Positions 1 through 64,000 of a DNA stretch of 64,000 bases are shown here, in pieces. The notes under the pieces were generated by a model. It was not told the origin of the DNA. It did no database searches and saw nothing but the letters and a program-made list of their open reading frames with translations. The DNA is from Fistulifera solaris (taxonomy: Eukaryota): contig AP026123.1 of NCBI GenBank assembly GCA_030295235.1, positions 124,001 to 188,000 of the forward strand, written 5' to 3'. The first letter of the stretch is position 1. Each line of letters starts with the position of its first letter. The position numbers and the translations under genes were made by a program.

Positions 1-3000
1 TTCACTCAATCTACAAATTGCTGGCGCTTACGAGCTTCAAGTGCGAGTAGCCAGCCCTATTGGCGATGGAGCATTCGTTGTGGGGCACCTGGAAAACAGG
101 AGCTCTATGCTACCGTTAATACGCTACCTGCTACGGGAGATCTCACCAATTCCGCGTCTATAACCCTTCCGCTTACGTTACCTGCGGAAAACTTTACACT
201 TCAAATTGGAGCCATACAGCCTGGTTGGAGTTTAATTTGGATGTCTCTTGAAGAGCTTGTTTTCAACTCATCACAAACGGAAGCTCCTCTGTCGCCAGTA
301 TTCGTATCAGACGCAGCAAACTACTCAGCAATGGATGGAATCACAACTGGAACATTAGCAGATGGGTCTTCATTCATTGGGTTTCTCGACCCATCTGATT
401 GGGTCTCATACAATGTACTGCTTCCTTTCACCGGGACATATAGAGTCGACGTCAGCGTCGCGAGTCCGGAAGGTGCTGGATCCTTTCAGGTCGCCAATAT
501 GATGACAAGAGAGGTGTACGGCACTTTTGATGATCTCCCTGCGTCTGGCGATTGGACGGAATGGAGAACAGCGAGCGAGTTGATCGGTCTACCCGAGGGA
601 GAATGGATGATGGAGTTGACAATTTTGGAAACTGGAATGAATATAAAATCGGTGACGATTTCACCTATAGAACCTGCGCCCTCAGAAGCGCCGGTGAACG
701 AATCCTCTGTGGTGCCAAGCCTTCCACCAGAAACGGAGGTGCCGGTGATACCTGACGTGTCAGGGAATAGCTCCTACATCGTACCAGACGATGCGTATTC
801 CATAACTATACCAGCGTCGATGTACGCTTCGATGGATGGCGTCGAAATGGCGGTTTCACCTAGTGGGGAATCGATTGTTGAATCGCTCGATCCGGGTGAT
901 TGGATTGCCTATCCGGTCTCGTTGCCGAAAGCCGGTCCGTTTATGATGGAAATGAATGTTTCCAGCCCCAGTGGCGAGGGCAGTTTTGAAGTCTACAATC
1001 TGATAACACGTGAGCTGTATACAAGGTTCGATCGAATACCTGCCAATCAAAACGTCTCTCAATTCAGTGCGGTCAGCGCTGTGGTAATACTTCCCGACGG
1101 TGACTTTTTTCTCGAGATCAGTGTCATCGAAGGAGGATGGAAATTGCAGGAACTGTCACTTACGGAGCTCGAAGAAATTTCAACCTCAAATTCAACGCTA
1201 CCCCCGGGACTGCTGTTTACTCAAACCATAGAAGCTGTCAACTACTCGTCCATGAATGGCATAGCCATTTCTGAAGACACAAACGGAAACCAAGTTGTGA
1301 GCGGATTGGATGCAGGCGATTGGGTTGCATACCCGTTAAACCTACCGTTTGACGGAACCTACCGGTTAGAAGTTAGCGTTGCCAGTCCTCAAGGTCAAGG
1401 TTCTTTTGCTGTGGAAAACTTGGAAACAGAAGAAGAGTATAAATTTGTTGAGAAACTGGCGTTTAGCGGGACATGGGAGAACTACACCACCGTCGAAACT
1501 TTTTTGGTACTACCGGCGGGTTTATGGACCATGAAAGTTCATGCGATAGAACCAGGCTGGAACTTGCATTCGTTGACTCTATCAAAAGATGGTGATGTAG
1601 AACCATCAGATTTCAACATCACGATTCCGGCGATCGACTACAGCGACATGACTGGAATCGAAGTTCAAGAATCAGCAAGTGGAGAATCTTACATAGGATT
1701 TATCGACGCTGGTGATGCTCTCTCTTACGAGTTGAGCCTCCCGGCACGAGGTATATATTCGATGCAGTTAAGAGTAGCCACACCAATGGGTGAAGGAAGA
1801 ATAGCAATCTTGGACAAGAACACAACTGAGGACTACGGCATCGTGACCGATTTCCCGCCGACAGGAGATTGGAACACTTTCGAGATGTTTTCGACGGAGC
1901 TTGAGCTTCCGGGTGGTGCATGGACCATGCAAATGGAGTTTCTCGAAGGAGGCTTCAACTTAGAAATGCTAGGCCTTACATTACTTCAAGTCATCGGAAC
2001 GGATCCGCCGACAATAGCGCCGTCAATATCATCAACCGACGAGCTGCTTTTCAATCTTGAAATTTCCGCTGTCGAATACAGCGACATGACTGGAATTGAA
2101 GTTCAAGAATCAGCGAGTGGAGAATCTTACATAGGATTTATCGACGCTGGTGATGCTCTCTCTTACGAGTTGAGCCTCCCGGCACGAGGTATATATTCGA
2201 TGCAGTTAAGAGTAGCCACACCAATGGGTGAAGGAAGAATAGCAATCTTGGACAAGAACACAACTGAGGACTACGGCATCGTGACCGATTTCCCGCCGAC
2301 AGGAGATTGGAACACTTTCGAGATGTTTTCGACGGAGCTTGAGCTTCCGGGTGGTGCATGGACAATGCAAATGGAGTTTCTCGAAGGAGGCTTCAACTTA
2401 GAAATGCTAGGCCTTACATTACTTCAAGTCATCGGAACGGATCCGCCGACAATGATTCCGTCTATGTCGCCAACTGCGGAGCCTCTCTTCCGAATCACGA
2501 TCCCTGCTGTGAATTTTACATACATGGTGGGCATCGCTGTGCAGGAAACAGCTGAGGGGGATCCCTTTGTCGGTTTCATCGACGCTGGTGATTCTGTCGC
2601 GTACCGAATAGATCTTCCTGCTCGTGGTATCTATACACTCCAGGCCAGGCTGGCGAGTCCTATCGGTGAAGGGTTGTTTACGATATCTGATTGGGAGACT
2701 TTGGAGGAATACGCTTTTGTCGATAAATTTCCGCCAAGTGCTGACTGGGAGTCATTCGAGACGGTGTCGAAGGACGTGGAATTACCAGGTGGTGAATGGA
2801 CGATGCAGGTCGAATTTTTAGAGCCTGGATTTAACTTGGAAAGACTCATTTTGACATTGATCGAAGAAATCGAAACTGAACCCCCGATAAGTGACGTGCC
2901 GACAATGGTTCCTTCCGCTATATCACTCAGTTTAGCGCCGTCCATTGAATCCCTCTTCACCATGATGATTCCCGCCGTCGACTACAGCGACATGACTGGA

Positions 3001-6000
3001 ATAGAAGTCCAAGAAACGGCCGACGGAGACCCTTATGTGGGTTTCATAGATCCTGGTGATTCTCTTTCTTACGGTTTAGATCTTCCAGCACGAGGTTTAT
3101 ATTCGATGCAACTACGAGTCGCAACTCCATTGGGCGAAGGAAGAATGGCTATCTCGGACAAGAATACGACGGAGGACTATGGTTTAGTAACGAATTTTCC
3201 AGCGACAGGAGACTGGGATACGTTCGAGGTGTTTTCAACAGAGCTTGAGTTTCCGGGTGGTGCATGGACCATGCAAATAGAGGTTCTCGAAGGCGGCTTC
3301 AACTTGGAGATGCTGGGCCTGACACTACTACAAGTAATAGAAACAGATCCTCCGACAAATGTGCCTACGATGGCGCCCACTGCTGAGCCTCTATTTCGCC
3401 TTACGATCGCTGCTGTGAACTTTGCCTACATGGAAGGCATCGCTGTGCAGGAAACAGCTGAAGGAGAGGTCTTTGTGGGGTATATTGACGCCGGAGACTC
3501 TATTGCATACGAGTTGAATCTCCCAGCACGAGGGATATACTCTATGCAGCTAAAAGTCGCCACACCATTGGGTGAAGGAAGAATAGCACTTTCCGATTGG
3601 GAAACATTTTTAGATTATGGCATGATAAGCAACTTTCCGCCGACAGGAGATTGGAACACCTTTGAAATCTTTTCTACTGAGCTTGAGCTTCCGGGTGGAG
3701 CATGGACCCTGCTTATGGAGTTTTTGGAAGGAGGATTCAACTTGGAGATGCTTAGTTTCACATTACTCCAGTTGGTTGAAACGGATCCTCCAACAATAGC
3801 GCCATCAATATCACCGACTGTGGAGCCTCTTTTCCGCGTCACCATCCCTGCTGTGAACTTTACGTACATGGAAGGTATTGCAGTGCAGGAATCTGCTGAG
3901 GGAGAGATCTTTGTGGGATATATCGACCCCGGCGATGCTGTGGCTTACGATTTGAACCTACCAACACGAGGAATATACTCAATGCAGTTAAGAGTCGCTA
4001 CGCCACTGGGAACAGGGCGGATAGCTATCACGAACGTCGATGCGACGGAGGCCTACGGGTTAGTTAGTGAATTTCCGCCAACAGGAGACTGGGACACTTT
4101 CGAATTTTTTTCGACTGAACTAGAGCTTCCAGGTGGTGCATGGATCATGCAGTTGGAGTTTCTCGAAGGAGGCTTCAACTTGGAGATGCTGGGTCTCACG
4201 CTTCTTCAAGTCATCAAAACGGATCCTCCAACAGTAGCGCCATCGGTAGCGCCCACTGCTGAGCCTCTTTTCCGCGTTACTATTCCTGCTGTAAACTTTA
4301 CTTTCATGGAAGGTATCGCCATTCAAGAAACAGCTGAGGGAGAGACCTTTGTAGGATATATTGACGCCGGAGACTCTATTGCTTACGATTTGAACCTCCC
4401 AGCACGAGGAATATATTCTATCCAATTGCTGGTCGCTAGTCCAATAGGCACGGGACAAATTGCCATCTCGGATTGGGAAACCTTTCAAGAATATGGACTG
4501 CTGACTTCGTTCCCTGCCAGCGGCGATTGGAACACTTTTGAGATGCTTTCGGCGGAGCTTGAGCTTCCAGGAGGTGCATGGACTATGCAGATGGAATTTT
4601 TGGAGGCAGGCTTCAATTTGCAGGCAATAGGGCTTACATTGTTTGAAATTATCGGAACGAGTGCGCCAAATATGTCGCCTATTACGTCATTGGCACCTAA
4701 TGCTTCGCCCACTTCGCCTGTAACGTTTGACGTTCTAATACCGGCCGCTAACTATCTGTACATGGAAGGAGTGACAGTTCAAAACTCTTCGCAGGGTACT
4801 GCGTTTCTTACTGGGTTGGACACTGGTGACTCCGTTGCATACGCTGTTTCCATTCCAGCCACTGGAGTATACAGTCTTCAAGCTAGTGTTGGAAGTCTCG
4901 TTGGTGAGGGTAAATTTGTCGTCGCCAATTGGGTAACATTTGAAGAATATGCCTTCATTGATACATTACCATCTACGGGGGACTTAGCACAATTTGATAC
5001 TGTTACAACAGATCTTGACCTTGCTAAGGGCCCATTGATCATGCAAATAGAGGTCATCGAGCCTGGATTTTCTCTGGAGTCGTTGAGATTGTCGAGCAGC
5101 GAGACTCAAACCATTACTCCTACCGCGACAATAGAGCCTTCAGGAAATCTGACTTTCGATCCAACAGAGATACCAACCCAGGTTCCGACAGAAGTTCCAC
5201 TCTTCGTCCTAGAAATTCCGGCCGTAAATTTCACGTACATGGACGGCATATCCATTGAAAAAACTGAAGATGGAGTCCCATTTGTCGGATACATTGATCT
5301 GGGAGATAGTGTGTCATATTCCGTTTTGTTACCATTCGCAGGTTCCTACAAATTGCAGTTGAACGTTGCAAGCCCGGAAGGCACAGGTCAAATGAAGATT
5401 TCTAATTGGGAGACCTTTGAAGCATATGGAATGATCGGCAACTTTCCAACCACCGCTGATTGGGCTACCTATGAATTAGTATCCACTGACCTGGATCTTC
5501 CTGGTGGAGAGGTGATTCTCCATTTTGAAGTAATTGAGCCTGGATTTAACCTGGAGTCCCTCGTCATCTCATTGCTCGAAGCAATCGAAACCCTTGCACC
5601 GTCAGAAGCTGGCAGCAGCCCTCCCTTGTTTTACATTGAGATTCCCGTCGAAGACTTCCTGTATTTTGAAAATGTGGAAGTCTTAAATTTCGAAGGAGAG
5701 CCATACCTTGGCTCCTTAGCACCAGGAAGTTCTGTAGCTTATTCTGTCGAACTTCCATCGACAGGCGCGTATAAGCTTCACTCGGGCGTAGGAAGTCCTG
5801 ATGGCAAGGGGCATTTGGCGTTTCAAATTGGGAAACATGGACTGAATACGCTTTCGTCAACAACTTTCCGGTGACCGGAAGCTTGACTTCATGGGAAACG
5901 GTTTCGACCGATTTAAGTCTTCCGGCAGGAAACCTTATACTGCAGATTGAAGTATACGAAGGTGAATTTACTTTACAGTCACTAGCACTCGAACTGACTG

Positions 6001-6854
6001 AAGGCTTGGACACCAATGTTCCGGTCGGTCCAATCGACAGCCAAGCCCCAATAGGACCTGGTGAGAGCCTAAGCCCAACTCGAAGCCCAATAGGCTTCAA
6101 TGAAACCATGTCGCCGACCGGCCCCGAACCGAATCCGGGAACAACGGCCCCAACTGTAACCCAGACAGAAGCTCCAGAGTTTTACCTCTTTATTCCTGCA
6201 CCCAACTATACTTCGTCGAATGGTGACTTTGGTTTAGAGACTGCCGAAGACGGAACTCAAAATATTGCTTTTCTTGATCCTGGAGACTGGCTTGGCTATG
6301 ACATATCTCTGCCATATGAAGGGCGGTACAGACTGGAAGCCAACATAGCTAGCCAAGCTGGTAATGGATCGTTTGTTGTGACGAATGTCGAAACCCAAGA
6401 AGAGTATGCTTTTGTAGACAATCTCCCTGTAACCGGTGACTGGAACGTGTACGAGTCCACGACAACTGAAGTAACTCTTCCGGACGGAGATTTCACTTTG
6501 CAAATCTTTATCGTTGAATCAGGCTTCAATATACGATGGTTCTCTTTGGAGCTTCTTGAAGCCACTGGAGGTGGCGGAGGAGGATCATCGAAATCGTCCT
6601 CCAAATCGTCTTCATCTTCCTCTTCCTCGAAAAAGTCGAAGAAGTCAAAGAAATCGAAAAAATCAAAGTCGTCCTCATCGTCCACAGAGAGCAGTGGCAA
6701 AGCATCGAAGAAAGCAAGCAGCGCCACGGAGAGTAGTGGCAGCGCATCTAAAACAACAAGTAGTGGCAAAGCGTCCAAAAAAGGCACAGAAAGTCCCGTC
6801 GTTTCTCGCCGTTTAAAGACAAAATCAAGGCGAAGAAGTCTAGCAAAGAGGTAG
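1..6854 (+). CDS. Giant tandem CBM6-like carbohydrate-binding repeat protein (at least 14 complete modules plus 1 partial) with Pro/Thr/Ser linkers and a C-terminal Ser/Lys-rich tail; 5' end lies outside the window
   Basis: About 146-aa repeats with the CBM6-type pattern (IPAxxYxxMxG...VGFIDxGDxxxY...G.YxxxxRVASP.G.G...P.TGDWxTF...GFNL). ORFs 241-5874 and 5871-6854 join via a missing G in aagggg at ~5807-5811, which restores DGKGAFGVSNWETWTEYAFVNNFPVTGS. Another frameshift lies near 92-100 (frame 2 AGAYELQVRVASPIGDG to frame 1 ELYATVNTLPATGD). Confidence 0.85.
1639..2453 (+). repeat. Near-identical intragenic tandem duplication of one CBM6 module (period 438 bp)
   Basis: 1639-~2015 matches 2077-~2453 with about 3 synonymous differences. 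The antisense ORFs 1700-1921 and 2138-2365 give the same peptide. Confidence 0.95.
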
Positions 6855-7058
6855 ACTAGATACAGAGGGTTCACATCACACATTGCAATAGTACCTTTTC
6901 ATCATACACTCGCAAGCAATAGCGACGATCACACACTCTAGAAGGAGAAGCCTACGCTTCCTGTATGTACAGTTAAGTTAAAAATGTATTGACGTCGAAA
7001 TTACCATTAAGGTGTGACACATCGAATTATTCTTTGTCAGTCTCCGGAAATCGTCAAA

Positions 7059-9797
7059 TCATATAGCGTAATTGGGGTGAACGGCAAGAGGCGTATTTGC
7101 TTCTTGCTGTTTGTTAGTGGGCATGGGCCCCACGGTTACGAGGACGTGATCTGTATTGACGAGTCGTCGTAAAACTAGGTTAACCTTCTTCCTCGTAGCT
7201 TCCAAGGCCTCAACAGAATCACCTATATCCGATTCGACCTGACTTAGATACCACTCTACTACGTCCTTCCATTTCCAGTAAACTGGATCACCTTCGTCGT
7301 CGTCTGACTCCAACGATCTCAGCTGCGTCGCTATCATATGTGCCATAGCCTCGTACTCTTCAAAAGAAATCTTTGTCTTTTTCTTTTCTTTTCTAGAAGG
7401 AGGCTGTTCTGAAGGTTCGTATTCACCTGGTCGAGGCTCTGCTTCGTCTGCCTGATGCGGCGCGTCGTCGGGATTGTCGTCTCCATCATCGTCGTCGCCA
7501 TTGTCATGGTCACCGCCTTCGTCAACCGCGATATCCGACGTTTCTACTCTCAAAATGCTGGTTTTTAGTAAGCGGAAGGCTTTGTTGACATAGTCGGGTT
7601 GGATTTCAGAATCACAATGCAACCGTGCCAGCGCTTCGGAGAGCCGAATCAACGACTCTAGCTGACGCACAGTGATACGATATGCTGAGCGACTGGCACC
7701 CAGACTATCACTTTGACGCAGTCTTCGATAGCAGTCTACCAATACGCGCTGAGAAGCCGGCGTAATCTTCGGGTGGATAGTTCGAGCAAAACGAATGTAG
7801 CGCTGGATTTGCTCCATCGTATATGGTGCGGTGACGAGTGTTTCTTTGCACCTGTGGACGTTCAAGATGTGTTGTGCCACGCGACGGTCGGTAGCTGGAT
7901 TGCAATCATCCAGAACGACAAAGAACAAATCGAAACGAGATAGAATCGGTGCACTGAGGGCGACGTTGGCGCTCAGAGTCTTGCTGCGATCGTATCTTCC
8001 GTACACAGGGTTAGCGGCCGCAAGAATGCTGGCCCTGGCATTCAAGGTTGCTTGAATACCTGCTTTGGTGATACTGATGGTCTGCTGTTCCATAGCTTCA
8101 TGAATAGCCACTTGATCGGACGGATCCATCTTATCAAACTCGTCAATACAACATATTCCATTGTCAGCAAGAAGCAACGCACCGGCTTCAATTCCATACT
8201 CTCCCGTATCCGAGTCTCTCTGAACAGCCGCTGTCAGACCGGCTGCACTACTTGCCTTTCCGACACAATAGACACTGCGATTGCTAAAGGCGTGCACATA
8301 CTTGAGAAACTGTGATTTGGCCGTGCTGGGATCTCCCACAATGCAGAGATTGATATCACCGCGGAGCTTCAAGCCATCCGGAGCCGTCTTGTGCACTCCT
8401 CCCAGTAGTTGCAGTAAAATACCTTTCTTAATCTCAAGATGACCGGCTGTATTGGGACAGATGGACTGCGCCAACAGCTCGTACAAGTTCGGCGTACTAC
8501 GCATATCACGTATCTCCTGTCGTTGCTGCGGAGTGAGTTCCAATACAACTTGCTCGGGAGTATCTTCTTGCGGCTCGACACCATTGACCCAGAGGTTGAC
8601 TTTATTACTTTTATCGGAAGCACCAAGAATACTGCTCACTAAGAAGCACGTCCGATACGTCAATTCCTTGACACCGGTCGCTTGCAAACCCCGCACACCC
8701 GTACTATCCGTATTTTGATTGGAGATACTGCGCGGAGCTTCTCCCGCTCGAGCCAAGGCTCCACCATCGGGGATAACAACCCAACTTCCCGTGAGTATGA
8801 CGGTATCACCCGCCTTGCAACGTTCGACCATTTCGCCGCGACAAAAGACATCCATACTGCGTGGCATGCTGCCGGGCGGTATCTCATGACTCAATTCTTG
8901 GACTCGCAACTTTTGCCAATCAACGAATTCCGACATGCTGGTTTCTAAAGTAAAATGTCGTTTGTTTTTACAACGCGGATTGCGACATCGCGTCGGACGG
9001 GTGTGATGAAATTGTTGTTGAATGGCTTGTGACACAAGCCCGCAGTCTTGACAGCGAAAAACACCTTGCAAGAGTTCGGGACGAACTTCACTACTGCGTG
9101 TAACGGTTCCTTTGACACTGACCAAGCTACCGATTTGTTCCATGCGCAAATGACGCAATTTTCCGAGAACGGGTAAATCATGAAGGGCGACAAAGAAACT
9201 CTTGTGCGTATGCAACTCGGGATGCTGATAATGAATGAATTGCGTCAATCCTTTGCGAAGAAAGGGCTCAAAGCGGATGAATTCGGCTTGTAGAGCTTCT
9301 GCGAGATCATAATCGTGTCGTTGCAAATGGGAGAAATCAATCAATAACGTATACGCGAGTTGATTTTGATTTCCCCGATCTTCATCGGTTTCCTGTTCTA
9401 ACAGTTTGCGAGCAATCCGTGATGCTTGATCGATGTAAGGATAGTATTGCGTTTCTTCGTAATCACCGTCCGCAGTCTCGACTGTCGTGCGCTCCGAACT
9501 GTGAAGGAAGAAAAAAAAAGAGTGAAAAAGAAGAAAACGAAAAGCTTTGAATGAAATAAATGACACAAATAACACTTACAAAGTATCAAGAAACGCCATG
9601 AATCGTTCTTTCACAATTTCACCATTCGGATCCGTGATTTCCGGTTCGATTACAACCGCTTCATCGGCTTCGCGTCGTTCGGGTTGCGGCATGGCCGCGA
9701 CTTCCGCCATGGCTTCCGCTTGCTCTCGCGTCGGAAGCGCGGCAGCTCGTTCCGCCTCATTCTCTTGTTGTGAACGTACCGACGCCACGGAAGCCAT
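7059..9797 (-). CDS. MCM6: DNA replication licensing factor MCM6; intron 9499-9579
   Basis: Zn finger CQDC...CRNPRC, Walker A GDPSTAKSQ, Walker B CCIDEFDKM, arginine finger SRFD, and MCM6-type EIPPGSMPRS and GVRGL..GVKELTY. A GTAAGT...CAG intron joins ORFs 9576-9797 and 7059-9575 in frame. Confidence 0.93.
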
Positions 9798-10222
9798 TGT
9801 GCTAATTAAAAGTGTTACTTATGTTCTTGTTCGTCTATTTTGTAAGACTAATTGATTACAAGGATAGGTTGTTGGCCAGTAACAGAGGCGACGAGTGTTG
9901 ACCTTGTTTTTGTTGATGTGAAGAAGGAAAAGAAAATGCGCGGGAAAGCGTCCGGCGCACCTCAACGGATAAGAAAATCTATTGGACGAGTAACGGTACG
10001 ATCTATTTTCGTTTCCATTTACTGCAAACAAGGCTAACCCGGATTTTTGAACGCCAATCGCCAATTGCCCAATTGACACCAATAGACTACTTCATGAAAA
10101 GCCCTATAAAATGCAGCGCTGCACTTAGTGCCTTAGTTATAAGCTCAGTCCAAAAGAAGCATGTAAAGGTTATCAGTGCTATTTCCTGTCAGCTCGAACT
10201 AACAAGTACTCGGAGTATATGA

Positions 10223-11620
10223 CTACGATGATTTCTTGCCAAGATTCGTCAAGGCCGAAAGTCGTTCCACTAAAGGAGGATGCGAGTAATGATAGGTGCT
10301 GTACCACGGATCCGGTGTCATCGCACCTAAATTCTCCAAATGGATCTTGATCAGGCCTGTTTGCAGCTGACTTGCCATACCGAGATCCGCTCCAAACTTG
10401 TCGGCGCCGAACTCATTGTGTCGCGAAAACAATGTTAGCAAAAGGATAGCACTTTATCGACGGGAGCCCACAATGTTTGAAAGAACAAAAGTAGTGCAAT
10501 AATAGTAGGAACCTTTCCATGAAAGCCAAATGCTTGATAAAGTTCTGTATTGCCGTACGTTTGAGAGAAGACGAAAAAGGCAGCACCCACATAAAGTTGC
10601 GTAATGACCAAATTGCTGACCGTGTGGCCCAACTTCCAGTGACCGAGTTCGTGTCCCAAAATGGCCAAAATCTCATCTTGTTCGACTTGTGTGAGGAGTG
10701 TATCAAAGAGAACGATGCGCTTGTTATTTCCGAAACCAAACATGAAAGCATTCGAATGACTGGATCGTTTGGAACCATCCATAACGAACAATTTCGTCAG
10801 GGGGTAGTTGAGTCGCTTGGCGAGAGCATAAATTTGATCCTTGAGGTCACCGTCCGGCAGGGGCTCGTACTTGTTAAAAAGCGGCATGATGACAACGGGC
10901 ACAATGGTCATCATAAAGAGAGAAAAAAACGCAGACGAATGCCCAGACGTACAAATAAAAGTATTCACCGCCCTTTTGAATAATAGTGAGCAACAATGCT
11001 ACAAACGGACCGCCAATCAACGCCGTCAAGACGAGACTCTTGATCTGATCCGTGAAAAGAGCGACAGCGTTTGTTTGTTGAATCCATGTTTGCGTTCGAC
11101 TTGAAACGTCGAATACAATTCAAAGGGAAGTTTCGTAACGGTCCCAATGAGCGTGACAAGACCCAAAAAGATCAGTGTAATTTTGATTTCATCTTCGGCG
11201 GTATATCCCAAATACTGATTTCCGATCGCCGCCGCGCGATCCCACATGTACGGCAAGAACCCCAACAACAAAAAGGCAATCGATTCTGACACATCATAAA
11301 GACTCGCAATTCGTCCGAGTTGCATCTTGTCACGTCCGTACAATTGTGCCTTGCTGAATTTTTTCTTTCATTTGCGGCAATAATTTCTTTTCTTTGTTGT
11401 CGATTTTCGAAACTGTCGTTTCGAGTAATGACGGGAACTGATTGATTTTGTAAGCGGCATGTTGACGGGCATCGAGATAACTTTCCCAGGTGTATACTAC
11501 GGCAGTAAAGAGAATGGTGCCCGCGAGGGCATACTGAGCCATCCGGGACGACGCGTCATTTGCGTCTGTCGATCCTTCTTGTTGATAATACGGAGTCCAC
11601 GGTAACGAAGCGAACGACAT
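10223..11620 (-). CDS. STE24: CAAX prenyl protease 1 (peptidase M48), split by several frameshifts
   Basis: WESYLDARQH, YSTFQVERKHGFNKQT, PLFNKYEPL, DGSKRSSHSNAF, RIVLFDTL, HELGHW and YHYSHPPLVERL are spread over five consecutive minus-strand ORF fragments. Confidence 0.9.
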
Positions 11621-11779
11621 GATTGCGTTCAAATTTTAAATAAAACTACTATGACAAGTATAATGATGATCCAAGTCCAGCAATGCTCTTTTGAATGCAA
11701 GGAGATGGAAACAAAAGAGTCGAAATGGAAGTTCGACGGTCTCCGATCTCTCTTTCGTGGCAGAAGGCGGACCTCCACG

Positions 11780-12265
11780 TGTCATGATGCCGAAAAGCCT
11801 CTTAAGGTTTAGAATAACATCTTTTCCGCATTTACTATGACCTAAAGTGTTAGTTTAGCCTGACCCCGACAGCTTTTTTCAGTCATGAATCAATATGCTT
11901 TTGAACCAGACTCCAATCTTAACTTCGTTCGTTCTGCAGATATGATGAGTTCTGTTTGTCTTTCTACCAAGCAATAGCCTACATTCAATCTTGCAATGTG
12001 TTCTTGCGTCATGATGCCGAAAAGTCTCTAAGATTGTTTATTGTTTGCTTTCATATGTACTATAGACACGAAGTGTATGTCAACTTTTCCACGACTGCAT
12101 TATTTCAAGTCATGAATCAATATTCTTTTGAACCAGACGGTCATCTAACCATCGTTTATTCTGCAAAAGTAGTGAGTTTTGTTTGTCTTTCTACCCAAAT
12201 AACAGCCTACATCTAAATTCGCAGTGCGCTTCTTACTCCATGATACCGATAAGCCTCTTAGATTG
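11780..12265. repeat. Diverged ~228-bp tandem repeat (about 2.1 copies) in a divergent promoter
   Basis: gtcatgatgccgaaaagcctc at ~11781, gtcatgatgccgaaaagtctc at ~12008 and catgataccgataagcctc at ~12239. agtcatgaatcaatat.cttttgaaccagac occurs at 11881 and ~12108. Confidence 0.85.
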
Positions 12266-12477
12266 ATCTCTTCTTCCCATCGTCCCATAGTTTCGGTTTC
12301 AGATTCCAGATTCCTGTAGTCTGTACGTCATCCGTATGATGGATAACCAAGAAAATAATAAAGTCAGCATCCAACGAAGCCTTTCTTCGTTGATATGCAA
12401 CACATCAACATCAGCATCTTCTGGCATCGTCCCAATCAATATCTATCCGTCTTCTACTAATAAAATAGTATTAAACC

Positions 12478-13882
12478 ATGATACTATCAAGGTGTGTGTC
12501 CCTTGTGATCTTTCTAGGATCTATTGTACCACAAATCGCCTCCTTTCTGGTCGTTCCGCGTCACGGTCGGCATGTCAAGTTCGTCCGTCATATTTTCTTC
12601 GCTGCATCCAAAACAAAAGAAAGTCAAACGGACGTTGAAGTTGTAAATCAGTTGAAAGAACTAGCTCGCATCACGAGTCAAGACTCTACGGCGATATTAC
12701 AGGCGGCACAAATACAACAACAAACGGATGCGTCCTCCGAGTTAATCAATCTACTCTTAGAAATATACGCTTATTCCTGCGACGCGTCCGCGGCACAACA
12801 AGCACAAGACTTGTTGGAGACACAGAGTGAACCGAAAGTAAGCAGTATAGCGTTAGTGATGGAAGGTTGGATTCGACAAGGGAACATTGAGCAAGTGGTA
12901 GCCTTGTATGAAAAGTACGCAAACGATGATAACGACTTGTTATTATTTCACAAGGTTCTTAAAGCGTACGGACGAGCTGGACAAGCTGCCAAAGCGTACG
13001 ACTTACTACAAGAACGTGTGGAGCAAGGCAAGACTGTAGATCAGAAAGCGTGGATTCATGTTTTGCGGGCTCATCGATCCGAGCCGGCAACGATTGAAAC
13101 GATGCTGGGAGAAATGATGACAGGCTTTCGTCGCAAAGAACTAGAAGACTGGTTGCCTACCATTGAAGCGTACAATGTCTTATTGTGGGCGTACAGAGAT
13201 GATGCGGAAGAGGCGGAAAAGTTATTGTACGAACTAATTGCTCAAAGCAAGGAAGGTAATGGTGTCGTGAAACCCAACGCCGAGTCCTTCTATCATCTAC
13301 TCCAAGCATTTGGCAGACTGAAACAACCTTCGGCATTCAAGGTGGAGAACGTACTGCAGCTACAAAAAGCGCTAGGAGTGGAATGTACAACGCAATGCTT
13401 ACAAACAGCCATATATGTGATTTCCAAAAGTCGTGACCACAACAAGGCACAAAAAAGCCAAGAAGTATCTGGAGCTACTTGCGGAAGAAGACGTGACAAG
13501 CAATGTTTATAGCAACGTATTAGCAGCGTGTGCCTACACGTCGGAAGCAGCGAAACCGGAAGACAAGCTGGCTGCTTTTGAAATTGCGTTCAATATCTTC
13601 CAGAAGCTCACCAAGGGTTCAGAAGCAGAGATCTCTTCGCGCCCTTTTGTTCTTATGCTGCGATGCTGTGAAAAATTGATGAAGAACCCTGAAAAACGCG
13701 ATGTCGTGGTGCGCTCGGTGTTTCAAAAATGCTGCGATACCGGAGTGGTCAGCAACAAAGTGCTCGGTACACTGGCGAAGGCCGCCTCAGAATCGTTGCA
13801 ACTGCAGTTGCTCAATGGGTTTGTCGAAGACGGTTTTGAAGTACCGTCGGAGTGGAGTCGAAACTTGATAAATTCTCGCTAA
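12478..13882 (+). CDS. Pentatricopeptide repeat (PPR) protein, probably plastid-targeted; frameshift at the A-run ~13451-13456
   Basis: Signal peptide ending IAS-F; helical ~35-aa repeats (FHKVLKAYGRAG, AYNVLLWAY, YSNVLAACA); C-terminal VFQKCCDTGVVS...VPSEWSRN typical of stramenopile PPR proteins. Confidence 0.8.
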
Positions 13883-13908
13883 AAATTCTCAGGTGATCGA
13901 TGTGGGTG

Positions 13909-15075
13909 TTACAAGCGACGCAATTCTTGAGCCAACACAGAATCCGGTGGACATGTGTGAGGATACAGAATGGCATGCACACGCTGTATATAGCACGGCG
14001 CAAACAGATCGTGAAAGGCGACTGAGTAGGGACCTGCATTGTGTAATTTAGAAAAGCTTGTATTGAATATGTTATCCCAGAATGCTGCTGCACGCGAATG
14101 GAACGAGCGACCTTTTGAAGTTGCTAGGTATAAGGAATGAGGCGAGATATCGTGATAGAGCTGCTGTAGATTCGCGTCACGCGTATCAGAGGGAAACACT
14201 TCCAGTTGTTGTAAGCATATGGATATGAGACGATCCTCGTAGGATGCAACGGTGGACGCATGACAAGCATGAGCATTTTCCACGAACAATGTTAACGCCG
14301 CTCGATTGAGCGTGTAGCCCGGTCCTCCACCGGTAAACACGGTATTACCGTGGGGTATCCATTGACCGAAATGTAAGGGTTGATGGTTCAAAACGTAATC
14401 CTTGAGAAAGAACCGCAAATTTGGAACAATCAAATAAGTATCGTCTCCACAAAGATGAAAGAAGTCGAAATCATTCCGGTAATGCTGATACACATAGCCC
14501 CATATGCTGCGTACTTTTTGCCACATGTTTCCGTAAGCCTCGGCCCCTTCATGTATGAGATACAAAAGACCCAGCTCTGGATGTGTTTCGGTGGAAAACG
14601 CCAAGAAGCCATCACATTGTTTTCCCCAAGTTCGTGCGATGACTTCGACCATATCATGCTGTCGAGCGTGTGTGTAGATAGCGCAAAGAATGCGCGCAGG
14701 AACAACAGACTGCGATGCAACTCGAATTTGTTCTGTTAGAAGCTTCCATCCTCCATCATCTTCCAGTCCTTGTCCGGCACGCAAATCACAAACACTGGGG
14801 CACGCTATCGCATCGTCATTTACTAGGGTCTGTTTTAACAGGTACGGATCCGCAATGTATCCTGAATGATTAGTTGCATCCAATGCATCAAAATAAATAG
14901 AATGAGTGGCGTTCTTGTGGATAGAAGAATTTGTTGTCTTCTGTTGCTGTTCGGTGGGGACGAATTTATCGACTGCTGAAGGAAGGAGAAAGAAATGATG
15001 CAACGAGCGACAGAGGAGTGCGATAATCCCAACAGATGAGAGTATCGCTGTCCTTCTCCATTTCAGCTTGTTCAT
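13909..15075 (-). CDS. Core-1 beta-1,3-galactosyltransferase-like glycosyltransferase (GT31/Fringe-like)
   Basis: N-terminal TM anchor; ILCAIYT, TWGKQCDGFLAFS, MWQKVRSIW, CGDDTY, GGGPGYTLNR and EDRLISICL motifs. Confidence 0.85.
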   Translation of the reverse strand: MNKLKWRRTAILSSVGIIALLCRSLHHFFLLPSAVDKFVPTEQQQKTTNSSIHKNATHSIYFDALDATNHSGYIADPYLLKQTLVNDDAIACPSVCDLRAGQGLEDDGGWKLLTEQIRVASQSVVPARILCAIYTHARQHDMVEVIARTWGKQCDGFLAFSTETHPELGLLYLIHEGAEAYGNMWQKVRSIWGYVYQHYRNDFDFFHLCGDDTYLIVPNLRFFLKDYVLNHQPLHFGQWIPHGNTVFTGGGPGYTLNRAALTLFVENAHACHASTVASYEDRLISICLQQLEVFPSDTRDANLQQLYHDISPHSLYLATSKGRSFHSRAAAFWDNIFNTSFSKLHNAGPYSVAFHDLFAPCYIQRVHAILYPHTCPPDSVLAQELRRL

Positions 15076-16197
15076 AATATCAATGTGTGCGCATAGTATA
15101 GAATATGTTAAGGAAATGCGGTCAGTATTTGGTAATAGCATCAAAAGACTTCATCGTCTCGGCATGACAAATGACAAAATGCAAATGATGCAAGACGTTT
15201 CCTACTCTATTACAAAGAGTAGCTTACTTTTTTCCGACTGACGACTCAACCGGTTTTAGTCCCGAATATTAAACAATCAGTTCATTTATTCTGATACTTA
15301 TTTCGATTCATTCCAATTGATTGGTACAGACTTGTTGATATTGATGATCTCTGATCATTCCCGTGGCTTCATTTGCATTTTTTAATCACCATGCTAGATT
15401 GTGTCCAAAAAGCAACAAAATCATCATCGCGTTGAATGAAGTATCGTGAGTCGTGAGATGTTGATAAAACTCAATCAGTTTGTGTCAAGATTCAAAATTC
15501 TCCCTAGTCTCTGACCATATCTTTGTAACGGACTATTTTCTATCATTTATTAAACAAGTCGAAGGCCATAGCTGGTAAATTTTTACTCCGTAATGGGTAA
15601 TCTTAGTCAGTGAGTAATAACCTATTACCTATTACTCATTGATCTTAGTATCTCTCATCTCTCCTTTGAGAGCCGAAATGGAATTCCGAGTTCCTTTCGA
15701 CACGATTTGATAATAAGTGAACGAGTACCGTACAAGTACCGCAACAATAACAAAAGGATCGATATAAGATCCTCATCAAACGGGACTCAGAAATTTTTGT
15801 ACTGCAGGCGGGCCGCTCTCTGTCTGGCTAAATTAGTCGCAGGAAGCAACTAGCGAGAATGCGCATTCACGATTCAGACTGAGGGCTTATCAAAAGCGGC
15901 CATTGTGTGGGATGAAAAGCGAAATAAAAATTCCACTCACCTCTCACTTTTTCTTTTGATTATAGACACCTACTCGCCTCATACCTCACACATAGTGTAT
16001 TGCTTACTTTTTAATGGATTTAGCAATCACTAATTCTAACTACGGCAACAAAGAATAGAGTTTGCTGATTCGTGATGAGTAGCTGAACGTTCACGGATGA
16101 GTAATTAGATATTCTGCTCACAAAATCAGCTCGTAGGACAAATCACAAATTGGTGAACGCCAAATCGACAACGACTAATTCGAGCACTCGACGAATC

Positions 16198-16893
16198 ATG
16201 AATACCTTTGTGCTTCCATCGTCTAAGCTTTCAGGTCCGAGCCCTGACAAATCCTTTCTATACTCGCCTTTCGATTCTGCAACGCGTCAGTTCCGTTCCA
16301 GATCACTTCCGAATCAGCTTCCGTATGCATCTCTCCTACCGTCAACAACGGATGCTAAAATAATGGAAGCAAGCCGTCGTTTCTCAGCCTCTTGGTTGCA
16401 TTCACCAGAATACTTGACACGCCCTTTGGTGCTGGGGCCCATCGTCATTCTGCCAGTCGTGCCGTTTTACACGAGAAACCACTTTCCTACTGTCCGATCT
16501 TGCTGGCCCCCGGAACATCTCGTCCGGTCTCCAGGTAATGCATTTGGGGTGAACCCAAAGTTGGATGCGTGTTTTCCCATTTCTTCTTCTCTATTTTTAC
16601 ACCCAAGAGCCAATCATCGTGTCGATACAGCGTACGCTGTTGCCTCACCATCTTTTGTCAAGAATCGGTCACCTAACCGTTCTACGATAAAAACGCACAG
16701 AACCCGCGGCAAGGATCTTTGCAAACGTCACCCACGAACATGCAAACACTGCTTACAAAGTACCTGCAAAGGCGCCTCGACACGACGAAGCAAGAGCTTT
16801 CGGTGTTCCACATGCCCCAAGTGTTTAACACAGTGTTCGGGGCGTTGTGACGCCGTAGTGCACCATTCGGCTGTTACAGAACGTCGGGCGTAG
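16198..16893 (+). CDS. Hypothetical protein with a Cys-rich C-terminus
   Basis: A 231-codon ORF in otherwise empty sequence, ending RHPRTCKHC...CKG...CSTCPKC...C...C. No family recognised. Confidence 0.45.
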   Translation: MNTFVLPSSKLSGPSPDKSFLYSPFDSATRQFRSRSLPNQLPYASLLPSTTDAKIMEASRRFSASWLHSPEYLTRPLVLGPIVILPVVPFYTRNHFPTVRSCWPPEHLVRSPGNAFGVNPKLDACFPISSSLFLHPRANHRVDTAYAVASPSFVKNRSPNRSTIKTHRTRGKDLCKRHPRTCKHCLQSTCKGASTRRSKSFRCSTCPKCLTQCSGRCDAVVHHSAVTERRA

Positions 16894-17477
16894 TAACGAA
16901 TCCTCCGCAATCAATGATCGTATCGATGAAATCATTCTTGTTTGTCGAATCATCTTCCATTTGATGCGTCGCAGTTCACTACTTTTCGACCTCGAATCGA
17001 ATGGCATAGTAGATTTACCTGATCTCATCTTTTTTAAAGGAAACTTCTTGTTTGATTATCCTCTTCTTTGTCGAAGTTTTATTGATGATGCCGAAATTTT
17101 GTGCTGTGTGCGATGGTGGAAAAAAAAACGGAATGTCTCTTGACTGAATTGCAGTCGTGGTTACGCCTAAACCAACACTTTAGCTTTATAGTAACATCGT
17201 CCGCCGTTTTGCGCGTTTGCGCTAAGCTGCTTGGTACACAATGGCCGATAGTAGAGAACCTCATGACGTCACACACAAATCTTCGTGGATTGTGTATGAA
17301 AAACCGCAAGGGGACGCGTTGCGCTGTTCCCCCCGCAATAATTTTCAAAGTTCAACGCCACCAAAACGACGAAGCGAAGAAGCACGCGTTCGACCGCAAA
17401 CGTGTCAATGCATTGTAGCTAATTCTCATTCAAAAGACAACTACACATATATTCATTTGATAGCTTTATTTACCGAC

Positions 17478-18955
17478 ATGGTAGAAACAAGCGTCTCGCG
17501 ACTGCCGTTTGTAGTCGCCATCTTTCTTTTTTCTTCCTCTTTCTCGAACGCATTCGTTCTTTCCTCGTTGCCTGTAAATCAAATAAAATGGATACTTCAT
17601 TCTTCACCTTCCTTTACCACTATCGATCAAAACAACAATGACTCTGTCGACGTGATCAACGGCGCTGTCGGCAATACAACTACATCTCTTACTACCGAAA
17701 AGAAACCAACACCCACACTCTACGAAATATTGGGGGCCAAACCGTCGGATACGAAAGAAGAAATCAAGAAGAAATACGTTCAATTGGCGAAAATGTCTCA
17801 TCCGGACGCCATCAAATTCAATGGGAACACAATTGAAGTTGACTTTAACGAAATATCGACGGCATGGTCGATTCTCGGAGATGAAAAGAAACGTCTCCGT
17901 TACGATCGCAGTTTGAAAGCCGCTCAATTTTCTGAAGATTTGGCCGACTGGACGATACAACAAGCACGACCGGCAGCAGACTGGAGTGCCGAAGTCTTGG
18001 AGAAAGTAGCAATTCCCTTTTGTCGACGACGTTCAGTAGTACGCTGGCGCGATTTCAAGCAGCGGCTGCGAGTCTTCAATCACAAAAAGAAAAGGAAGCC
18101 AACAAAAATGGAGTCTTACACAGGCCATGAAAGCCGCAGCACGAGCGGGAAATGCAATTGACAAAATAGATCTTTTAGAGAAGGCGACAAAGTTAGATGA
18201 ACTGGCGGCTGCAGAGGTGCAGAAAGCTTTGCAAGTACAACAGACCTTGAAACAAAAAGCGCTCGAGCGTCTGCGTCTGTCGATTCATACAACCGATTCG
18301 CAATTGACGTCCAGTGAAGCATGGCTCATTCTAGAGTCGATGAATCAGACACAAGTAGAGAATCAAGTTCCAATGACGCGGCAATTGAGTACACTGCAAC
18401 AGCATATTGCCGAGGAGGTCGACATTCTGTCAGGAATTGAGAATGATTTTGTTCAGGCACAACAGTTCGATCAGCAATGGCAGGAAGAGTATCGCACTAC
18501 TGTCAAGGAACGACTTGATGCGAAGAACGCGATGGAACAAGCGCAACGAGAAGAACAGGCGGCACGAATAGCTTACGAACAGGCACAACAAAATACAATT
18601 TTTGCGAGGGAACGACTGGAGTCGATTAGCCGAACTTTGATCAATACAAGCGCGAACGCCAAAAAGTCAAGTTATGAGGTAGAGAGGGAGGAGTGTTGTT
18701 GCGGAGCAACAAGCGGAACGAGTTCGTTCCATGATTTTACAATCCGAAAAAGCCCTGGGTATTTCCACTGTACTCGATTCTTCATCCATTGAAGAAAACC
18801 AAAAACGACTGGAGACTCTAGCAATTTTACGACAAGAAGAACGAGATTTAACAGAGCAAGAAAAGAAAATGGAAGTTCGTGCAGCCAAGTTCATTTCTAG
18901 AGCCAACAAGCTACGAGCCCGAGCCGGCGCTTTGGACAGCAGCACACAACAATAA
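17478..18955 (+). CDS. DnaJ-domain coiled-coil protein, probably plastid-targeted; frameshifted
   Basis: Signal peptide ending SNA-FV; J domain TLYEILG...EIKKKYVQLAKMSHPD...AWSILGDEKKRLRYD; coiled-coil continuation in ORFs 18127-18792 and 18731-18955. Confidence 0.8.
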
Positions 18956-19068
18956 TTAGTGCCTATACCGGAAGGCTAACTGCGTTAGACAACCCTCACA
19001 TATTTAACTACAAGAATACACACCGACAGCCCATAGTAGAACAACTAATACTTAACTTATTAAAAGTC

Positions 19069-20534
19069 TCAAATAAATCCGCCGCCACCACCTATCATTT
19101 GTTGAGGAGTAGGGACGGGTTGCAACATCCATGGGTGAGCTAGAACTTGTTCCAAGCTTAGCCTGTCTTTCGGGTCGAGGAACAACATTCGCTGCAATAG
19201 ATCCATGGCATCACTGCTTAAACCTAAATTCCATTCTGTCAACATTTGCACTAAATAGCCCGCCGTCATGTATTTGAATCGTTCATCTGTCATACAAGCG
19301 CGCTCCCACGGTGGAAACCCAGTCAGCATTAGAAACAAAATGACGCCTGCTGCCCACATGTCGACAGCATGTCCGTCAAACGGCTCCTGGTTTTTGTAAA
19401 TCTCCGGCGACATGTATATCCATTTACCGCACGTGCCTTGCGGTCGAATCAAATATCGCATTGGTTTGGCATTGTATGCTGACTTTGGTATTGAGTTATA
19501 ATACGCGCCATTCGCCGTCGCTGCATTCATGGTCATATTTTGCATTTGTGCCGAAAGGCTTTGCGTCTCCTGTATCGGAATATGGAGACACATACCAAGA
19601 TCAATAATCAACGCCCCCGATTCATGCACCAAAAGATTTTCTAAGCTCATGTCGCGATGACATACACCCGTTCGTTGCAAGTTGGCAATGCCCTGATTGA
19701 ACAAAATGAGAATCGGGTGGTTGTAAAAAGGCGTTTGTCATACACTTCCAAACTTACATTGAGTACCTGCAGCATCCAATACCTTGCCTCTGGTTCACTG
19801 AATTTCTCATTAAGATCGAGTCGTTCAAAGAGTTCGCCTCCTTCACAGAATGGCATGACGGAATATAAAAACCGATCATCACTCAAGAGATCTAGCGGTG
19901 TCATGATATTCGTTGCGAGCATCGAGCGAAAAGACTTGGTGACAAAGTGTTGCGGTTGATCATCGGCTATTGATTGTTCGTAAAAGTCTTTGATATATTG
20001 CATAGCTGCAACTTCTTTGATCGGATCTTCCGCCAGTCGATCTCTTTCTCTACGGATATGCTGCCACGCCATTTCTTTGATAGCACATCGTTCATTAGTG
20101 GACTCCCAATCCGCATTATCACCCGCATATCTCCGACGCAGAACGATTGCTAGCAGGACACGTCCATAGATTGCTTCACGCACCGTTCGCTGCACCCAAT
20201 ACGCGCGTTCTTCTCGTGGATCGGCTGTTATACTAATATCGTCATCCGCCATGCTATCATCCTCCTCCGAAGAACTACTACTCGACATGAAACCATCACT
20301 GCTGCTATTACTCGATTGACTTCCTCTTCGTTTTCGTCGGCTCGGATTAATGACCGTCCGCACAATAACATTTTCCACTGTGGCGATTCGTTCGCGATGA
20401 TAAATCCGCGTGGTGAGGCGTGCACAAGGTAAAGGTTGTACAGCGGGGAATTCCAACGGATCACGGGCTTCCGCACCGATGAACTGACCTTGCCCTATAA
20501 GGCCCGGATAGTCGGAATTGTATTCAAATTGCAT
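19069..20534 (-). CDS. Serine/threonine protein kinase (CAMK-like); intron 19693-19757
   Basis: AIYGRV, CAIK, GGELF, HRDMSLEN, IIDLGM, GKWIYMSPE and DMWAAGV motifs. A GTAAGT...CAG intron joins the two ORFs in frame (VLN|GIA). Confidence 0.92.
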
Positions 20535-21472
20535 GATGCGAACGCTCTTCTTTTTCTTGCATGAAAGAGATTGCTGCCGTGTTTTGCGGACGACCAGAGA
20601 GCGTCACTCGTCTTTGCGAGATAATGAATTGTTGCGTATTGTTATAAGAAGAACAAGAGAAAGATATTATGCAAAAGACCCTGTCGAATGATAGTTGCTG
20701 CCACCTTTTTATTGAGCTCGAGGAGCTCTTTTATCGCGACCAAAAGGCGAGATAACTGGTTGGAGAGGTCGGCAGCTTCCCAAGTACAGTCACAACTATA
20801 CTTGTGGTACGGGTCTGTGAATTCTACTCTTTGCATCCTCACACCGGTACTGATCACTACGGGAGGAGAGAACCGAACGCTTTGAAGCGAAACGTGCACA
20901 TTCTATATCAACTGTACTTTAAACTCTAAAACGTATACTTTCTACATGTTTTCCGTTTACAGATTAGGTTCACCTATTTGTTCCTACAGTGAAAGTTACT
21001 CACTAACACAATCCTAAATATTTATTCCTAATTTCCTAAAGTCCGAATGAATTTTCTCATTCGACTGAATTTTCCACTGTTTTTTCTCTTTTGTCACAAA
21101 TAGTTCCTTCCGTCGTTGAGAGTCACGTAAACTCTGTCACGTGTCAAATAATTCGTCCACGGTTTTTTATTTGCTTTGTTTCGCAACTGCGTCGATGGGT
21201 TTTAAAGAGCGAAACAGTGACCCTTGTTGAGTGCTTCTCATTCTCAAATAAAGCTCTTGTTGCTCCGCTATCGTTCAGCAACTTGTTCCTTTTGAAAAGA
21301 GATATTTTGCTTTGTGCAAACGTGACATCGGATTGAGATTCGCTTCCTTCAAGTCACACCCATTGTGATCGTAAAAATTTTGGCTCTCCCGCTGTGTTTC
21401 ACTCTTCTCTCAAGCGCATTCGATTACACGTGTGCCTTTCTTGTATACTAAAAATAGCCAACCAACTACAAT

Positions 21473-22405
21473 ATGGATGCACTGGAGCATTTGAATGATC
21501 CTCTCATCAATGGAATGTCGAATAGTCTCGATGATCCGGGAGAAGATCACTTGTTTCTTCGAAAAGAGGAAGATCTCATATCGCAACCCATCGCGGCCAT
21601 TACGTTACCCGAGCGTGAGCTATCACTCGATCATGATGATACTCACGATGCGACAGCAGATCATATTGTAGAGGACGAAACAGATGTTGTTGCAGCCTCT
21701 CCCGTCAATGTGTGTCAAATTTGTCAACGCGACGATCAAGATGGACGTCCGCTCTTGCGGTTTCTACCGGTCGATTATCAACAAAGATTCACAGAAGATA
21801 TTTGCCTACATGTGTTTTGTGGGAAAACGGCGACTATTATAGGGCCTTCGCCGCACTTGGAAATATTAACAAAAGCGGGGCTGAAAAACAAACACGGGAT
21901 AGGTCCGGAAGTCAATGCTGCACTGGCTAGAACACGTCATGCTGTCATCCCTGGAGATCCGAAACAATACTATCTAGTCCGAGAATTTGAAACTCATCTG
22001 TCGGATATACGGCAATCGAATCAACAGCGGCTTGTCAATGGAGACTGGGGTGTGCATGCTCCATCTCAATTACAAGCCGCCGTTGCCACCGATGCTGCGC
22101 TCTTTGAGTTTCACGAGTCAGAAGAACATGCTCATGCTGATTTTATCGAGACGAGTCTTCCAGGAGACGATACTCTGGCGACGAATGCTGCCGAAGACCT
22201 CACTTTTGCTCGTGGGAGAAAACGGCGAAGAACGGACGACGCACCATTTCTGCCACAGGTGGAATCGGACGGAAAGCATCGCTGTCTCTGCGGCGGCACA
22301 TACTGGCCTACTGACACACCGAAAGGACAGGCTTCATGGCGGGCTCATCTTGCCACCAAACGTCATCAAAAGTGGCTGGAAGGGGGGAGGAGCATAGTGA
22401 TCTAA
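21473..22405 (+). CDS. Hypothetical nuclear protein with putative zinc-binding motifs
   Basis: Intact 310-aa ORF with CQIC...HVFC, an NLS-like RKRRR, and a C-terminal CLCG...WRAHLATKRH C2H2-like finger. Confidence 0.7.
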   Translation: MDALEHLNDPLINGMSNSLDDPGEDHLFLRKEEDLISQPIAAITLPERELSLDHDDTHDATADHIVEDETDVVAASPVNVCQICQRDDQDGRPLLRFLPVDYQQRFTEDICLHVFCGKTATIIGPSPHLEILTKAGLKNKHGIGPEVNAALARTRHAVIPGDPKQYYLVREFETHLSDIRQSNQQRLVNGDWGVHAPSQLQAAVATDAALFEFHESEEHAHADFIETSLPGDDTLATNAAEDLTFARGRKRRRTDDAPFLPQVESDGKHRCLCGGTYWPTDTPKGQASWRAHLATKRHQKWLEGGRSIVI

Positions 22406-22416
22406 TACGTCGCTAA

Positions 22417-24748
22417 TTATATTTTTTCACTCCCTTTTTCGTCGTTAACATTACTTTTCAATTTCGACATCTTCTTTTGAAATGCCTTGAGAGTCTTGGT
22501 AGCTTGCACGGCTTCTTTATCAGCTTTGATCGTGCTCGAAAGATTTGTGAATATGTCCATAACTGCCGTTGTTACGCCAGCCTTTAGATCACCCGGGTGC
22601 AATGCTTCCGAACGGAAGTCTTTCTCCAAAGCAGTCACGTCTTCGTAATTGCATGTGCCACCATTCTCTTCCGAGCGAGAAATCACCAACGGTGTTTCCT
22701 TCTTCAAACAAAACACAGTAGCCAACGCGATCGGTGGACAGAACACCGTATTTCCTGGTTCACAGAACGCCTTCTTCATCTTGCTTTTGACATTTACCTG
22801 TGATGATTATGAGAACAGTATGAGGACAGCAATAAAAGAATTGTTGCATTAACCAATGTCAAGGAGCAATGAGATCAGTAAGCAGCAAGCAACCGGCAAA
22901 TCCGCCTTACCGCTGGATCATCTGTCAAGTAGTATTCATCGTTCTCGGTAACTAGTGCGTCGGATTCTCGAACCGGTTGAAGGCGAACGTCGAGTTCTTT
23001 CACTATAGTCGCAGTGGGCGCGGTCGAGCTGGGCAGCTTGTGTGAAAAGAATTCCGAAACCAGCTCGGCAACTACTTGATTGCTTTCCTCCAAGCTCATG
23101 GATGCGGGTGCGACTCCCGCAACATCCGCGACTTGCATCAAACGTGCAATTACTCCACCTACGCCATCAGAGTCCACCATGTTATCTCCCATGACCTTGT
23201 CGAGCATAAAATGCCGACCCACGTTGATCACACTAATCCAATAGTTTGATGGATCAGTGAGGATGGCTTGACTCTGGTACTGTACATGCACGGATTCCAT
23301 CAATGTAGCGTCGAGTGCCCTCAACGAAGTAAGTAAGAGTATGTAGAATGCAGCAATGGCCTTCTCATCCGCTTGGTTGGCATTGCACACCATCGCCGAC
23401 CAGTCCGACAGGTACAATACAGTCTTGCGTGGTCCTTCGCCGGCACGTATACGTGCCAACAGATCAACGGCCTGCTGCAGTGTCGGATTGGAATTTGGTA
23501 GGGGAGCAAACACCAAGTGAGCATTCGCTGGAACATGACTGGACAAGTCAAGACGACGAGGCGTGCTTGATGCAGGTGCTGCATCCTTTTGAATTGCTGG
23601 ACCTGTTCGAGCAAATGTTTGGCATTGGCGTCGTTGGTGAAATGATCACGGACTGGTTGCAACAGCCGATTAAGTTCATCAATCAAACCGCGTTTGAGAG
23701 CTTCTTCTGTGATAGATCCCGTTAAAAACGCGTCTTTCACGGCCGCAAAATCATAAAAAGTTTGACCCGCTGCTGTAAACGTGGCACCCGGTGGACTGAA
23801 AATGATATGCTGAATGTAGTCAAGACAAGGATTCTTCAAATTATCCACAGTCAAGTGCATTGATGCCTTTCCCGCGTCTCCTTCCTCATTCGAAGTAATA
23901 ATATTTGTACTTTGCTGTTCTTCCACTGCTGGGCAGTACGCTTGCAGAATCTTGCGCTCGACATCCTCCGTGGTATCTTCCATGAAAATGGCAGAATCGG
24001 GGTCCGATTTGGACATTTTTTCTTGTCCAGCTTTGAGTCCGTACAACATGTGATGCGAAAGAATGATGGGTTTGAATTTCTTGTTGGCGGCATCACAATA
24101 TTCTCGCGCCAACATGTTGACTTTTCGCTGATCGACCCCGAGTTGACAAATATCGGCCTTGAGAAAGAACACGTCGGTGCATTGCATGAGCGGGTAAAGA
24201 ACTTGAGCTGCCGTCAAACTTCCTTCTAAGCGTCCCATGATCTGACAGCACTTTTTAATGCGTGTTATATTGAAGCGCCGAGCTACATCCAACAGGAGGG
24301 GCCAGTAGACTGACGCGTGTTGCGTAATTTCTTCCGAAGCCCACTTGAAAACGACATGATCCAAATTCATGCCCGCCGCTCTCCATACTTCAATGAGATA
24401 TTGTCCGACAATTTTGATTTTCTCCAAATCACCGCCCATCTTGTCATTCATTAACGCAAACCAATCGGCAACCCAAAAGACAAAAGTAGCACCTTCGGCG
24501 GACGTACACTTGTTGACGTTCATGGCTTTGAAGACGCCTTGCGCAATGTGCATTCGCCCGGAAGGCTCAAAACCGTCATAGAGATTGAAACCGACATTTG
24601 TATTGCGGCCTTTTGCTAGCAGCATTCGTTTAAGTTCTTCCGCACTGATGCATTCTTCACCCACCGACAAGATGCGTTCCAAGTCGACTTGATGTGCGTC
24701 CGTCCATTCGAGTGCGGGTTTGATACTCGTGTTACTCGTTTCCGTCAT
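22417..24748 (-). CDS. TyrRS: Double-length tyrosyl-tRNA synthetase (archaeal/eukaryotic type) with a degenerate second TyrRS unit; frameshift ~23585, intron 22798-22910
   Basis: First unit has YDGFEPSGRMHIAQ, YPLMQCTD, QLGVDQRK and KMSKS. Second unit has LSDWSA, YWISVINVGR, KMKKAFCEPGN and LHPGDLK but no HIGH/KMSKS equivalents. Confidence 0.92.
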
Positions 24749-24919
24749 TTCTCATCTATCTATACTATGTCGATATTGAGTTCTTTATGGTAATAGGGGA
24801 AAGCTTAGATAATGAGCAGTAGAGCACTCTTATCAGTTTAAACAAATAAAAGGATCGTCGTTGCGCGTGTTTGAGGTTTGGCGAGAGCTAAAATTGCGGA
24901 GGCCTTACAGACGCAAAAC

Positions 24920-25590
24920 GTTCCAGAAATACTGAAAATTTACTCTGGCAAACAGAAATTCTGGGGAAATCCAGAAATTCTGGACCAGTCTTTTGATCCT
25001 ACCGAAATGCTGTTCACGTTCCAGAAATACTGGCGACGATGTTGCCGATCTGGAAATTGTGTTTGGGATCATAACGAGAGAAAATGCAAATTCCAGAAAT
25101 TCTGGAAAAGCCCTTACTGATCATACAGAAATTCTGTGTTTCCTCACAAATTCTGGACCAGTCTTTTTGATCCTACCGAAATGCTGTGCACGTTCCAGAA
25201 ATTATTGGCGACGATGTTGCCGAGCGTAACGGAAGGAAGTACGCGTTCCAGAAAATTTGGACACTGTGTTTGGGAACATAACGAAAGAAAATGCAAATAT
25301 TCCAGAAATTCTGGAAAAGCCCTTACTGATCATACAGAAATTCTGTGTTGGTCCAGAAATTCTGGGTCCAGAAATTCTGGACCAGTCTTTTGATCCTACC
25401 GAAATGCTGTGCACGTTCCAGAAATTTAGGCGACAATATTGAGGCGCATAACGAAAGGAAGTACGCGTTCCAGAAAATCTGGAAATTGTGTTTGGGATCA
25501 TAAATCATAACGAAAGAAAATGCAAATTCCAGAAATTTTGGATCAATTATTTTTGATCCTATGTGGTGGTCCAGAAATTATGGACCAGTT
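24920..25590. repeat. Array of palindromic (TT)CCAGAAATTCTGG(AA) motifs with ~20-37-bp spacers, organised as a higher-order repeat of ~165-225 bp
   Basis: More than 15 copies or variants of the palindrome. The spacer core ttttgatcct recurs at ~24991, 25165, 25388 and 25551. Confidence 0.9.
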
Positions 25591-25706
25591 TTTGCAATCC
25601 ATGTTTTTTCTGTCAACGTTCTATTACGTAGTTTTCCTTTTGTAGACTTACTGTAATGATTCAAATTGGTTTTATTGACATTGTTACGGAGTACTTCAAT
25701 GGTGCC

Positions 25707-26769
25707 TTAGGTCGATGCTCGTCTTTTTTTGTCCTTCTTCGTAGGCTTCTTTTTTTGTTCCGACATGGGCGCAGCTTTTTTGTTTGTTGCCGCAGACGAC
25801 GTATCCATAGAAGACTTGAGCTTTTTGTTGTTACTGCGTTCGGTATTACTCTCTACAGATGCAATCGAATCCTTTCGCTTCTTGTGCTGCTGGCTATCGT
25901 TGGACTGCACGCTGTCCATCGATTCCTTTCGTTTCTTTGTCGTCTTTTTATTCTCTGTGTTCTTGCTAGAAACGTCCTCTTTGGAAAGCGTGTCACCACT
26001 CTTGTTGTTTTTACTCTTTTTGCTCGATGTGTCCGTCGTCGACACACCCGCGTATCCCGGAAAGTCGTATTCAATGCCCATGGCCGCCAACGCCTTTCTC
26101 TTTTTTCCCTTCTCGTTGCAACAACCGCGTCGTAATTTGTTTCAATTTCGCCAAACTTTTGCGTCGTGGCGAGGTTCGTTGTTGTGTCGGGATAAAGTTC
26201 TTTTGGTATCGAACAAATGGCGATGACATGTGGGTACGACGTGACAGACGAGTCGCTTTGTTCCCGCAATAATGTATCCCGAAAGTGTTTCAGCGACAAT
26301 CTGAGCAATATCACTGGAAGTGAACTGACAAAAGGCGTATCCCCGAGGACGTCCTGTCTTGGGACTGCGACTAAGACGCAAATTGACAATGGCACCGAAC
26401 TGCTTCAAGAAGGCAACCAATTCAAGTTCTTGCATATGCATGGGCAAGTGCCCGATGTAAATGACTGTCGAGTCTTTGATACCTTTGTTCTTTTCGCCAT
26501 TGTTTTTTAATAGTTCTTTAACAATCTTTTTCTGTTGTTGTTTGTTCTTCTTGTCTTTGATGGTTTCACCTTTGTCGTCATCATCGCCTTCGTCGTCGTC
26601 CGAATTCCATTCCGGGTCTGTTGCATGCGAAGAAGTCAATGTTCGTGTTTAGTGGGTTAGAATCATCACATTATTCATCGCGCTAACAGATGAAATCCTA
26701 CATACCTTGTTCGAGTTGTTGCAATTTGTTCTGCAAGGTCTCTTCTGCTTGTTCCAAGGCGGATTTCAT
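25707..26769 (-). CDS. NOP15: Nucleolar RRM protein NIFK/Nop15-like; intron 26618-26705, frameshifts ~26090-26180; start codon uncertain
   Basis: RRM VIYIGHLP...QFG...LRLSRSPKTGRPRGYAFCQF...IVAETLSGY, followed by GIEYDFPGY and a Lys-rich tail. The GTATG...CAG intron joins MKSALEQ...LEQ to DPEWNSDD. Confidence 0.8.
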
Positions 26770-27368
26770 GATGCTCTGTCGTGTTTCGGTCAAGATATGA
26801 CCTGCTTTCTTCCTCTTAGTGAAGTTTGTTTAACAAGGGTCGGCAACTGTCGGTTTACAATCCTTTTGATTGATCAAAGAAGGCCGTTCTCTTCGATTGT
26901 TGCTTTTCTTGTTTTTTCTTTTCCGCGGTTTGGATTTTTGCGGTTATCGTTTGAATGGACGGAGGAGAACAGGATGGGTGAACAGACGATGTGAGTGCCG
27001 GACGACACCAAGCTCGTGACTCTGTAGTGCGTGAATGATGCCCGACCGTTTTCTGAAGCGCATCGACACGACACACACGACACGGACGATCGAGTGTTTT
27101 TGTCTTTAATGACGATGATGGCGGTGGCCATTATTAAAAAAGTCGAAAGAAGAGCACATCGTTGTCATTTTCTTTTCATTATTATCATTACTTTTGTTAC
27201 TCAAAAGAGTAGACTCTTCCTCGTTAGCTACGCAGTATCAATAAGGCAACCGTTGCTATAAATAACTCAACTTTTTGGAGACTGTAACGACAAAAACAAT
27301 AGAACGACGACGTCCTTTTAAATACACCCTTATTGCTTTTCTCGAATTACTCTTCTAATATTATTATC

Positions 27369-27752
27369 ATGTCCGCGAAAACAGAAACAAAACCAGTCAA
27401 AGAAGACAGTAAGTTCCCGGTTCCGTATTTTAGTTTCGCGCTGCGCCTCTGGCCCTCTTGATTGTAAGCTCAAACCTCCCTCTCACACACTCCACTATTT
27501 ACCCTCCTTTTCACCGCTTCGACCTCTTATAACAGCCGGCACTGACATCAAATCAGTTGCCATTAATTTGGCTTCCAACTTACTCATGGCCTTGCCGATC
27601 GCCTTGTACATGACTTCAGCCAAATATGTGTATGAAATGATGGCGGGTTTGATGGCCTCTTTGCGCTGGCGTATGTATTGCCTCCCATGGGTTGGCGACG
27701 ACCGCATCCGTATTCGGATGATCCGGCGAATCGACCCGTGAAGCGTGCCTAA
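27369..27752 (+). CDS. Small spliced protein (~81-85 aa) with one hydrophobic segment, absent from the ORF track; intron 27409-27535
   Basis: ATG at 27369, GTAAGT donor, and a pyrimidine-rich intron ending AACAG. The spliced frame reads MSAKTETKPVKEDTGTDIKSVAINLASNLLMALPIALYMTSAKYVYE... It ends at TGA 27741 as written, or at TAA 27752 if one A is missing at ~27635. Confidence 0.6.
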
Positions 27753-27921
27753 AGCAGGCGAATGAATTACAGAAGGCGGGGAGTATTTACAGTGATTAAC
27801 AGGCGAGTCGATTCGCGGTATCGTAATGAATAAGACTTCGTTTACTTTGCATACAAATGTATTCGCACTCTTTTTTTAAAAAAGAGACTTTAATGTAGTG
27901 AACCGTGTGTTTAGCTTTAAG

Positions 27922-29109
27922 TTAAGTACTCGCCTTGGCGTTGTTACGGTAACCAACTCCCAAACAACTCAACATTACCGTCTTGGTGTCCATGTCGGGT
28001 TGCACTTTAAACTCAATTCCCAATAATTCCTTGTAAAGACGCAAACAGTGAATCGTGTACTGAGAGAGCGTCCCCACGCGGACTCGGCTCACATCTTGTG
28101 GCGTCAAACACATCAACAACAGCGCGGTGGCTTGTAAGTCGGTATCAATGCATCCGCCCCGACGAATCTCTTCCAACAAAGCACAAGCGGCGCGTTGCCC
28201 TAATTCTTCCGGTGCCTCACGTTGTTGCTTTTGATCTCCCAAACAGGCTTCAGCTGACAGCATAACGCCTGTAGTCGATTCCGCCGTCAACAAAATACTC
28301 ACTGCCGGACTCGGACCGCATTTGTGTTGCTTGATTGTATGTGCGTCCGTGTGAATCCACACATCCGGTAACAAGCGATGAAAGACGCCTTTGGCAGCAT
28401 ACGCAGCCCGTGCTGCCGTCGACGAAGAAATCAATTGGGTACTGACGACAGTCCCCCGCACGCGTTTGATCAAGCCAGGATCCGTCCAGTCGATAGATTG
28501 GAGTTCCGTGACAATCGGGCAATATAACTCGACTTGACCACCTCCCCGTGGAGCGCCTCCGCGCTGTCGAATGTGAATGGCGGGAGGCGAGTCTGCCAGG
28601 AAATCGTTGGGATCGGGAATTCCGATTCCGAATTGCTGATAGAGGATCGGCATGTGTTTCTTCCAGTAGTCGATGGAAGGATCTTGATGCTCCAGTCCGT
28701 CAGTGACGCAATTCGTGAAGGTCACTTGTAGTGCTTCTTTCCCGAACGGAGCCAACGGAAGTATTCCCTGCACCAACCAACCGACATGATGCGGACTCTC
28801 TTCGTTGCGCGAATTACTGCAATCATGTTCGATGATACCGCCCGTCAACAGACCCGGCTGAAAACGCAATTGCGTACCCGCTGTGTTGATTTCTAGCTGT
28901 GAACCGTTCGTCATTTGATCGAGTAATCGTAAGAAATTGATTTCACGCGGCGATAAACCGGGAGCTTCTAGATCATTGTGACGAATGTTTCGTATCACAA
29001 TCGGGCGATTCGTTAAAATGCTCACAACGAGTCTCATACGAAACAAGACGGCTCCATCGTCAAAATACGTAAACTTTGTGTTGCTTTTGGTACTTGCGGG
29101 CCGCTTCAT
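27922..29109 (-). CDS. RCL1: RNA 3'-terminal phosphate cyclase-like protein (18S rRNA processing)
   Basis: FRMRLVVSIL...IRNIR...PGL..EINFLRLLD.MTNGS..EIN..GT, LPLAPFGK, RGGAPRGGG, PDVWIHTD and PEELG motifs. Confidence 0.93.
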   Translation of the reverse strand: MKRPASTKSNTKFTYFDDGAVLFRMRLVVSILTNRPIVIRNIRHNDLEAPGLSPREINFLRLLDQMTNGSQLEINTAGTQLRFQPGLLTGGIIEHDCSNSRNEESPHHVGWLVQGILPLAPFGKEALQVTFTNCVTDGLEHQDPSIDYWKKHMPILYQQFGIGIPDPNDFLADSPPAIHIRQRGGAPRGGGQVELYCPIVTELQSIDWTDPGLIKRVRGTVVSTQLISSSTAARAAYAAKGVFHRLLPDVWIHTDAHTIKQHKCGPSPAVSILLTAESTTGVMLSAEACLGDQKQQREAPEELGQRAACALLEEIRRGGCIDTDLQATALLLMCLTPQDVSRVRVGTLSQYTIHCLRLYKELLGIEFKVQPDMDTKTVMLSCLGVGYRNNAKAST

Positions 29110-29976
29110 CTTATCAGTGCTAGTGTATTTGCTTGTTAATGCCCTTCAATCATAAAGCGAATGAGTTTTTCTTGTTGTCATCATTTTCTGCGTTTTTTGT
29201 GTGAAATATTTTGGATGGCCCTTCGCTCCTCCAACCTGCTGACGTACAGACCAATAAGGTTTTGCTTAGTATACAACCTAAGTGTAGTCTCGTCTAAGCT
29301 TCAGGGATGGCGTGCGTGAAGCATGCCGCGTGCCGCCTGCCGACGACTCACCTAATTTTTATGTAGACTAGTCCAGGGGACGACGGAATATTTTTATTAA
29401 CATCAAAATCAATCTTCATGCGTACCGCGACGGCAACAAAAAAGACCATCGCGTTTCAACGTGTTGTTTTTCGAGGCCTCACGGCGAGGCTTTGATGTTT
29501 ATTATAGCGAAAACTGTAGATTGTTACCTACATCAATAAAATTCCTACGAGGCCTACGTCAACACATAGCCTTTCGATGCAAAATATCTCTCAACATTTC
29601 TAGGATTCAAGTCGAGCTAATAACGATTACTATTGACGGATAGAAGTTATCTACGTTGATGATAAGGTAAACATCACTTTTTGGCAGAGAGACTCGAGAA
29701 TTAATGCTAAAAATATTTGATATATCCGGGTTCCCATTCAGATATAAGTTCCCTACGGCGGCTACGTAATAGCGTGTAGACAGTAGACACTGGAAGACTT
29801 TGTACTGCTTCATAGTTTTGAAGACTTGCTCGGACCATAGAGTACTGGTAACGACGAGGTTTGAGTCAGCGACTAGCAGCTGTTTAAACTCTGATAAGAT
29901 TACAGTATTCGTTAGATTACAATGCAACGACGAACTACCCATCTCATGATATGATGCTTGAACGATCGGTGAAAAC

Positions 29977-32900
29977 TTAGGCATCATCGTCGGAGCTATC
30001 GCAAAGATCAATTATCTCTGAGCTCCTGGAGGAAGGGGATTGTCGCACGGGTTTTTCGTCCAAGAGTAGCTCACATTTGACATCTTTGCCTTTCTCTGTA
30101 TTCTGTTTCTTGTCAGGAAACGAAATTTCACTTATAAGCATAGTGGAGCTTTCATTGAGCGCGGATGCAACCGCCTGGTCAGACTCTATCCCCTCAGCGG
30201 CACTCAGTACTCGTGAGCTAGCAACTTGGGGTGCTCCAGACTCGTTACTGCTTTGGTCATTCGCAGCAGCCTCGCCTGGTTGCAACGATACAAGAGAAGG
30301 CACAGCCTCAACTGGAGGTGCGGATGCATCACAGCTTTGATCTCTCTGAACAGCCTCAGTGGCCAAAAGAATTCTGGCATGTTCAACTTCTTCACCGTCA
30401 TGTCTCGATTGAAGTAAGGAATCGTGATAATAATGACGGCTTATAAGAGAGGTATCCTTCTTGTGGTCGGAAATCGAGAGGAGATGTAAAAGAAGTTCAT
30501 CCTCCTCCTCAGGCAGACATGTAGCTTGTTCCTGCTTTGCCTTAGGTTTCTGAGGCGATGCGGGCAAGCCATTCTTGAAAAAATCGAGATACCATGTTTG
30601 ATCGCGTTCAGGCAACTTGCAATCGTTGTTGTGCTCATCCGTATTCATTTCGCAAAACCATTTCTCCGGTAGGTCTTCCTCTGACTCTCCAAACAACATA
30701 CGCCACTTATCACATTTGTCGCATTGTACCCAAAGTTGACTCTCCTGGAAATCTTCTAGCTCCTTCGCTGTGAAGAAACCATCGATCGCTTTGCTATCAA
30801 TTATACGAAGAGCTAAACTGGTCTTATTGACGGAACGTTTGTATATCTTCTCTTCCATCGTGCCCTCGGTGAGTAACCTGTAACAATGAACTGGTTTCTG
30901 TTGACCATATCGGTACGCGCGAAACACAGCCTGAGCCATGACAGTGGGATTGAAGTGGCTATCTACCAAGACAACTCGAGAGGCTGAAGTCTGTATTACA
31001 AGGTGAGTTTACGAATCATGCAGAATAGAAGTCAGTAACACTACGCACCAGGTTAATCCCTAAGCTCCCAGCCTCCGTTGAAATAAGAAAAGCACGCAGA
31101 TCGCCGTCGGCTCCATCCTTATTGAAGGCATTGATTGACTGGCCTCGTTGTGCTGAGCTGCTAGAACCATCAATACGCAGATAATGCCGACCTTTCTCCC
31201 ACTCCCCAAGGCGCTGTCCTGAAAAGCAAGACAAAGACGGCACCTGCGATATCCAATCTCGAGAATTAAGGACGCCTTCGATATAATTCAGTGTCGGTAG
31301 GTATTGGGAAAAGATGAGAACCTTTTCCCCAAGTACTTCGGCATATGCGAGAAGATGAAGCAAAAGCACAATCTTATTGCCACCCGTGATTTTCTCAAGC
31401 TCTTCGGCTTCGGATTGCAAAGTAAGATGCTTTCTACACCAGACTTTAGAAGTCATTTTATTCATGCCCTCCACAGCGGAGTACTTCAGAAGACAAGATG
31501 GGTGATTGTGCACTGGACTGAGCTCGGAGTACATCTTGAAAAAGCCTCTGAGCTCAGGATTCGATTTACGAGCTTTTTCGAATGTTCGATAAATCTTGCT
31601 TTGAATGTGGCTTGGACGGACGTGCACAACCACCTGGGAAAGCTTGGGGAGATCATTTTCAAGAACAGACAAATCCTTTCTATGTACGTGTGCATCGACA
31701 AGTTTACGGAGATCAGCCGATCGCGCAGCTATGAGCGCTTTCTGGTGTCTCGTAGAATCTTTGACCTGACCTTGCAAGATCGGATCTATGAACTCCTTTC
31801 TAAACTGCTGCAACGCTCCGAAAACACCATCCCGGATGAAATTACAAATATGGTAGTATTCCTCGAGGTTGTTTTGAAAGGGGACCCTGAAAGCAAAATG
31901 CGTCGCTTCGTCGCAAATTTTGAAAGCGCTGTGAAAATTTGTGTTGAAGGGTTCTTGATCATGGAATGAGCTTCGTCTAGGACAAGAATGTCTGCATGGA
32001 GAAGGTCAGTCTCTTTTCCATTGACAACGGCAAGATTTGGAAGTGTATCTTTAGATACCAAAAAGATGCCCCCAGTCGCCATCCACTTATCAATCAAAGT
32101 ATGTCTTGCCTGAATTTCCATGTTGAAAGGCGTGTAAACACACAGTTTTGGGCTGACATATTCAAGCCACGTCGTGAATTCCTCTGCCCAATTGGCAAGT
32201 GTATTCACCGGAACAACCAAGACTACAGTACGCAATATTTTCTTGTCATTTTGCGACGAGATCATCGAAGGGTGCGTAAGAACTGTGTGCAGCAGAGCTA
32301 TGGCTGTCAGCGTTTTACCAAGACCCTGACGCAAAAAAATGCAGTGAGAATTCGACTCGTCCTCGAGATTCAATGCCATAGAGGACTTACCATGTGATGA
32401 GCAAGAATACATCCCCCCACGCGTTCATCGTTCGGATCGCCATTGTAATTCGTTTCAAAATCACAAAAGAATTCCTCCAAATAAATTTAACGCCGTCTTT
32501 TTGGTGTTGTTTCAATATGCGCGCAAATCCCTGTGCTATCGATACTTTGCGAATTACTCCTTCGGTTTTCAGGCCATGAGATAAACCTTCGTTTGATGAA
32601 GGTGTACACAGTACATCCTCAGAGTCAAGAAATGGACCGTCGACCTCCGCCAATGAAACAATTTCGGACTCTTGAGATAAACGATTATCATTCAAAGGAG
32701 TATCCTTTTGTTTTGAACGGATGTTGGTCGTCTTTGACTGATTGGTGGACGCACTCTTTTGTTCGTTCGAAATAGCGCCCGCTGCTTTGTATGCTCTACC
32801 ACCATCTTTCCGTTCTTGCTTCTAATGGTTGGTCCTTCAGCCTTCATGATGTCCTTATCCTTGGTTTCGGCCTGACGTTTGACGGTGACTCCTTTTTGCG

Positions 32901-34511
32901 CAAATCTCGATTCTCTTGATTCAAAAGTGCGCGCAGACCATCCATTGTAGGTTTGGGGAAAAATTTAGACGTCCACCCAGTACCTTTGCATCCTTCGACG
33001 TCTAGCATTGCATCTATTGGTGCGATCTCCACAATATCATTTGAGCAATCTTTTTGGTATTCCTGCTCAGGGAGAACGTCTTCAACCATTGATTCTACTC
33101 TCTGTGGTCTACGCTCATCCACCGCCCTGTCAGCTGCTTGGACCCAATCGGGGGCCACGACGGGCAAAGTAGGTGCCGGTAAGGATAAGTAATCCGCCGA
33201 GTAGTAGACCGTTGCCAGGTCAATACCCCGGCCTTCCAATTCGTCGTGAAGTCTAGCAATGAAGTCTTCAAGGCGAGCATCGTGACGCAATTGCATCTCC
33301 TCCCACGTATTAAGCTCTTCTAGAACCGCTTCTTCCAGTTCTGATTCTAAAACAGTCTCTTTGAGTTCCTGTCGAATTTCTTCATATCGGAGCTGAACAT
33401 TCGCATCTTCGAGCGCTTCTTCGCACTCTTTCTTCTTCTCGTCGGCAACCTTCAGCTCTTGCAAAATATCGTCAACCGTGCGCTCAGAGATGGCCGCTGC
33501 TGTAGGGTCCGACGCCGACAAGGCTTGTAGGGTCGGAGTTGGATTGCACGCAAGACAGTGCCACTCGTCGTCGCTCGCCTGTAGCACAGAAGAATCCAAT
33601 CCAGCTTTCTCGACACATTCGAAGCAGAATTCATTCCGACAAACGAGACTCTGGACAACATTGTCGCAAAGGAATGACGTTTCCGTTTCTTCGCCACATC
33701 CCGTACAAGCCGAACGGTGCCTGATCGCGTCCTTGACACTTTCGTAGCAGACCGAACAAAGCGGTGTATCCAAAACGGGATGTGCATGCATGGCGTAGCA
33801 ACAGACTTGCTCGTCATCACTCACCAGTTCCACGTGACAAACCCAGCAGTGACTTTGAAAAAATAAGTCGCATTTGTCAGGTGACGGAGGACCCGGGCCG
33901 TCGTCGTCGTTATCGTCGTTGCTGCTGTTGTTTTTAACAACGGAAATATCATCGTCGGTACTCTCAGCGACGGATATATCAGCATCTTCCGCAGTGTTAT
34001 CATTGACGGGCGAAGTATCAGCATTTTCACCGCTACTATCAGCAAGCGATGTGTCCGAATCTTGGTCCCTATTATCGCTCTTTGCGGCTGCCTTGTGATC
34101 ATTGGTGCTGTCAGCCGCCTCTTCCTCATTGTTGTCCGTAAGAGAACTATCCGTATCTTCGTTGTTGCTGTTTTCAGTCTTTTTGGCTTCATCTGGAGCT
34201 TTCTTCGGGGTAGCAGTGTTGTTTGCGCTAACTTTCCTTTCCGACGCACTCTCGTCCTCGCTGTCGCTCCTGAGGTCGATGATTTCAATTTCATCAATCT
34301 GGGGCTCAGCAGGAGGTTTTCGCGCAACACTCGATCGAGACTTCTTTCGGGAAGGTCCTCTTCGTGTGTCATCAGAACTCGATGTATCATCATCGCTGAA
34401 AGTACTAGCAGAGCGTTTTCGTTTACGAGCATAGAACGAGGATTGCCATTCGAACGGGTTTCGTCGTTCATTGTGATCACGGTCACTGCGATCTCTGCGG
34501 GAGCTGTTCAT
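29977..34511 (-). CDS. ATRX: ATRX-like SNF2 chromatin remodeller with an ADD domain and a C-terminal zf-CW; introns 32326-32390 and 30991-31048, several frameshifts
   Basis: ADD domain (CWVC...HPVLDTPLCSVC...CTGC...LCD...C...FCFEC...WHCLAC); LKQHQKDGVKFIW; spliced AHHM|GLGKT; DEAH; LRIDGS; ISTEAGSLGINL|TSASRVVLVDSHFNP; QAVFRAYRYGQ; WVQCDKCDKWR...WFC...C. Confidence 0.85.
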
Positions 34512-34949
34512 GCTTTATTATTCGTATTGCGCCAATCCGCACTGATTGAAAGAGAATGCTGGTAGTATAATGAAAAGGGAGCTTGAATCTCTTTGTGTTG
34601 CGCTCTCGCGTTTGTTATTGCAACAAAATAAATGTAATCAACAAGCTTCACAATTATTCTGTCGCATTTTTCACGGATCACGACTATCCACTACAATGTA
34701 CAAGGGGTGTTGGAGGGAAACTATTAAGGTTTGAAAGGAGCAGTGAGCGCTGGTACATTTTCTACGTAAATCGTCTCCTGCACCCTTGTGTAAAACAGCA
34801 ATGCGGCGGCGCACCTTTACCTGGTACTGCAATGACAAAAATGACACAACACATATCACGCGAAGAAGTCGTTTCCTTTGAACGCATTAACTAAACAATT
34901 AAACGTTTCTCTCTTTATTTGAACTCCACAATACACATAAAAGATTCCA

Positions 34950-35752
34950 ATGTCGAGCAAGCCGCCCCAGCCAACGTCAGGGCGAGATGTTCTTCACTTT
35001 ATCCCGAATTACATCGGATACTTCCGTGTCGCCTGTTCTTTGACGAGTTTCCTTCTCATGATCGGATTTCCCCAACTATGGCTCATGGCGATCATCTTGT
35101 ATCTTTTGAATTTCATCGGTGACTTGTTTGACGGATTAATCGCTCGGAAACTCAATCAATGCAGCAGTTTTGGAGGAATCCTTGACATGCTGACCGATCG
35201 GTGCAGTACAGCGGGGTTGTTAATGATTCTTTCCGTCGAATACCTTCCGATCGATGCGTCTTTATCGTTCCCCTTGTGCCGTACGGCGTTCTTGTTGCTG
35301 GTGTTATTGGATGTGAGCTCTCATTGGATGCAGACTTATAGTGTCTTGGCTACAGGACATCATCACAAGAGTAAAGAAGGCAACAAAGGTCGTAATATTC
35401 TAGTGGTACGTCTTTTGTCGTGCTTCTCAGCCCTGTCATTCGCAAGGCCTACATTTAACTTCAACTCTTCCTCTCATAATCCTTGTTACAGCAATGGTTC
35501 TATGCCTATTATTGGTTCTTCGGGTATCTTTGTGTCGGAGCTGAATTTACGTATATGATCCTATACGCTCGCAATCACATACAGAATGCACCAGCATTCT
35601 TGCAAAAGGGTCTGGATGCCTTTCTCGTCGTGTGTATACCAGCCTGTCTGGCGAAACAAGTAGTGAATATGGCTCAACTTTTGTCGGCTTGTCAAGCAAT
35701 TGCCAATCACGATGCTGAACAAATAAATGCGAGTCGCAATAAGAAACAATAG
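34950..35752 (+). CDS. PIS1: Phosphatidylinositol synthase (CDP-alcohol phosphatidyltransferase); intron 35406-35491
   Basis: IPNYIGYFR and the CDP-alcohol motif DLFDGLIARKLNQCSSFGGILDMLTDR; LDVSSHW; HHKS; LAKQVVN. Confidence 0.92.
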
Positions 35753-35822
35753 AGCGTCTCAACGCAAAATTATCATGCAATATAAAACAGAATTAGAATG
35801 ATCGCGTTGTAATTCTACAATT

Positions 35823-37730
35823 TTACTGTTTCCACACGTTTTTGAATAAGCTGGGCCCGGATCGTTGTCTCCGCGTGGCAAAGAAATTGGCCAAACTTTC
35901 TTCGAAATCAGATGCTCTTACATGCGGAGTTATATCGCCATGAGACGAGCCATCTCGTAGACTGTCCGAAATTCGTCGGACGGCTCGGATGGCGGCTTCG
36001 TTGACTAGGAATTCAAGTTCAGCTCCACTGAAACCATCCGTCAGAGCGGCAATCGCCGACAAGTCCACGCGTTGTCCGATTCCCAACGCTCCAGGACGGC
36101 TACTATCCACACCCGAGCCTTCCAAAAAACCCGGTAGTTTTTTACAATGAACTCGCAGTATATTTTCGCGTCCCTTGGCATCCGGAAGGCGCAATTGAAC
36201 GATACGATCAAATCGTCCTGGGCGTACCAAAGCAGGATCCAAGACGTCACGACGATTGGTGGCTGCAAGCACGCAGATTCCACGTGTACTGTCCAAGCCG
36301 TCCTTCAACAAAAATGTGAGAGACGTCCTGCTAGAAGCGCCAGTCGAGAACAAGACTACAAAAGAGGACGTACCATACAGGCCAGCAATTGGTTCAGGGT
36401 TTGCTCCGCTTCGTCATTCGAACGCGACATACCAGGAAAGGATCCCGCACCAAAGTCTCGAGTTTTACCGAGTGCATCCAATTCATCAATGAATAATATA
36501 CACGGTGACAACTTAGAAGCCTTTTCGAACAAATTTCGAACACGCGCCGCTCCACGACCGACAAACATTTCCACAAAGTCACTGCCACTGCAATAGATCA
36601 AAGGCACTCCGGCAGTGGCTGCAGTGGCTCGCGCTAGCATCGTCTTTCCCGTCCCGGGCGGACCTTCCAACAACAAACCCGTGGGAGCGCGAGCACCCAA
36701 CATGGCGTATTTGTTCGGATTTCGTAATGTATCCACCAATTCCATGACTTCCGCTTTGACATCATCAATTCCCTGAATTTCATCAAAATTGGCCAACGGC
36801 AAATCGCTGACTTTCGCCAGTTTTCCCGGTACATCATTTTTGCCGCCACCACCACCAGCACGGCCCACGGTTTGGTACAATCTCCACAAAATCAAAAAGT
36901 AAAACGAGAGGAGCGAACTGCGCACGAACATGGACAAGACGGATTGTGTTGCTTTCGATTCTGCGGCAAACGAAATGTCATTTTTGCGCAAAGCGTTCAG
37001 TAATTCGGGCGAAGCAGCCACTTTTCGGGCGTACGCAGATATGTAAGGACGTGTTTTGCGCACTTTCATTTTTCGTCGTTTGGTATTCGCCAGCCAACTT
37101 TTGGGTTTGGCTTGTTCTATAGGAGCCGGTGTATCGACAGGGCCAGCAGTTTCCGCCGCCTGTTGCGGATACAATCGAAAGGCAACACGTTCGGAGCCAA
37201 TGCGAACTTGATCCATGTAAAAGTCGCTGGGTGCTTCTTGCTGTCGCTCGACAAGATCCAAGAAGCGGCTGTAAGATATTTCCACCGGAGACGGCGCCAT
37301 GACCGTTCTTGCCGCAGTATTGGCTATTGATCCAAACAATAATGCTATAACTAATCCCTGTACCATCAGAATGCGCCGAGCTCGTTTAGAAAGTTGACTG
37401 AATCGAGTCGAAAGACGCACTTGTAGTGACACAAGCTTGCGAAGGAATTTCAAAATTGGGCCTTTGGGTTGTCTAGGTGAATTTTGACCGGACGTTTCAT
37501 CGAATGATGAATAAAGCGGAGATATAAATAGAGGGGGAAGTACGCGGAAAGGAATTGGAGAGAATTCCTCGAGCAGGAGATGCAGAAGCATGCAAGGAAA
37601 GCTGACGATTACTTGTACTCGCAAAGCCTTCCGCTCCTTTTTGAAGAACATTCACATGCTGAAATGCTAAAGCGCCAGCGGATAGTCCATGTACAACCGA
37701 AGCCAAGTAAAGCACGCGAACTCTTCCCAT
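35823..37730 (-). CDS. FtsH-like AAA+ ATPase without an M41 protease domain, probably plastid-targeted; intron 36303-36373, frameshift ~37500
   Basis: Signal peptide ending ALA-FQ; TM segments; [70 protein letters not shown]. The stop follows soon after, with no HEXXH. Confidence 0.88.
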
Positions 37731-38515
37731 GGTGATGAAGGTCGCTTATCTTTTGTTATTATGCGAGAAAAGCTTGCATATGATGAGAATGAGACGATGG
37801 AGAAAGTTGATCATCGTTTGACGCGAGTGTGTGTCGTTGTAATACTGTAAAAAAAGTGACGTGTAAAAACGCCGTACCTGGTACAAATCAATCGCATTCA
37901 TGACTCATGACTAAAGAATGCAGTCGTGAAGAAAAGTATTCTTCTCTTTGGGTCTATAGTAAATGTTGCCCGAGAGCAAGATCCGCGGCGCCTTCAAAAT
38001 GCTTGAGATGAATGAATGCTGACTTGGTCACCTCTTGAACTTGCTACAAGTATCCTTGCATAACTCGTCAAAGTTGATAATTACGGAGTCATCTACAAAA
38101 TAATTCACGACTCAATGCAGTCGTGGTGAAATCCGGAAAACACTATAGGTGATACGGAGTAGTGAATATTGAAAAGCCACACCAGCAGACTAACAACTCA
38201 TTTTTAATCCAGAAAATACAAAATTGAGCGAATAGTCTCTAGTAAAATGCTTTGAATGATAAAGCAATGATTGTCGTTGAACAGAGAATGAATTGAGCTG
38301 AAAGGGAAGATCGCAAAATTTCAAATGTCACTTAGCGATGTCGCACCCTCACAGGAAGTAGTTGAAATCAAGTCGTAGCGGCTACTTATCATTAGGAACG
38401 AAACTTGAAGCCACTGACGGGGGAGATCCGTCACAACAACTCCTTTTCCGAACTGTTTCCGAACTGTTTTTCTCACAATTTTTTCGTATTTCTCTTTCAA
38501 ATTGAGGCGCCCAAC

Positions 38516-39139
38516 ATGTTTCGAACCAGCTTTCATTTGTGCCTTATTGCTGTTGCGGTAGCATATCAGCCATTCAAAGTACCCAAAACACCGGTGCAGG
38601 TCAAAGCAGCGAATGCCGCGGCCACTGCCGCTCTTGCCGTGCTTCTTTCGGCATCATCACCGGCGGGGGCGAGTACTACGGCCGCACAAATCTCACTGGA
38701 TCAAATTCCACCCACGAGTATCAGCGTCCAGATTGGAGACTTGCCAGTTCTCGGCAAGGCATTGAGTGGGACTTACACCAAGGTCCCCGACGGCAGTTTC
38801 TCTGGCAAACCTTCCATCGTCATCAAGTCACCCGAAGACAAGGTGAAAGCCGTTCAGAATTTGGCCACGAGTGGACGCTTGGAATTCGATGTCAATGGAA
38901 AGATCAAGACGCATCTTGACATTGACTTGGCGGCGGATGAACCTGGTGTAGCTCGTGTACGTGTTGCTTCCGAACTCATTCCCAAATTGCCCTACAAAAA
39001 TCTGGCTTCCTCGTCAAGCTCACCCACGGGTGGGCGCGAGAGTGCCTGGAATATCGTCACCAATATGGGCAATGGAGAGTCGTATTATTACAATGTCAAG
39101 TCTGGTGTGACGCAATACGAACGACCGGACAAGTTTTAA
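38516..39139 (+). CDS. Plastid (probably thylakoid-lumen) protein with a C-terminal WW-like domain
   Basis: Signal peptide AVA-YQ, then a second hydrophobic Ala-rich stretch ending SPAGA. C-terminus is AWNIVTNMGNGESYYYNVKSGVTQYERP. Confidence 0.75.
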   Translation: MFRTSFHLCLIAVAVAYQPFKVPKTPVQVKAANAAATAALAVLLSASSPAGASTTAAQISLDQIPPTSISVQIGDLPVLGKALSGTYTKVPDGSFSGKPSIVIKSPEDKVKAVQNLATSGRLEFDVNGKIKTHLDIDLAADEPGVARVRVASELIPKLPYKNLASSSSSPTGGRESAWNIVTNMGNGESYYYNVKSGVTQYERPDKF

Positions 39140-39505
39140 GGACGAGCTCTCGATCTTTTTTATATTTTCTCCAAGAACACACTGCTACGAATAATCTGTT
39201 TTATATAATATACGAATAGGGAGCTACACTTCAACTTTCTCAAATCGTACCGACTAATAAAACTAATGCGAAGTTAGATGTATCGTCGTTGAGATTCTTG
39301 ACGCACGCACGCAATGAGCACGCACCATCATGTAATCCTGAACCTTATTGTTCTGTAAACGAAAGTACTCTCGCGATTTTTAAGCGGACCGCCGACGATG
39401 ATGTTTTTGAATGACAAAAGTTTGAGAGCGTCTTTGTACTGTTAATCATTTGCAATACAGTTTCATAACAGTTCCACAAATACCGCAATTTCCTTAAAAG
39501 AAAAC

Positions 39506-42500
39506 ATGTCGAACAAATTATCCAGCAAAGAGCAGGAAATACTGGAGCGTCAAAGAAAACTGGCAGCGAGATTCAAGCCGCCTCCTCCTAGCGCACCTCC
39601 GCCTTCGTCGTCGTCTCAAATTCCTGCTGCGAAATCAAAGCCCCACGCTTCCGCAACTGCACAAACGAACTCGTCAACAATCGATTTAACTCATTCGTCC
39701 GATGCAACAAGTCAGAAACGCCCATCGAAGAAGCGACCCTTGTCTACTTCTTCTGCATCCGCACAAGCTGTGTTAGCGGCAGCCCGCGTCAAGGCACAAG
39801 CGACCAGTGCACCAACCAAACCTACATCGACGGGACGATCTTCGCAAGAAACGGAATCGAAACCATCTCCGAAATTGAAACGAAAAGTAGTGGAACGACG
39901 GGATAGTGCAGGGACTTCTTTGGCGAAACTAGTACAACATGTCACGGCGACTTCTACGAAAAATAATTTGTTGGACCTGGATGACAATCACAACAGCAAT
40001 ACCATGCCTTCTATAGAACCAGATGACTTTTGGAAACATTTGCGGGAATGGGATTTTTGTATCACAACTCGCCAGTGAGACTCGTATGCAATGTAATAAC
40101 ACGGCATCATCCAGTAATGATGATGACCTTAATTCAAAGAAGCCACTGCCGAATGTCTTTTTGAACCATCGGCATTACATGTCGGCTTGGGCGCCTTTGT
40201 GTTTGGCGGAGTGTCGGGCACAAATTCTACAACAATTCAACACCTATAGTAGCGTAAAAGCGAAACCGATTCTTGTCACCACCGAAACTACTTCGAGTCG
40301 ATCGAGAGCAAGAAACTTTCAAAAGAATGCCCCCATGGCCGATATTTCGTGGATGGAAGAAAATGAAACAGGAAGCTACATATTAATACGTCCTCAAAAA
40401 CGACAAGACGGCTCGGATTTGAAGTTTTCAGCCAATGATTTGGTTCTTCTAATCCGACCCGATTATCCAAACATTCTTAACGACATTGAAACTGGAGTTG
40501 CGCGCCCTCCAGACGGTAAGGATCCCGATGATCCTCATGCCTACAAATCAGTCGGACTCGTTGGTCACACAGAAATGTCGAGAAATGAACTAAATGGACT
40601 CGTTGTCAAGGTTTCCAAGCGGCGATGGGCCGTCGTGGGCAAGAAAGAAATGTATCTTGTTCCCTTGGGGAACAACATTACCGCGTTACGTGAATTCACG
40701 GCATTGTGTCGCGTGGATCAATTACCCTTGAAACAGTATCTATTCGGACTGCATTTGGAGAAGGTCGAAAATCGTCGGAAACTGTCGAGTCGACAATCGA
40801 CCGAGCAACTGCTACAGTTAATGGGCGGGAAGCAATCACTGGGACCTGGATTCATCGACTTTTGTAAAAACAAATTCAATGCGAGTCAGTTGACAGCTAT
40901 TACGGCATCAGCGCACGAATATGGGGATGGAGGTTTCACTCTTATAAAAGGACCGCCAGGAACGGGGAGTAAGTGTTCTACTTATTATATCAAAAGATTG
41001 CTCGATCTAACTTCAATCTAATGCTGTCACAGAAACAACAACTCTAGTTGCAGTATTAAACTCACTGCATATTCGTCAGTATAACAAGTATTACGAGGAA
41101 GTTCGTCGCATTGCGGCTTTAACAACGGGAAGTCGACAAGCTGCCTTGGAAATAGCTCGAAAGGCTAAACCACGGCTTCTCATTTGTGCACCATCAAATG
41201 CAGCTGTAGATAACGTGATACTCAAAATCATGGCGGATGGATTCATTGATGGACAAGGGCAACGCTACAATCCTAGCATGATTCGCGTTGGTGTTGGCCA
41301 GAGCGATGCGGTTCGAGCAGTTTCCTTGGAAGCTAAAGTGGATGCTATTCTGGGAGAATATTCCGATATTTCTTCTTTAGAACAATCGATAGTGGGATTC
41401 AAGGTTGAGCTGACGCGAATAACGCAAGATATCGCTAGTCTGCGTCGACGCTTGCACGCCATCCAGCATTGCTCTCCATATAGCGTATCAAAGGATTGGG
41501 AAATTCGAATCGACGAAGAATCTTTTGACGACACTGGCCGCGTGTACTATGTCAACCACAAGCTGAAACTCACGACATACGACTTACCTCCTCCCCCGGA
41601 ACCCGGTGAGCAAGTGTTTCCTTCGACGTCCATGCCAGAGTATCGCTCCTATCTCTCTCGTATTGTAAAACTCGTCGAAAATTACTTCTCCGTAAAATCA
41701 GAGCTTGAACGATGCACAATAATTTCAGGAGCGGTCGCAAATGGAGCGAATCACATCGAAATCCGTCAAAACATGGAGACCCACTTGCTAAATTCTGTTC
41801 ATATGGTCATGACTACATTGGGCACGGCCGGAAATCGCACTTTAGAAGGGATCGACAAATTCGAGGTCGTCGTCGTTGACGAGGCTGCGCAGAGCGTGGA
41901 GCCTGCAAGTCTATCTGCTCTTCAGCTAGGGAATCGACACTGTGTACTGGTGGGTGATCCGCAGCAACTTCCTGCTACTATTTTTAATGTATCGGGTCGT
42001 GGTTCGAAGTATGATCGCAGTTTGTTCCAGCGCCTCGAAGAAGCTGGGCAGCCTGTCTATATGTTGAATGAACAGTATCGAATGCACCCCAAGATATCTC
42101 ATTTTCCACGTCACATTTTCTACGGTGGTGCGTTGCTTGATGGGCCCAACGTTCGCCAAGGTGATTATGGTGACCCGCTTCGTAGCATACTTTGTCGGAG
42201 TGTTCCCAACTTTCAGCCGTTTACAATATTGGACTTGGACTCTAAAGAAGAACGAGGGGGTACTAGTTTGGCAAACTCTGCTGAAGCCAGGCTTTGCGTT
42301 TATATTTACCAGCAATTGAAGACTCTGACTCGGGGTCTGTCAACAACCAGTCGCGTTGCAATCATAACACCCTACGCTGAGCAGATGCGCTTGCTACGTA
42401 AAACCTTCTCAAACGAGTTGGGTCGCAATTACGAAGCCTTCGTTGAAGTGAACACGGTAGACGCGTTCCAAGGACGGGAGGCCAATATCGTCATTTTCTC

Positions 42501-42741
42501 CGCAGTCCGTGCGTCCGGAAGTCATGGTATTGGATTTCTTTCCGACGTTCGTCGCATGAACGTCGCCCTCACCCGAGCGAAACATTTCTTGTTCGTTATT
42601 GCTCGTTGCGAATCGATTGTCGTGAATCCGTATTGGAGAGATCTGGTTCAGCACGCTCGAGCGACAAATGCCGTGGTTCAGGTGCCCCTGTCAGATAATG
42701 CCTCGTTTGGCGATTTAACTAGCTGGAAACTGGAACATTGA
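39506..42741 (+). CDS. SEN1: Sen1/senataxin-like UPF1-family SF1 helicase with an inserted WW domain; frameshift ~40053-40058, intron 40969-41032
   Basis: Spliced [67 protein letters not shown] and RRMNVALTRAK motifs. Confidence 0.88.
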
Positions 42742-43359
42742 GACTCAACATGTCTCCTTTATCAAGATCGTAGCTATCGACTTCATTGAGTGTGAAGTGA
42801 TATTTGTTGTCAGCAAAGTAAAAGCGCTGCATTAGAATATTACGAGGTTGTACAATTACCCAGCACGACATAATCTACGATCGACAGAGGTTGCCACATT
42901 CTAGTTAGAGGCCCATCCACTGTCAGAAAACCAAGAAGACTAATAAATCTTGAATGTCGGGGTCAGCATTGTGGTGAATCATTTATCCCTAAAATACCTG
43001 ATTAGCTGGCAGAGACATTCGCGAAGAAGGTGCGCTCCGTTGACCACCTGGTCACCCATCGTCCTTGCTTCCCTGAATTTGTTGATCCTATTTATTTATT
43101 TATTTATTATTTCTACCTACAGAGCGAAAGACGAAGTAATGCTCATTTCCCGTAATGCATCCGCCCCTTAAAGGTTTTTGGACAAACGAAAGATGATCCT
43201 TCTGTCCTTTCTGCTTTCCACTTTAGTGACCATTCTCGCGGAAAGGAGAAGATTTGAACTCAGCAACAGATACACGATTATTCTAGTCAAAGTTAGACTG
43301 TTTCATCCACACGTAGACCTTAGACATTTGAAGGGTTGCATTGTGCATACGTCAACACA

Positions 43360-43580
43360 CCACGCCCCCAGATTTTCTGGAAAGTTCAAAATACCAGACT
43401 CCCAGATTTTCTGGATACGTCAAAATGCCACACCCCCAGATTTTCTGGATAGGGCACAATTTCCATTCTCCCAGATTTTCTGGACACTTCAAATACCACA
43501 CACCCAGATTTTCTGGGAATTACGTCCCCACGTTTTCTGTGCATGTGAAAATACCGCCTACCCACATTTTCTGTGGACGT
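43360..43580. repeat. ~34-bp-period array of the palindrome CCCAGATTTTCTGG with variable spacers
   Basis: Copies start at 43367, 43401, 43435, 43470 and 43503, with degenerate copies at 43527 and 43561. Confidence 0.9.
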
Positions 43581-43781
43581 AGAAAACACCACAAGCCCTC
43601 TCCTCCTCCTCCGCCATCAAAAACTCGCATCATCGCGATGATTTCACTTCAATATTATTTGAATGAATAGCATCGTTGTTGATGATTTCCCAACTAAAAA
43701 AGAGAGAAAAAGAAACCAATAACATCTTTGACTATTTCTTTCCTATCAAAGCACTTGTCATTAAGTGAGCGCTAACAAACG

Positions 43782-45023
43782 ATGACGTTTAGCCTTTTCT
43801 ACAAGAAGGAGAGTTTGGTTCGCTTCATTATGGCGTCCTTGTCGGCTAGCATCTTTCTTGGTCGTCATGGAGCTGCACGAGCATTTCTAGCTACCCCAAC
43901 ATTTACTTCTGTTCTTCGTGGTGGATCGGAGTTCTCGGCCCTGCACGTACAACAGCAACGGTTTACAACCTCGACAACAATCTATTCGACGGCGCACGCG
44001 CAACCCGAACTATTGAAGACTCTCATTGCGCCAAAACTGACACAGAAATCATTCGGAGGCCTCAGCTATATGGACACTCGATCCGCGACGAGTAAAGAAT
44101 TCTTTCGAGTATTGTTTGTATTAGGAGGCCCCGGTGCTGGTAAAGGAACCCAGAGTGCATTAATGGAGGAACACTATCCGACCGTCCATTTATCCGTCGG
44201 AGAGCTCTTGCGCAACGAGCAAACAAAAGAAAACTCTCCCTTTCGAGAAATTATACAAACTTATCTGGTGGCTGGGCAAATTGTACCAGTAGAAATAAGT
44301 CTTTCACTCTTGCAGCATGCCATGAGAGAGAAGGAACAACAGCAAGGACGACAGCTCATCTTTTTGGTAGATGGTTTTCCACGAAACTATGACAATTTGA
44401 ATGGTTGGTGCGACGTCATGAGCGAGGTAGCGGCTCTTTGGGGAGTGTTGGTCTACCAGTGCCCACTGAATGTGCTTGAAGAACGAATCTTGAAGCGAGC
44501 GAAAGACTCGGGACGTTCGGATGACAATTTAGAGAGTTTGCGAAAGCGATTTCAAACGTTTGTAGGTGAAACAATTCCGATTGTCGAAACGCTGCGAGAT
44601 GCCTCAACAGCGACAGCGGAACACGAATCATCTCAATGGTGTGTTACAGATATAAGTGGCGATCAGCCGTTGCAAGATGTTTGGCTAGCAACTCAGGCTG
44701 TACTAAATCAACTTATTTTGCATGATGTCGTCACAGCAAATGTAGCTCTGCTGGAGTCGATCGAGAATGACGATGTAACGACTTACCAAAGCCTTTGCGA
44801 TCACCTCTGGTTTGAAGGAAAAGACGTCGCTGAGGTTATGCAAGCGCAAGAAGGAAAATCCCAAATGAATGTACGCGATGCACAGCTGGATGTCATATCC
44901 GGTCGGCATGTTGCTTTGAGCTATCGTCGGATGTTCGAAGGTGTTGATGTTTGCGAGAAGCGAATCTGGATGCATCAGGGGATTCACGGATGGCGGAATG
45001 TTCATTTTTCAAGAACTCCGTAG
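43782..45023 (+). CDS. UMP-CMP kinase with an N-terminal targeting peptide and a C-terminal NTF2-like (CaMKII association domain-like) domain
   Basis: VLFVLGGPGAGKGTQ, HLSVGELLR, GQIVPVEI, LVDGFPRN and SGRSDDNLESLRKRF motifs, plus a ~100-aa C-terminal extension. Confidence 0.88.
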   Translation: MTFSLFYKKESLVRFIMASLSASIFLGRHGAARAFLATPTFTSVLRGGSEFSALHVQQQRFTTSTTIYSTAHAQPELLKTLIAPKLTQKSFGGLSYMDTRSATSKEFFRVLFVLGGPGAGKGTQSALMEEHYPTVHLSVGELLRNEQTKENSPFREIIQTYLVAGQIVPVEISLSLLQHAMREKEQQQGRQLIFLVDGFPRNYDNLNGWCDVMSEVAALWGVLVYQCPLNVLEERILKRAKDSGRSDDNLESLRKRFQTFVGETIPIVETLRDASTATAEHESSQWCVTDISGDQPLQDVWLATQAVLNQLILHDVVTANVALLESIENDDVTTYQSLCDHLWFEGKDVAEVMQAQEGKSQMNVRDAQLDVISGRHVALSYRRMFEGVDVCEKRIWMHQGIHGWRNVHFSRTP

Positions 45024-45110
45024 CTGCAGCATAGCTAATACCCTTACATTGTTAAATCTGAGCTTAAACGCTAAACCCAATTTCTTAACTTTGTTGAGGT
45101 ATTTCCACTA

Positions 45111-46340
45111 TCAGTCGGTAGCGTCACTTGAAGCTTCTTCTAGTATTTGCAACACCGTAACGGCCCTCAACTCATGAATACCGCCCTTCCCCTGAAGTTG
45201 CCGTAAAACGGGCTGAACATTGGAGTACGACCGCAAACGTTCGACGCATTCGGCGCCATGTTGAGCCAGATGAACAAGAATCATAAGTGATGACGTCTCC
45301 AATGAGTCTTGTCGCCAAAAGCCCAAGTCCGAATTCGTTCGTAAAGATACTTCGAGGCACTGGATGGCCGCCGAGGGAAATATGGTTTCCTTGGCCACAA
45401 CAACAGCATTTTCTTTCCACGATGACAAATGACGCATCAGACAAAGACACCATCTGACAGCTTCTCGTTCGACGGACAATACATCCGACGCGTGATCGGG
45501 ATTGATCACAAATGGCAAACAGTCTTTGGTCAGAGATTCGATGATGCGAACTAAAGATGTCGTCTTTTTCAAGTATGTTGCCGAATAAGTCTCTGACCTT
45601 CGTTCTGACGGAACGTATCGAAATAGAATTGGTTTGGCTTCGGGTAAAAGTGACAAGTTGAATAAACAGACAACGGCTAAATAGCATTCGGATACCCGCG
45701 CGCTGATCGTTTCCAGTAAAGCCGATATTAAAGAAAGACCCTGGTCTCCCAACAGGATAGCTGCTTTATTTTCCATGGGAATACATAGATTGTTGATTAA
45801 TAACAAGGCTTGCCTTCTATCGATGCTGGGCCCCGTGGGCGCTAATGACGGAAGGATTGCACCGATCAAGTCGTACTTCGTCGTACATACCGCGGCGACC
45901 CTGTGATAGGAACGATGTCATGGAATTGTGAGATACAAGCACACTCGCCGTTTCATTTATTCACTTCCTCGGATCAAAACATACCGATTTGCTTCGTGTT
46001 CTCGGTCAGTGAGTCTATAAATTCGTTGTAAAGCGACCGTTCTCCCTCTCCCTTCACTTCGCAAAGGACCCAAGAGACTTTTGATGGTTGCCGAGATCGG
46101 TGCCGGTTCGAACCACGAGTGATCGACAATGACACAAGAACTCGTCGTGTCGGAATTCGGAGTGAAACATGACGCAGGATTCATACGAGAAAGAAGAGTC
46201 CCCACAAACGAATCATCCGAAGAAAAGTCTGTCATACTTTTGATGCTCTCCAAGGCGTCTTCTAACATGCTGTTTTCGTCTTCATTGCTCTCCGTCGCAG
46301 AAGACGTTCGGTCGATTGCCTCGGGTGTCATTACCATCAT
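45111..46340 (-). CDS. Hypothetical ARM-repeat-like helical protein; intron 45901-45984
   Basis: The GTATG...CAG intron joins ORFs 45957-46340 and 45111-45869 in frame. RRQALLLINNLCIPMENK, CLFNLS and LMRHLS are ARM-like segments. Confidence 0.7.
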
Positions 46341-46698
46341 TGTTTTATTGTTTCACTGAATAATATGTACCTTCAACAACACATATCTCTTTAGTTCTCA
46401 CGATCGTTGCTTTTTATCTCTCGCACACAAAAGGTGCGCGTCGTCGCATCGCTGTTTTTTCGATCCGCGCACAAAGCGCGCTTGAAGCGCGCGCAGCTAA
46501 GCCAAGTTTATGATGCACAGTACAATTTATTTAGCTGTTTTTCGTCCGTTGGAGCCTCGGAGGGAAGTTGAATGATGAATTTTGGCGTCTCACCTTTTTC
46601 CCATTGAACGCCTTTCGAGTGAGAGTCTTTGTTTGCATCAAGAGAGAAAGAAAGTAACTCTGATAGTCGTTTGCGCTACAACACGGAAAGAAGAAACC

Positions 46699-49243
46699 AT
46701 GTCAAATCGTTCAGGCTCGCGAATAAGAAAAGTACGAAGGCTGGAGGACAACATCATCAACGACTTTGTCGTTGTTTGTGAAAGTGAACTCGCTCTCTAT
46801 GACGATTGGGGAGGTTTGACACAGATACATTACGCAGAATTCCTCGCTCAATACTGTCAAACGAGTCCGGGCGATGCCTGTCAGCCGCAAACATCCAATT
46901 TTTGGAATCTCGACCTCCAATTGCAGAAAACGTTTCTATCACCTGGCTGTCCCCAAGATGTCGAACAGAATGAACAGTGCATCGATTACTTGCTGCAAAA
47001 CAATCCGCAAACACTTCTATATGCTGGAAATGTGACACAACTGTGTGAGTTGACTGAAAGTCTGTTGATCACAACGGGTTTAATACAGTTTCCGAAGGAC
47101 GATATCGAACAGGAAGGGAGAGACAGTGGCAATTTACCCAACAATACCTTGACTACAGCATTGACAGCGACTCCAGTGCCTTCAGTTGCACCTACAATGA
47201 GCAGGTCAAATTCTTCAATTGCGGAGACGAACGAGGAAACCGACGAAAATAATTTGCCGAGTCGTTTACTGATGCACTTTGGGATTGTCTTGGTCGGCTT
47301 TGGGTTATGCTTGGGAATGATGTTTGCGTATATCCGAAGGTTGCGACACAAAAAGAAAAAAGAACGTTGTGGTTCAGAGGAAAAAGGAGTCTGTGTGTGG
47401 CGAGGGTAGACCCCGAATGCCTCAGACGTCCTCCTTGGTTGGCAATGATGGCGCTCCTCACTTCGCTCGTCGGAATTCAGAGCGTGGTCGGATAAAATTA
47501 GAGGCACCCAGGTCCGCTCCAATAACAAGAACGGAATCGCGAATCGAGCATGAAATAAGTAACACCAAGACGCCTGGTCCTTACTGTCCGGCTGGAAATA
47601 GTAGCCTCTGTCGTGTTCCTAGTTGCAGTTCTGTGGTGGACCCTCGCGGGCCTTCTTTGACTCCTTTCATCGTGGAGAGCACCTCATTACCCAGCGTTAA
47701 GGTTGCTGCAGTGCCAAGCAACACATTAGGAGATTCCATACCATCTAGGGAGGACGAAGTGCTTTCGAGTGCTGCAATTGACCACGAACATTTAGCAACT
47801 AAAACCGCATCAGAAGGTCCTTGGATTGTCGAATGCACAAACGACGACGAAGAAGACCGTTTAAGCATTTCAATTCTGCGTCACAAATTGAGCCTAACAA
47901 GCCCGTTTAAGCATTGTCAAGTCATCGAAGTGAATGAAGATGAAGCGTGCGATACAAGCAAGAGTGTGGTAGCTCGCCCTGATTCGATGGATGAAGACAA
48001 TCTGCAAGAAACAAAAAGTCTTAACAATTTGGGCGTAGAGTTGCAATCTATTGAGACGTTCGACTGTTCTATCCGGAATGGACAAGACCAAAATGCAACA
48101 ACAATAGAGTCTCCCGCTATTTGGGAGCTTGTCGACCTAACAAATGATATATCGTCATTTAAAGACGAAATTCTACAACCGATTAGCACCTCCGGCAAAC
48201 AGAGCGAGAGTGTGTCGATAGTGTCAGAGCAATTGCAAGAAGAACCGACCTGTCGCTTTATAGGTGCGAACGTTCAGGTTGAAGAGATGGAGAAGACTAC
48301 TACAGCTTTCACGAGTGAGTGCAAGCAGCCATACATTTTCTTGTGTGAGTCGAGTGTTGAAAGTAAAGGCTGCAATTACAAATCGACGATAGTAGCAGGC
48401 AAATGCGACGAACTGATATGCGACGACATACATAGGAAAGGTAAAGCTGAAGAGATGCGACATAAATCAAGCCGGACCAGAGTCGACCCACCCGATAATG
48501 ATGTTGTGATAGGGTGCAACGGTGCAAGGATCCTAATTGAAGCCAGGTGCCCTGTATCACGTCAAACAGATCTGCCGGAGACTACTGAATCTGATGATAA
48601 TTCCACGGACTTGATTTCACGTAGCAGCCCGCTGACCGTTGAAAGTGCAAAGTTAGAGAGTCAGCAAACAACTGACAAACCCGCGATGTTGGATAATGGT
48701 CACGCACCAGCTTCTACAAGATCGCAGCTTTTAGAAACAAACTTAGCAATGTATTCCGCTTGCGATCAAAGTGAGCAGTCTATCAAAGATTGTTCAAGAA
48801 AAAGCAGCCAATCACGGCTACCTCAAATATCCATTGCTGACCAAACAGCAAATGATGCTATTTCGGAGACCAATCAGCAATTGGTTGCCCATTTTGATGC
48901 AGTCACCGAAGAAACTTTTTCCCATCATCCTCACTTTGAAGATATATCCCTGAAAATACAATCATGTTACAGCGATCTATCCATGGAAGAATTGTTTGAT
49001 GAGCCACGAGTAAAAACAAAAAGGTCACGCGGGGCTGATGGGCTGTCCACGGACAATTCCTCACATAGCGCCGAGTGGTCCATGGAGAGCTCCATTCGAC
49101 AGACCTTTTATTCGTTCAAACAAAATGTCAGCCACGCCATCGCCGATTTGAATGACACCACAGTCGAGACGACTTCAGTCTTGGGGGAGTCTGAAATAGA
49201 GAATAAAGTCACGCCGCATGAGAATTGCAGTATAGATCCATAG
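46699..49243 (+). CDS. Single-pass membrane protein with an N-terminal Cys-rich domain and a long acidic disordered tail; frameshift in the A-run ~47350-47365
   Basis: RRL motif; Cys domain shared with the next gene; TM segment FGIVLVGFGLCLGMMFAYI followed by RRLRHKKKK; continues in ORF 47324-49243. Confidence 0.65.
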
Positions 49244-49987
49244 TTGAACATGCAAAATACGCTCGGTTGGCATGATTCTCTAGTTCAGAACTTTATCGAA
49301 TTCCCGTGACCCGTGAGGAAGGCTGAACGCAGAGCAAAGCGTGTAGTTACTGTAAAAATGTGGTTTTAATCTTACAGAGGCTTTAATCTACTTTTACGGA
49401 GTTCTCGCAACTATTCGTCACAAGTAGCTGCTTGACAAAGAGCAATCTCCATTCAGACGACAAACGTACCTTGGCTTTCACTTGTGCTTCCGCCACTTGC
49501 AACGCGGTATCCCGGTATCTTCCGTTATCAGCTGTTTTTTTCACTGAATGAGGAATTAATGAACAAAATGAATTTGTAGGAAAGGAATGAGACTCATTAT
49601 GGCTTCGTCGGCGGCGAACTAAATAATAGCCATAAGAGGTTGCCGCGTGGAAAAGAGTGCAGCCATACCTAATCTGTTATAGCCTTTAAAATGCTTACCC
49701 CTTAAAAACGAATACTTCTTGTGCCATCATTAGCATGGTTCGACTTTTCTATTTCAGTGAGGGGCATTTTCACGAAAAAGTGAACGACATGCGTTATTGC
49801 AAATGGATACGCGGCTTACCGGTACTCATGGACATTATTGAGTTATAGAGGCACGATTCGAACCTAGACACACTAATACCGTTGCAACTTGCAGCCGAAA
49901 TTTGAAATTTTGTTTCGCAACCGTTTCGCGAAAAATTTTCTTTGCTCACATTTTCTATTTGCAAACGACAAGCCGCCGACAATCATC

Positions 49988-52105
49988 ATGAGAATACCTT
50001 GCGCTAGCCCAACAATAACGACGAATATGGTTATGACCTGTATACTCATTTTAAATCCTTTGATTTTTCTCCAGCTTCCAATCCACTCTTTGGCGTCATC
50101 AGCGGCAAAACAGAGTCGATTGAGACGCACCGCCGCCTCGACTTGGAGACAAGCTATTGCTAGCCACAATGACTACAGCACTGAACAAGAGTTCATGAAT
50201 GCTTGCCAAACAGAACTGAGGCTATCTGCAAAAAACGATGTTGTATCACATGATGATTATGCCGCATTTCTTGCTCAATATTGTCAATCCAATCCTGGTT
50301 GGGCTTGTTCGTATGATACATCGTTCTTTTGGAGATTAGATCCTCGACTGCAAAGAGCTTTTATGTCAGACAGTTGTCCTGGAGATGCTTTTCATCAAGA
50401 AGAATGCTTGGAATATTTTGCAGAGCACCCTGAAAAACATTTAGGATACTCTGGGGAAATTGAGAAATTGTGCAGTTCGGTCAAGGAGTTACTGGTACCA
50501 ACTGGGCTGGTACAGGAAACGGCCGCGTTCAGTAATGAAGACTCGAGCTTTGAAAACGGAACACGGAGTCAAGAGCTCGGACAGTCACAAGCTCATGCCG
50601 CAGACGAGTATACAGGGATGGATCGTGGATCAAAAAGGAGTGGAAAGCGAGGCAAGGGTAATGAAAATTATTTTTCCGACGTAGACGACGAAGAGGACGA
50701 AGAGTTCGAAGAAGGCGAAGAAATGGTAAACGACAAGGGGAAGAAAGGAAGACAGGGTTTTGGAAAGAAAGACGGCGGTGGCGAAGAGGATAATGAATTA
50801 TTAGGAGAAGGACAAAGCGAAGAAGACAGGGAAGGTCACCAAAGTGCCGGAAACAGTTCTTCAACTTTTGCAGGAGAAACGAACGATGCATTTGCAACAG
50901 GAGATCAGGATATTCTAGCTTCTGTAGATGGCTCTGACTCTGAAGGGTCTCTTCAGGTCGAGATTTCCTCCAATGCAACGGTACCTTCAATGGGACTCGA
51001 TGAAGAAAACAGCAACGAGCTGATAACAGAGCAGCCAAATAAGCTGAATCAAGAACCACAAGACGCACATGAGGGAGTAAAGCATAACGGGCATTCCCAG
51101 CCAGCACCACCTCAATCGAAATCGGAAGATAGCTTAGGCTCCAGTCAATACGATGAAAACATGGCGACCAGTGACAAGGATAAAGACAAAATCCGAAATT
51201 TCGTTCTTGCGATAACTGGAAGCTTTGCATTCATTCTCATTCTTGGAGTTACGCATGGATCTAGAATACGTCTGCACCAGAGGAATAAAGATGCCCCATC
51301 AAGACACTATGAATGCTTTGCGGAAGATGAAGTATTATCTTTGCCGTCTGGTGAAAGTGGCTTATTTCAGTCATCAAATGGCAGTACACTGGAGGCAGCC
51401 CTGACATTTATCGATAGCAGAACGAAGAAAGAGCTAGTACTCACATCAAAACAACGAGCTGGTATAGCATCTCATTTCTCTCGATTAATACATCTTGTCA
51501 AAAGAGATACGACCGCGGCTTCGGATTTCGATAGTGTTCATGCTAGATGTGAAGATCTGTCGCTTGAAGCATTGAATGATGAATCGCCCATCTTCGATAG
51601 TCCGAAACTAGCAGAGGAAGCCATGGTAGACGAGGAAGGCTGGCGAAAGCGACTCGAAATTGGTGGTTTTACGCATGATATTAGAGGGTGTGGACTGTTC
51701 GGTGCAGGCAAATCGTCCAACCGTATCTTGAGACAAATAGAAGAATCACCGTGCGAGTCTGAAATTTCTGCAGAAGAGAGCTCAATCAGTGTATACACGG
51801 AGTCTAGCTGCAACGATGTAGTCAGCGAAGAGCGGCTCGAGCAACTTAAGGAATTCGACGACAGCCTTACCACGGGTCTTTCAAAGCTTGCTGGCCAAAT
51901 GAGCAAGCTTGTTGCTAATGATTGCACATCCCTCGACGTATCCGCTGCCAGGAGCTTGAGAGACTGTTTCGAATCGAGAGCAGGTAACGAATTTGTGTAC
52001 CGCGGGGGAGCTGGATCATCCGGCGCTGACTCGTCGACGGCATCGGATATAGAATCCACTTGCTCTTCCACCACAGAAAACATGCAAGCAGATGCTACCG
52101 AATGA
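49988..52105 (+). CDS. Signal-peptide, single-pass membrane protein with a Cys-rich domain paralogous to the upstream gene
   Basis: Hydrophobic N-terminus; YAAFLAQYCQSNPG..C....FWRLDPRLQRAF...CP.D...C domain; acidic/Gly-Lys linker; TM segment FVLAITGSFAFILILGV. Confidence 0.75.
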   Translation: MRIPCASPTITTNMVMTCILILNPLIFLQLPIHSLASSAAKQSRLRRTAASTWRQAIASHNDYSTEQEFMNACQTELRLSAKNDVVSHDDYAAFLAQYCQSNPGWACSYDTSFFWRLDPRLQRAFMSDSCPGDAFHQEECLEYFAEHPEKHLGYSGEIEKLCSSVKELLVPTGLVQETAAFSNEDSSFENGTRSQELGQSQAHAADEYTGMDRGSKRSGKRGKGNENYFSDVDDEEDEEFEEGEEMVNDKGKKGRQGFGKKDGGGEEDNELLGEGQSEEDREGHQSAGNSSSTFAGETNDAFATGDQDILASVDGSDSEGSLQVEISSNATVPSMGLDEENSNELITEQPNKLNQEPQDAHEGVKHNGHSQPAPPQSKSEDSLGSSQYDENMATSDKDKDKIRNFVLAITGSFAFILILGVTHGSRIRLHQRNKDAPSRHYECFAEDEVLSLPSGESGLFQSSNGSTLEAALTFIDSRTKKELVLTSKQRAGIASHFSRLIHLVKRDTTAASDFDSVHARCEDLSLEALNDESPIFDSPKLAEEAMVDEEGWRKRLEIGGFTHDIRGCGLFGAGKSSNRILRQIEESPCESEISAEESSISVYTESSCNDVVSEERLEQLKEFDDSLTTGLSKLAGQMSKLVANDCTSLDVSAARSLRDCFESRAGNEFVYRGGAGSSGADSSTASDIESTCSSTTENMQADATE

Positions 52106-52209
52106 TAAGATTCACCTATGTCTAAAAGATGCGACACAAATTATGGAAATTCGGCACAATGCCCTGCCATAAACTTTTTATGAAACAATAACTAATGAAC
52201 AGCTCTATT

Positions 52210-53841
52210 TTACGGCCCCAGCGGCAGAAAGTCGTCCAACCGATGGAAAATTGTGTCGATCCTGCATTTGGATTCAGATCCAAATCCGATACTGACAAAA
52301 ACAACATCAGGAGCCCCTCTGCGTCCTCGTTGAAATTCGCAGACGGCAATGAAAAGAGATTGCCCCGTGCTCTTGTAGTCTTTCATTTCGTACACATCGC
52401 CGACGCCAAGTCCGGCTACGCTTTCTGACCCACCATCTCCCTGCGTCGTTAGGATCACTTGATTCCTTTTGTTGCCCGTGCCAATATTCATACCTTTAGC
52501 ACGGTTAAATGTAACAAAGTATTCGTCACGAATGCTGATTATCACCGCCTCGTCCGCCGACGTTTTGTCGAAGTCTACCATTGGTGCTAATTTAATTAGC
52601 TGGTCTCCTGATGTCAATGGATCAATCCAATGATGTCGTGTTTTATACCACCCAAGTTCCCAGCTTTTGATCCCATTGAAGCACCTTCGTGGTTGTGTCT
52701 GGCTCCTGTACCCAGCTGCCATGTAGTCAGTACTGTCGCCATACTTCTCACCGTCTTGATTGGCGTGCGTTAGGCCCAAAGTGTGTCCTATTTCGTGCAT
52801 GGTTGCAGACAGAGACAGACACCAGTCATCATTGAACTGTGCTCTCCAATGCCCTACACCTGCACTGGCTACCCACGGCCGTGACCCGACATTCGGTGGC
52901 AAGCACACTAGAACCTTCTCGCCGAGCTCGGACATGCTCAAGCCGCTCGTTTTCTCTAACTCAGCTTGAGCTGCCGTCGCCAAAGCCAGTCCTGAATCGA
53001 AATTCGATGCAGGTTCGTTCACAGTAACAGAAAGGATTCCAGCAGGAGCCAATTGAAACTTGAGTCTCCCGAATGAACAAGTGTCAAACTGTGTCACGAA
53101 GTTGACCTTCGACTCGTCAAACAGTGTGTCTTTGACATCATCGGCCGTGAAAGTAAGTGACGAGTCAATAGTCGACACGAGAACAACAGCAATATCGACA
53201 GTTCGTTTTTCCCGTGAAGATTCTATGTTCATTTTTGGGTTCTTCATAGTCACCAAGGATACTGTCGCATTACTGGTCACTTCCAGAGTGCCCCTGTCAA
53301 GCACAACATCTGTGAACTTGGCGTAGAGGCTATTGCTGAGTAGCATTTTCTTGTTGGTTGTAACCCAAGATGTGTTGAGACCTTTCACCGTAATAAGATC
53401 TCCTGATTCGACATCACCCAACATGGGAACGCAACCTATTTCGTCGTGTCCAGGTTCTTCGTCTTCTTCGGTCGGCGTGTTTATGATGGGCATGAATGCT
53501 TCATCGTATGCACCATTATTACTTGTCTTTTCTTTACTTTCTTCCTCATGCGCTTGAAAAGTATCAAGAACGATGAGATGGCATACGATGTCGGTTTCCA
53601 TTTTGACTCTCGCCGATGACATGCGGCGACCACGAACCAGTTGACGCTCTTCTTGAGCAAGTTCTGTCAGGGCTTGGAGTTTCTTCATCGGCGACAGGAG
53701 TTCTAAGCTTCTATTATCAACAAGCCTCCGTTTTGCTTCAAGTTCATGCGACCCTTGACGAGGATCGGTGAGTTTGACGATTAAAGACACGACGAAAAGC
53801 GTCGTCGCCGCGGCTAGGATGTTCCTTATCTGCCGCCTCAT
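52210..53841 (-). CDS. Secreted or membrane-anchored metalloprotease, peptidase M11 (gametolysin)-like
   Basis: Zinc motif HEIGHTLGLTH; YGDSTDYM Met-turn; CFNGIKSWELGWY; QFDTCSFG; FNRAKGMN; N-terminal TM or signal followed by RRL. Confidence 0.85.
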   Translation of the reverse strand: MRRQIRNILAAATTLFVVSLIVKLTDPRQGSHELEAKRRLVDNRSLELLSPMKKLQALTELAQEERQLVRGRRMSSARVKMETDIVCHLIVLDTFQAHEEESKEKTSNNGAYDEAFMPIINTPTEEDEEPGHDEIGCVPMLGDVESGDLITVKGLNTSWVTTNKKMLLSNSLYAKFTDVVLDRGTLEVTSNATVSLVTMKNPKMNIESSREKRTVDIAVVLVSTIDSSLTFTADDVKDTLFDESKVNFVTQFDTCSFGRLKFQLAPAGILSVTVNEPASNFDSGLALATAAQAELEKTSGLSMSELGEKVLVCLPPNVGSRPWVASAGVGHWRAQFNDDWCLSLSATMHEIGHTLGLTHANQDGEKYGDSTDYMAAGYRSQTQPRRCFNGIKSWELGWYKTRHHWIDPLTSGDQLIKLAPMVDFDKTSADEAVIISIRDEYFVTFNRAKGMNIGTGNKRNQVILTTQGDGGSESVAGLGVGDVYEMKDYKSTGQSLFIAVCEFQRGRRGAPDVVFVSIGFGSESKCRIDTIFHRLDDFLPLGP

Positions 53842-54932
53842 CTTTGCTCCCTCTGTCGAGCCAACTGCAGAGTCCGAATTTAACGAAGATGAAGTAATGG
53901 TTGAGGGTTTAACGATCAAGTGAGGTCCAATTTGGATAACTGCGCTTCTGTAGAGGAAAAACGTGATTTGCAAACGACCGCCTATTTTGTTTGTGGCATC
54001 GGATGGATTTTGAATTTCGACATCGAAAGAGGACTTCACGAAAAAGAGGCACAATTATTTGGGATGACTAATGACTCTGCTTAGTACTGTAATGACCAAG
54101 GAAATTCAATCACATTATTCAGAAAAGTAGAATACTTAGTAACCTTAGTCATTCATTGGCGAAGAGGTTAAAAGAGACAAGAAAAGAATGACTTAGGGAG
54201 CTATGACTATGTTTTTCCGTTCCGGAAGCCTACCTTTGAAAGATAGTACATTATGTGTCACAGTTCTCGCACTGAAATGACCGCCAATCTCCAATCGCAG
54301 AGATGTTGCGCGTTGCGCAATCACGTTTGTTGCGTGAGCAAAACGTGAGGTCAGTTTCGTTTTAATTAATCAAGTACCGGTGTATTGTCAATGTCAGTAT
54401 TAAAAAATCCTGTTAATTACCGTTGCCATGAATATTATAGGCTTCTATCTACAGTATATTGTATAGCTATGTTGCTGATGGCTTGCCACGTGTGTTGGCG
54501 CCAACTTTTCTCTCTGTCTTTCTGTCTTCCTCGTTCTTTTTTTCTCCACAGTCGCAGTTTCGCGGTTCGCGTTTTACAACAATCGCTGAAATACACTATG
54601 ACAAGAATGTACTTGAATGACGTAAGTTTATGAATAGATAGATGAGTTCGTGTCGTTTCGGTCAAGTGTACAGGAATGCTGATACTCGATCAGACACACG
54701 TAGAGACTTTTAGTGACGCACTTTGTCGCTGCAAAATGGAGTTGGGCGAGCCATCGAAAACGTGAGATCTTTTTCATGGCGGTGATTTTGATGGGTGATG
54801 GGCCCGTGGATTATTTTTGTTAGACAAGTGACACGTCTCTCCACAAGAGCCATCATCAGTTGAACGTTGGCATTCCATTCCTTTTATACGCTTGAAATCT
54901 GCTAGTACTTCATACACTCAAGCACTTTCACG

Positions 54933-55780
54933 ATGAAATTAACTTTAGCCCTTTTATTGGCTGCCACGGCAGAAGCCTTTGTGGTGCAACAAAGAGCGTG
55001 TCATCGACCCGTCTCTTTTCGGCTCCTCCGCCGCCGGGTCAAGGTTCCATCCCTCTTGCCGGAGGTCCTCCGCCGATGGCTGCTTCTCCCATGAAGCCTT
55101 CTGGTGCCGTACCGGGGGAAGATGCTGCTTGGGATTTGCCTTCCATTTCCGAGCCCAACCCGATTCTTCGTATCGAAGGTGGCGGCACACGCAAAACCTA
55201 CGGTTTCCGCAACGTCCAGAAGGAAGTTGTACAGCTTGCACTTTCCAGTGAAGGACGCCCTATTCAAGCAGATATGGAGCTCTGGATTGGACCCGACTGG
55301 ACACCCTTTAAGCTCAAGGCCTACAGTGAAGACGGCCTGATCCGCCCTATTCAAACATTGATCGGCACCCGTAACAAGCAAGCTACTATTGAGATCCGCA
55401 ACTCGGGAGCTTACGAGTTCCCCTTCAATGCCGCCTGCCGGTACGCTGACCCTCCTCTTGCGGAAGCCCGTACGAACCTAGTTCCGTCTATGGGAAATCC
55501 GCGTTTGATCCAAGGTGGTGCCGTTTACTCGGTTCCCTTCGAACCGACGGCAGAACGAGTTCGTGTTTTGCTCCGTACGGACGGTCGTCAGCTCAACGCC
55601 AGAATCGAATTGTTGGCCGGTCCCAACAATATCAAGCAGCTATATGAAGTCTTCACCAACAACGGACAACTTAACTCATTGTATGTCGTATTTGACACTC
55701 CTGGAGCAGGCAATGTTGTCCGTATTGTCAACCAAGGGACTGTTGAGTTCCCTGCTTACGCTTATATCTCTTCTGTTTAA
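54933..55780 (+). CDS. Pyrenoid shell (PyShell/Shell)-like plastid protein with two internal beta-repeat domains; frameshift at ~54990
   Basis: MKLTLALLLAATAEA-FV bipartite presequence from ATG 54933. Duplicated domain IEGG...EGRPIQADMELWIGPD...IRNSG.YEFP and IQGG...DGRQLNARIELLAGPN...IVNQG.VEFP resembles PyShell as recalled, not searched. Confidence 0.72.
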
Positions 55781-56299
55781 CTTTGGCTGTAATAACAAAT
55801 GGGGATTTCTGAAAGCAATTATTTAGTTTAGAAACTAGCTTCTTTCATTATTTTTGATACAAAAAGTATTTCAGTGTCAGCAACATCTGAATTACATGAA
55901 AGTTAGATTACTAACATGACAACGTCATTTTATCAATGCTGGATGCAGTTGGACCTTTCGAAATCTACCACATCAATTCTCGGGTCCAAAAAATCAAAAT
56001 CTATCTTTTCTTGCCTCAACAGACCTTCATAGAGACTACAAGGTATTAGCAAGATTTGAGGGGTGGGTTCGATACGCGACGTGAATGAGATTCTTGTGAG
56101 GTGGTTCCCGGTCAGCCCGTGATGTCTCTTTTGAAGGCAGCCAGTCTGAATCAGTTTCTAGTTTCTAGTGACTTTTATCGCGAGAGTAAGATCCTACAAC
56201 GTGGACAGGACTTAAAATATAACTTCAAATGTTATCCGTAAGCAAAATTCATCGACAGAGGGTACCCAGATATGGAAGATATGGAATGCTTGTACTTTC

Positions 56300-56810
56300 A
56301 AATTCCCGGAAAATCTGGGAGAGCGGTGGTTTTGCATCCATCCAACGTCCTGCAGATATTCTGGTATGGTTGCTTTGCGTTGCACATAAATTTTGTGCTT
56401 GGTCCAGAATTTCTGGAGTATATGTTTTTCGGTCTTACAGAAATCCTGTCTAAGTTCCATAATTTCTGGAATTCGTATTTTTGGTCCCACAGCAACTCTC
56501 TGACTCTGACACCGGTTCCAGAAGAGCTGAAATCGATGTTCGCAATCATGCACATAAAATTTTTGAACGTTCCAGAAATCCTGGAATCGGTGGTTTGCGT
56601 CACTCAAAGATTTTTCGTGCATTCCAGAAATTCTGGAACTTTCATTTTCGGCCACAGAAAGATTGTGTTGACGTTCCAGCAATACTGGAATCGGTGTTTG
56701 GCATCCATCAATCGTCCTGTGTGCCCGCCGATATTCTGGTATCGTTGTTTGGCGTTGCACATAGATTTTGTGCACGGTCCAGAATTTCTGGACTAGATGT
56801 TTTTCGGTCA
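56300..56810. repeat. ~52-bp-period array of the palindrome TTCCAGAA(A/T)TTCTGGAA with diverged spacers
   Basis: Copies or variants at ~56304, 56351, 56402, 56455, 56516, 56570, 56622, 56674, 56727 and 56777. 56323-56433 recurs at 56692-56809. Confidence 0.88.
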
Positions 56811-56813
56811 CCC

Positions 56814-57152
56814 AGGGTTCCGTTTTGCGTCTCTCGCATCCGTCCATTGTTATCCAACTGCGAATATATTAAAAATTGAAGGGTGAATAAAGTCGCAGCA
56901 ATGATGATTTCGAACTACTTGTTAAGAGCTTCTTTTATTTTCACGTTGAAAATCCGAGGATCGACACCTTGAATTTTCACTATCCAACGGAGTGTTGGTT
57001 TACGCCAGCCAAGACTGGAATGTACAGTAGTCATGAGTCATGAACCGAACAACAAAGGGTTCCGTTTTGCGTCTCTCGCATCCGTCCATTGTTATCCAAC
57101 TGCGAATATATTTTAAAAATTGAAGGGTGAATAAAGTCGCAGCAATGATGAT
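56814..57152. repeat. Direct repeat of ~95 bp (56814-56908 and 57056-57152)
   Basis: agggttccgttttgcgtctctcgcatccg...gtcgcagcaatgatgat is present twice, differing only in a T-run length. Confidence 0.95.
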
Positions 57153-57396
57153 GTTGAACCGAACCTGCTCCAACAATGTTATTGCACAGCAACGAGTGAC
57201 AAATGAGCGCTCTTTTTGTGCAAACTTGTCGAAGGGAGCATAAATGCAACGCTTGTAATCCGATCTGTTATTGCGTTGCGCCTTATTTTTGATTATAAAA
57301 AGTCTGACTGATAGGGAAGGATGTTATTTCGAAGTTGTTGTGATCGTTGAGCAATTGCAACGAATGATATCGATGATTGAGATACTTTTCACAAGA

Positions 57397-58699
57397 ATGA
57401 AAGGATGGAAAAAGTGAATCTCGATTGTCGTTGGGATACTCTGTTTCTCCATTCTGCATCCTCTTCCTCTACCGCGACGAGTGATACGCTCGAGTTTCTT
57501 CGGATTGAAGTCTACGATTCAGCGCCCTACGGCTTCATGTATCAGTATGAAAGTATGAGTTGCTTTCGTCGGCTTACCGAATGTCGGGAAATCAACTTTA
57601 TTCAATGCACTCGCACGACAAGCCATCGCACCTTCCGCAAACTATCCGTTTTGCACGATTGAGCCCAATATCGCGTAATTGCCGATCCACGACCCGTATT
57701 TACCCATGTTAGCGGAAATGGATCCCCATCAGCCTCGGAAACAAGTCTTTGCGACGATGGAATGGGTGGATGTGGCGGGACTTTGTCGCGGTGCGTATCG
57801 TGGGGAAGGATTGGGAAACCGATTTCTCGCCACCATTCGCGATTGTCACGCCATGTGTCATGTCGTTCGCGTATGTTTAGACAAAAACACGGTACATGTC
57901 GACGGACGAGTTGATCCGAAAGCTGATATTCAAGCCATTCATTTAGAATTACTCATGGCAGATCTAGAGCATGTCGAACGACGTTTGGCCAGAACCACAT
58001 GTCAGGGCAAGGAACTACATGCGCTTGAACAAGTGCTTGTGTTCCTTCAAAGAGGATTGCCCGCGCGGAAAGCGGACCTGGACCCCGAGTCGCTGTTATC
58101 GATCAAGTCAATGGGGCTACTAACTTTGAAACCGGTTTTGTACTGTTTCAATGTCGATGAAGTTGATTTCACTTTAGCACGCACTGATGCTTTGGAGCAA
58201 ATAGACAAGATTTTTCGAGCATTGAAAGAAGAGGACGATGGCTTTCATTTGAATAATTTTGCTTTAGTAAGTGCAAAACTCGAAAGCGACTTGGCGCAAA
58301 AGAGTCTACATGAGCAAAGAGCCTTTCTAAATAAACTTGGAATTGATTGGGGCGAGACGGTGGACCTAAGAAGCGGCGCTGATGGCTTTAGTAGCAGTGT
58401 CCTCCCTAGGATGGTAAAAGAGCTCCTGGATTTGTCAGTGGTATATACTGGTCCTGGAGTTCCTCCCGAGAAATCCCTTACGACCAAGACGCATCTGATT
58501 CGACAGGGACATATCACGGCCGATGGTTTGGCCTCTCGTCTGCACGGAGACATTCAAAAGGTTTTATACAGGCTCGGCTCCTCAATTGATCGAATCCGGA
58601 AGTTTGAAGAATGCGAGGAGTGCTGGCCTTTTACGAGGAGAGGGGCGCAACTATGTGCTTGCGGCGGATGATGTTGTTTTGATCAAGTGGAAGCCGTAA
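57397..58699 (+). pseudogene. ychF: YchF/OLA1-family Obg-like ATPase, disrupted by in-frame stops and a 3' deletion/frameshift
   Basis: [48 protein letters not shown] and EGRNYV...DDVV motifs. Stops at 57415 (TGA), 57556 (TGA) and 57676 (TAA); broken GFIQA[EV..] near 58560-58575. Confidence 0.8.
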
Positions 58700-58756
58700 G
58701 AACATTGTGCGGAGACTCTAATTTGCGGATACGTAGACGTGTAGTGGCCTGAATGT

Positions 58757-58852
58757 TTGATATAAGAGAACTCGATTTAAACGCGCAAGCGGAAAGTTTC
58801 GCTGTTGATATAAGAGAACTCGATCTAAACGCGCAAGCGGAAAGTTTCGCTG
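58757..58852. repeat. Tandem duplication of 48 bp
   Basis: ttgatataagagaactcgat(t/c)taaacgcgcaagcggaaagtttcgctg occurs at 58757 and 58805. Confidence 0.95.
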
Positions 58853-59309
58853 AAGGCACGGCGATTGACGAAGCGATCACAATTAGGCCGCAGTCGATTC
58901 GCGTGGTCGGTTCATGATCGAGGAGTCTATCGAAGCATCAGCAGTGTTGTTTGGTTGCTTCCGCTCGCAGCACGAGTTGTAACTATGAGTGTAGCTTATT
59001 CGTAGACGCTATTTGTAACTATTTTCTGGAAATTATCTCTTGATTCGTTACGACTATTATGTTTCTCGTGCAATCATCTTAGTTTTTTTTTTATTAAAAA
59101 AAATAGTTACTATGTCCAAACTGTTTTCCGTTTTTTGCCGACTGGAGCGCATTCATGAGTCAGTCGTCACGAACGAGTTTGGTCTCTCGCGTTTTGCGCA
59201 TTGCGATGTTTGTTGCGTGCTACAAAGCTCTGCCTTATACCTCTCATTCGTTGGCATCTGCAAACCTCAACGACGAAGAAGAAAGAAAACGACGTTGCGG
59301 CTCATCAGA

Positions 59310-60653
59310 ATGAAGCGGAGACAACGCTATTTCGTGTTTTTGCTGTCCTTGCTGACGTTGAAATGGCGGAATGCTGAAGCTCTCTTGACATTTCCGATGA
59401 CACCACGCTTCAACAAGCAGAATAATCTACAATTACGCAATTTTCATAGAATACAAACGCGACAATTGACGACTCTTTCTTTAAATTCTCCTTTTCCTCT
59501 CGTGCCGGCCAATGATGAGTGGGGCAATTGGGCGGCGTTGTGCAGTACCGCCGCTCTCTCACAAGTTTTAGGCACTAAAACCCGCATCGGTCGACTGTTG
59601 GGTGCACCGGTGACCGCCATGGCCCTTTCGTTTTTTATGGCTTCAATCGGGATTCTTCAACCCGGTGGGACTCCGGCCGCGCGTGCGTTGCAGTTGCTCA
59701 GTTTGCAACTGGCGACGCCGCTGATTTTGCTGGGAGCGGACTTGCGAGATGCGATGCAACGATGCGGACCGCTCTTTCTTTCCTTCATGGTAGCGTCCGT
59801 CGCTACATTGGCAGCTTCTTTCGTTGGATGGACTGTATCGGGATCGATGCTTACAGCAGCACTGGGTCGAGATGGATTAGTTATTGCCGCGGCCCTTTTG
59901 GCGAAAAACATTGGTGGTGGCATCAATTATGTTGCCGTCTGTCGTACTCTGAATGCCAGCCCGACAGCTGTTGCTGCAGGATTGTGTGTCGATAACATTT
60001 TTGCTCTTATTTACTTCCCGGTAACGTCCATTTTGGCCAATGGGAAGCCGGATGTTGAGACAAATACCGACAAGGATTCATCACAATCCGACTTTGCTGC
60101 TGTCGCAGATGCCCCGGTGACAGTTCAAAGCATTTCCAATACTCTCTGTCTTGCCGCGGTGTTGCTGTGGTTGGGGGAACGCATCGGAGGACCCAGTGGA
60201 GCTCTCCCTGTTTGCACATTACTGACGGTGGCATTTGCTAGCTGGGCTCCACGGGAAAAAGTCATGCGACCCATTCAACCCACCGCGAATTGTTTGGGGC
60301 TGGCTTGCTTGTATCTTTTCTTTGCCACGGCGGGTGCACCGGGTCTCGCAGTGGCTGAATCGGTCAAAGCTTCGCTCCTCCCCTTGACATTGTTCTTGTC
60401 CATGTTGTACGCCATACATGGTGCTATATTGTTTGCGGGATATTTGTTGCTTCATCAATTTTCGTCGGCTTTTGTTCCGCAACGCTTGCTAGTCGCTTCG
60501 TCGGCCGCCATTGGCGGTCCCGCAACGGCCGTGGCGTTGGCCGAAGCCGCTGGATGGAAATCACTGGCTGTACCCAGTATCTTGGTGGGAAATATCGGTT
60601 ACGCCATTGCTACCTTCTGTGCGTTGGCCTTTCACTCGTTGTTAAATCGGTGA
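59310..60653 (+). CDS. DUF819-family multi-pass membrane protein (putative transporter), probably plastid-targeted
   Basis: Signal peptide MKRRQRYFVFLLSLLTL...AEA; PLILLGADLR, KNIGGGINYVAV, VDNIFALIYF, ASSAAIGGPATA and LVGNIGYAIATF motifs. Confidence 0.85.
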   Translation: MKRRQRYFVFLLSLLTLKWRNAEALLTFPMTPRFNKQNNLQLRNFHRIQTRQLTTLSLNSPFPLVPANDEWGNWAALCSTAALSQVLGTKTRIGRLLGAPVTAMALSFFMASIGILQPGGTPAARALQLLSLQLATPLILLGADLRDAMQRCGPLFLSFMVASVATLAASFVGWTVSGSMLTAALGRDGLVIAAALLAKNIGGGINYVAVCRTLNASPTAVAAGLCVDNIFALIYFPVTSILANGKPDVETNTDKDSSQSDFAAVADAPVTVQSISNTLCLAAVLLWLGERIGGPSGALPVCTLLTVAFASWAPREKVMRPIQPTANCLGLACLYLFFATAGAPGLAVAESVKASLLPLTLFLSMLYAIHGAILFAGYLLLHQFSSAFVPQRLLVASSAAIGGPATAVALAEAAGWKSLAVPSILVGNIGYAIATFCALAFHSLLNR

Positions 60654-61386
60654 CAAATTCCTTAGATCTTCTAATACTATACTAATTCTAATTCTTGCTG
60701 CTAAAGACTAGCATTCCTTAATTGTTGACGGTGTTAGCTTTTTCACTTTACTAAAGGGGTGTCTATGACAATGTAAGTTTTTTCATGGAGCGTCTCTGAT
60801 GCAAAAAACAGTCAGTTCAGAATTTACTACTCCGTATATAGTCCAAGCTCAACTTATCCACGACTGCAAGTCAGTCATGAGTTAAATTTCTTTCGAGCGA
60901 CAATGGCTCATGCAATTCGATCGTTCACCAAATTTTCTTGAGCTTCGTATATCTTGATTGCAAGGAAATAGTGTTTAGCACTGCTTTCGTTACACACCTT
61001 GATAATGTGCGTCGAAAAGCCTGCGAAAGGTTGTCTTCCGTATTTACTATGGACCAAAATGTTGAATTGATTCTTTCGTCTTTCGAGCTACAGTGTTACC
61101 TGCAATTCATTCGTTTGCCCGATTTCTTAAGCTCCCATTTGTTGTTGTTGCAATGGAATAGTCTTTGGCAGCGTTATCATTATAGGTCATTATAGCTTAC
61201 GTCGACGAGCCTTACGAAACGTTGTCGTTTGTTATTACTATGGACCCAAAGTGTTGGTTCAAGGAGAACACGACTGCGTTTATTTCTTCAGTCATGTACA
61301 AAGTACGCAGCGAAAAAATAAAAAAACCGACAATGGCACAACCTTTTACCAGATAATTAATAATGTGGTTAACATGACTATATATT

Positions 61387-62163
61387 ATGGTGCTGATGAA
61401 TATATTGCATCAAGGATTGACAGAGATCGCGAGAAGAGCGTCGCCGAATGCTTGTTTTGCGGAGTCTTCCCAGTCGAAAGCTCGAAAACAAGTTCTGTCC
61501 TTTTCGACGCAGACCGCCTATATTGATGAGTGGTTCGCTTCTATCATCAAAAGGCCTTCGTTTTATCAAGTTCTAGCCAACTCGGAACCTGTACGATGCT
61601 ACTTTTACAATATTGATTTGTACGGTCGGTTGTTTTTGGAAGAAACTATGCCCAAGAATATAGCTACATCGATCAAAGACGAGAGATTTCTGGATCTCTT
61701 CTTTGGTCGCATTCAAAAACCAACAGAGAAACACCAAGAACTCATGAAACAAAAGGAAATTCCTATTCATGACTACCCTTTTGTATCACCTTGCGGCAGG
61801 GAACTCAATTTCATTCGACCAGCGGCGACCCCCCTTGTATTTCATTCCATCGAAAAGGAACATCTCATTTTTGCCGGTAATAAACGACAATTGTTTGATC
61901 CTGCGAATTTGGCTATTTCGGAACGAACAGGAAGATTGTACCATCAAGTCACAAATATGTCTCTACGGGGGGATACTACGAGCAAAGACGCACCTGAATA
62001 CGCGTTGGTTCGATCTGCTGTTGCAGTTTCGCTCTCGGATCGCATTATTCTGCACGATGATTGTCTTTCTTTCCAGTTGGATGACAAAGCTTTGCCAATT
62101 GAATGGCTACCTGCGAGTTGCGAGCCTGGCGAGTGGGCAATGCCTGGTTCACACGACGAATGA
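61387..62163 (+). CDS. UPF0598 / C8orf82-like (DUF4505) protein
   Basis: YFYNIDLYGRLFLEE..PKNIATSIKDERFLDLFF, YPFVSPCGRELNFIR..ATPLVF and TGRLYH motifs. Confidence 0.85.
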   Translation: MVLMNILHQGLTEIARRASPNACFAESSQSKARKQVLSFSTQTAYIDEWFASIIKRPSFYQVLANSEPVRCYFYNIDLYGRLFLEETMPKNIATSIKDERFLDLFFGRIQKPTEKHQELMKQKEIPIHDYPFVSPCGRELNFIRPAATPLVFHSIEKEHLIFAGNKRQLFDPANLAISERTGRLYHQVTNMSLRGDTTSKDAPEYALVRSAVAVSLSDRIILHDDCLSFQLDDKALPIEWLPASCEPGEWAMPGSHDE

Positions 62164-62819
62164 AACGCTGACATGAATATTGAGTCTCGTCAACAAACGA
62201 AGCAATCTGAATTTGCATGAAAGTTCAAAGCGGTGCAGTATGAATCGGCAATGACTTGTATGGAAACGTCGAGGATGACGACGTCTTTTGTACATGTTGC
62301 AGATCTAGGTATGTCATTATATATGGTTGAGCCCTTTTTGGACAATGGGCTACTTTCTTTGCTGGTTATCTCGGTTCCTTGAACTCACTACATGAATCAT
62401 CAGCTACGGATACATTATAGGCAAAACGGAGGGAGGCTTCAACCTGAGGTGAAACTGTCAGAACTTTTTCTTCAAATGGAGGTATCGCTTCTTTTAGATT
62501 CCTCGATACTGTTTCCCAAACAGTTCGACTAAAAAGCCCCGTGGTGTCCGCTTGGTCCAGTTTGTGATATTGACTCTTTCGAGCTCTTATACGGGCCCCT
62601 TGTGGCTTTGGGCTTTACGGGATAGGGAATGGTCGATAGTGCTCCTCTGGGAGCTTGACGGAAATTACTCACTCCGAGCGGTTCCGATTATCTACGGTTT
62701 CGATGTCGTATCGATTCCTAAATATCTATGAACGAAACTTGGTTTCAACGATAAATATTATCTTAAGCAACCGAAACGGTATGTTCGCTCATAACGCAAA
62801 ACAAGTAATGTGTTTTTTG

Positions 62820-62980
62820 CCAGAGAGAAAATTTCTCTCTGAAGTGAGAAAATTTCTCTCTTTAGAGAGAGATTTTCTCTCGATTTCTCTCTTAGAGAGA
62901 AATTTTCTCCCTTAAAGAGATATTTCTCCCTATTTCTCTCTTTAGAGAGAAAGTTCTCTCTGTAGAGAGATATTTTTTCT
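62820..62980. repeat. Array of palindromic AGAGAGAAAATTTCTCTCT units (~20-bp period), copy 1
   Basis: About seven degenerate palindromic units; the whole block recurs at 63655-63812. Confidence 0.9.
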
Positions 62981-63654
62981 ATGCTTTCGTTCACTTCTTT
63001 GTGTAATTACCAGGTAAGGTTAAAAATCGACGATGAAGAGACCTCAACACACAACGAACAACCGTTATCGCACAAAACAACCAACGCCAAAAACAAAAAG
63101 ACGGTGCAGCGAGACAAGCATTTCTAATTACTAAAATGTAATTTGTCCCCGATAGCTAGTCATCAATTGACCTCGTCAACAGGAACAATGGGGCTTAGCT
63201 TTGGAAAGACGAATGGCGTGTGCAGGCCGAGTGCCATTTTTGGCTCGGCGTCGTGCTGTTTGGTGCGTTCCATTTTCAATTTCCCTTTTGTTTTTACTGT
63301 GAAAACATATTTGATCCGCGGCTCATTGGACATAGTTTGTCTTTTCCATGCTGACTGAAGAGTCTGGCAAATTTCAGCGGTCTGGGGCTGCTTCGTTTTC
63401 CCGGGCTTGTTGAGTTTCCAGCACGCCACGGCCGCATCTCAGTTCGTCTCTCATTCTTGCCATTAATCAAAAGCGTTAGATAATAGGTTTTGAGTTGATA
63501 TGAATTACTCTTTTGCAAAATAAACCTCTTTCGATACTTGCCAAGCAGAAAAGTAATGCACCGACGCCAACGACGCCCGACGCCCACATTGTACAGTACA
63601 TAAAATTCGTTCAACAGAGGAAAACTCTAAACAGAAATCGTCTTACTCCATAAT

Positions 63655-63812
63655 GAAAATTTCTCTCTGAAGTGAGAAAATTTCTCTCTTAGAGAGAGAT
63701 TTTCTCTCGATTTCTCCCTTAAGAGAGAAATTTTCTCCCTTAAAGAGAAATTTTCTCCCTATTTCTCTCTACAGAGAGAATTTCTCTCTATAGAGAGAAA
63801 ATTTCTCTCTAT
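63655..63812. repeat. Array of palindromic AGAGAGAAAATTTCTCTCT units, copy 2 (direct repeat of 62826-62980)
   Basis: gaaaatttctctctgaagtgagaaaatttctctct...gagagagattttctctcgatttctc is shared in the same orientation, offset ~830 bp. Confidence 0.9.
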
Positions 63813-64000
63813 AATGACAAAAAATTGCTTAGAGACAAACGGCATTTAAGCTTATAGCATAAAACGTGTATCGGAATTTATCGCGAAATGTTGTACAATT
63901 GAGTAGAGTACAAATGTTTCCGTTGAAATAATTACTATATAAGCGTAAACTGTATAGTATGTTACGGAGAGACTTCCGACAAGCACCCTGCGCGAAGCTT

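Follow-up and report, generated by a model that had tools for sequence, protein, structure and literature searches.

A tandem CBM6 array with a Ser/Lys-rich basic tail in the diatom Fistulifera solaris, a candidate secreted glycan cross-linker

Among the polysaccharides associated with diatom walls are glucose polymers, callose and mannans; layers of mannan and glucan are described in tight association with the silica, and no linker is named (PMC3633991). The molecular basis of polysaccharide-to-silica attachment in these walls is not understood. On the mineral side, clustered lysines and RXL sites are typical of proteins associated with silica, and one such cluster can be enough to direct GFP to the frustule (PMC4557024, PMC9650480, PMC5501833). 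A pentalysine cluster is defined as five non-consecutive lysines within 12-14 residues (PMC9650480, PMC5501833); a silaffin screen has employed a motif of repeated KXXK, with S or G at X, 1-6 residues apart (PMC5501833); and an RXL near the C-terminus has a precedent in the frustule-localised Tp12162 (PMC9650480). As reported for CinW2, the lysine clusters are dispensable, the half of the protein carrying two clusters is not targeted to the frustule, and clusters of this kind are not required, nor enough by themselves, to bring that protein to the frustule (PMC9650480).

On the carbohydrate side, tandem binding modules of bacterial type have a diatom precedent in the CBM32 / PL7 alginate lyase families of Nitzschia sing1 (PMC11960938). 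The gene described here resembles that system, as its authors present it, in being a diatom nuclear family of tandem bacterial-type CBMs with signal peptides, built by duplication; it differs in its CBM family and in the absence of a catalytic domain, whereas most Nitzschia sing1 members carry a catalytic PL7 and have a demonstrated nutritional role (PMC11960938). CBM6 itself was scored in one of eight diatoms in a CAZyme survey from which F. solaris was absent (PMC11960938, supplementary file 9), so that any role of a diatom CBM6 protein would be lineage-specific. The literature that we searched, to which subscription papers on Fistulifera frustule proteins did not belong, contains no paper on the gene or its architecture, and a search by title and abstract returned none on a diatom CBM6 protein.

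The sequence analyzed here is a 64,000-nucleotide window of the F. solaris genome (contig AP026123.1, positions 124,001 to 188,000), in which positions 2-6854 of the forward strand constitute one gene, publicly modelled as FisN_5Hh053. The genes flanking it on the same sequence are eukaryotic housekeeping genes, including MCM6, DnaJ, a class I tRNA synthetase and similar, and the CBM6-array gene sits in the diatom nuclear genome. Read through two frame breaks discussed below, the coding sequence in the window gives 317 Asp and Glu against 84 Lys and Arg, no cysteine and 25 N-x-S/T sequons, and the acidic body has a net charge of about -230. With the start that lies upstream of the window, the full product would measure about 2,360 residues. 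We consider it somewhat probable that this product is a secreted multivalent glycan cross-linker, composed of 15 CBM6 modules with no enzyme and ending in a polycationic anchor tail; its secretion, ligand, cross-linking and anchoring are steps that we infer from the features set out below.

A profile built from eight of the gene's own modules finds 15 CBM6 modules, all on the forward strand and the first truncated at the window start. Pfam CBM_6 (PF03422) matches at E=1e-147 and 485 bits, far above its cut-off of 28.9; the matched stretches number 12 in window 1-5871, and 5871-6851 adds another. M1 (2-264) begins some 45 residues upstream of the window and contains the frame break at 92/93. 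M2, M3 and M4 (295-678, 790-1179 and 1210-1590; block 295-1590) are joined by Pro/Ser/Thr linkers and keep the equivalent (GDW) of Trp39 in the bacterial structure 1UXZ introduced below. They are followed by a block of seven modules at 1606-4653, namely M5 (1606-1995), M6 (2044-2433), M7 (2482-2871), M8 (2950-3339), M9 (3388-3777), M10 (3826-4215) and M11 (4264-4653), which repeat with a 438-nt period (TRF), are separated by PT linkers of 16-26 residues and form one clade in the module tree (support 100/99). These seven are the young core of the array. M5 and M6 are 95% identical in nucleotides and no listed contig piece bridges the pair, so the copy number there rests on the assembly. M12 (4720-5109), M13 (5197-5586) and M14 (5623-6008) make up the block at 4720-6008; M14 holds the second assembly error, a missing A after 5805. 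The longest linker, 55 residues rich in Pro, Thr, Ser and Gly (6009-6173), precedes M15 (6174-6566), which both Pfam and our profile recover complete, with its full cleft-A triad and GDW.

Module net charges range from -12 to -19 (-5 for the partial M1), and the 14 linkers span 5-55 residues with Pro+Thr+Ser fractions of 0.43-0.70 in 13 and 0.20 in the 5-residue linker. Pfam, our profile, the charges and the linker composition agree with a sequence-only reading of the window as tandem, very acidic CBM6-like modules with PT/PS linkers. That reading counted at least 15 modules; 15 is what we find, and the open end of its count closes if a second gene copy, P0027, is taken as a guide, in which module 1 comes directly after a signal-peptide-like start.

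An AlphaFold model of M11 (pLDDT 95.4) retrieves as its best Foldseek matches 1UXZ, the CBM6 of Cellvibrio mixtus lichenase 5A (CmCBM6-2; TM 0.88, rmsd 1.6 A), and 5FUI, the CBM6 of the Zobellia galactanivorans laminarinase LamC (TM 0.86). All of the first 15 structural matches listed are CBM6 entries, and a sequence search retrieves the same entries. The modules are accordingly modelled with the CBM6 beta-sandwich fold, at 24-29% identity to the bacterial structures. Alignment to 1UXZ places Tyr33, Trp92 and Asn121, which we take to be the cleft-A binding site, at the Y of GYI, the W of GDW and the N of FNL. This triad of an aromatic residue, Trp and Asn is kept in ten of the 15 modules (M2, M5-M11, M13 and M15) and incomplete in the other five, M1, M3, M12 and M14 being degenerate at the binding residues and M4 lacking the aromatic. 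The equivalent of Trp39, presumably a residue of the second cleft, is lost in M5-M14, unlike in 1UXZ. The structural match list spans binders of xylan, beta-1,3-glucan, mixed-linkage glucan and agarose; the CBM6 family binds varied glycans, and the ligand here is not readable from sequence.

Bacterial CBM6 modules occur in one to nine copies attached to catalytic domains, with a maximum of nine matched stretches among the 150 best representatives, whereas the diatom protein has 15 copies and no enzyme, together with a signal-peptide-like start, RXL sites and N-glycosylation sequons. The start is supplied by P0027, which is 87% identical, colinear with the window protein from its residue 78 onward and thereby the source of the roughly 77 missing N-terminal residues. 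P0027 begins MMKRLLPIALSIL...IIA-MPSRRL and runs straight into module 1; this N-terminus is hydrophobic and, by eye, signal-peptide-like, SRRL follows it, and no glycoside hydrolase or other catalytic domain precedes module 1. Because P0027 has such a start and no glycoside hydrolase, the sequence-only reading of a scaffold rather than an ordinary enzyme survives at the level of sequence, and its claim that the window holds no catalytic domain would, on the model of P0027, extend to the part upstream.

Smaller relatives share this plan in part. The paralog FisN_5Hh185 (P0076) has a hydrophobic start followed by RRRL and five CBM6 modules, and no catalytic domain; P0087 and P0104 likewise have a signal-peptide-like start, five and three modules respectively and no catalytic domain. 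All three lack a Ser/Lys tail, and they differ further in having few PT linkers and at most one third as many modules. In an unrooted tree of 132 columns with few named rows, the modules of these relatives join those of the present gene, apart from 40 others that are bacterial or unnamed (91/81). The phylogeny with bacterial CBM6 that the sequence-only reading had proposed thus sets the modules of this gene and its relatives apart; with a tree of this kind, transfer from bacteria is not established. Outside the diatom, the closest relatives that carry a name come from bacteria, and a Protein Atlas search with M15 and the tail yielded nothing but bacterial CBM6 clusters, whose scores of 0.84-0.87 fall short of the lead level. 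These statements cover word-based searches that scored about 8000 candidates sharing most words and, for whole-protein relatives longer than 3425 residues, a search by module profile only.

The bacterial relatives, the two frame breaks and the assembly-dependent copy number of M5/M6 might together suggest a pseudogene, an assembly artefact or a bacterial contaminant. We compared the window with Logan contigs of four sequencing runs (X1-X4). These contigs, which may derive from DNA and so carry no weight for splicing or expression, show no joints. Contig cover is low over 6917-7163 in X3 and X4, an observation not used as evidence. The printed open reading frame shifts from frame 2 to frame 1 at 92/93 and from frame 1 to frame 3 at 5805/5806, and frame 2 of positions 2-91 carries on module M1. 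Every covering contig has an extra A after 92 (X1 and X2) and after 5805 (two contigs each of X1 and X2, one of X3), which identifies both breaks as errors of the assembly rather than marks of a pseudogene. An intron or programmed frameshift at 5805 was considered and rejected, the reads simply carrying one more A; the public protein reads GKGAFG across this break. Among the variants listed from the read contigs, 25 of 33 in-ORF positions fall at the third place of a codon. Of 28 module pairs, 16 had an estimable dS, and their dN/dS values span 0.08-0.27; the gene is under purifying selection. With the breaks absent from all covering contigs of two to three runs, a second copy seen both in these runs and among the collected proteins, housekeeping genes alongside and modules that form their own clade apart from bacterial ones, an origin by decay, misassembly or contamination is very improbable.

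The public model nevertheless takes an internal Met as its start and removes the 3' end through a 74-nt GT..AG intron (6449-6522, forward strand), its protein P0002 ending ...GDWNV-LQYTMVLFGAS. We rejected this intron, which would delete the last strands of M15 and the tail. The four listed variants inside it (6461, 6467, 6506 and 6512) all fall at third codon positions, as do all 11 listed variant positions in 6098-6545, and the integrity of the module and this third-position pattern both speak for read-through. We argue on these grounds that the public model is wrong at its 3' end and that the tail is likely a real part of the protein. Lacking both ends, the tail included, the public model would cause silaffin-type composition screens of the public proteome to miss this protein.

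The tail follows M15 directly. A Gly6 hinge (6567-6584) leads into a Ser/Lys-rich basic segment (6585-6851) that contains the lysine cluster KKSKKSKKSKKSK (6630-6668), two GKASKK motifs, RRL (6807-6815) and RSL (6834-6842), both within the last 15 residues, before the TAG stop (6852-6854). The Gly6 hinge, SGKASKK-type motif and terminal RRL described in the sequence-only reading are all present, with RSL besides. Of 95 residues 38 are Ser (40%) and 21 are Lys (22%), for a net charge of +24, and no other such Ser/Lys stretch occurs in the six frames of the window. K-x-x-K, with any X allowed, occurs nine times in the tail and not once in the 2189-residue body. Windows of 12, 13 and 14 residues with at least five lysines number 12, 13 and 15, each holding five or six lysines that are paired as consecutive KK.

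These features invite comparison with silica-associated proteins. With the silaffins, cingulins and other lysine-cluster proteins of Thalassiosira pseudonana, such as Sil3, CinW2 and Tp12162 as published, the protein shares a Ser/Lys segment with clustered lysines, at least five per 12-14 residues, PT-rich stretches elsewhere, and RXL sites both behind the signal-peptide-like start of the second copy and close to the C-terminal end. In the published sense of the motif (PMC4557024, PMC5501833), these sites are SRRL after the P0027 start and RRL and RSL in the tail. There is no sequence homology to silaffins or cingulins, however, and the lysines, arranged as KK-S triplets, are denser than in the published clusters and consecutive, unlike the published examples. 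The tail has no match to K-[S/G]-[S/G]-K and a single K-SSS-K. Cingulins, as described, alternate KXXK and Trp/Tyr-rich regions (PMC4557024), whereas the diatom CBM6 protein has a single C-terminal tail and, with no KxxK in its body, no such alternation; its bulk would be a folded acidic lectin array, unlike silaffins and cingulins. The silaffin-like character proposed from sequence alone is retained in the Ser/Lys richness, the nine KxxK, the lysine density and the RXL sites and is lost in the strict motif, and it appears as a likeness of composition.

Together these elements outline a mechanism for the cross-linker that we favour. The protein would enter the secretory pathway via a signal peptide followed by an RXL site, and short Pro/Thr/Ser linkers, probably bearing O-glycans, would join its 15 CBM6 beta-sandwiches. 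About ten modules are predicted to retain a working cleft-A site, which would make the protein a long multivalent lectin, binding and cross-linking polysaccharide outside the cell. Its most likely target is a polymer of beta-glucan or xylan type from the wall or mucilage of the diatom itself. Behind the Gly6 hinge the flexible polycationic tail would most likely hold the protein, by charge, to a partner of opposite sign, either biosilica, in the way of the lysine clusters of silaffins and cingulins, or an acidic wall polysaccharide. By analogy with those clusters, anchoring to silica by the tail is possible. A secreted protein that combines ten or more predicted sugar-binding sites with a polycation resembling silica-targeting peptides at its other end is a concrete candidate for holding wall polysaccharide to silica.

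Carried further, this analogy gives a mineral-carbohydrate coupler, in which the tail would be built into or onto biosilica during or after its deposition and the acidic body, repelled by silica, would extend as a lectin brush of 15 modules and about 100 nm that captures wall beta-glucan or mannan. We regard this specific version as unlikely; if true, it would connect the silica of the frustule to the polysaccharide that coats it through a defined molecule, for the first time.

An adhesive or mucilage component is about as doubtful. The array would then lie in raphe or capsule mucilage, binding polysaccharide there or plant, macroalgal or biofilm glycans on surfaces, and the tail would stick to acidic EPS or mineral substrata, not to the silica of the cell that made it. 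The bacterial CBM6 modules closest to these do sit on enzymes for exogenous beta-glucans, and the described trail proteins CaTrailin4 and Ca5609 are similarly very large, modular and acidic with PTS-rich spacers, their genes having been truncated in short-read assemblies (10.1101/2023.03.06.531300). Those proteins nonetheless have, as reported, CAA domains, Cys-rich DUFs and 50-70% PTS, the PTS-repeat content given for trail proteins being about 23-70%; here the modules are CBM6, the linkers short and the PTS content modest by comparison, the hallmark CAA, GDPH and Cys-rich repeats are absent along with cysteine itself, and CBM6 goes unmentioned in that study's account of trail proteins (10.1101/2023.03.06.531300).

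Alternatively, the tail may have no specific role, being a low-complexity 3' repeat expansion on a soluble secreted multivalent lectin that might, for example, aggregate glycans or recognize parasite beta-glucan walls. Even so, the protein would retain moderate interest, since its non-catalytic CBM6 array is of unusual length and CBM6 is uncommon in this lineage. That P0076, P0087 and P0104 have CBM6 arrays with no such tail, and that the strict KXXK(S/G) motif is absent, fits this account, which we nevertheless judge rather unlikely. A variant contig of X4 carries a 21-nt deletion at 6593, as slippage-prone sequence would give, but the deletion is in frame. The tail uses all six Ser codons (6, 9, 7, 5, 4 and 7 times) and both Lys codons (13 and 8); slippage is disfavoured because the Ser and Lys runs are this diverse in codons, which points to a composition kept at the protein level, and we rejected a microsatellite origin as a full explanation on the same ground. 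The lysines themselves are concentrated to a degree that speaks against a tail with no role, 21 of the protein's 42 falling in 4% of its length.

Window 1-6854 contains one long forward-strand reading frame, assigned to a gene at 2-6854, that is seemingly broken twice: the plus strand is open in frame 1 from 1 to 5874 and in frame 3 from 5871 to 6854, and bases 2-91 continue a CBM6 module in frame 2. Taken at face value, these breaks would suggest a pseudogene. Logan contigs from four public sequencing runs (X1-X4), which may all be of DNA, were aligned to window 1-7400. After position 92, the X1 and X2 contigs carry an additional A; after position 5805, the same holds for contigs from X1 (two), X2 (two) and X3 (one), and at both sites these contigs constitute the entire depth. 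Each omitted base (92/93 and 5805/5806) is an A within an A run, and each omission disrupts the reading frame. The public gene model protein FisN_5Hh053 (P0002) reads GKGAFG over the second site, in agreement with the reads, and restoring both bases yields a frame unbroken from upstream of the window through 6854. Both frame breaks are assembly errors. Because all covering contigs carry the extra A at both breaks and P0002 retains GKGAFG, the gene is intact, and a pseudogene, contradicted by the entire contig depth at 92 and 5805, is very unlikely.

The Pfam CBM_6 family (PF03422) matches the encoded protein with E = 1e-147 and 485 bits (cut-off 28.9 bits), in 12 stretches of the first part and one of the second. 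Our own profile, constructed from eight modules and scanned on the read-through with X at both frame breaks, delineates 15 modules (M1-M15, N- to C-terminal), with M1 truncated by the window start; Tandem Repeats Finder gives a period of 438 nt across 1696-4620. The modules are strongly acidic (net charge -12 to -19) and are joined by 14 Pro/Thr/Ser-rich linkers of 5-55 residues. Overall, the read-through contains 317 Asp+Glu vs 84 Lys+Arg, no Cys and 25 N-x-S/T sequons. These results bear out the tandem, acidic CBM6 array with Pro/Thr/Ser linkers proposed in the sequence-only reading. At the DNA level M5 (1606-1995) and M6 (2044-2433) share 95% identity. Depth of the contigs varies strongly here (in X2, 0 in 1730-1976 and 48 in 2224-2470), and 1903-2116 is spanned by none of the contig pieces listed, the module number there being as assembled.

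A word-indexed protein search returns P0002 (2051 residues, 100% identical) as 'hypothetical protein FisN_5Hh053 [Fistulifera solaris]' or 'CBM6 domain-containing protein'. This model occupies window 331-6559 (+), starts at an internal Met within M2 (MDGITTG...) and ends in ...GDWNV-LQYTMVLFGAS, equivalent to splicing out 6449-6522 as a 74-nt GT..AG intron, after which the frame shifts and an early stop is reached. Such an intron would remove the final strands of M15 (6174-6566), which are alignable with the other 14 modules, including the binding-site Asn. Among the substitution rows listed (81 more variant rows exist), 33 fall within the ORF, 25 of them at third codon positions; in 6098-6545 all 11 are third-position, including 6461, 6467, 6506 and 6512 inside the disputed intron. 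The intron is rejected on both grounds. Since the end of M15 aligns with the other modules and the listed variants are third-position, we conclude from sequence comparison that the protein is encoded through 6449-6522 and includes the tail. The public model is probably mis-predicted and appears truncated at both ends, thereby hiding a putative secretion signal and the tail.

The missing N-terminus can be viewed through a second copy, P0027 (634 residues), which aligns gap-free with the window product at 480 of 549 identical positions (87.4%), its residue 78 being the counterpart of the window's first residue. Residues 1-77 of P0027 comprise a short basic/hydrophobic start (MMKRLLPIALSILRVTYIIA), judged by eye to be signal-peptide-like, then MPSRRL, then the onset of M1. 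If the gene is built as P0027, about 77 codons would lie outside the window, and the protein would contain exactly 15 modules and no catalytic domain. The earlier observation of no catalytic domain in the window would extend to the whole protein if this copy matches P0027, whose M1 directly follows the signal-peptide-like start. Variant contigs occur in the same runs: in X1, variant depth at 489-588 is 18/42, and an X4 piece across 6099-6686 differs by 20 substitutions and lacks 21 nt, in frame, at 6593. Hence, a second version of the gene exists under the same organism label. The F. solaris genome comprises two diverged subgenomes.

Beyond the two copies, the named relatives found in word searches are bacterial multidomain enzymes with 22-36% identity, from Reichenbachiella, Clostridium, Microbulbifer, Cellvibrio, Herpetosiphonaceae and Niastella. 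That the stretch itself is a bacterial contaminant is very unlikely, contradicted by eukaryotic housekeeping genes on the same window: its remaining large ORFs encode MCM6, DnaJ, a class I tRNA synthetase, RNA 3'-phosphate cyclase, adenylate kinase and others. The stretch is nuclear diatom DNA. The MCM6 homolog (7062-9575, minus strand; MCM P-loop, OB, lid and MCM6 C-terminal domains) is convergent with the CBM6 gene, their stop codons lying ~200 nt apart.

An exhaustive HMMER search with the module profile yields 7465 representatives at E <= 0.001, with at most nine matched stretches per protein among the best 150. The best match after the F. solaris proteins is P0087 (733 residues), an unnamed protein whose start resembles a signal peptide and which has five modules. 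P0087 and the likewise unnamed P0104 (494 aa, three CBM6 modules), the closest relatives outside Fistulifera, are non-catalytic and rich in N-glycosylation sequons. The paralog FisN_5Hh185 (P0076, 787 residues), found by module-profile search, possesses a hydrophobic start, RRRL and five CBM6 modules but lacks the Ser/Lys tail.

A maximum-likelihood tree was computed from 67 modules. The gene contributes 14 (partial M1 omitted) and P0076 five; three unnamed proteins of eukaryotic appearance supply 11, six named bacteria 15, and further unnamed proteins the other 22. The 19 F. solaris modules all cluster (94/96), adjoining those of P0087 and P0104, and these 27 modules together split from the remaining 40 (91/81). 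M5-M11 make up one young clade (100/99). The tree, unrooted and of 132 alignment columns, reveals expansion inside a lineage-specific family and does not indicate a donor. P0029, another eukaryote-looking protein (JGI source, 2414-nt contig), begins with a signal-peptide-like segment and ends in a GH5-like part, with three CBM6 modules strung on long PT/S linkers; these modules cluster with bacterial ones, apart from the Fistulifera family. In a CAZyme table of 13 SAR species that does not include F. solaris, the only non-zero CBM6 entries are those of Aureococcus and Nitzschia sing1, the latter being the sole one of eight diatoms to score (PMC11960938).

The AlphaFold model of M11, built with a 12-module alignment, is an all-beta sandwich with a mean pLDDT of 95.4. 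Its top Foldseek match is 1UXZ, the CBM6 of Cellvibrio mixtus lichenase 5A (TM 0.88, rmsd 1.6 A, 29% identity); 5FUI, the CBM6 of Zobellia galactanivorans laminarinase LamC, also ranks among the first, and other top CBM6 entries bind xylan, beta-1,3-glucan, cellobiose or neoagarohexaose. A sequence search of solved structures returns the same families. In the 1UXZ alignment, Tyr 33, Trp 92 and Asn 121, which we take to form the cleft-A binding site of that module, lie opposite the Y of GYI, the W of GDW and the N of FNL. The aromatic, Trp and Asn are all present in 10 of 15 modules (M2, M5-M11, M13 and M15); M4 lacks the aromatic residue, and M1, M3, M12 and M14 (5623-6008) lack two or three. 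The Trp equivalent to residue 39 is retained only in M2-M4 and M15. Pairwise Nei-Gojobori dN/dS among eight gap-free modules is 0.08-0.27 in the 16 of 28 pairs with computable dS, rough values given that dS mostly exceeds 1. These low ratios place the modules under purifying selection, and most should bind sugar.

Following M15, six Gly (6567-6584) and the tail (6585-6851) together span 95 residues, of which 38 are Ser and 21 Lys; this segment has net charge +24 and contains KKSKKSKKSKKSK, two GKASKK motifs, RRL and RSL before the stop at 6852-6854; the glycine hinge, GKASKK and RRL earlier described are thus confirmed. RXL follows the signal peptide and terminates repeat units in silaffins, frustulins, cingulins and silacidins, proteins in which lysines cluster in KXXK motifs (PMC4557024). 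A pentalysine cluster is defined as five non-consecutive lysines within 12-14 residues, and one screen looked for a signal peptide combined with KXXK repeats (X = S or G) spaced at 1-6 residues (PMC5501833). Cingulin lysine-enriched regions are clustered K(X)2K, and single clusters can direct GFP to the frustule; two new proteins with RXL motifs, selected partly for such regions, are frustule-localised, one with RXL five residues from its C-terminus (PMC9650480). According to the same source, CinW2 retains targeting when its clusters are mutated or deleted, and its C-terminal half, with two clusters, is not targeted.

In the tail, K-x-x-K with any x occurs nine times vs zero in the 2189-residue body, five or six lysines fall in each of 12 to 15 windows of 12-14 residues (as consecutive pairs, unlike the published clusters), RRL and RSL lie within the final 15 residues, and Ser and Lys make up 39% and 20% of the richest 100-residue window. 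The stricter K-[SG]-[SG]-K is absent from the tail by motif count, K-SSS-K occurring once. The proposed silaffin-like character thus stands for composition, lysine clusters and RXL and fails for the strict KXXK. Membership of a silica-protein family cannot be claimed. All six Ser codons (6, 9, 7, 5, 4 and 7) and both Lys codons (13 and 8) are used, a diversity that rules out a simple DNA repeat. No comparable Ser/Lys stretch was found in any other reading frame of the 64-kb window. That the tail has no specific function is a rival explanation.

For an intact gene of 15 predicted CBM6 folds, which keeps binding residues in ten, is under selection and ends, after a glycine hinge, in a flexible polycationic tail, we lean, if only slightly, towards a secreted protein that cross-links glycans and is anchored electrostatically. 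The protein would enter the ER, be cleaved at RXL and be glycosylated on its sequons and PT/S linkers; outside the cell, it would act as a long multivalent lectin cross-linking a polysaccharide through avidity. Diatom walls are associated with glucose polymers (callose) and mannans (PMC3633991), and the nearest solved relatives bind beta-glucans, so an endogenous wall beta-glucan is a low-confidence first guess at the ligand. With a charge opposite to that of the body, the tail would tether the protein to a negatively charged surface, whether biosilica or an acidic polysaccharide. Silica as the anchor's partner is a doubtful prospect. A mucilage or adhesion role is a rival reading of the protein. 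The gene is a clear, cheaply testable candidate glycan-silica linker, the silica link being drawn solely from composition.

Our literature search, outside subscription journals and bioRxiv supplements, turned up no account of this gene or of any diatom CBM6 array bearing a Ser/Lys tail. A truncated hypothetical CBM6 protein sequence is already public, and non-catalytic CBM arrays and diatom CBM tandem families (PMC11960938), as well as lysine-cluster wall proteins, are already known; the combination of array and tail, and the module number, are new.

Gametolysin-type M11 peptidases are a family known from algal cell-wall lysis, and an ORF with such a domain (E 2e-13) lies at 52213-54054 on the minus strand, positionally unrelated to the CBM6 gene. 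In X2, labelled a wetland metagenome, 93% of the sampled words of the gene are present with very few differences, so that environmental sample contains this diatom strain or a very close one.
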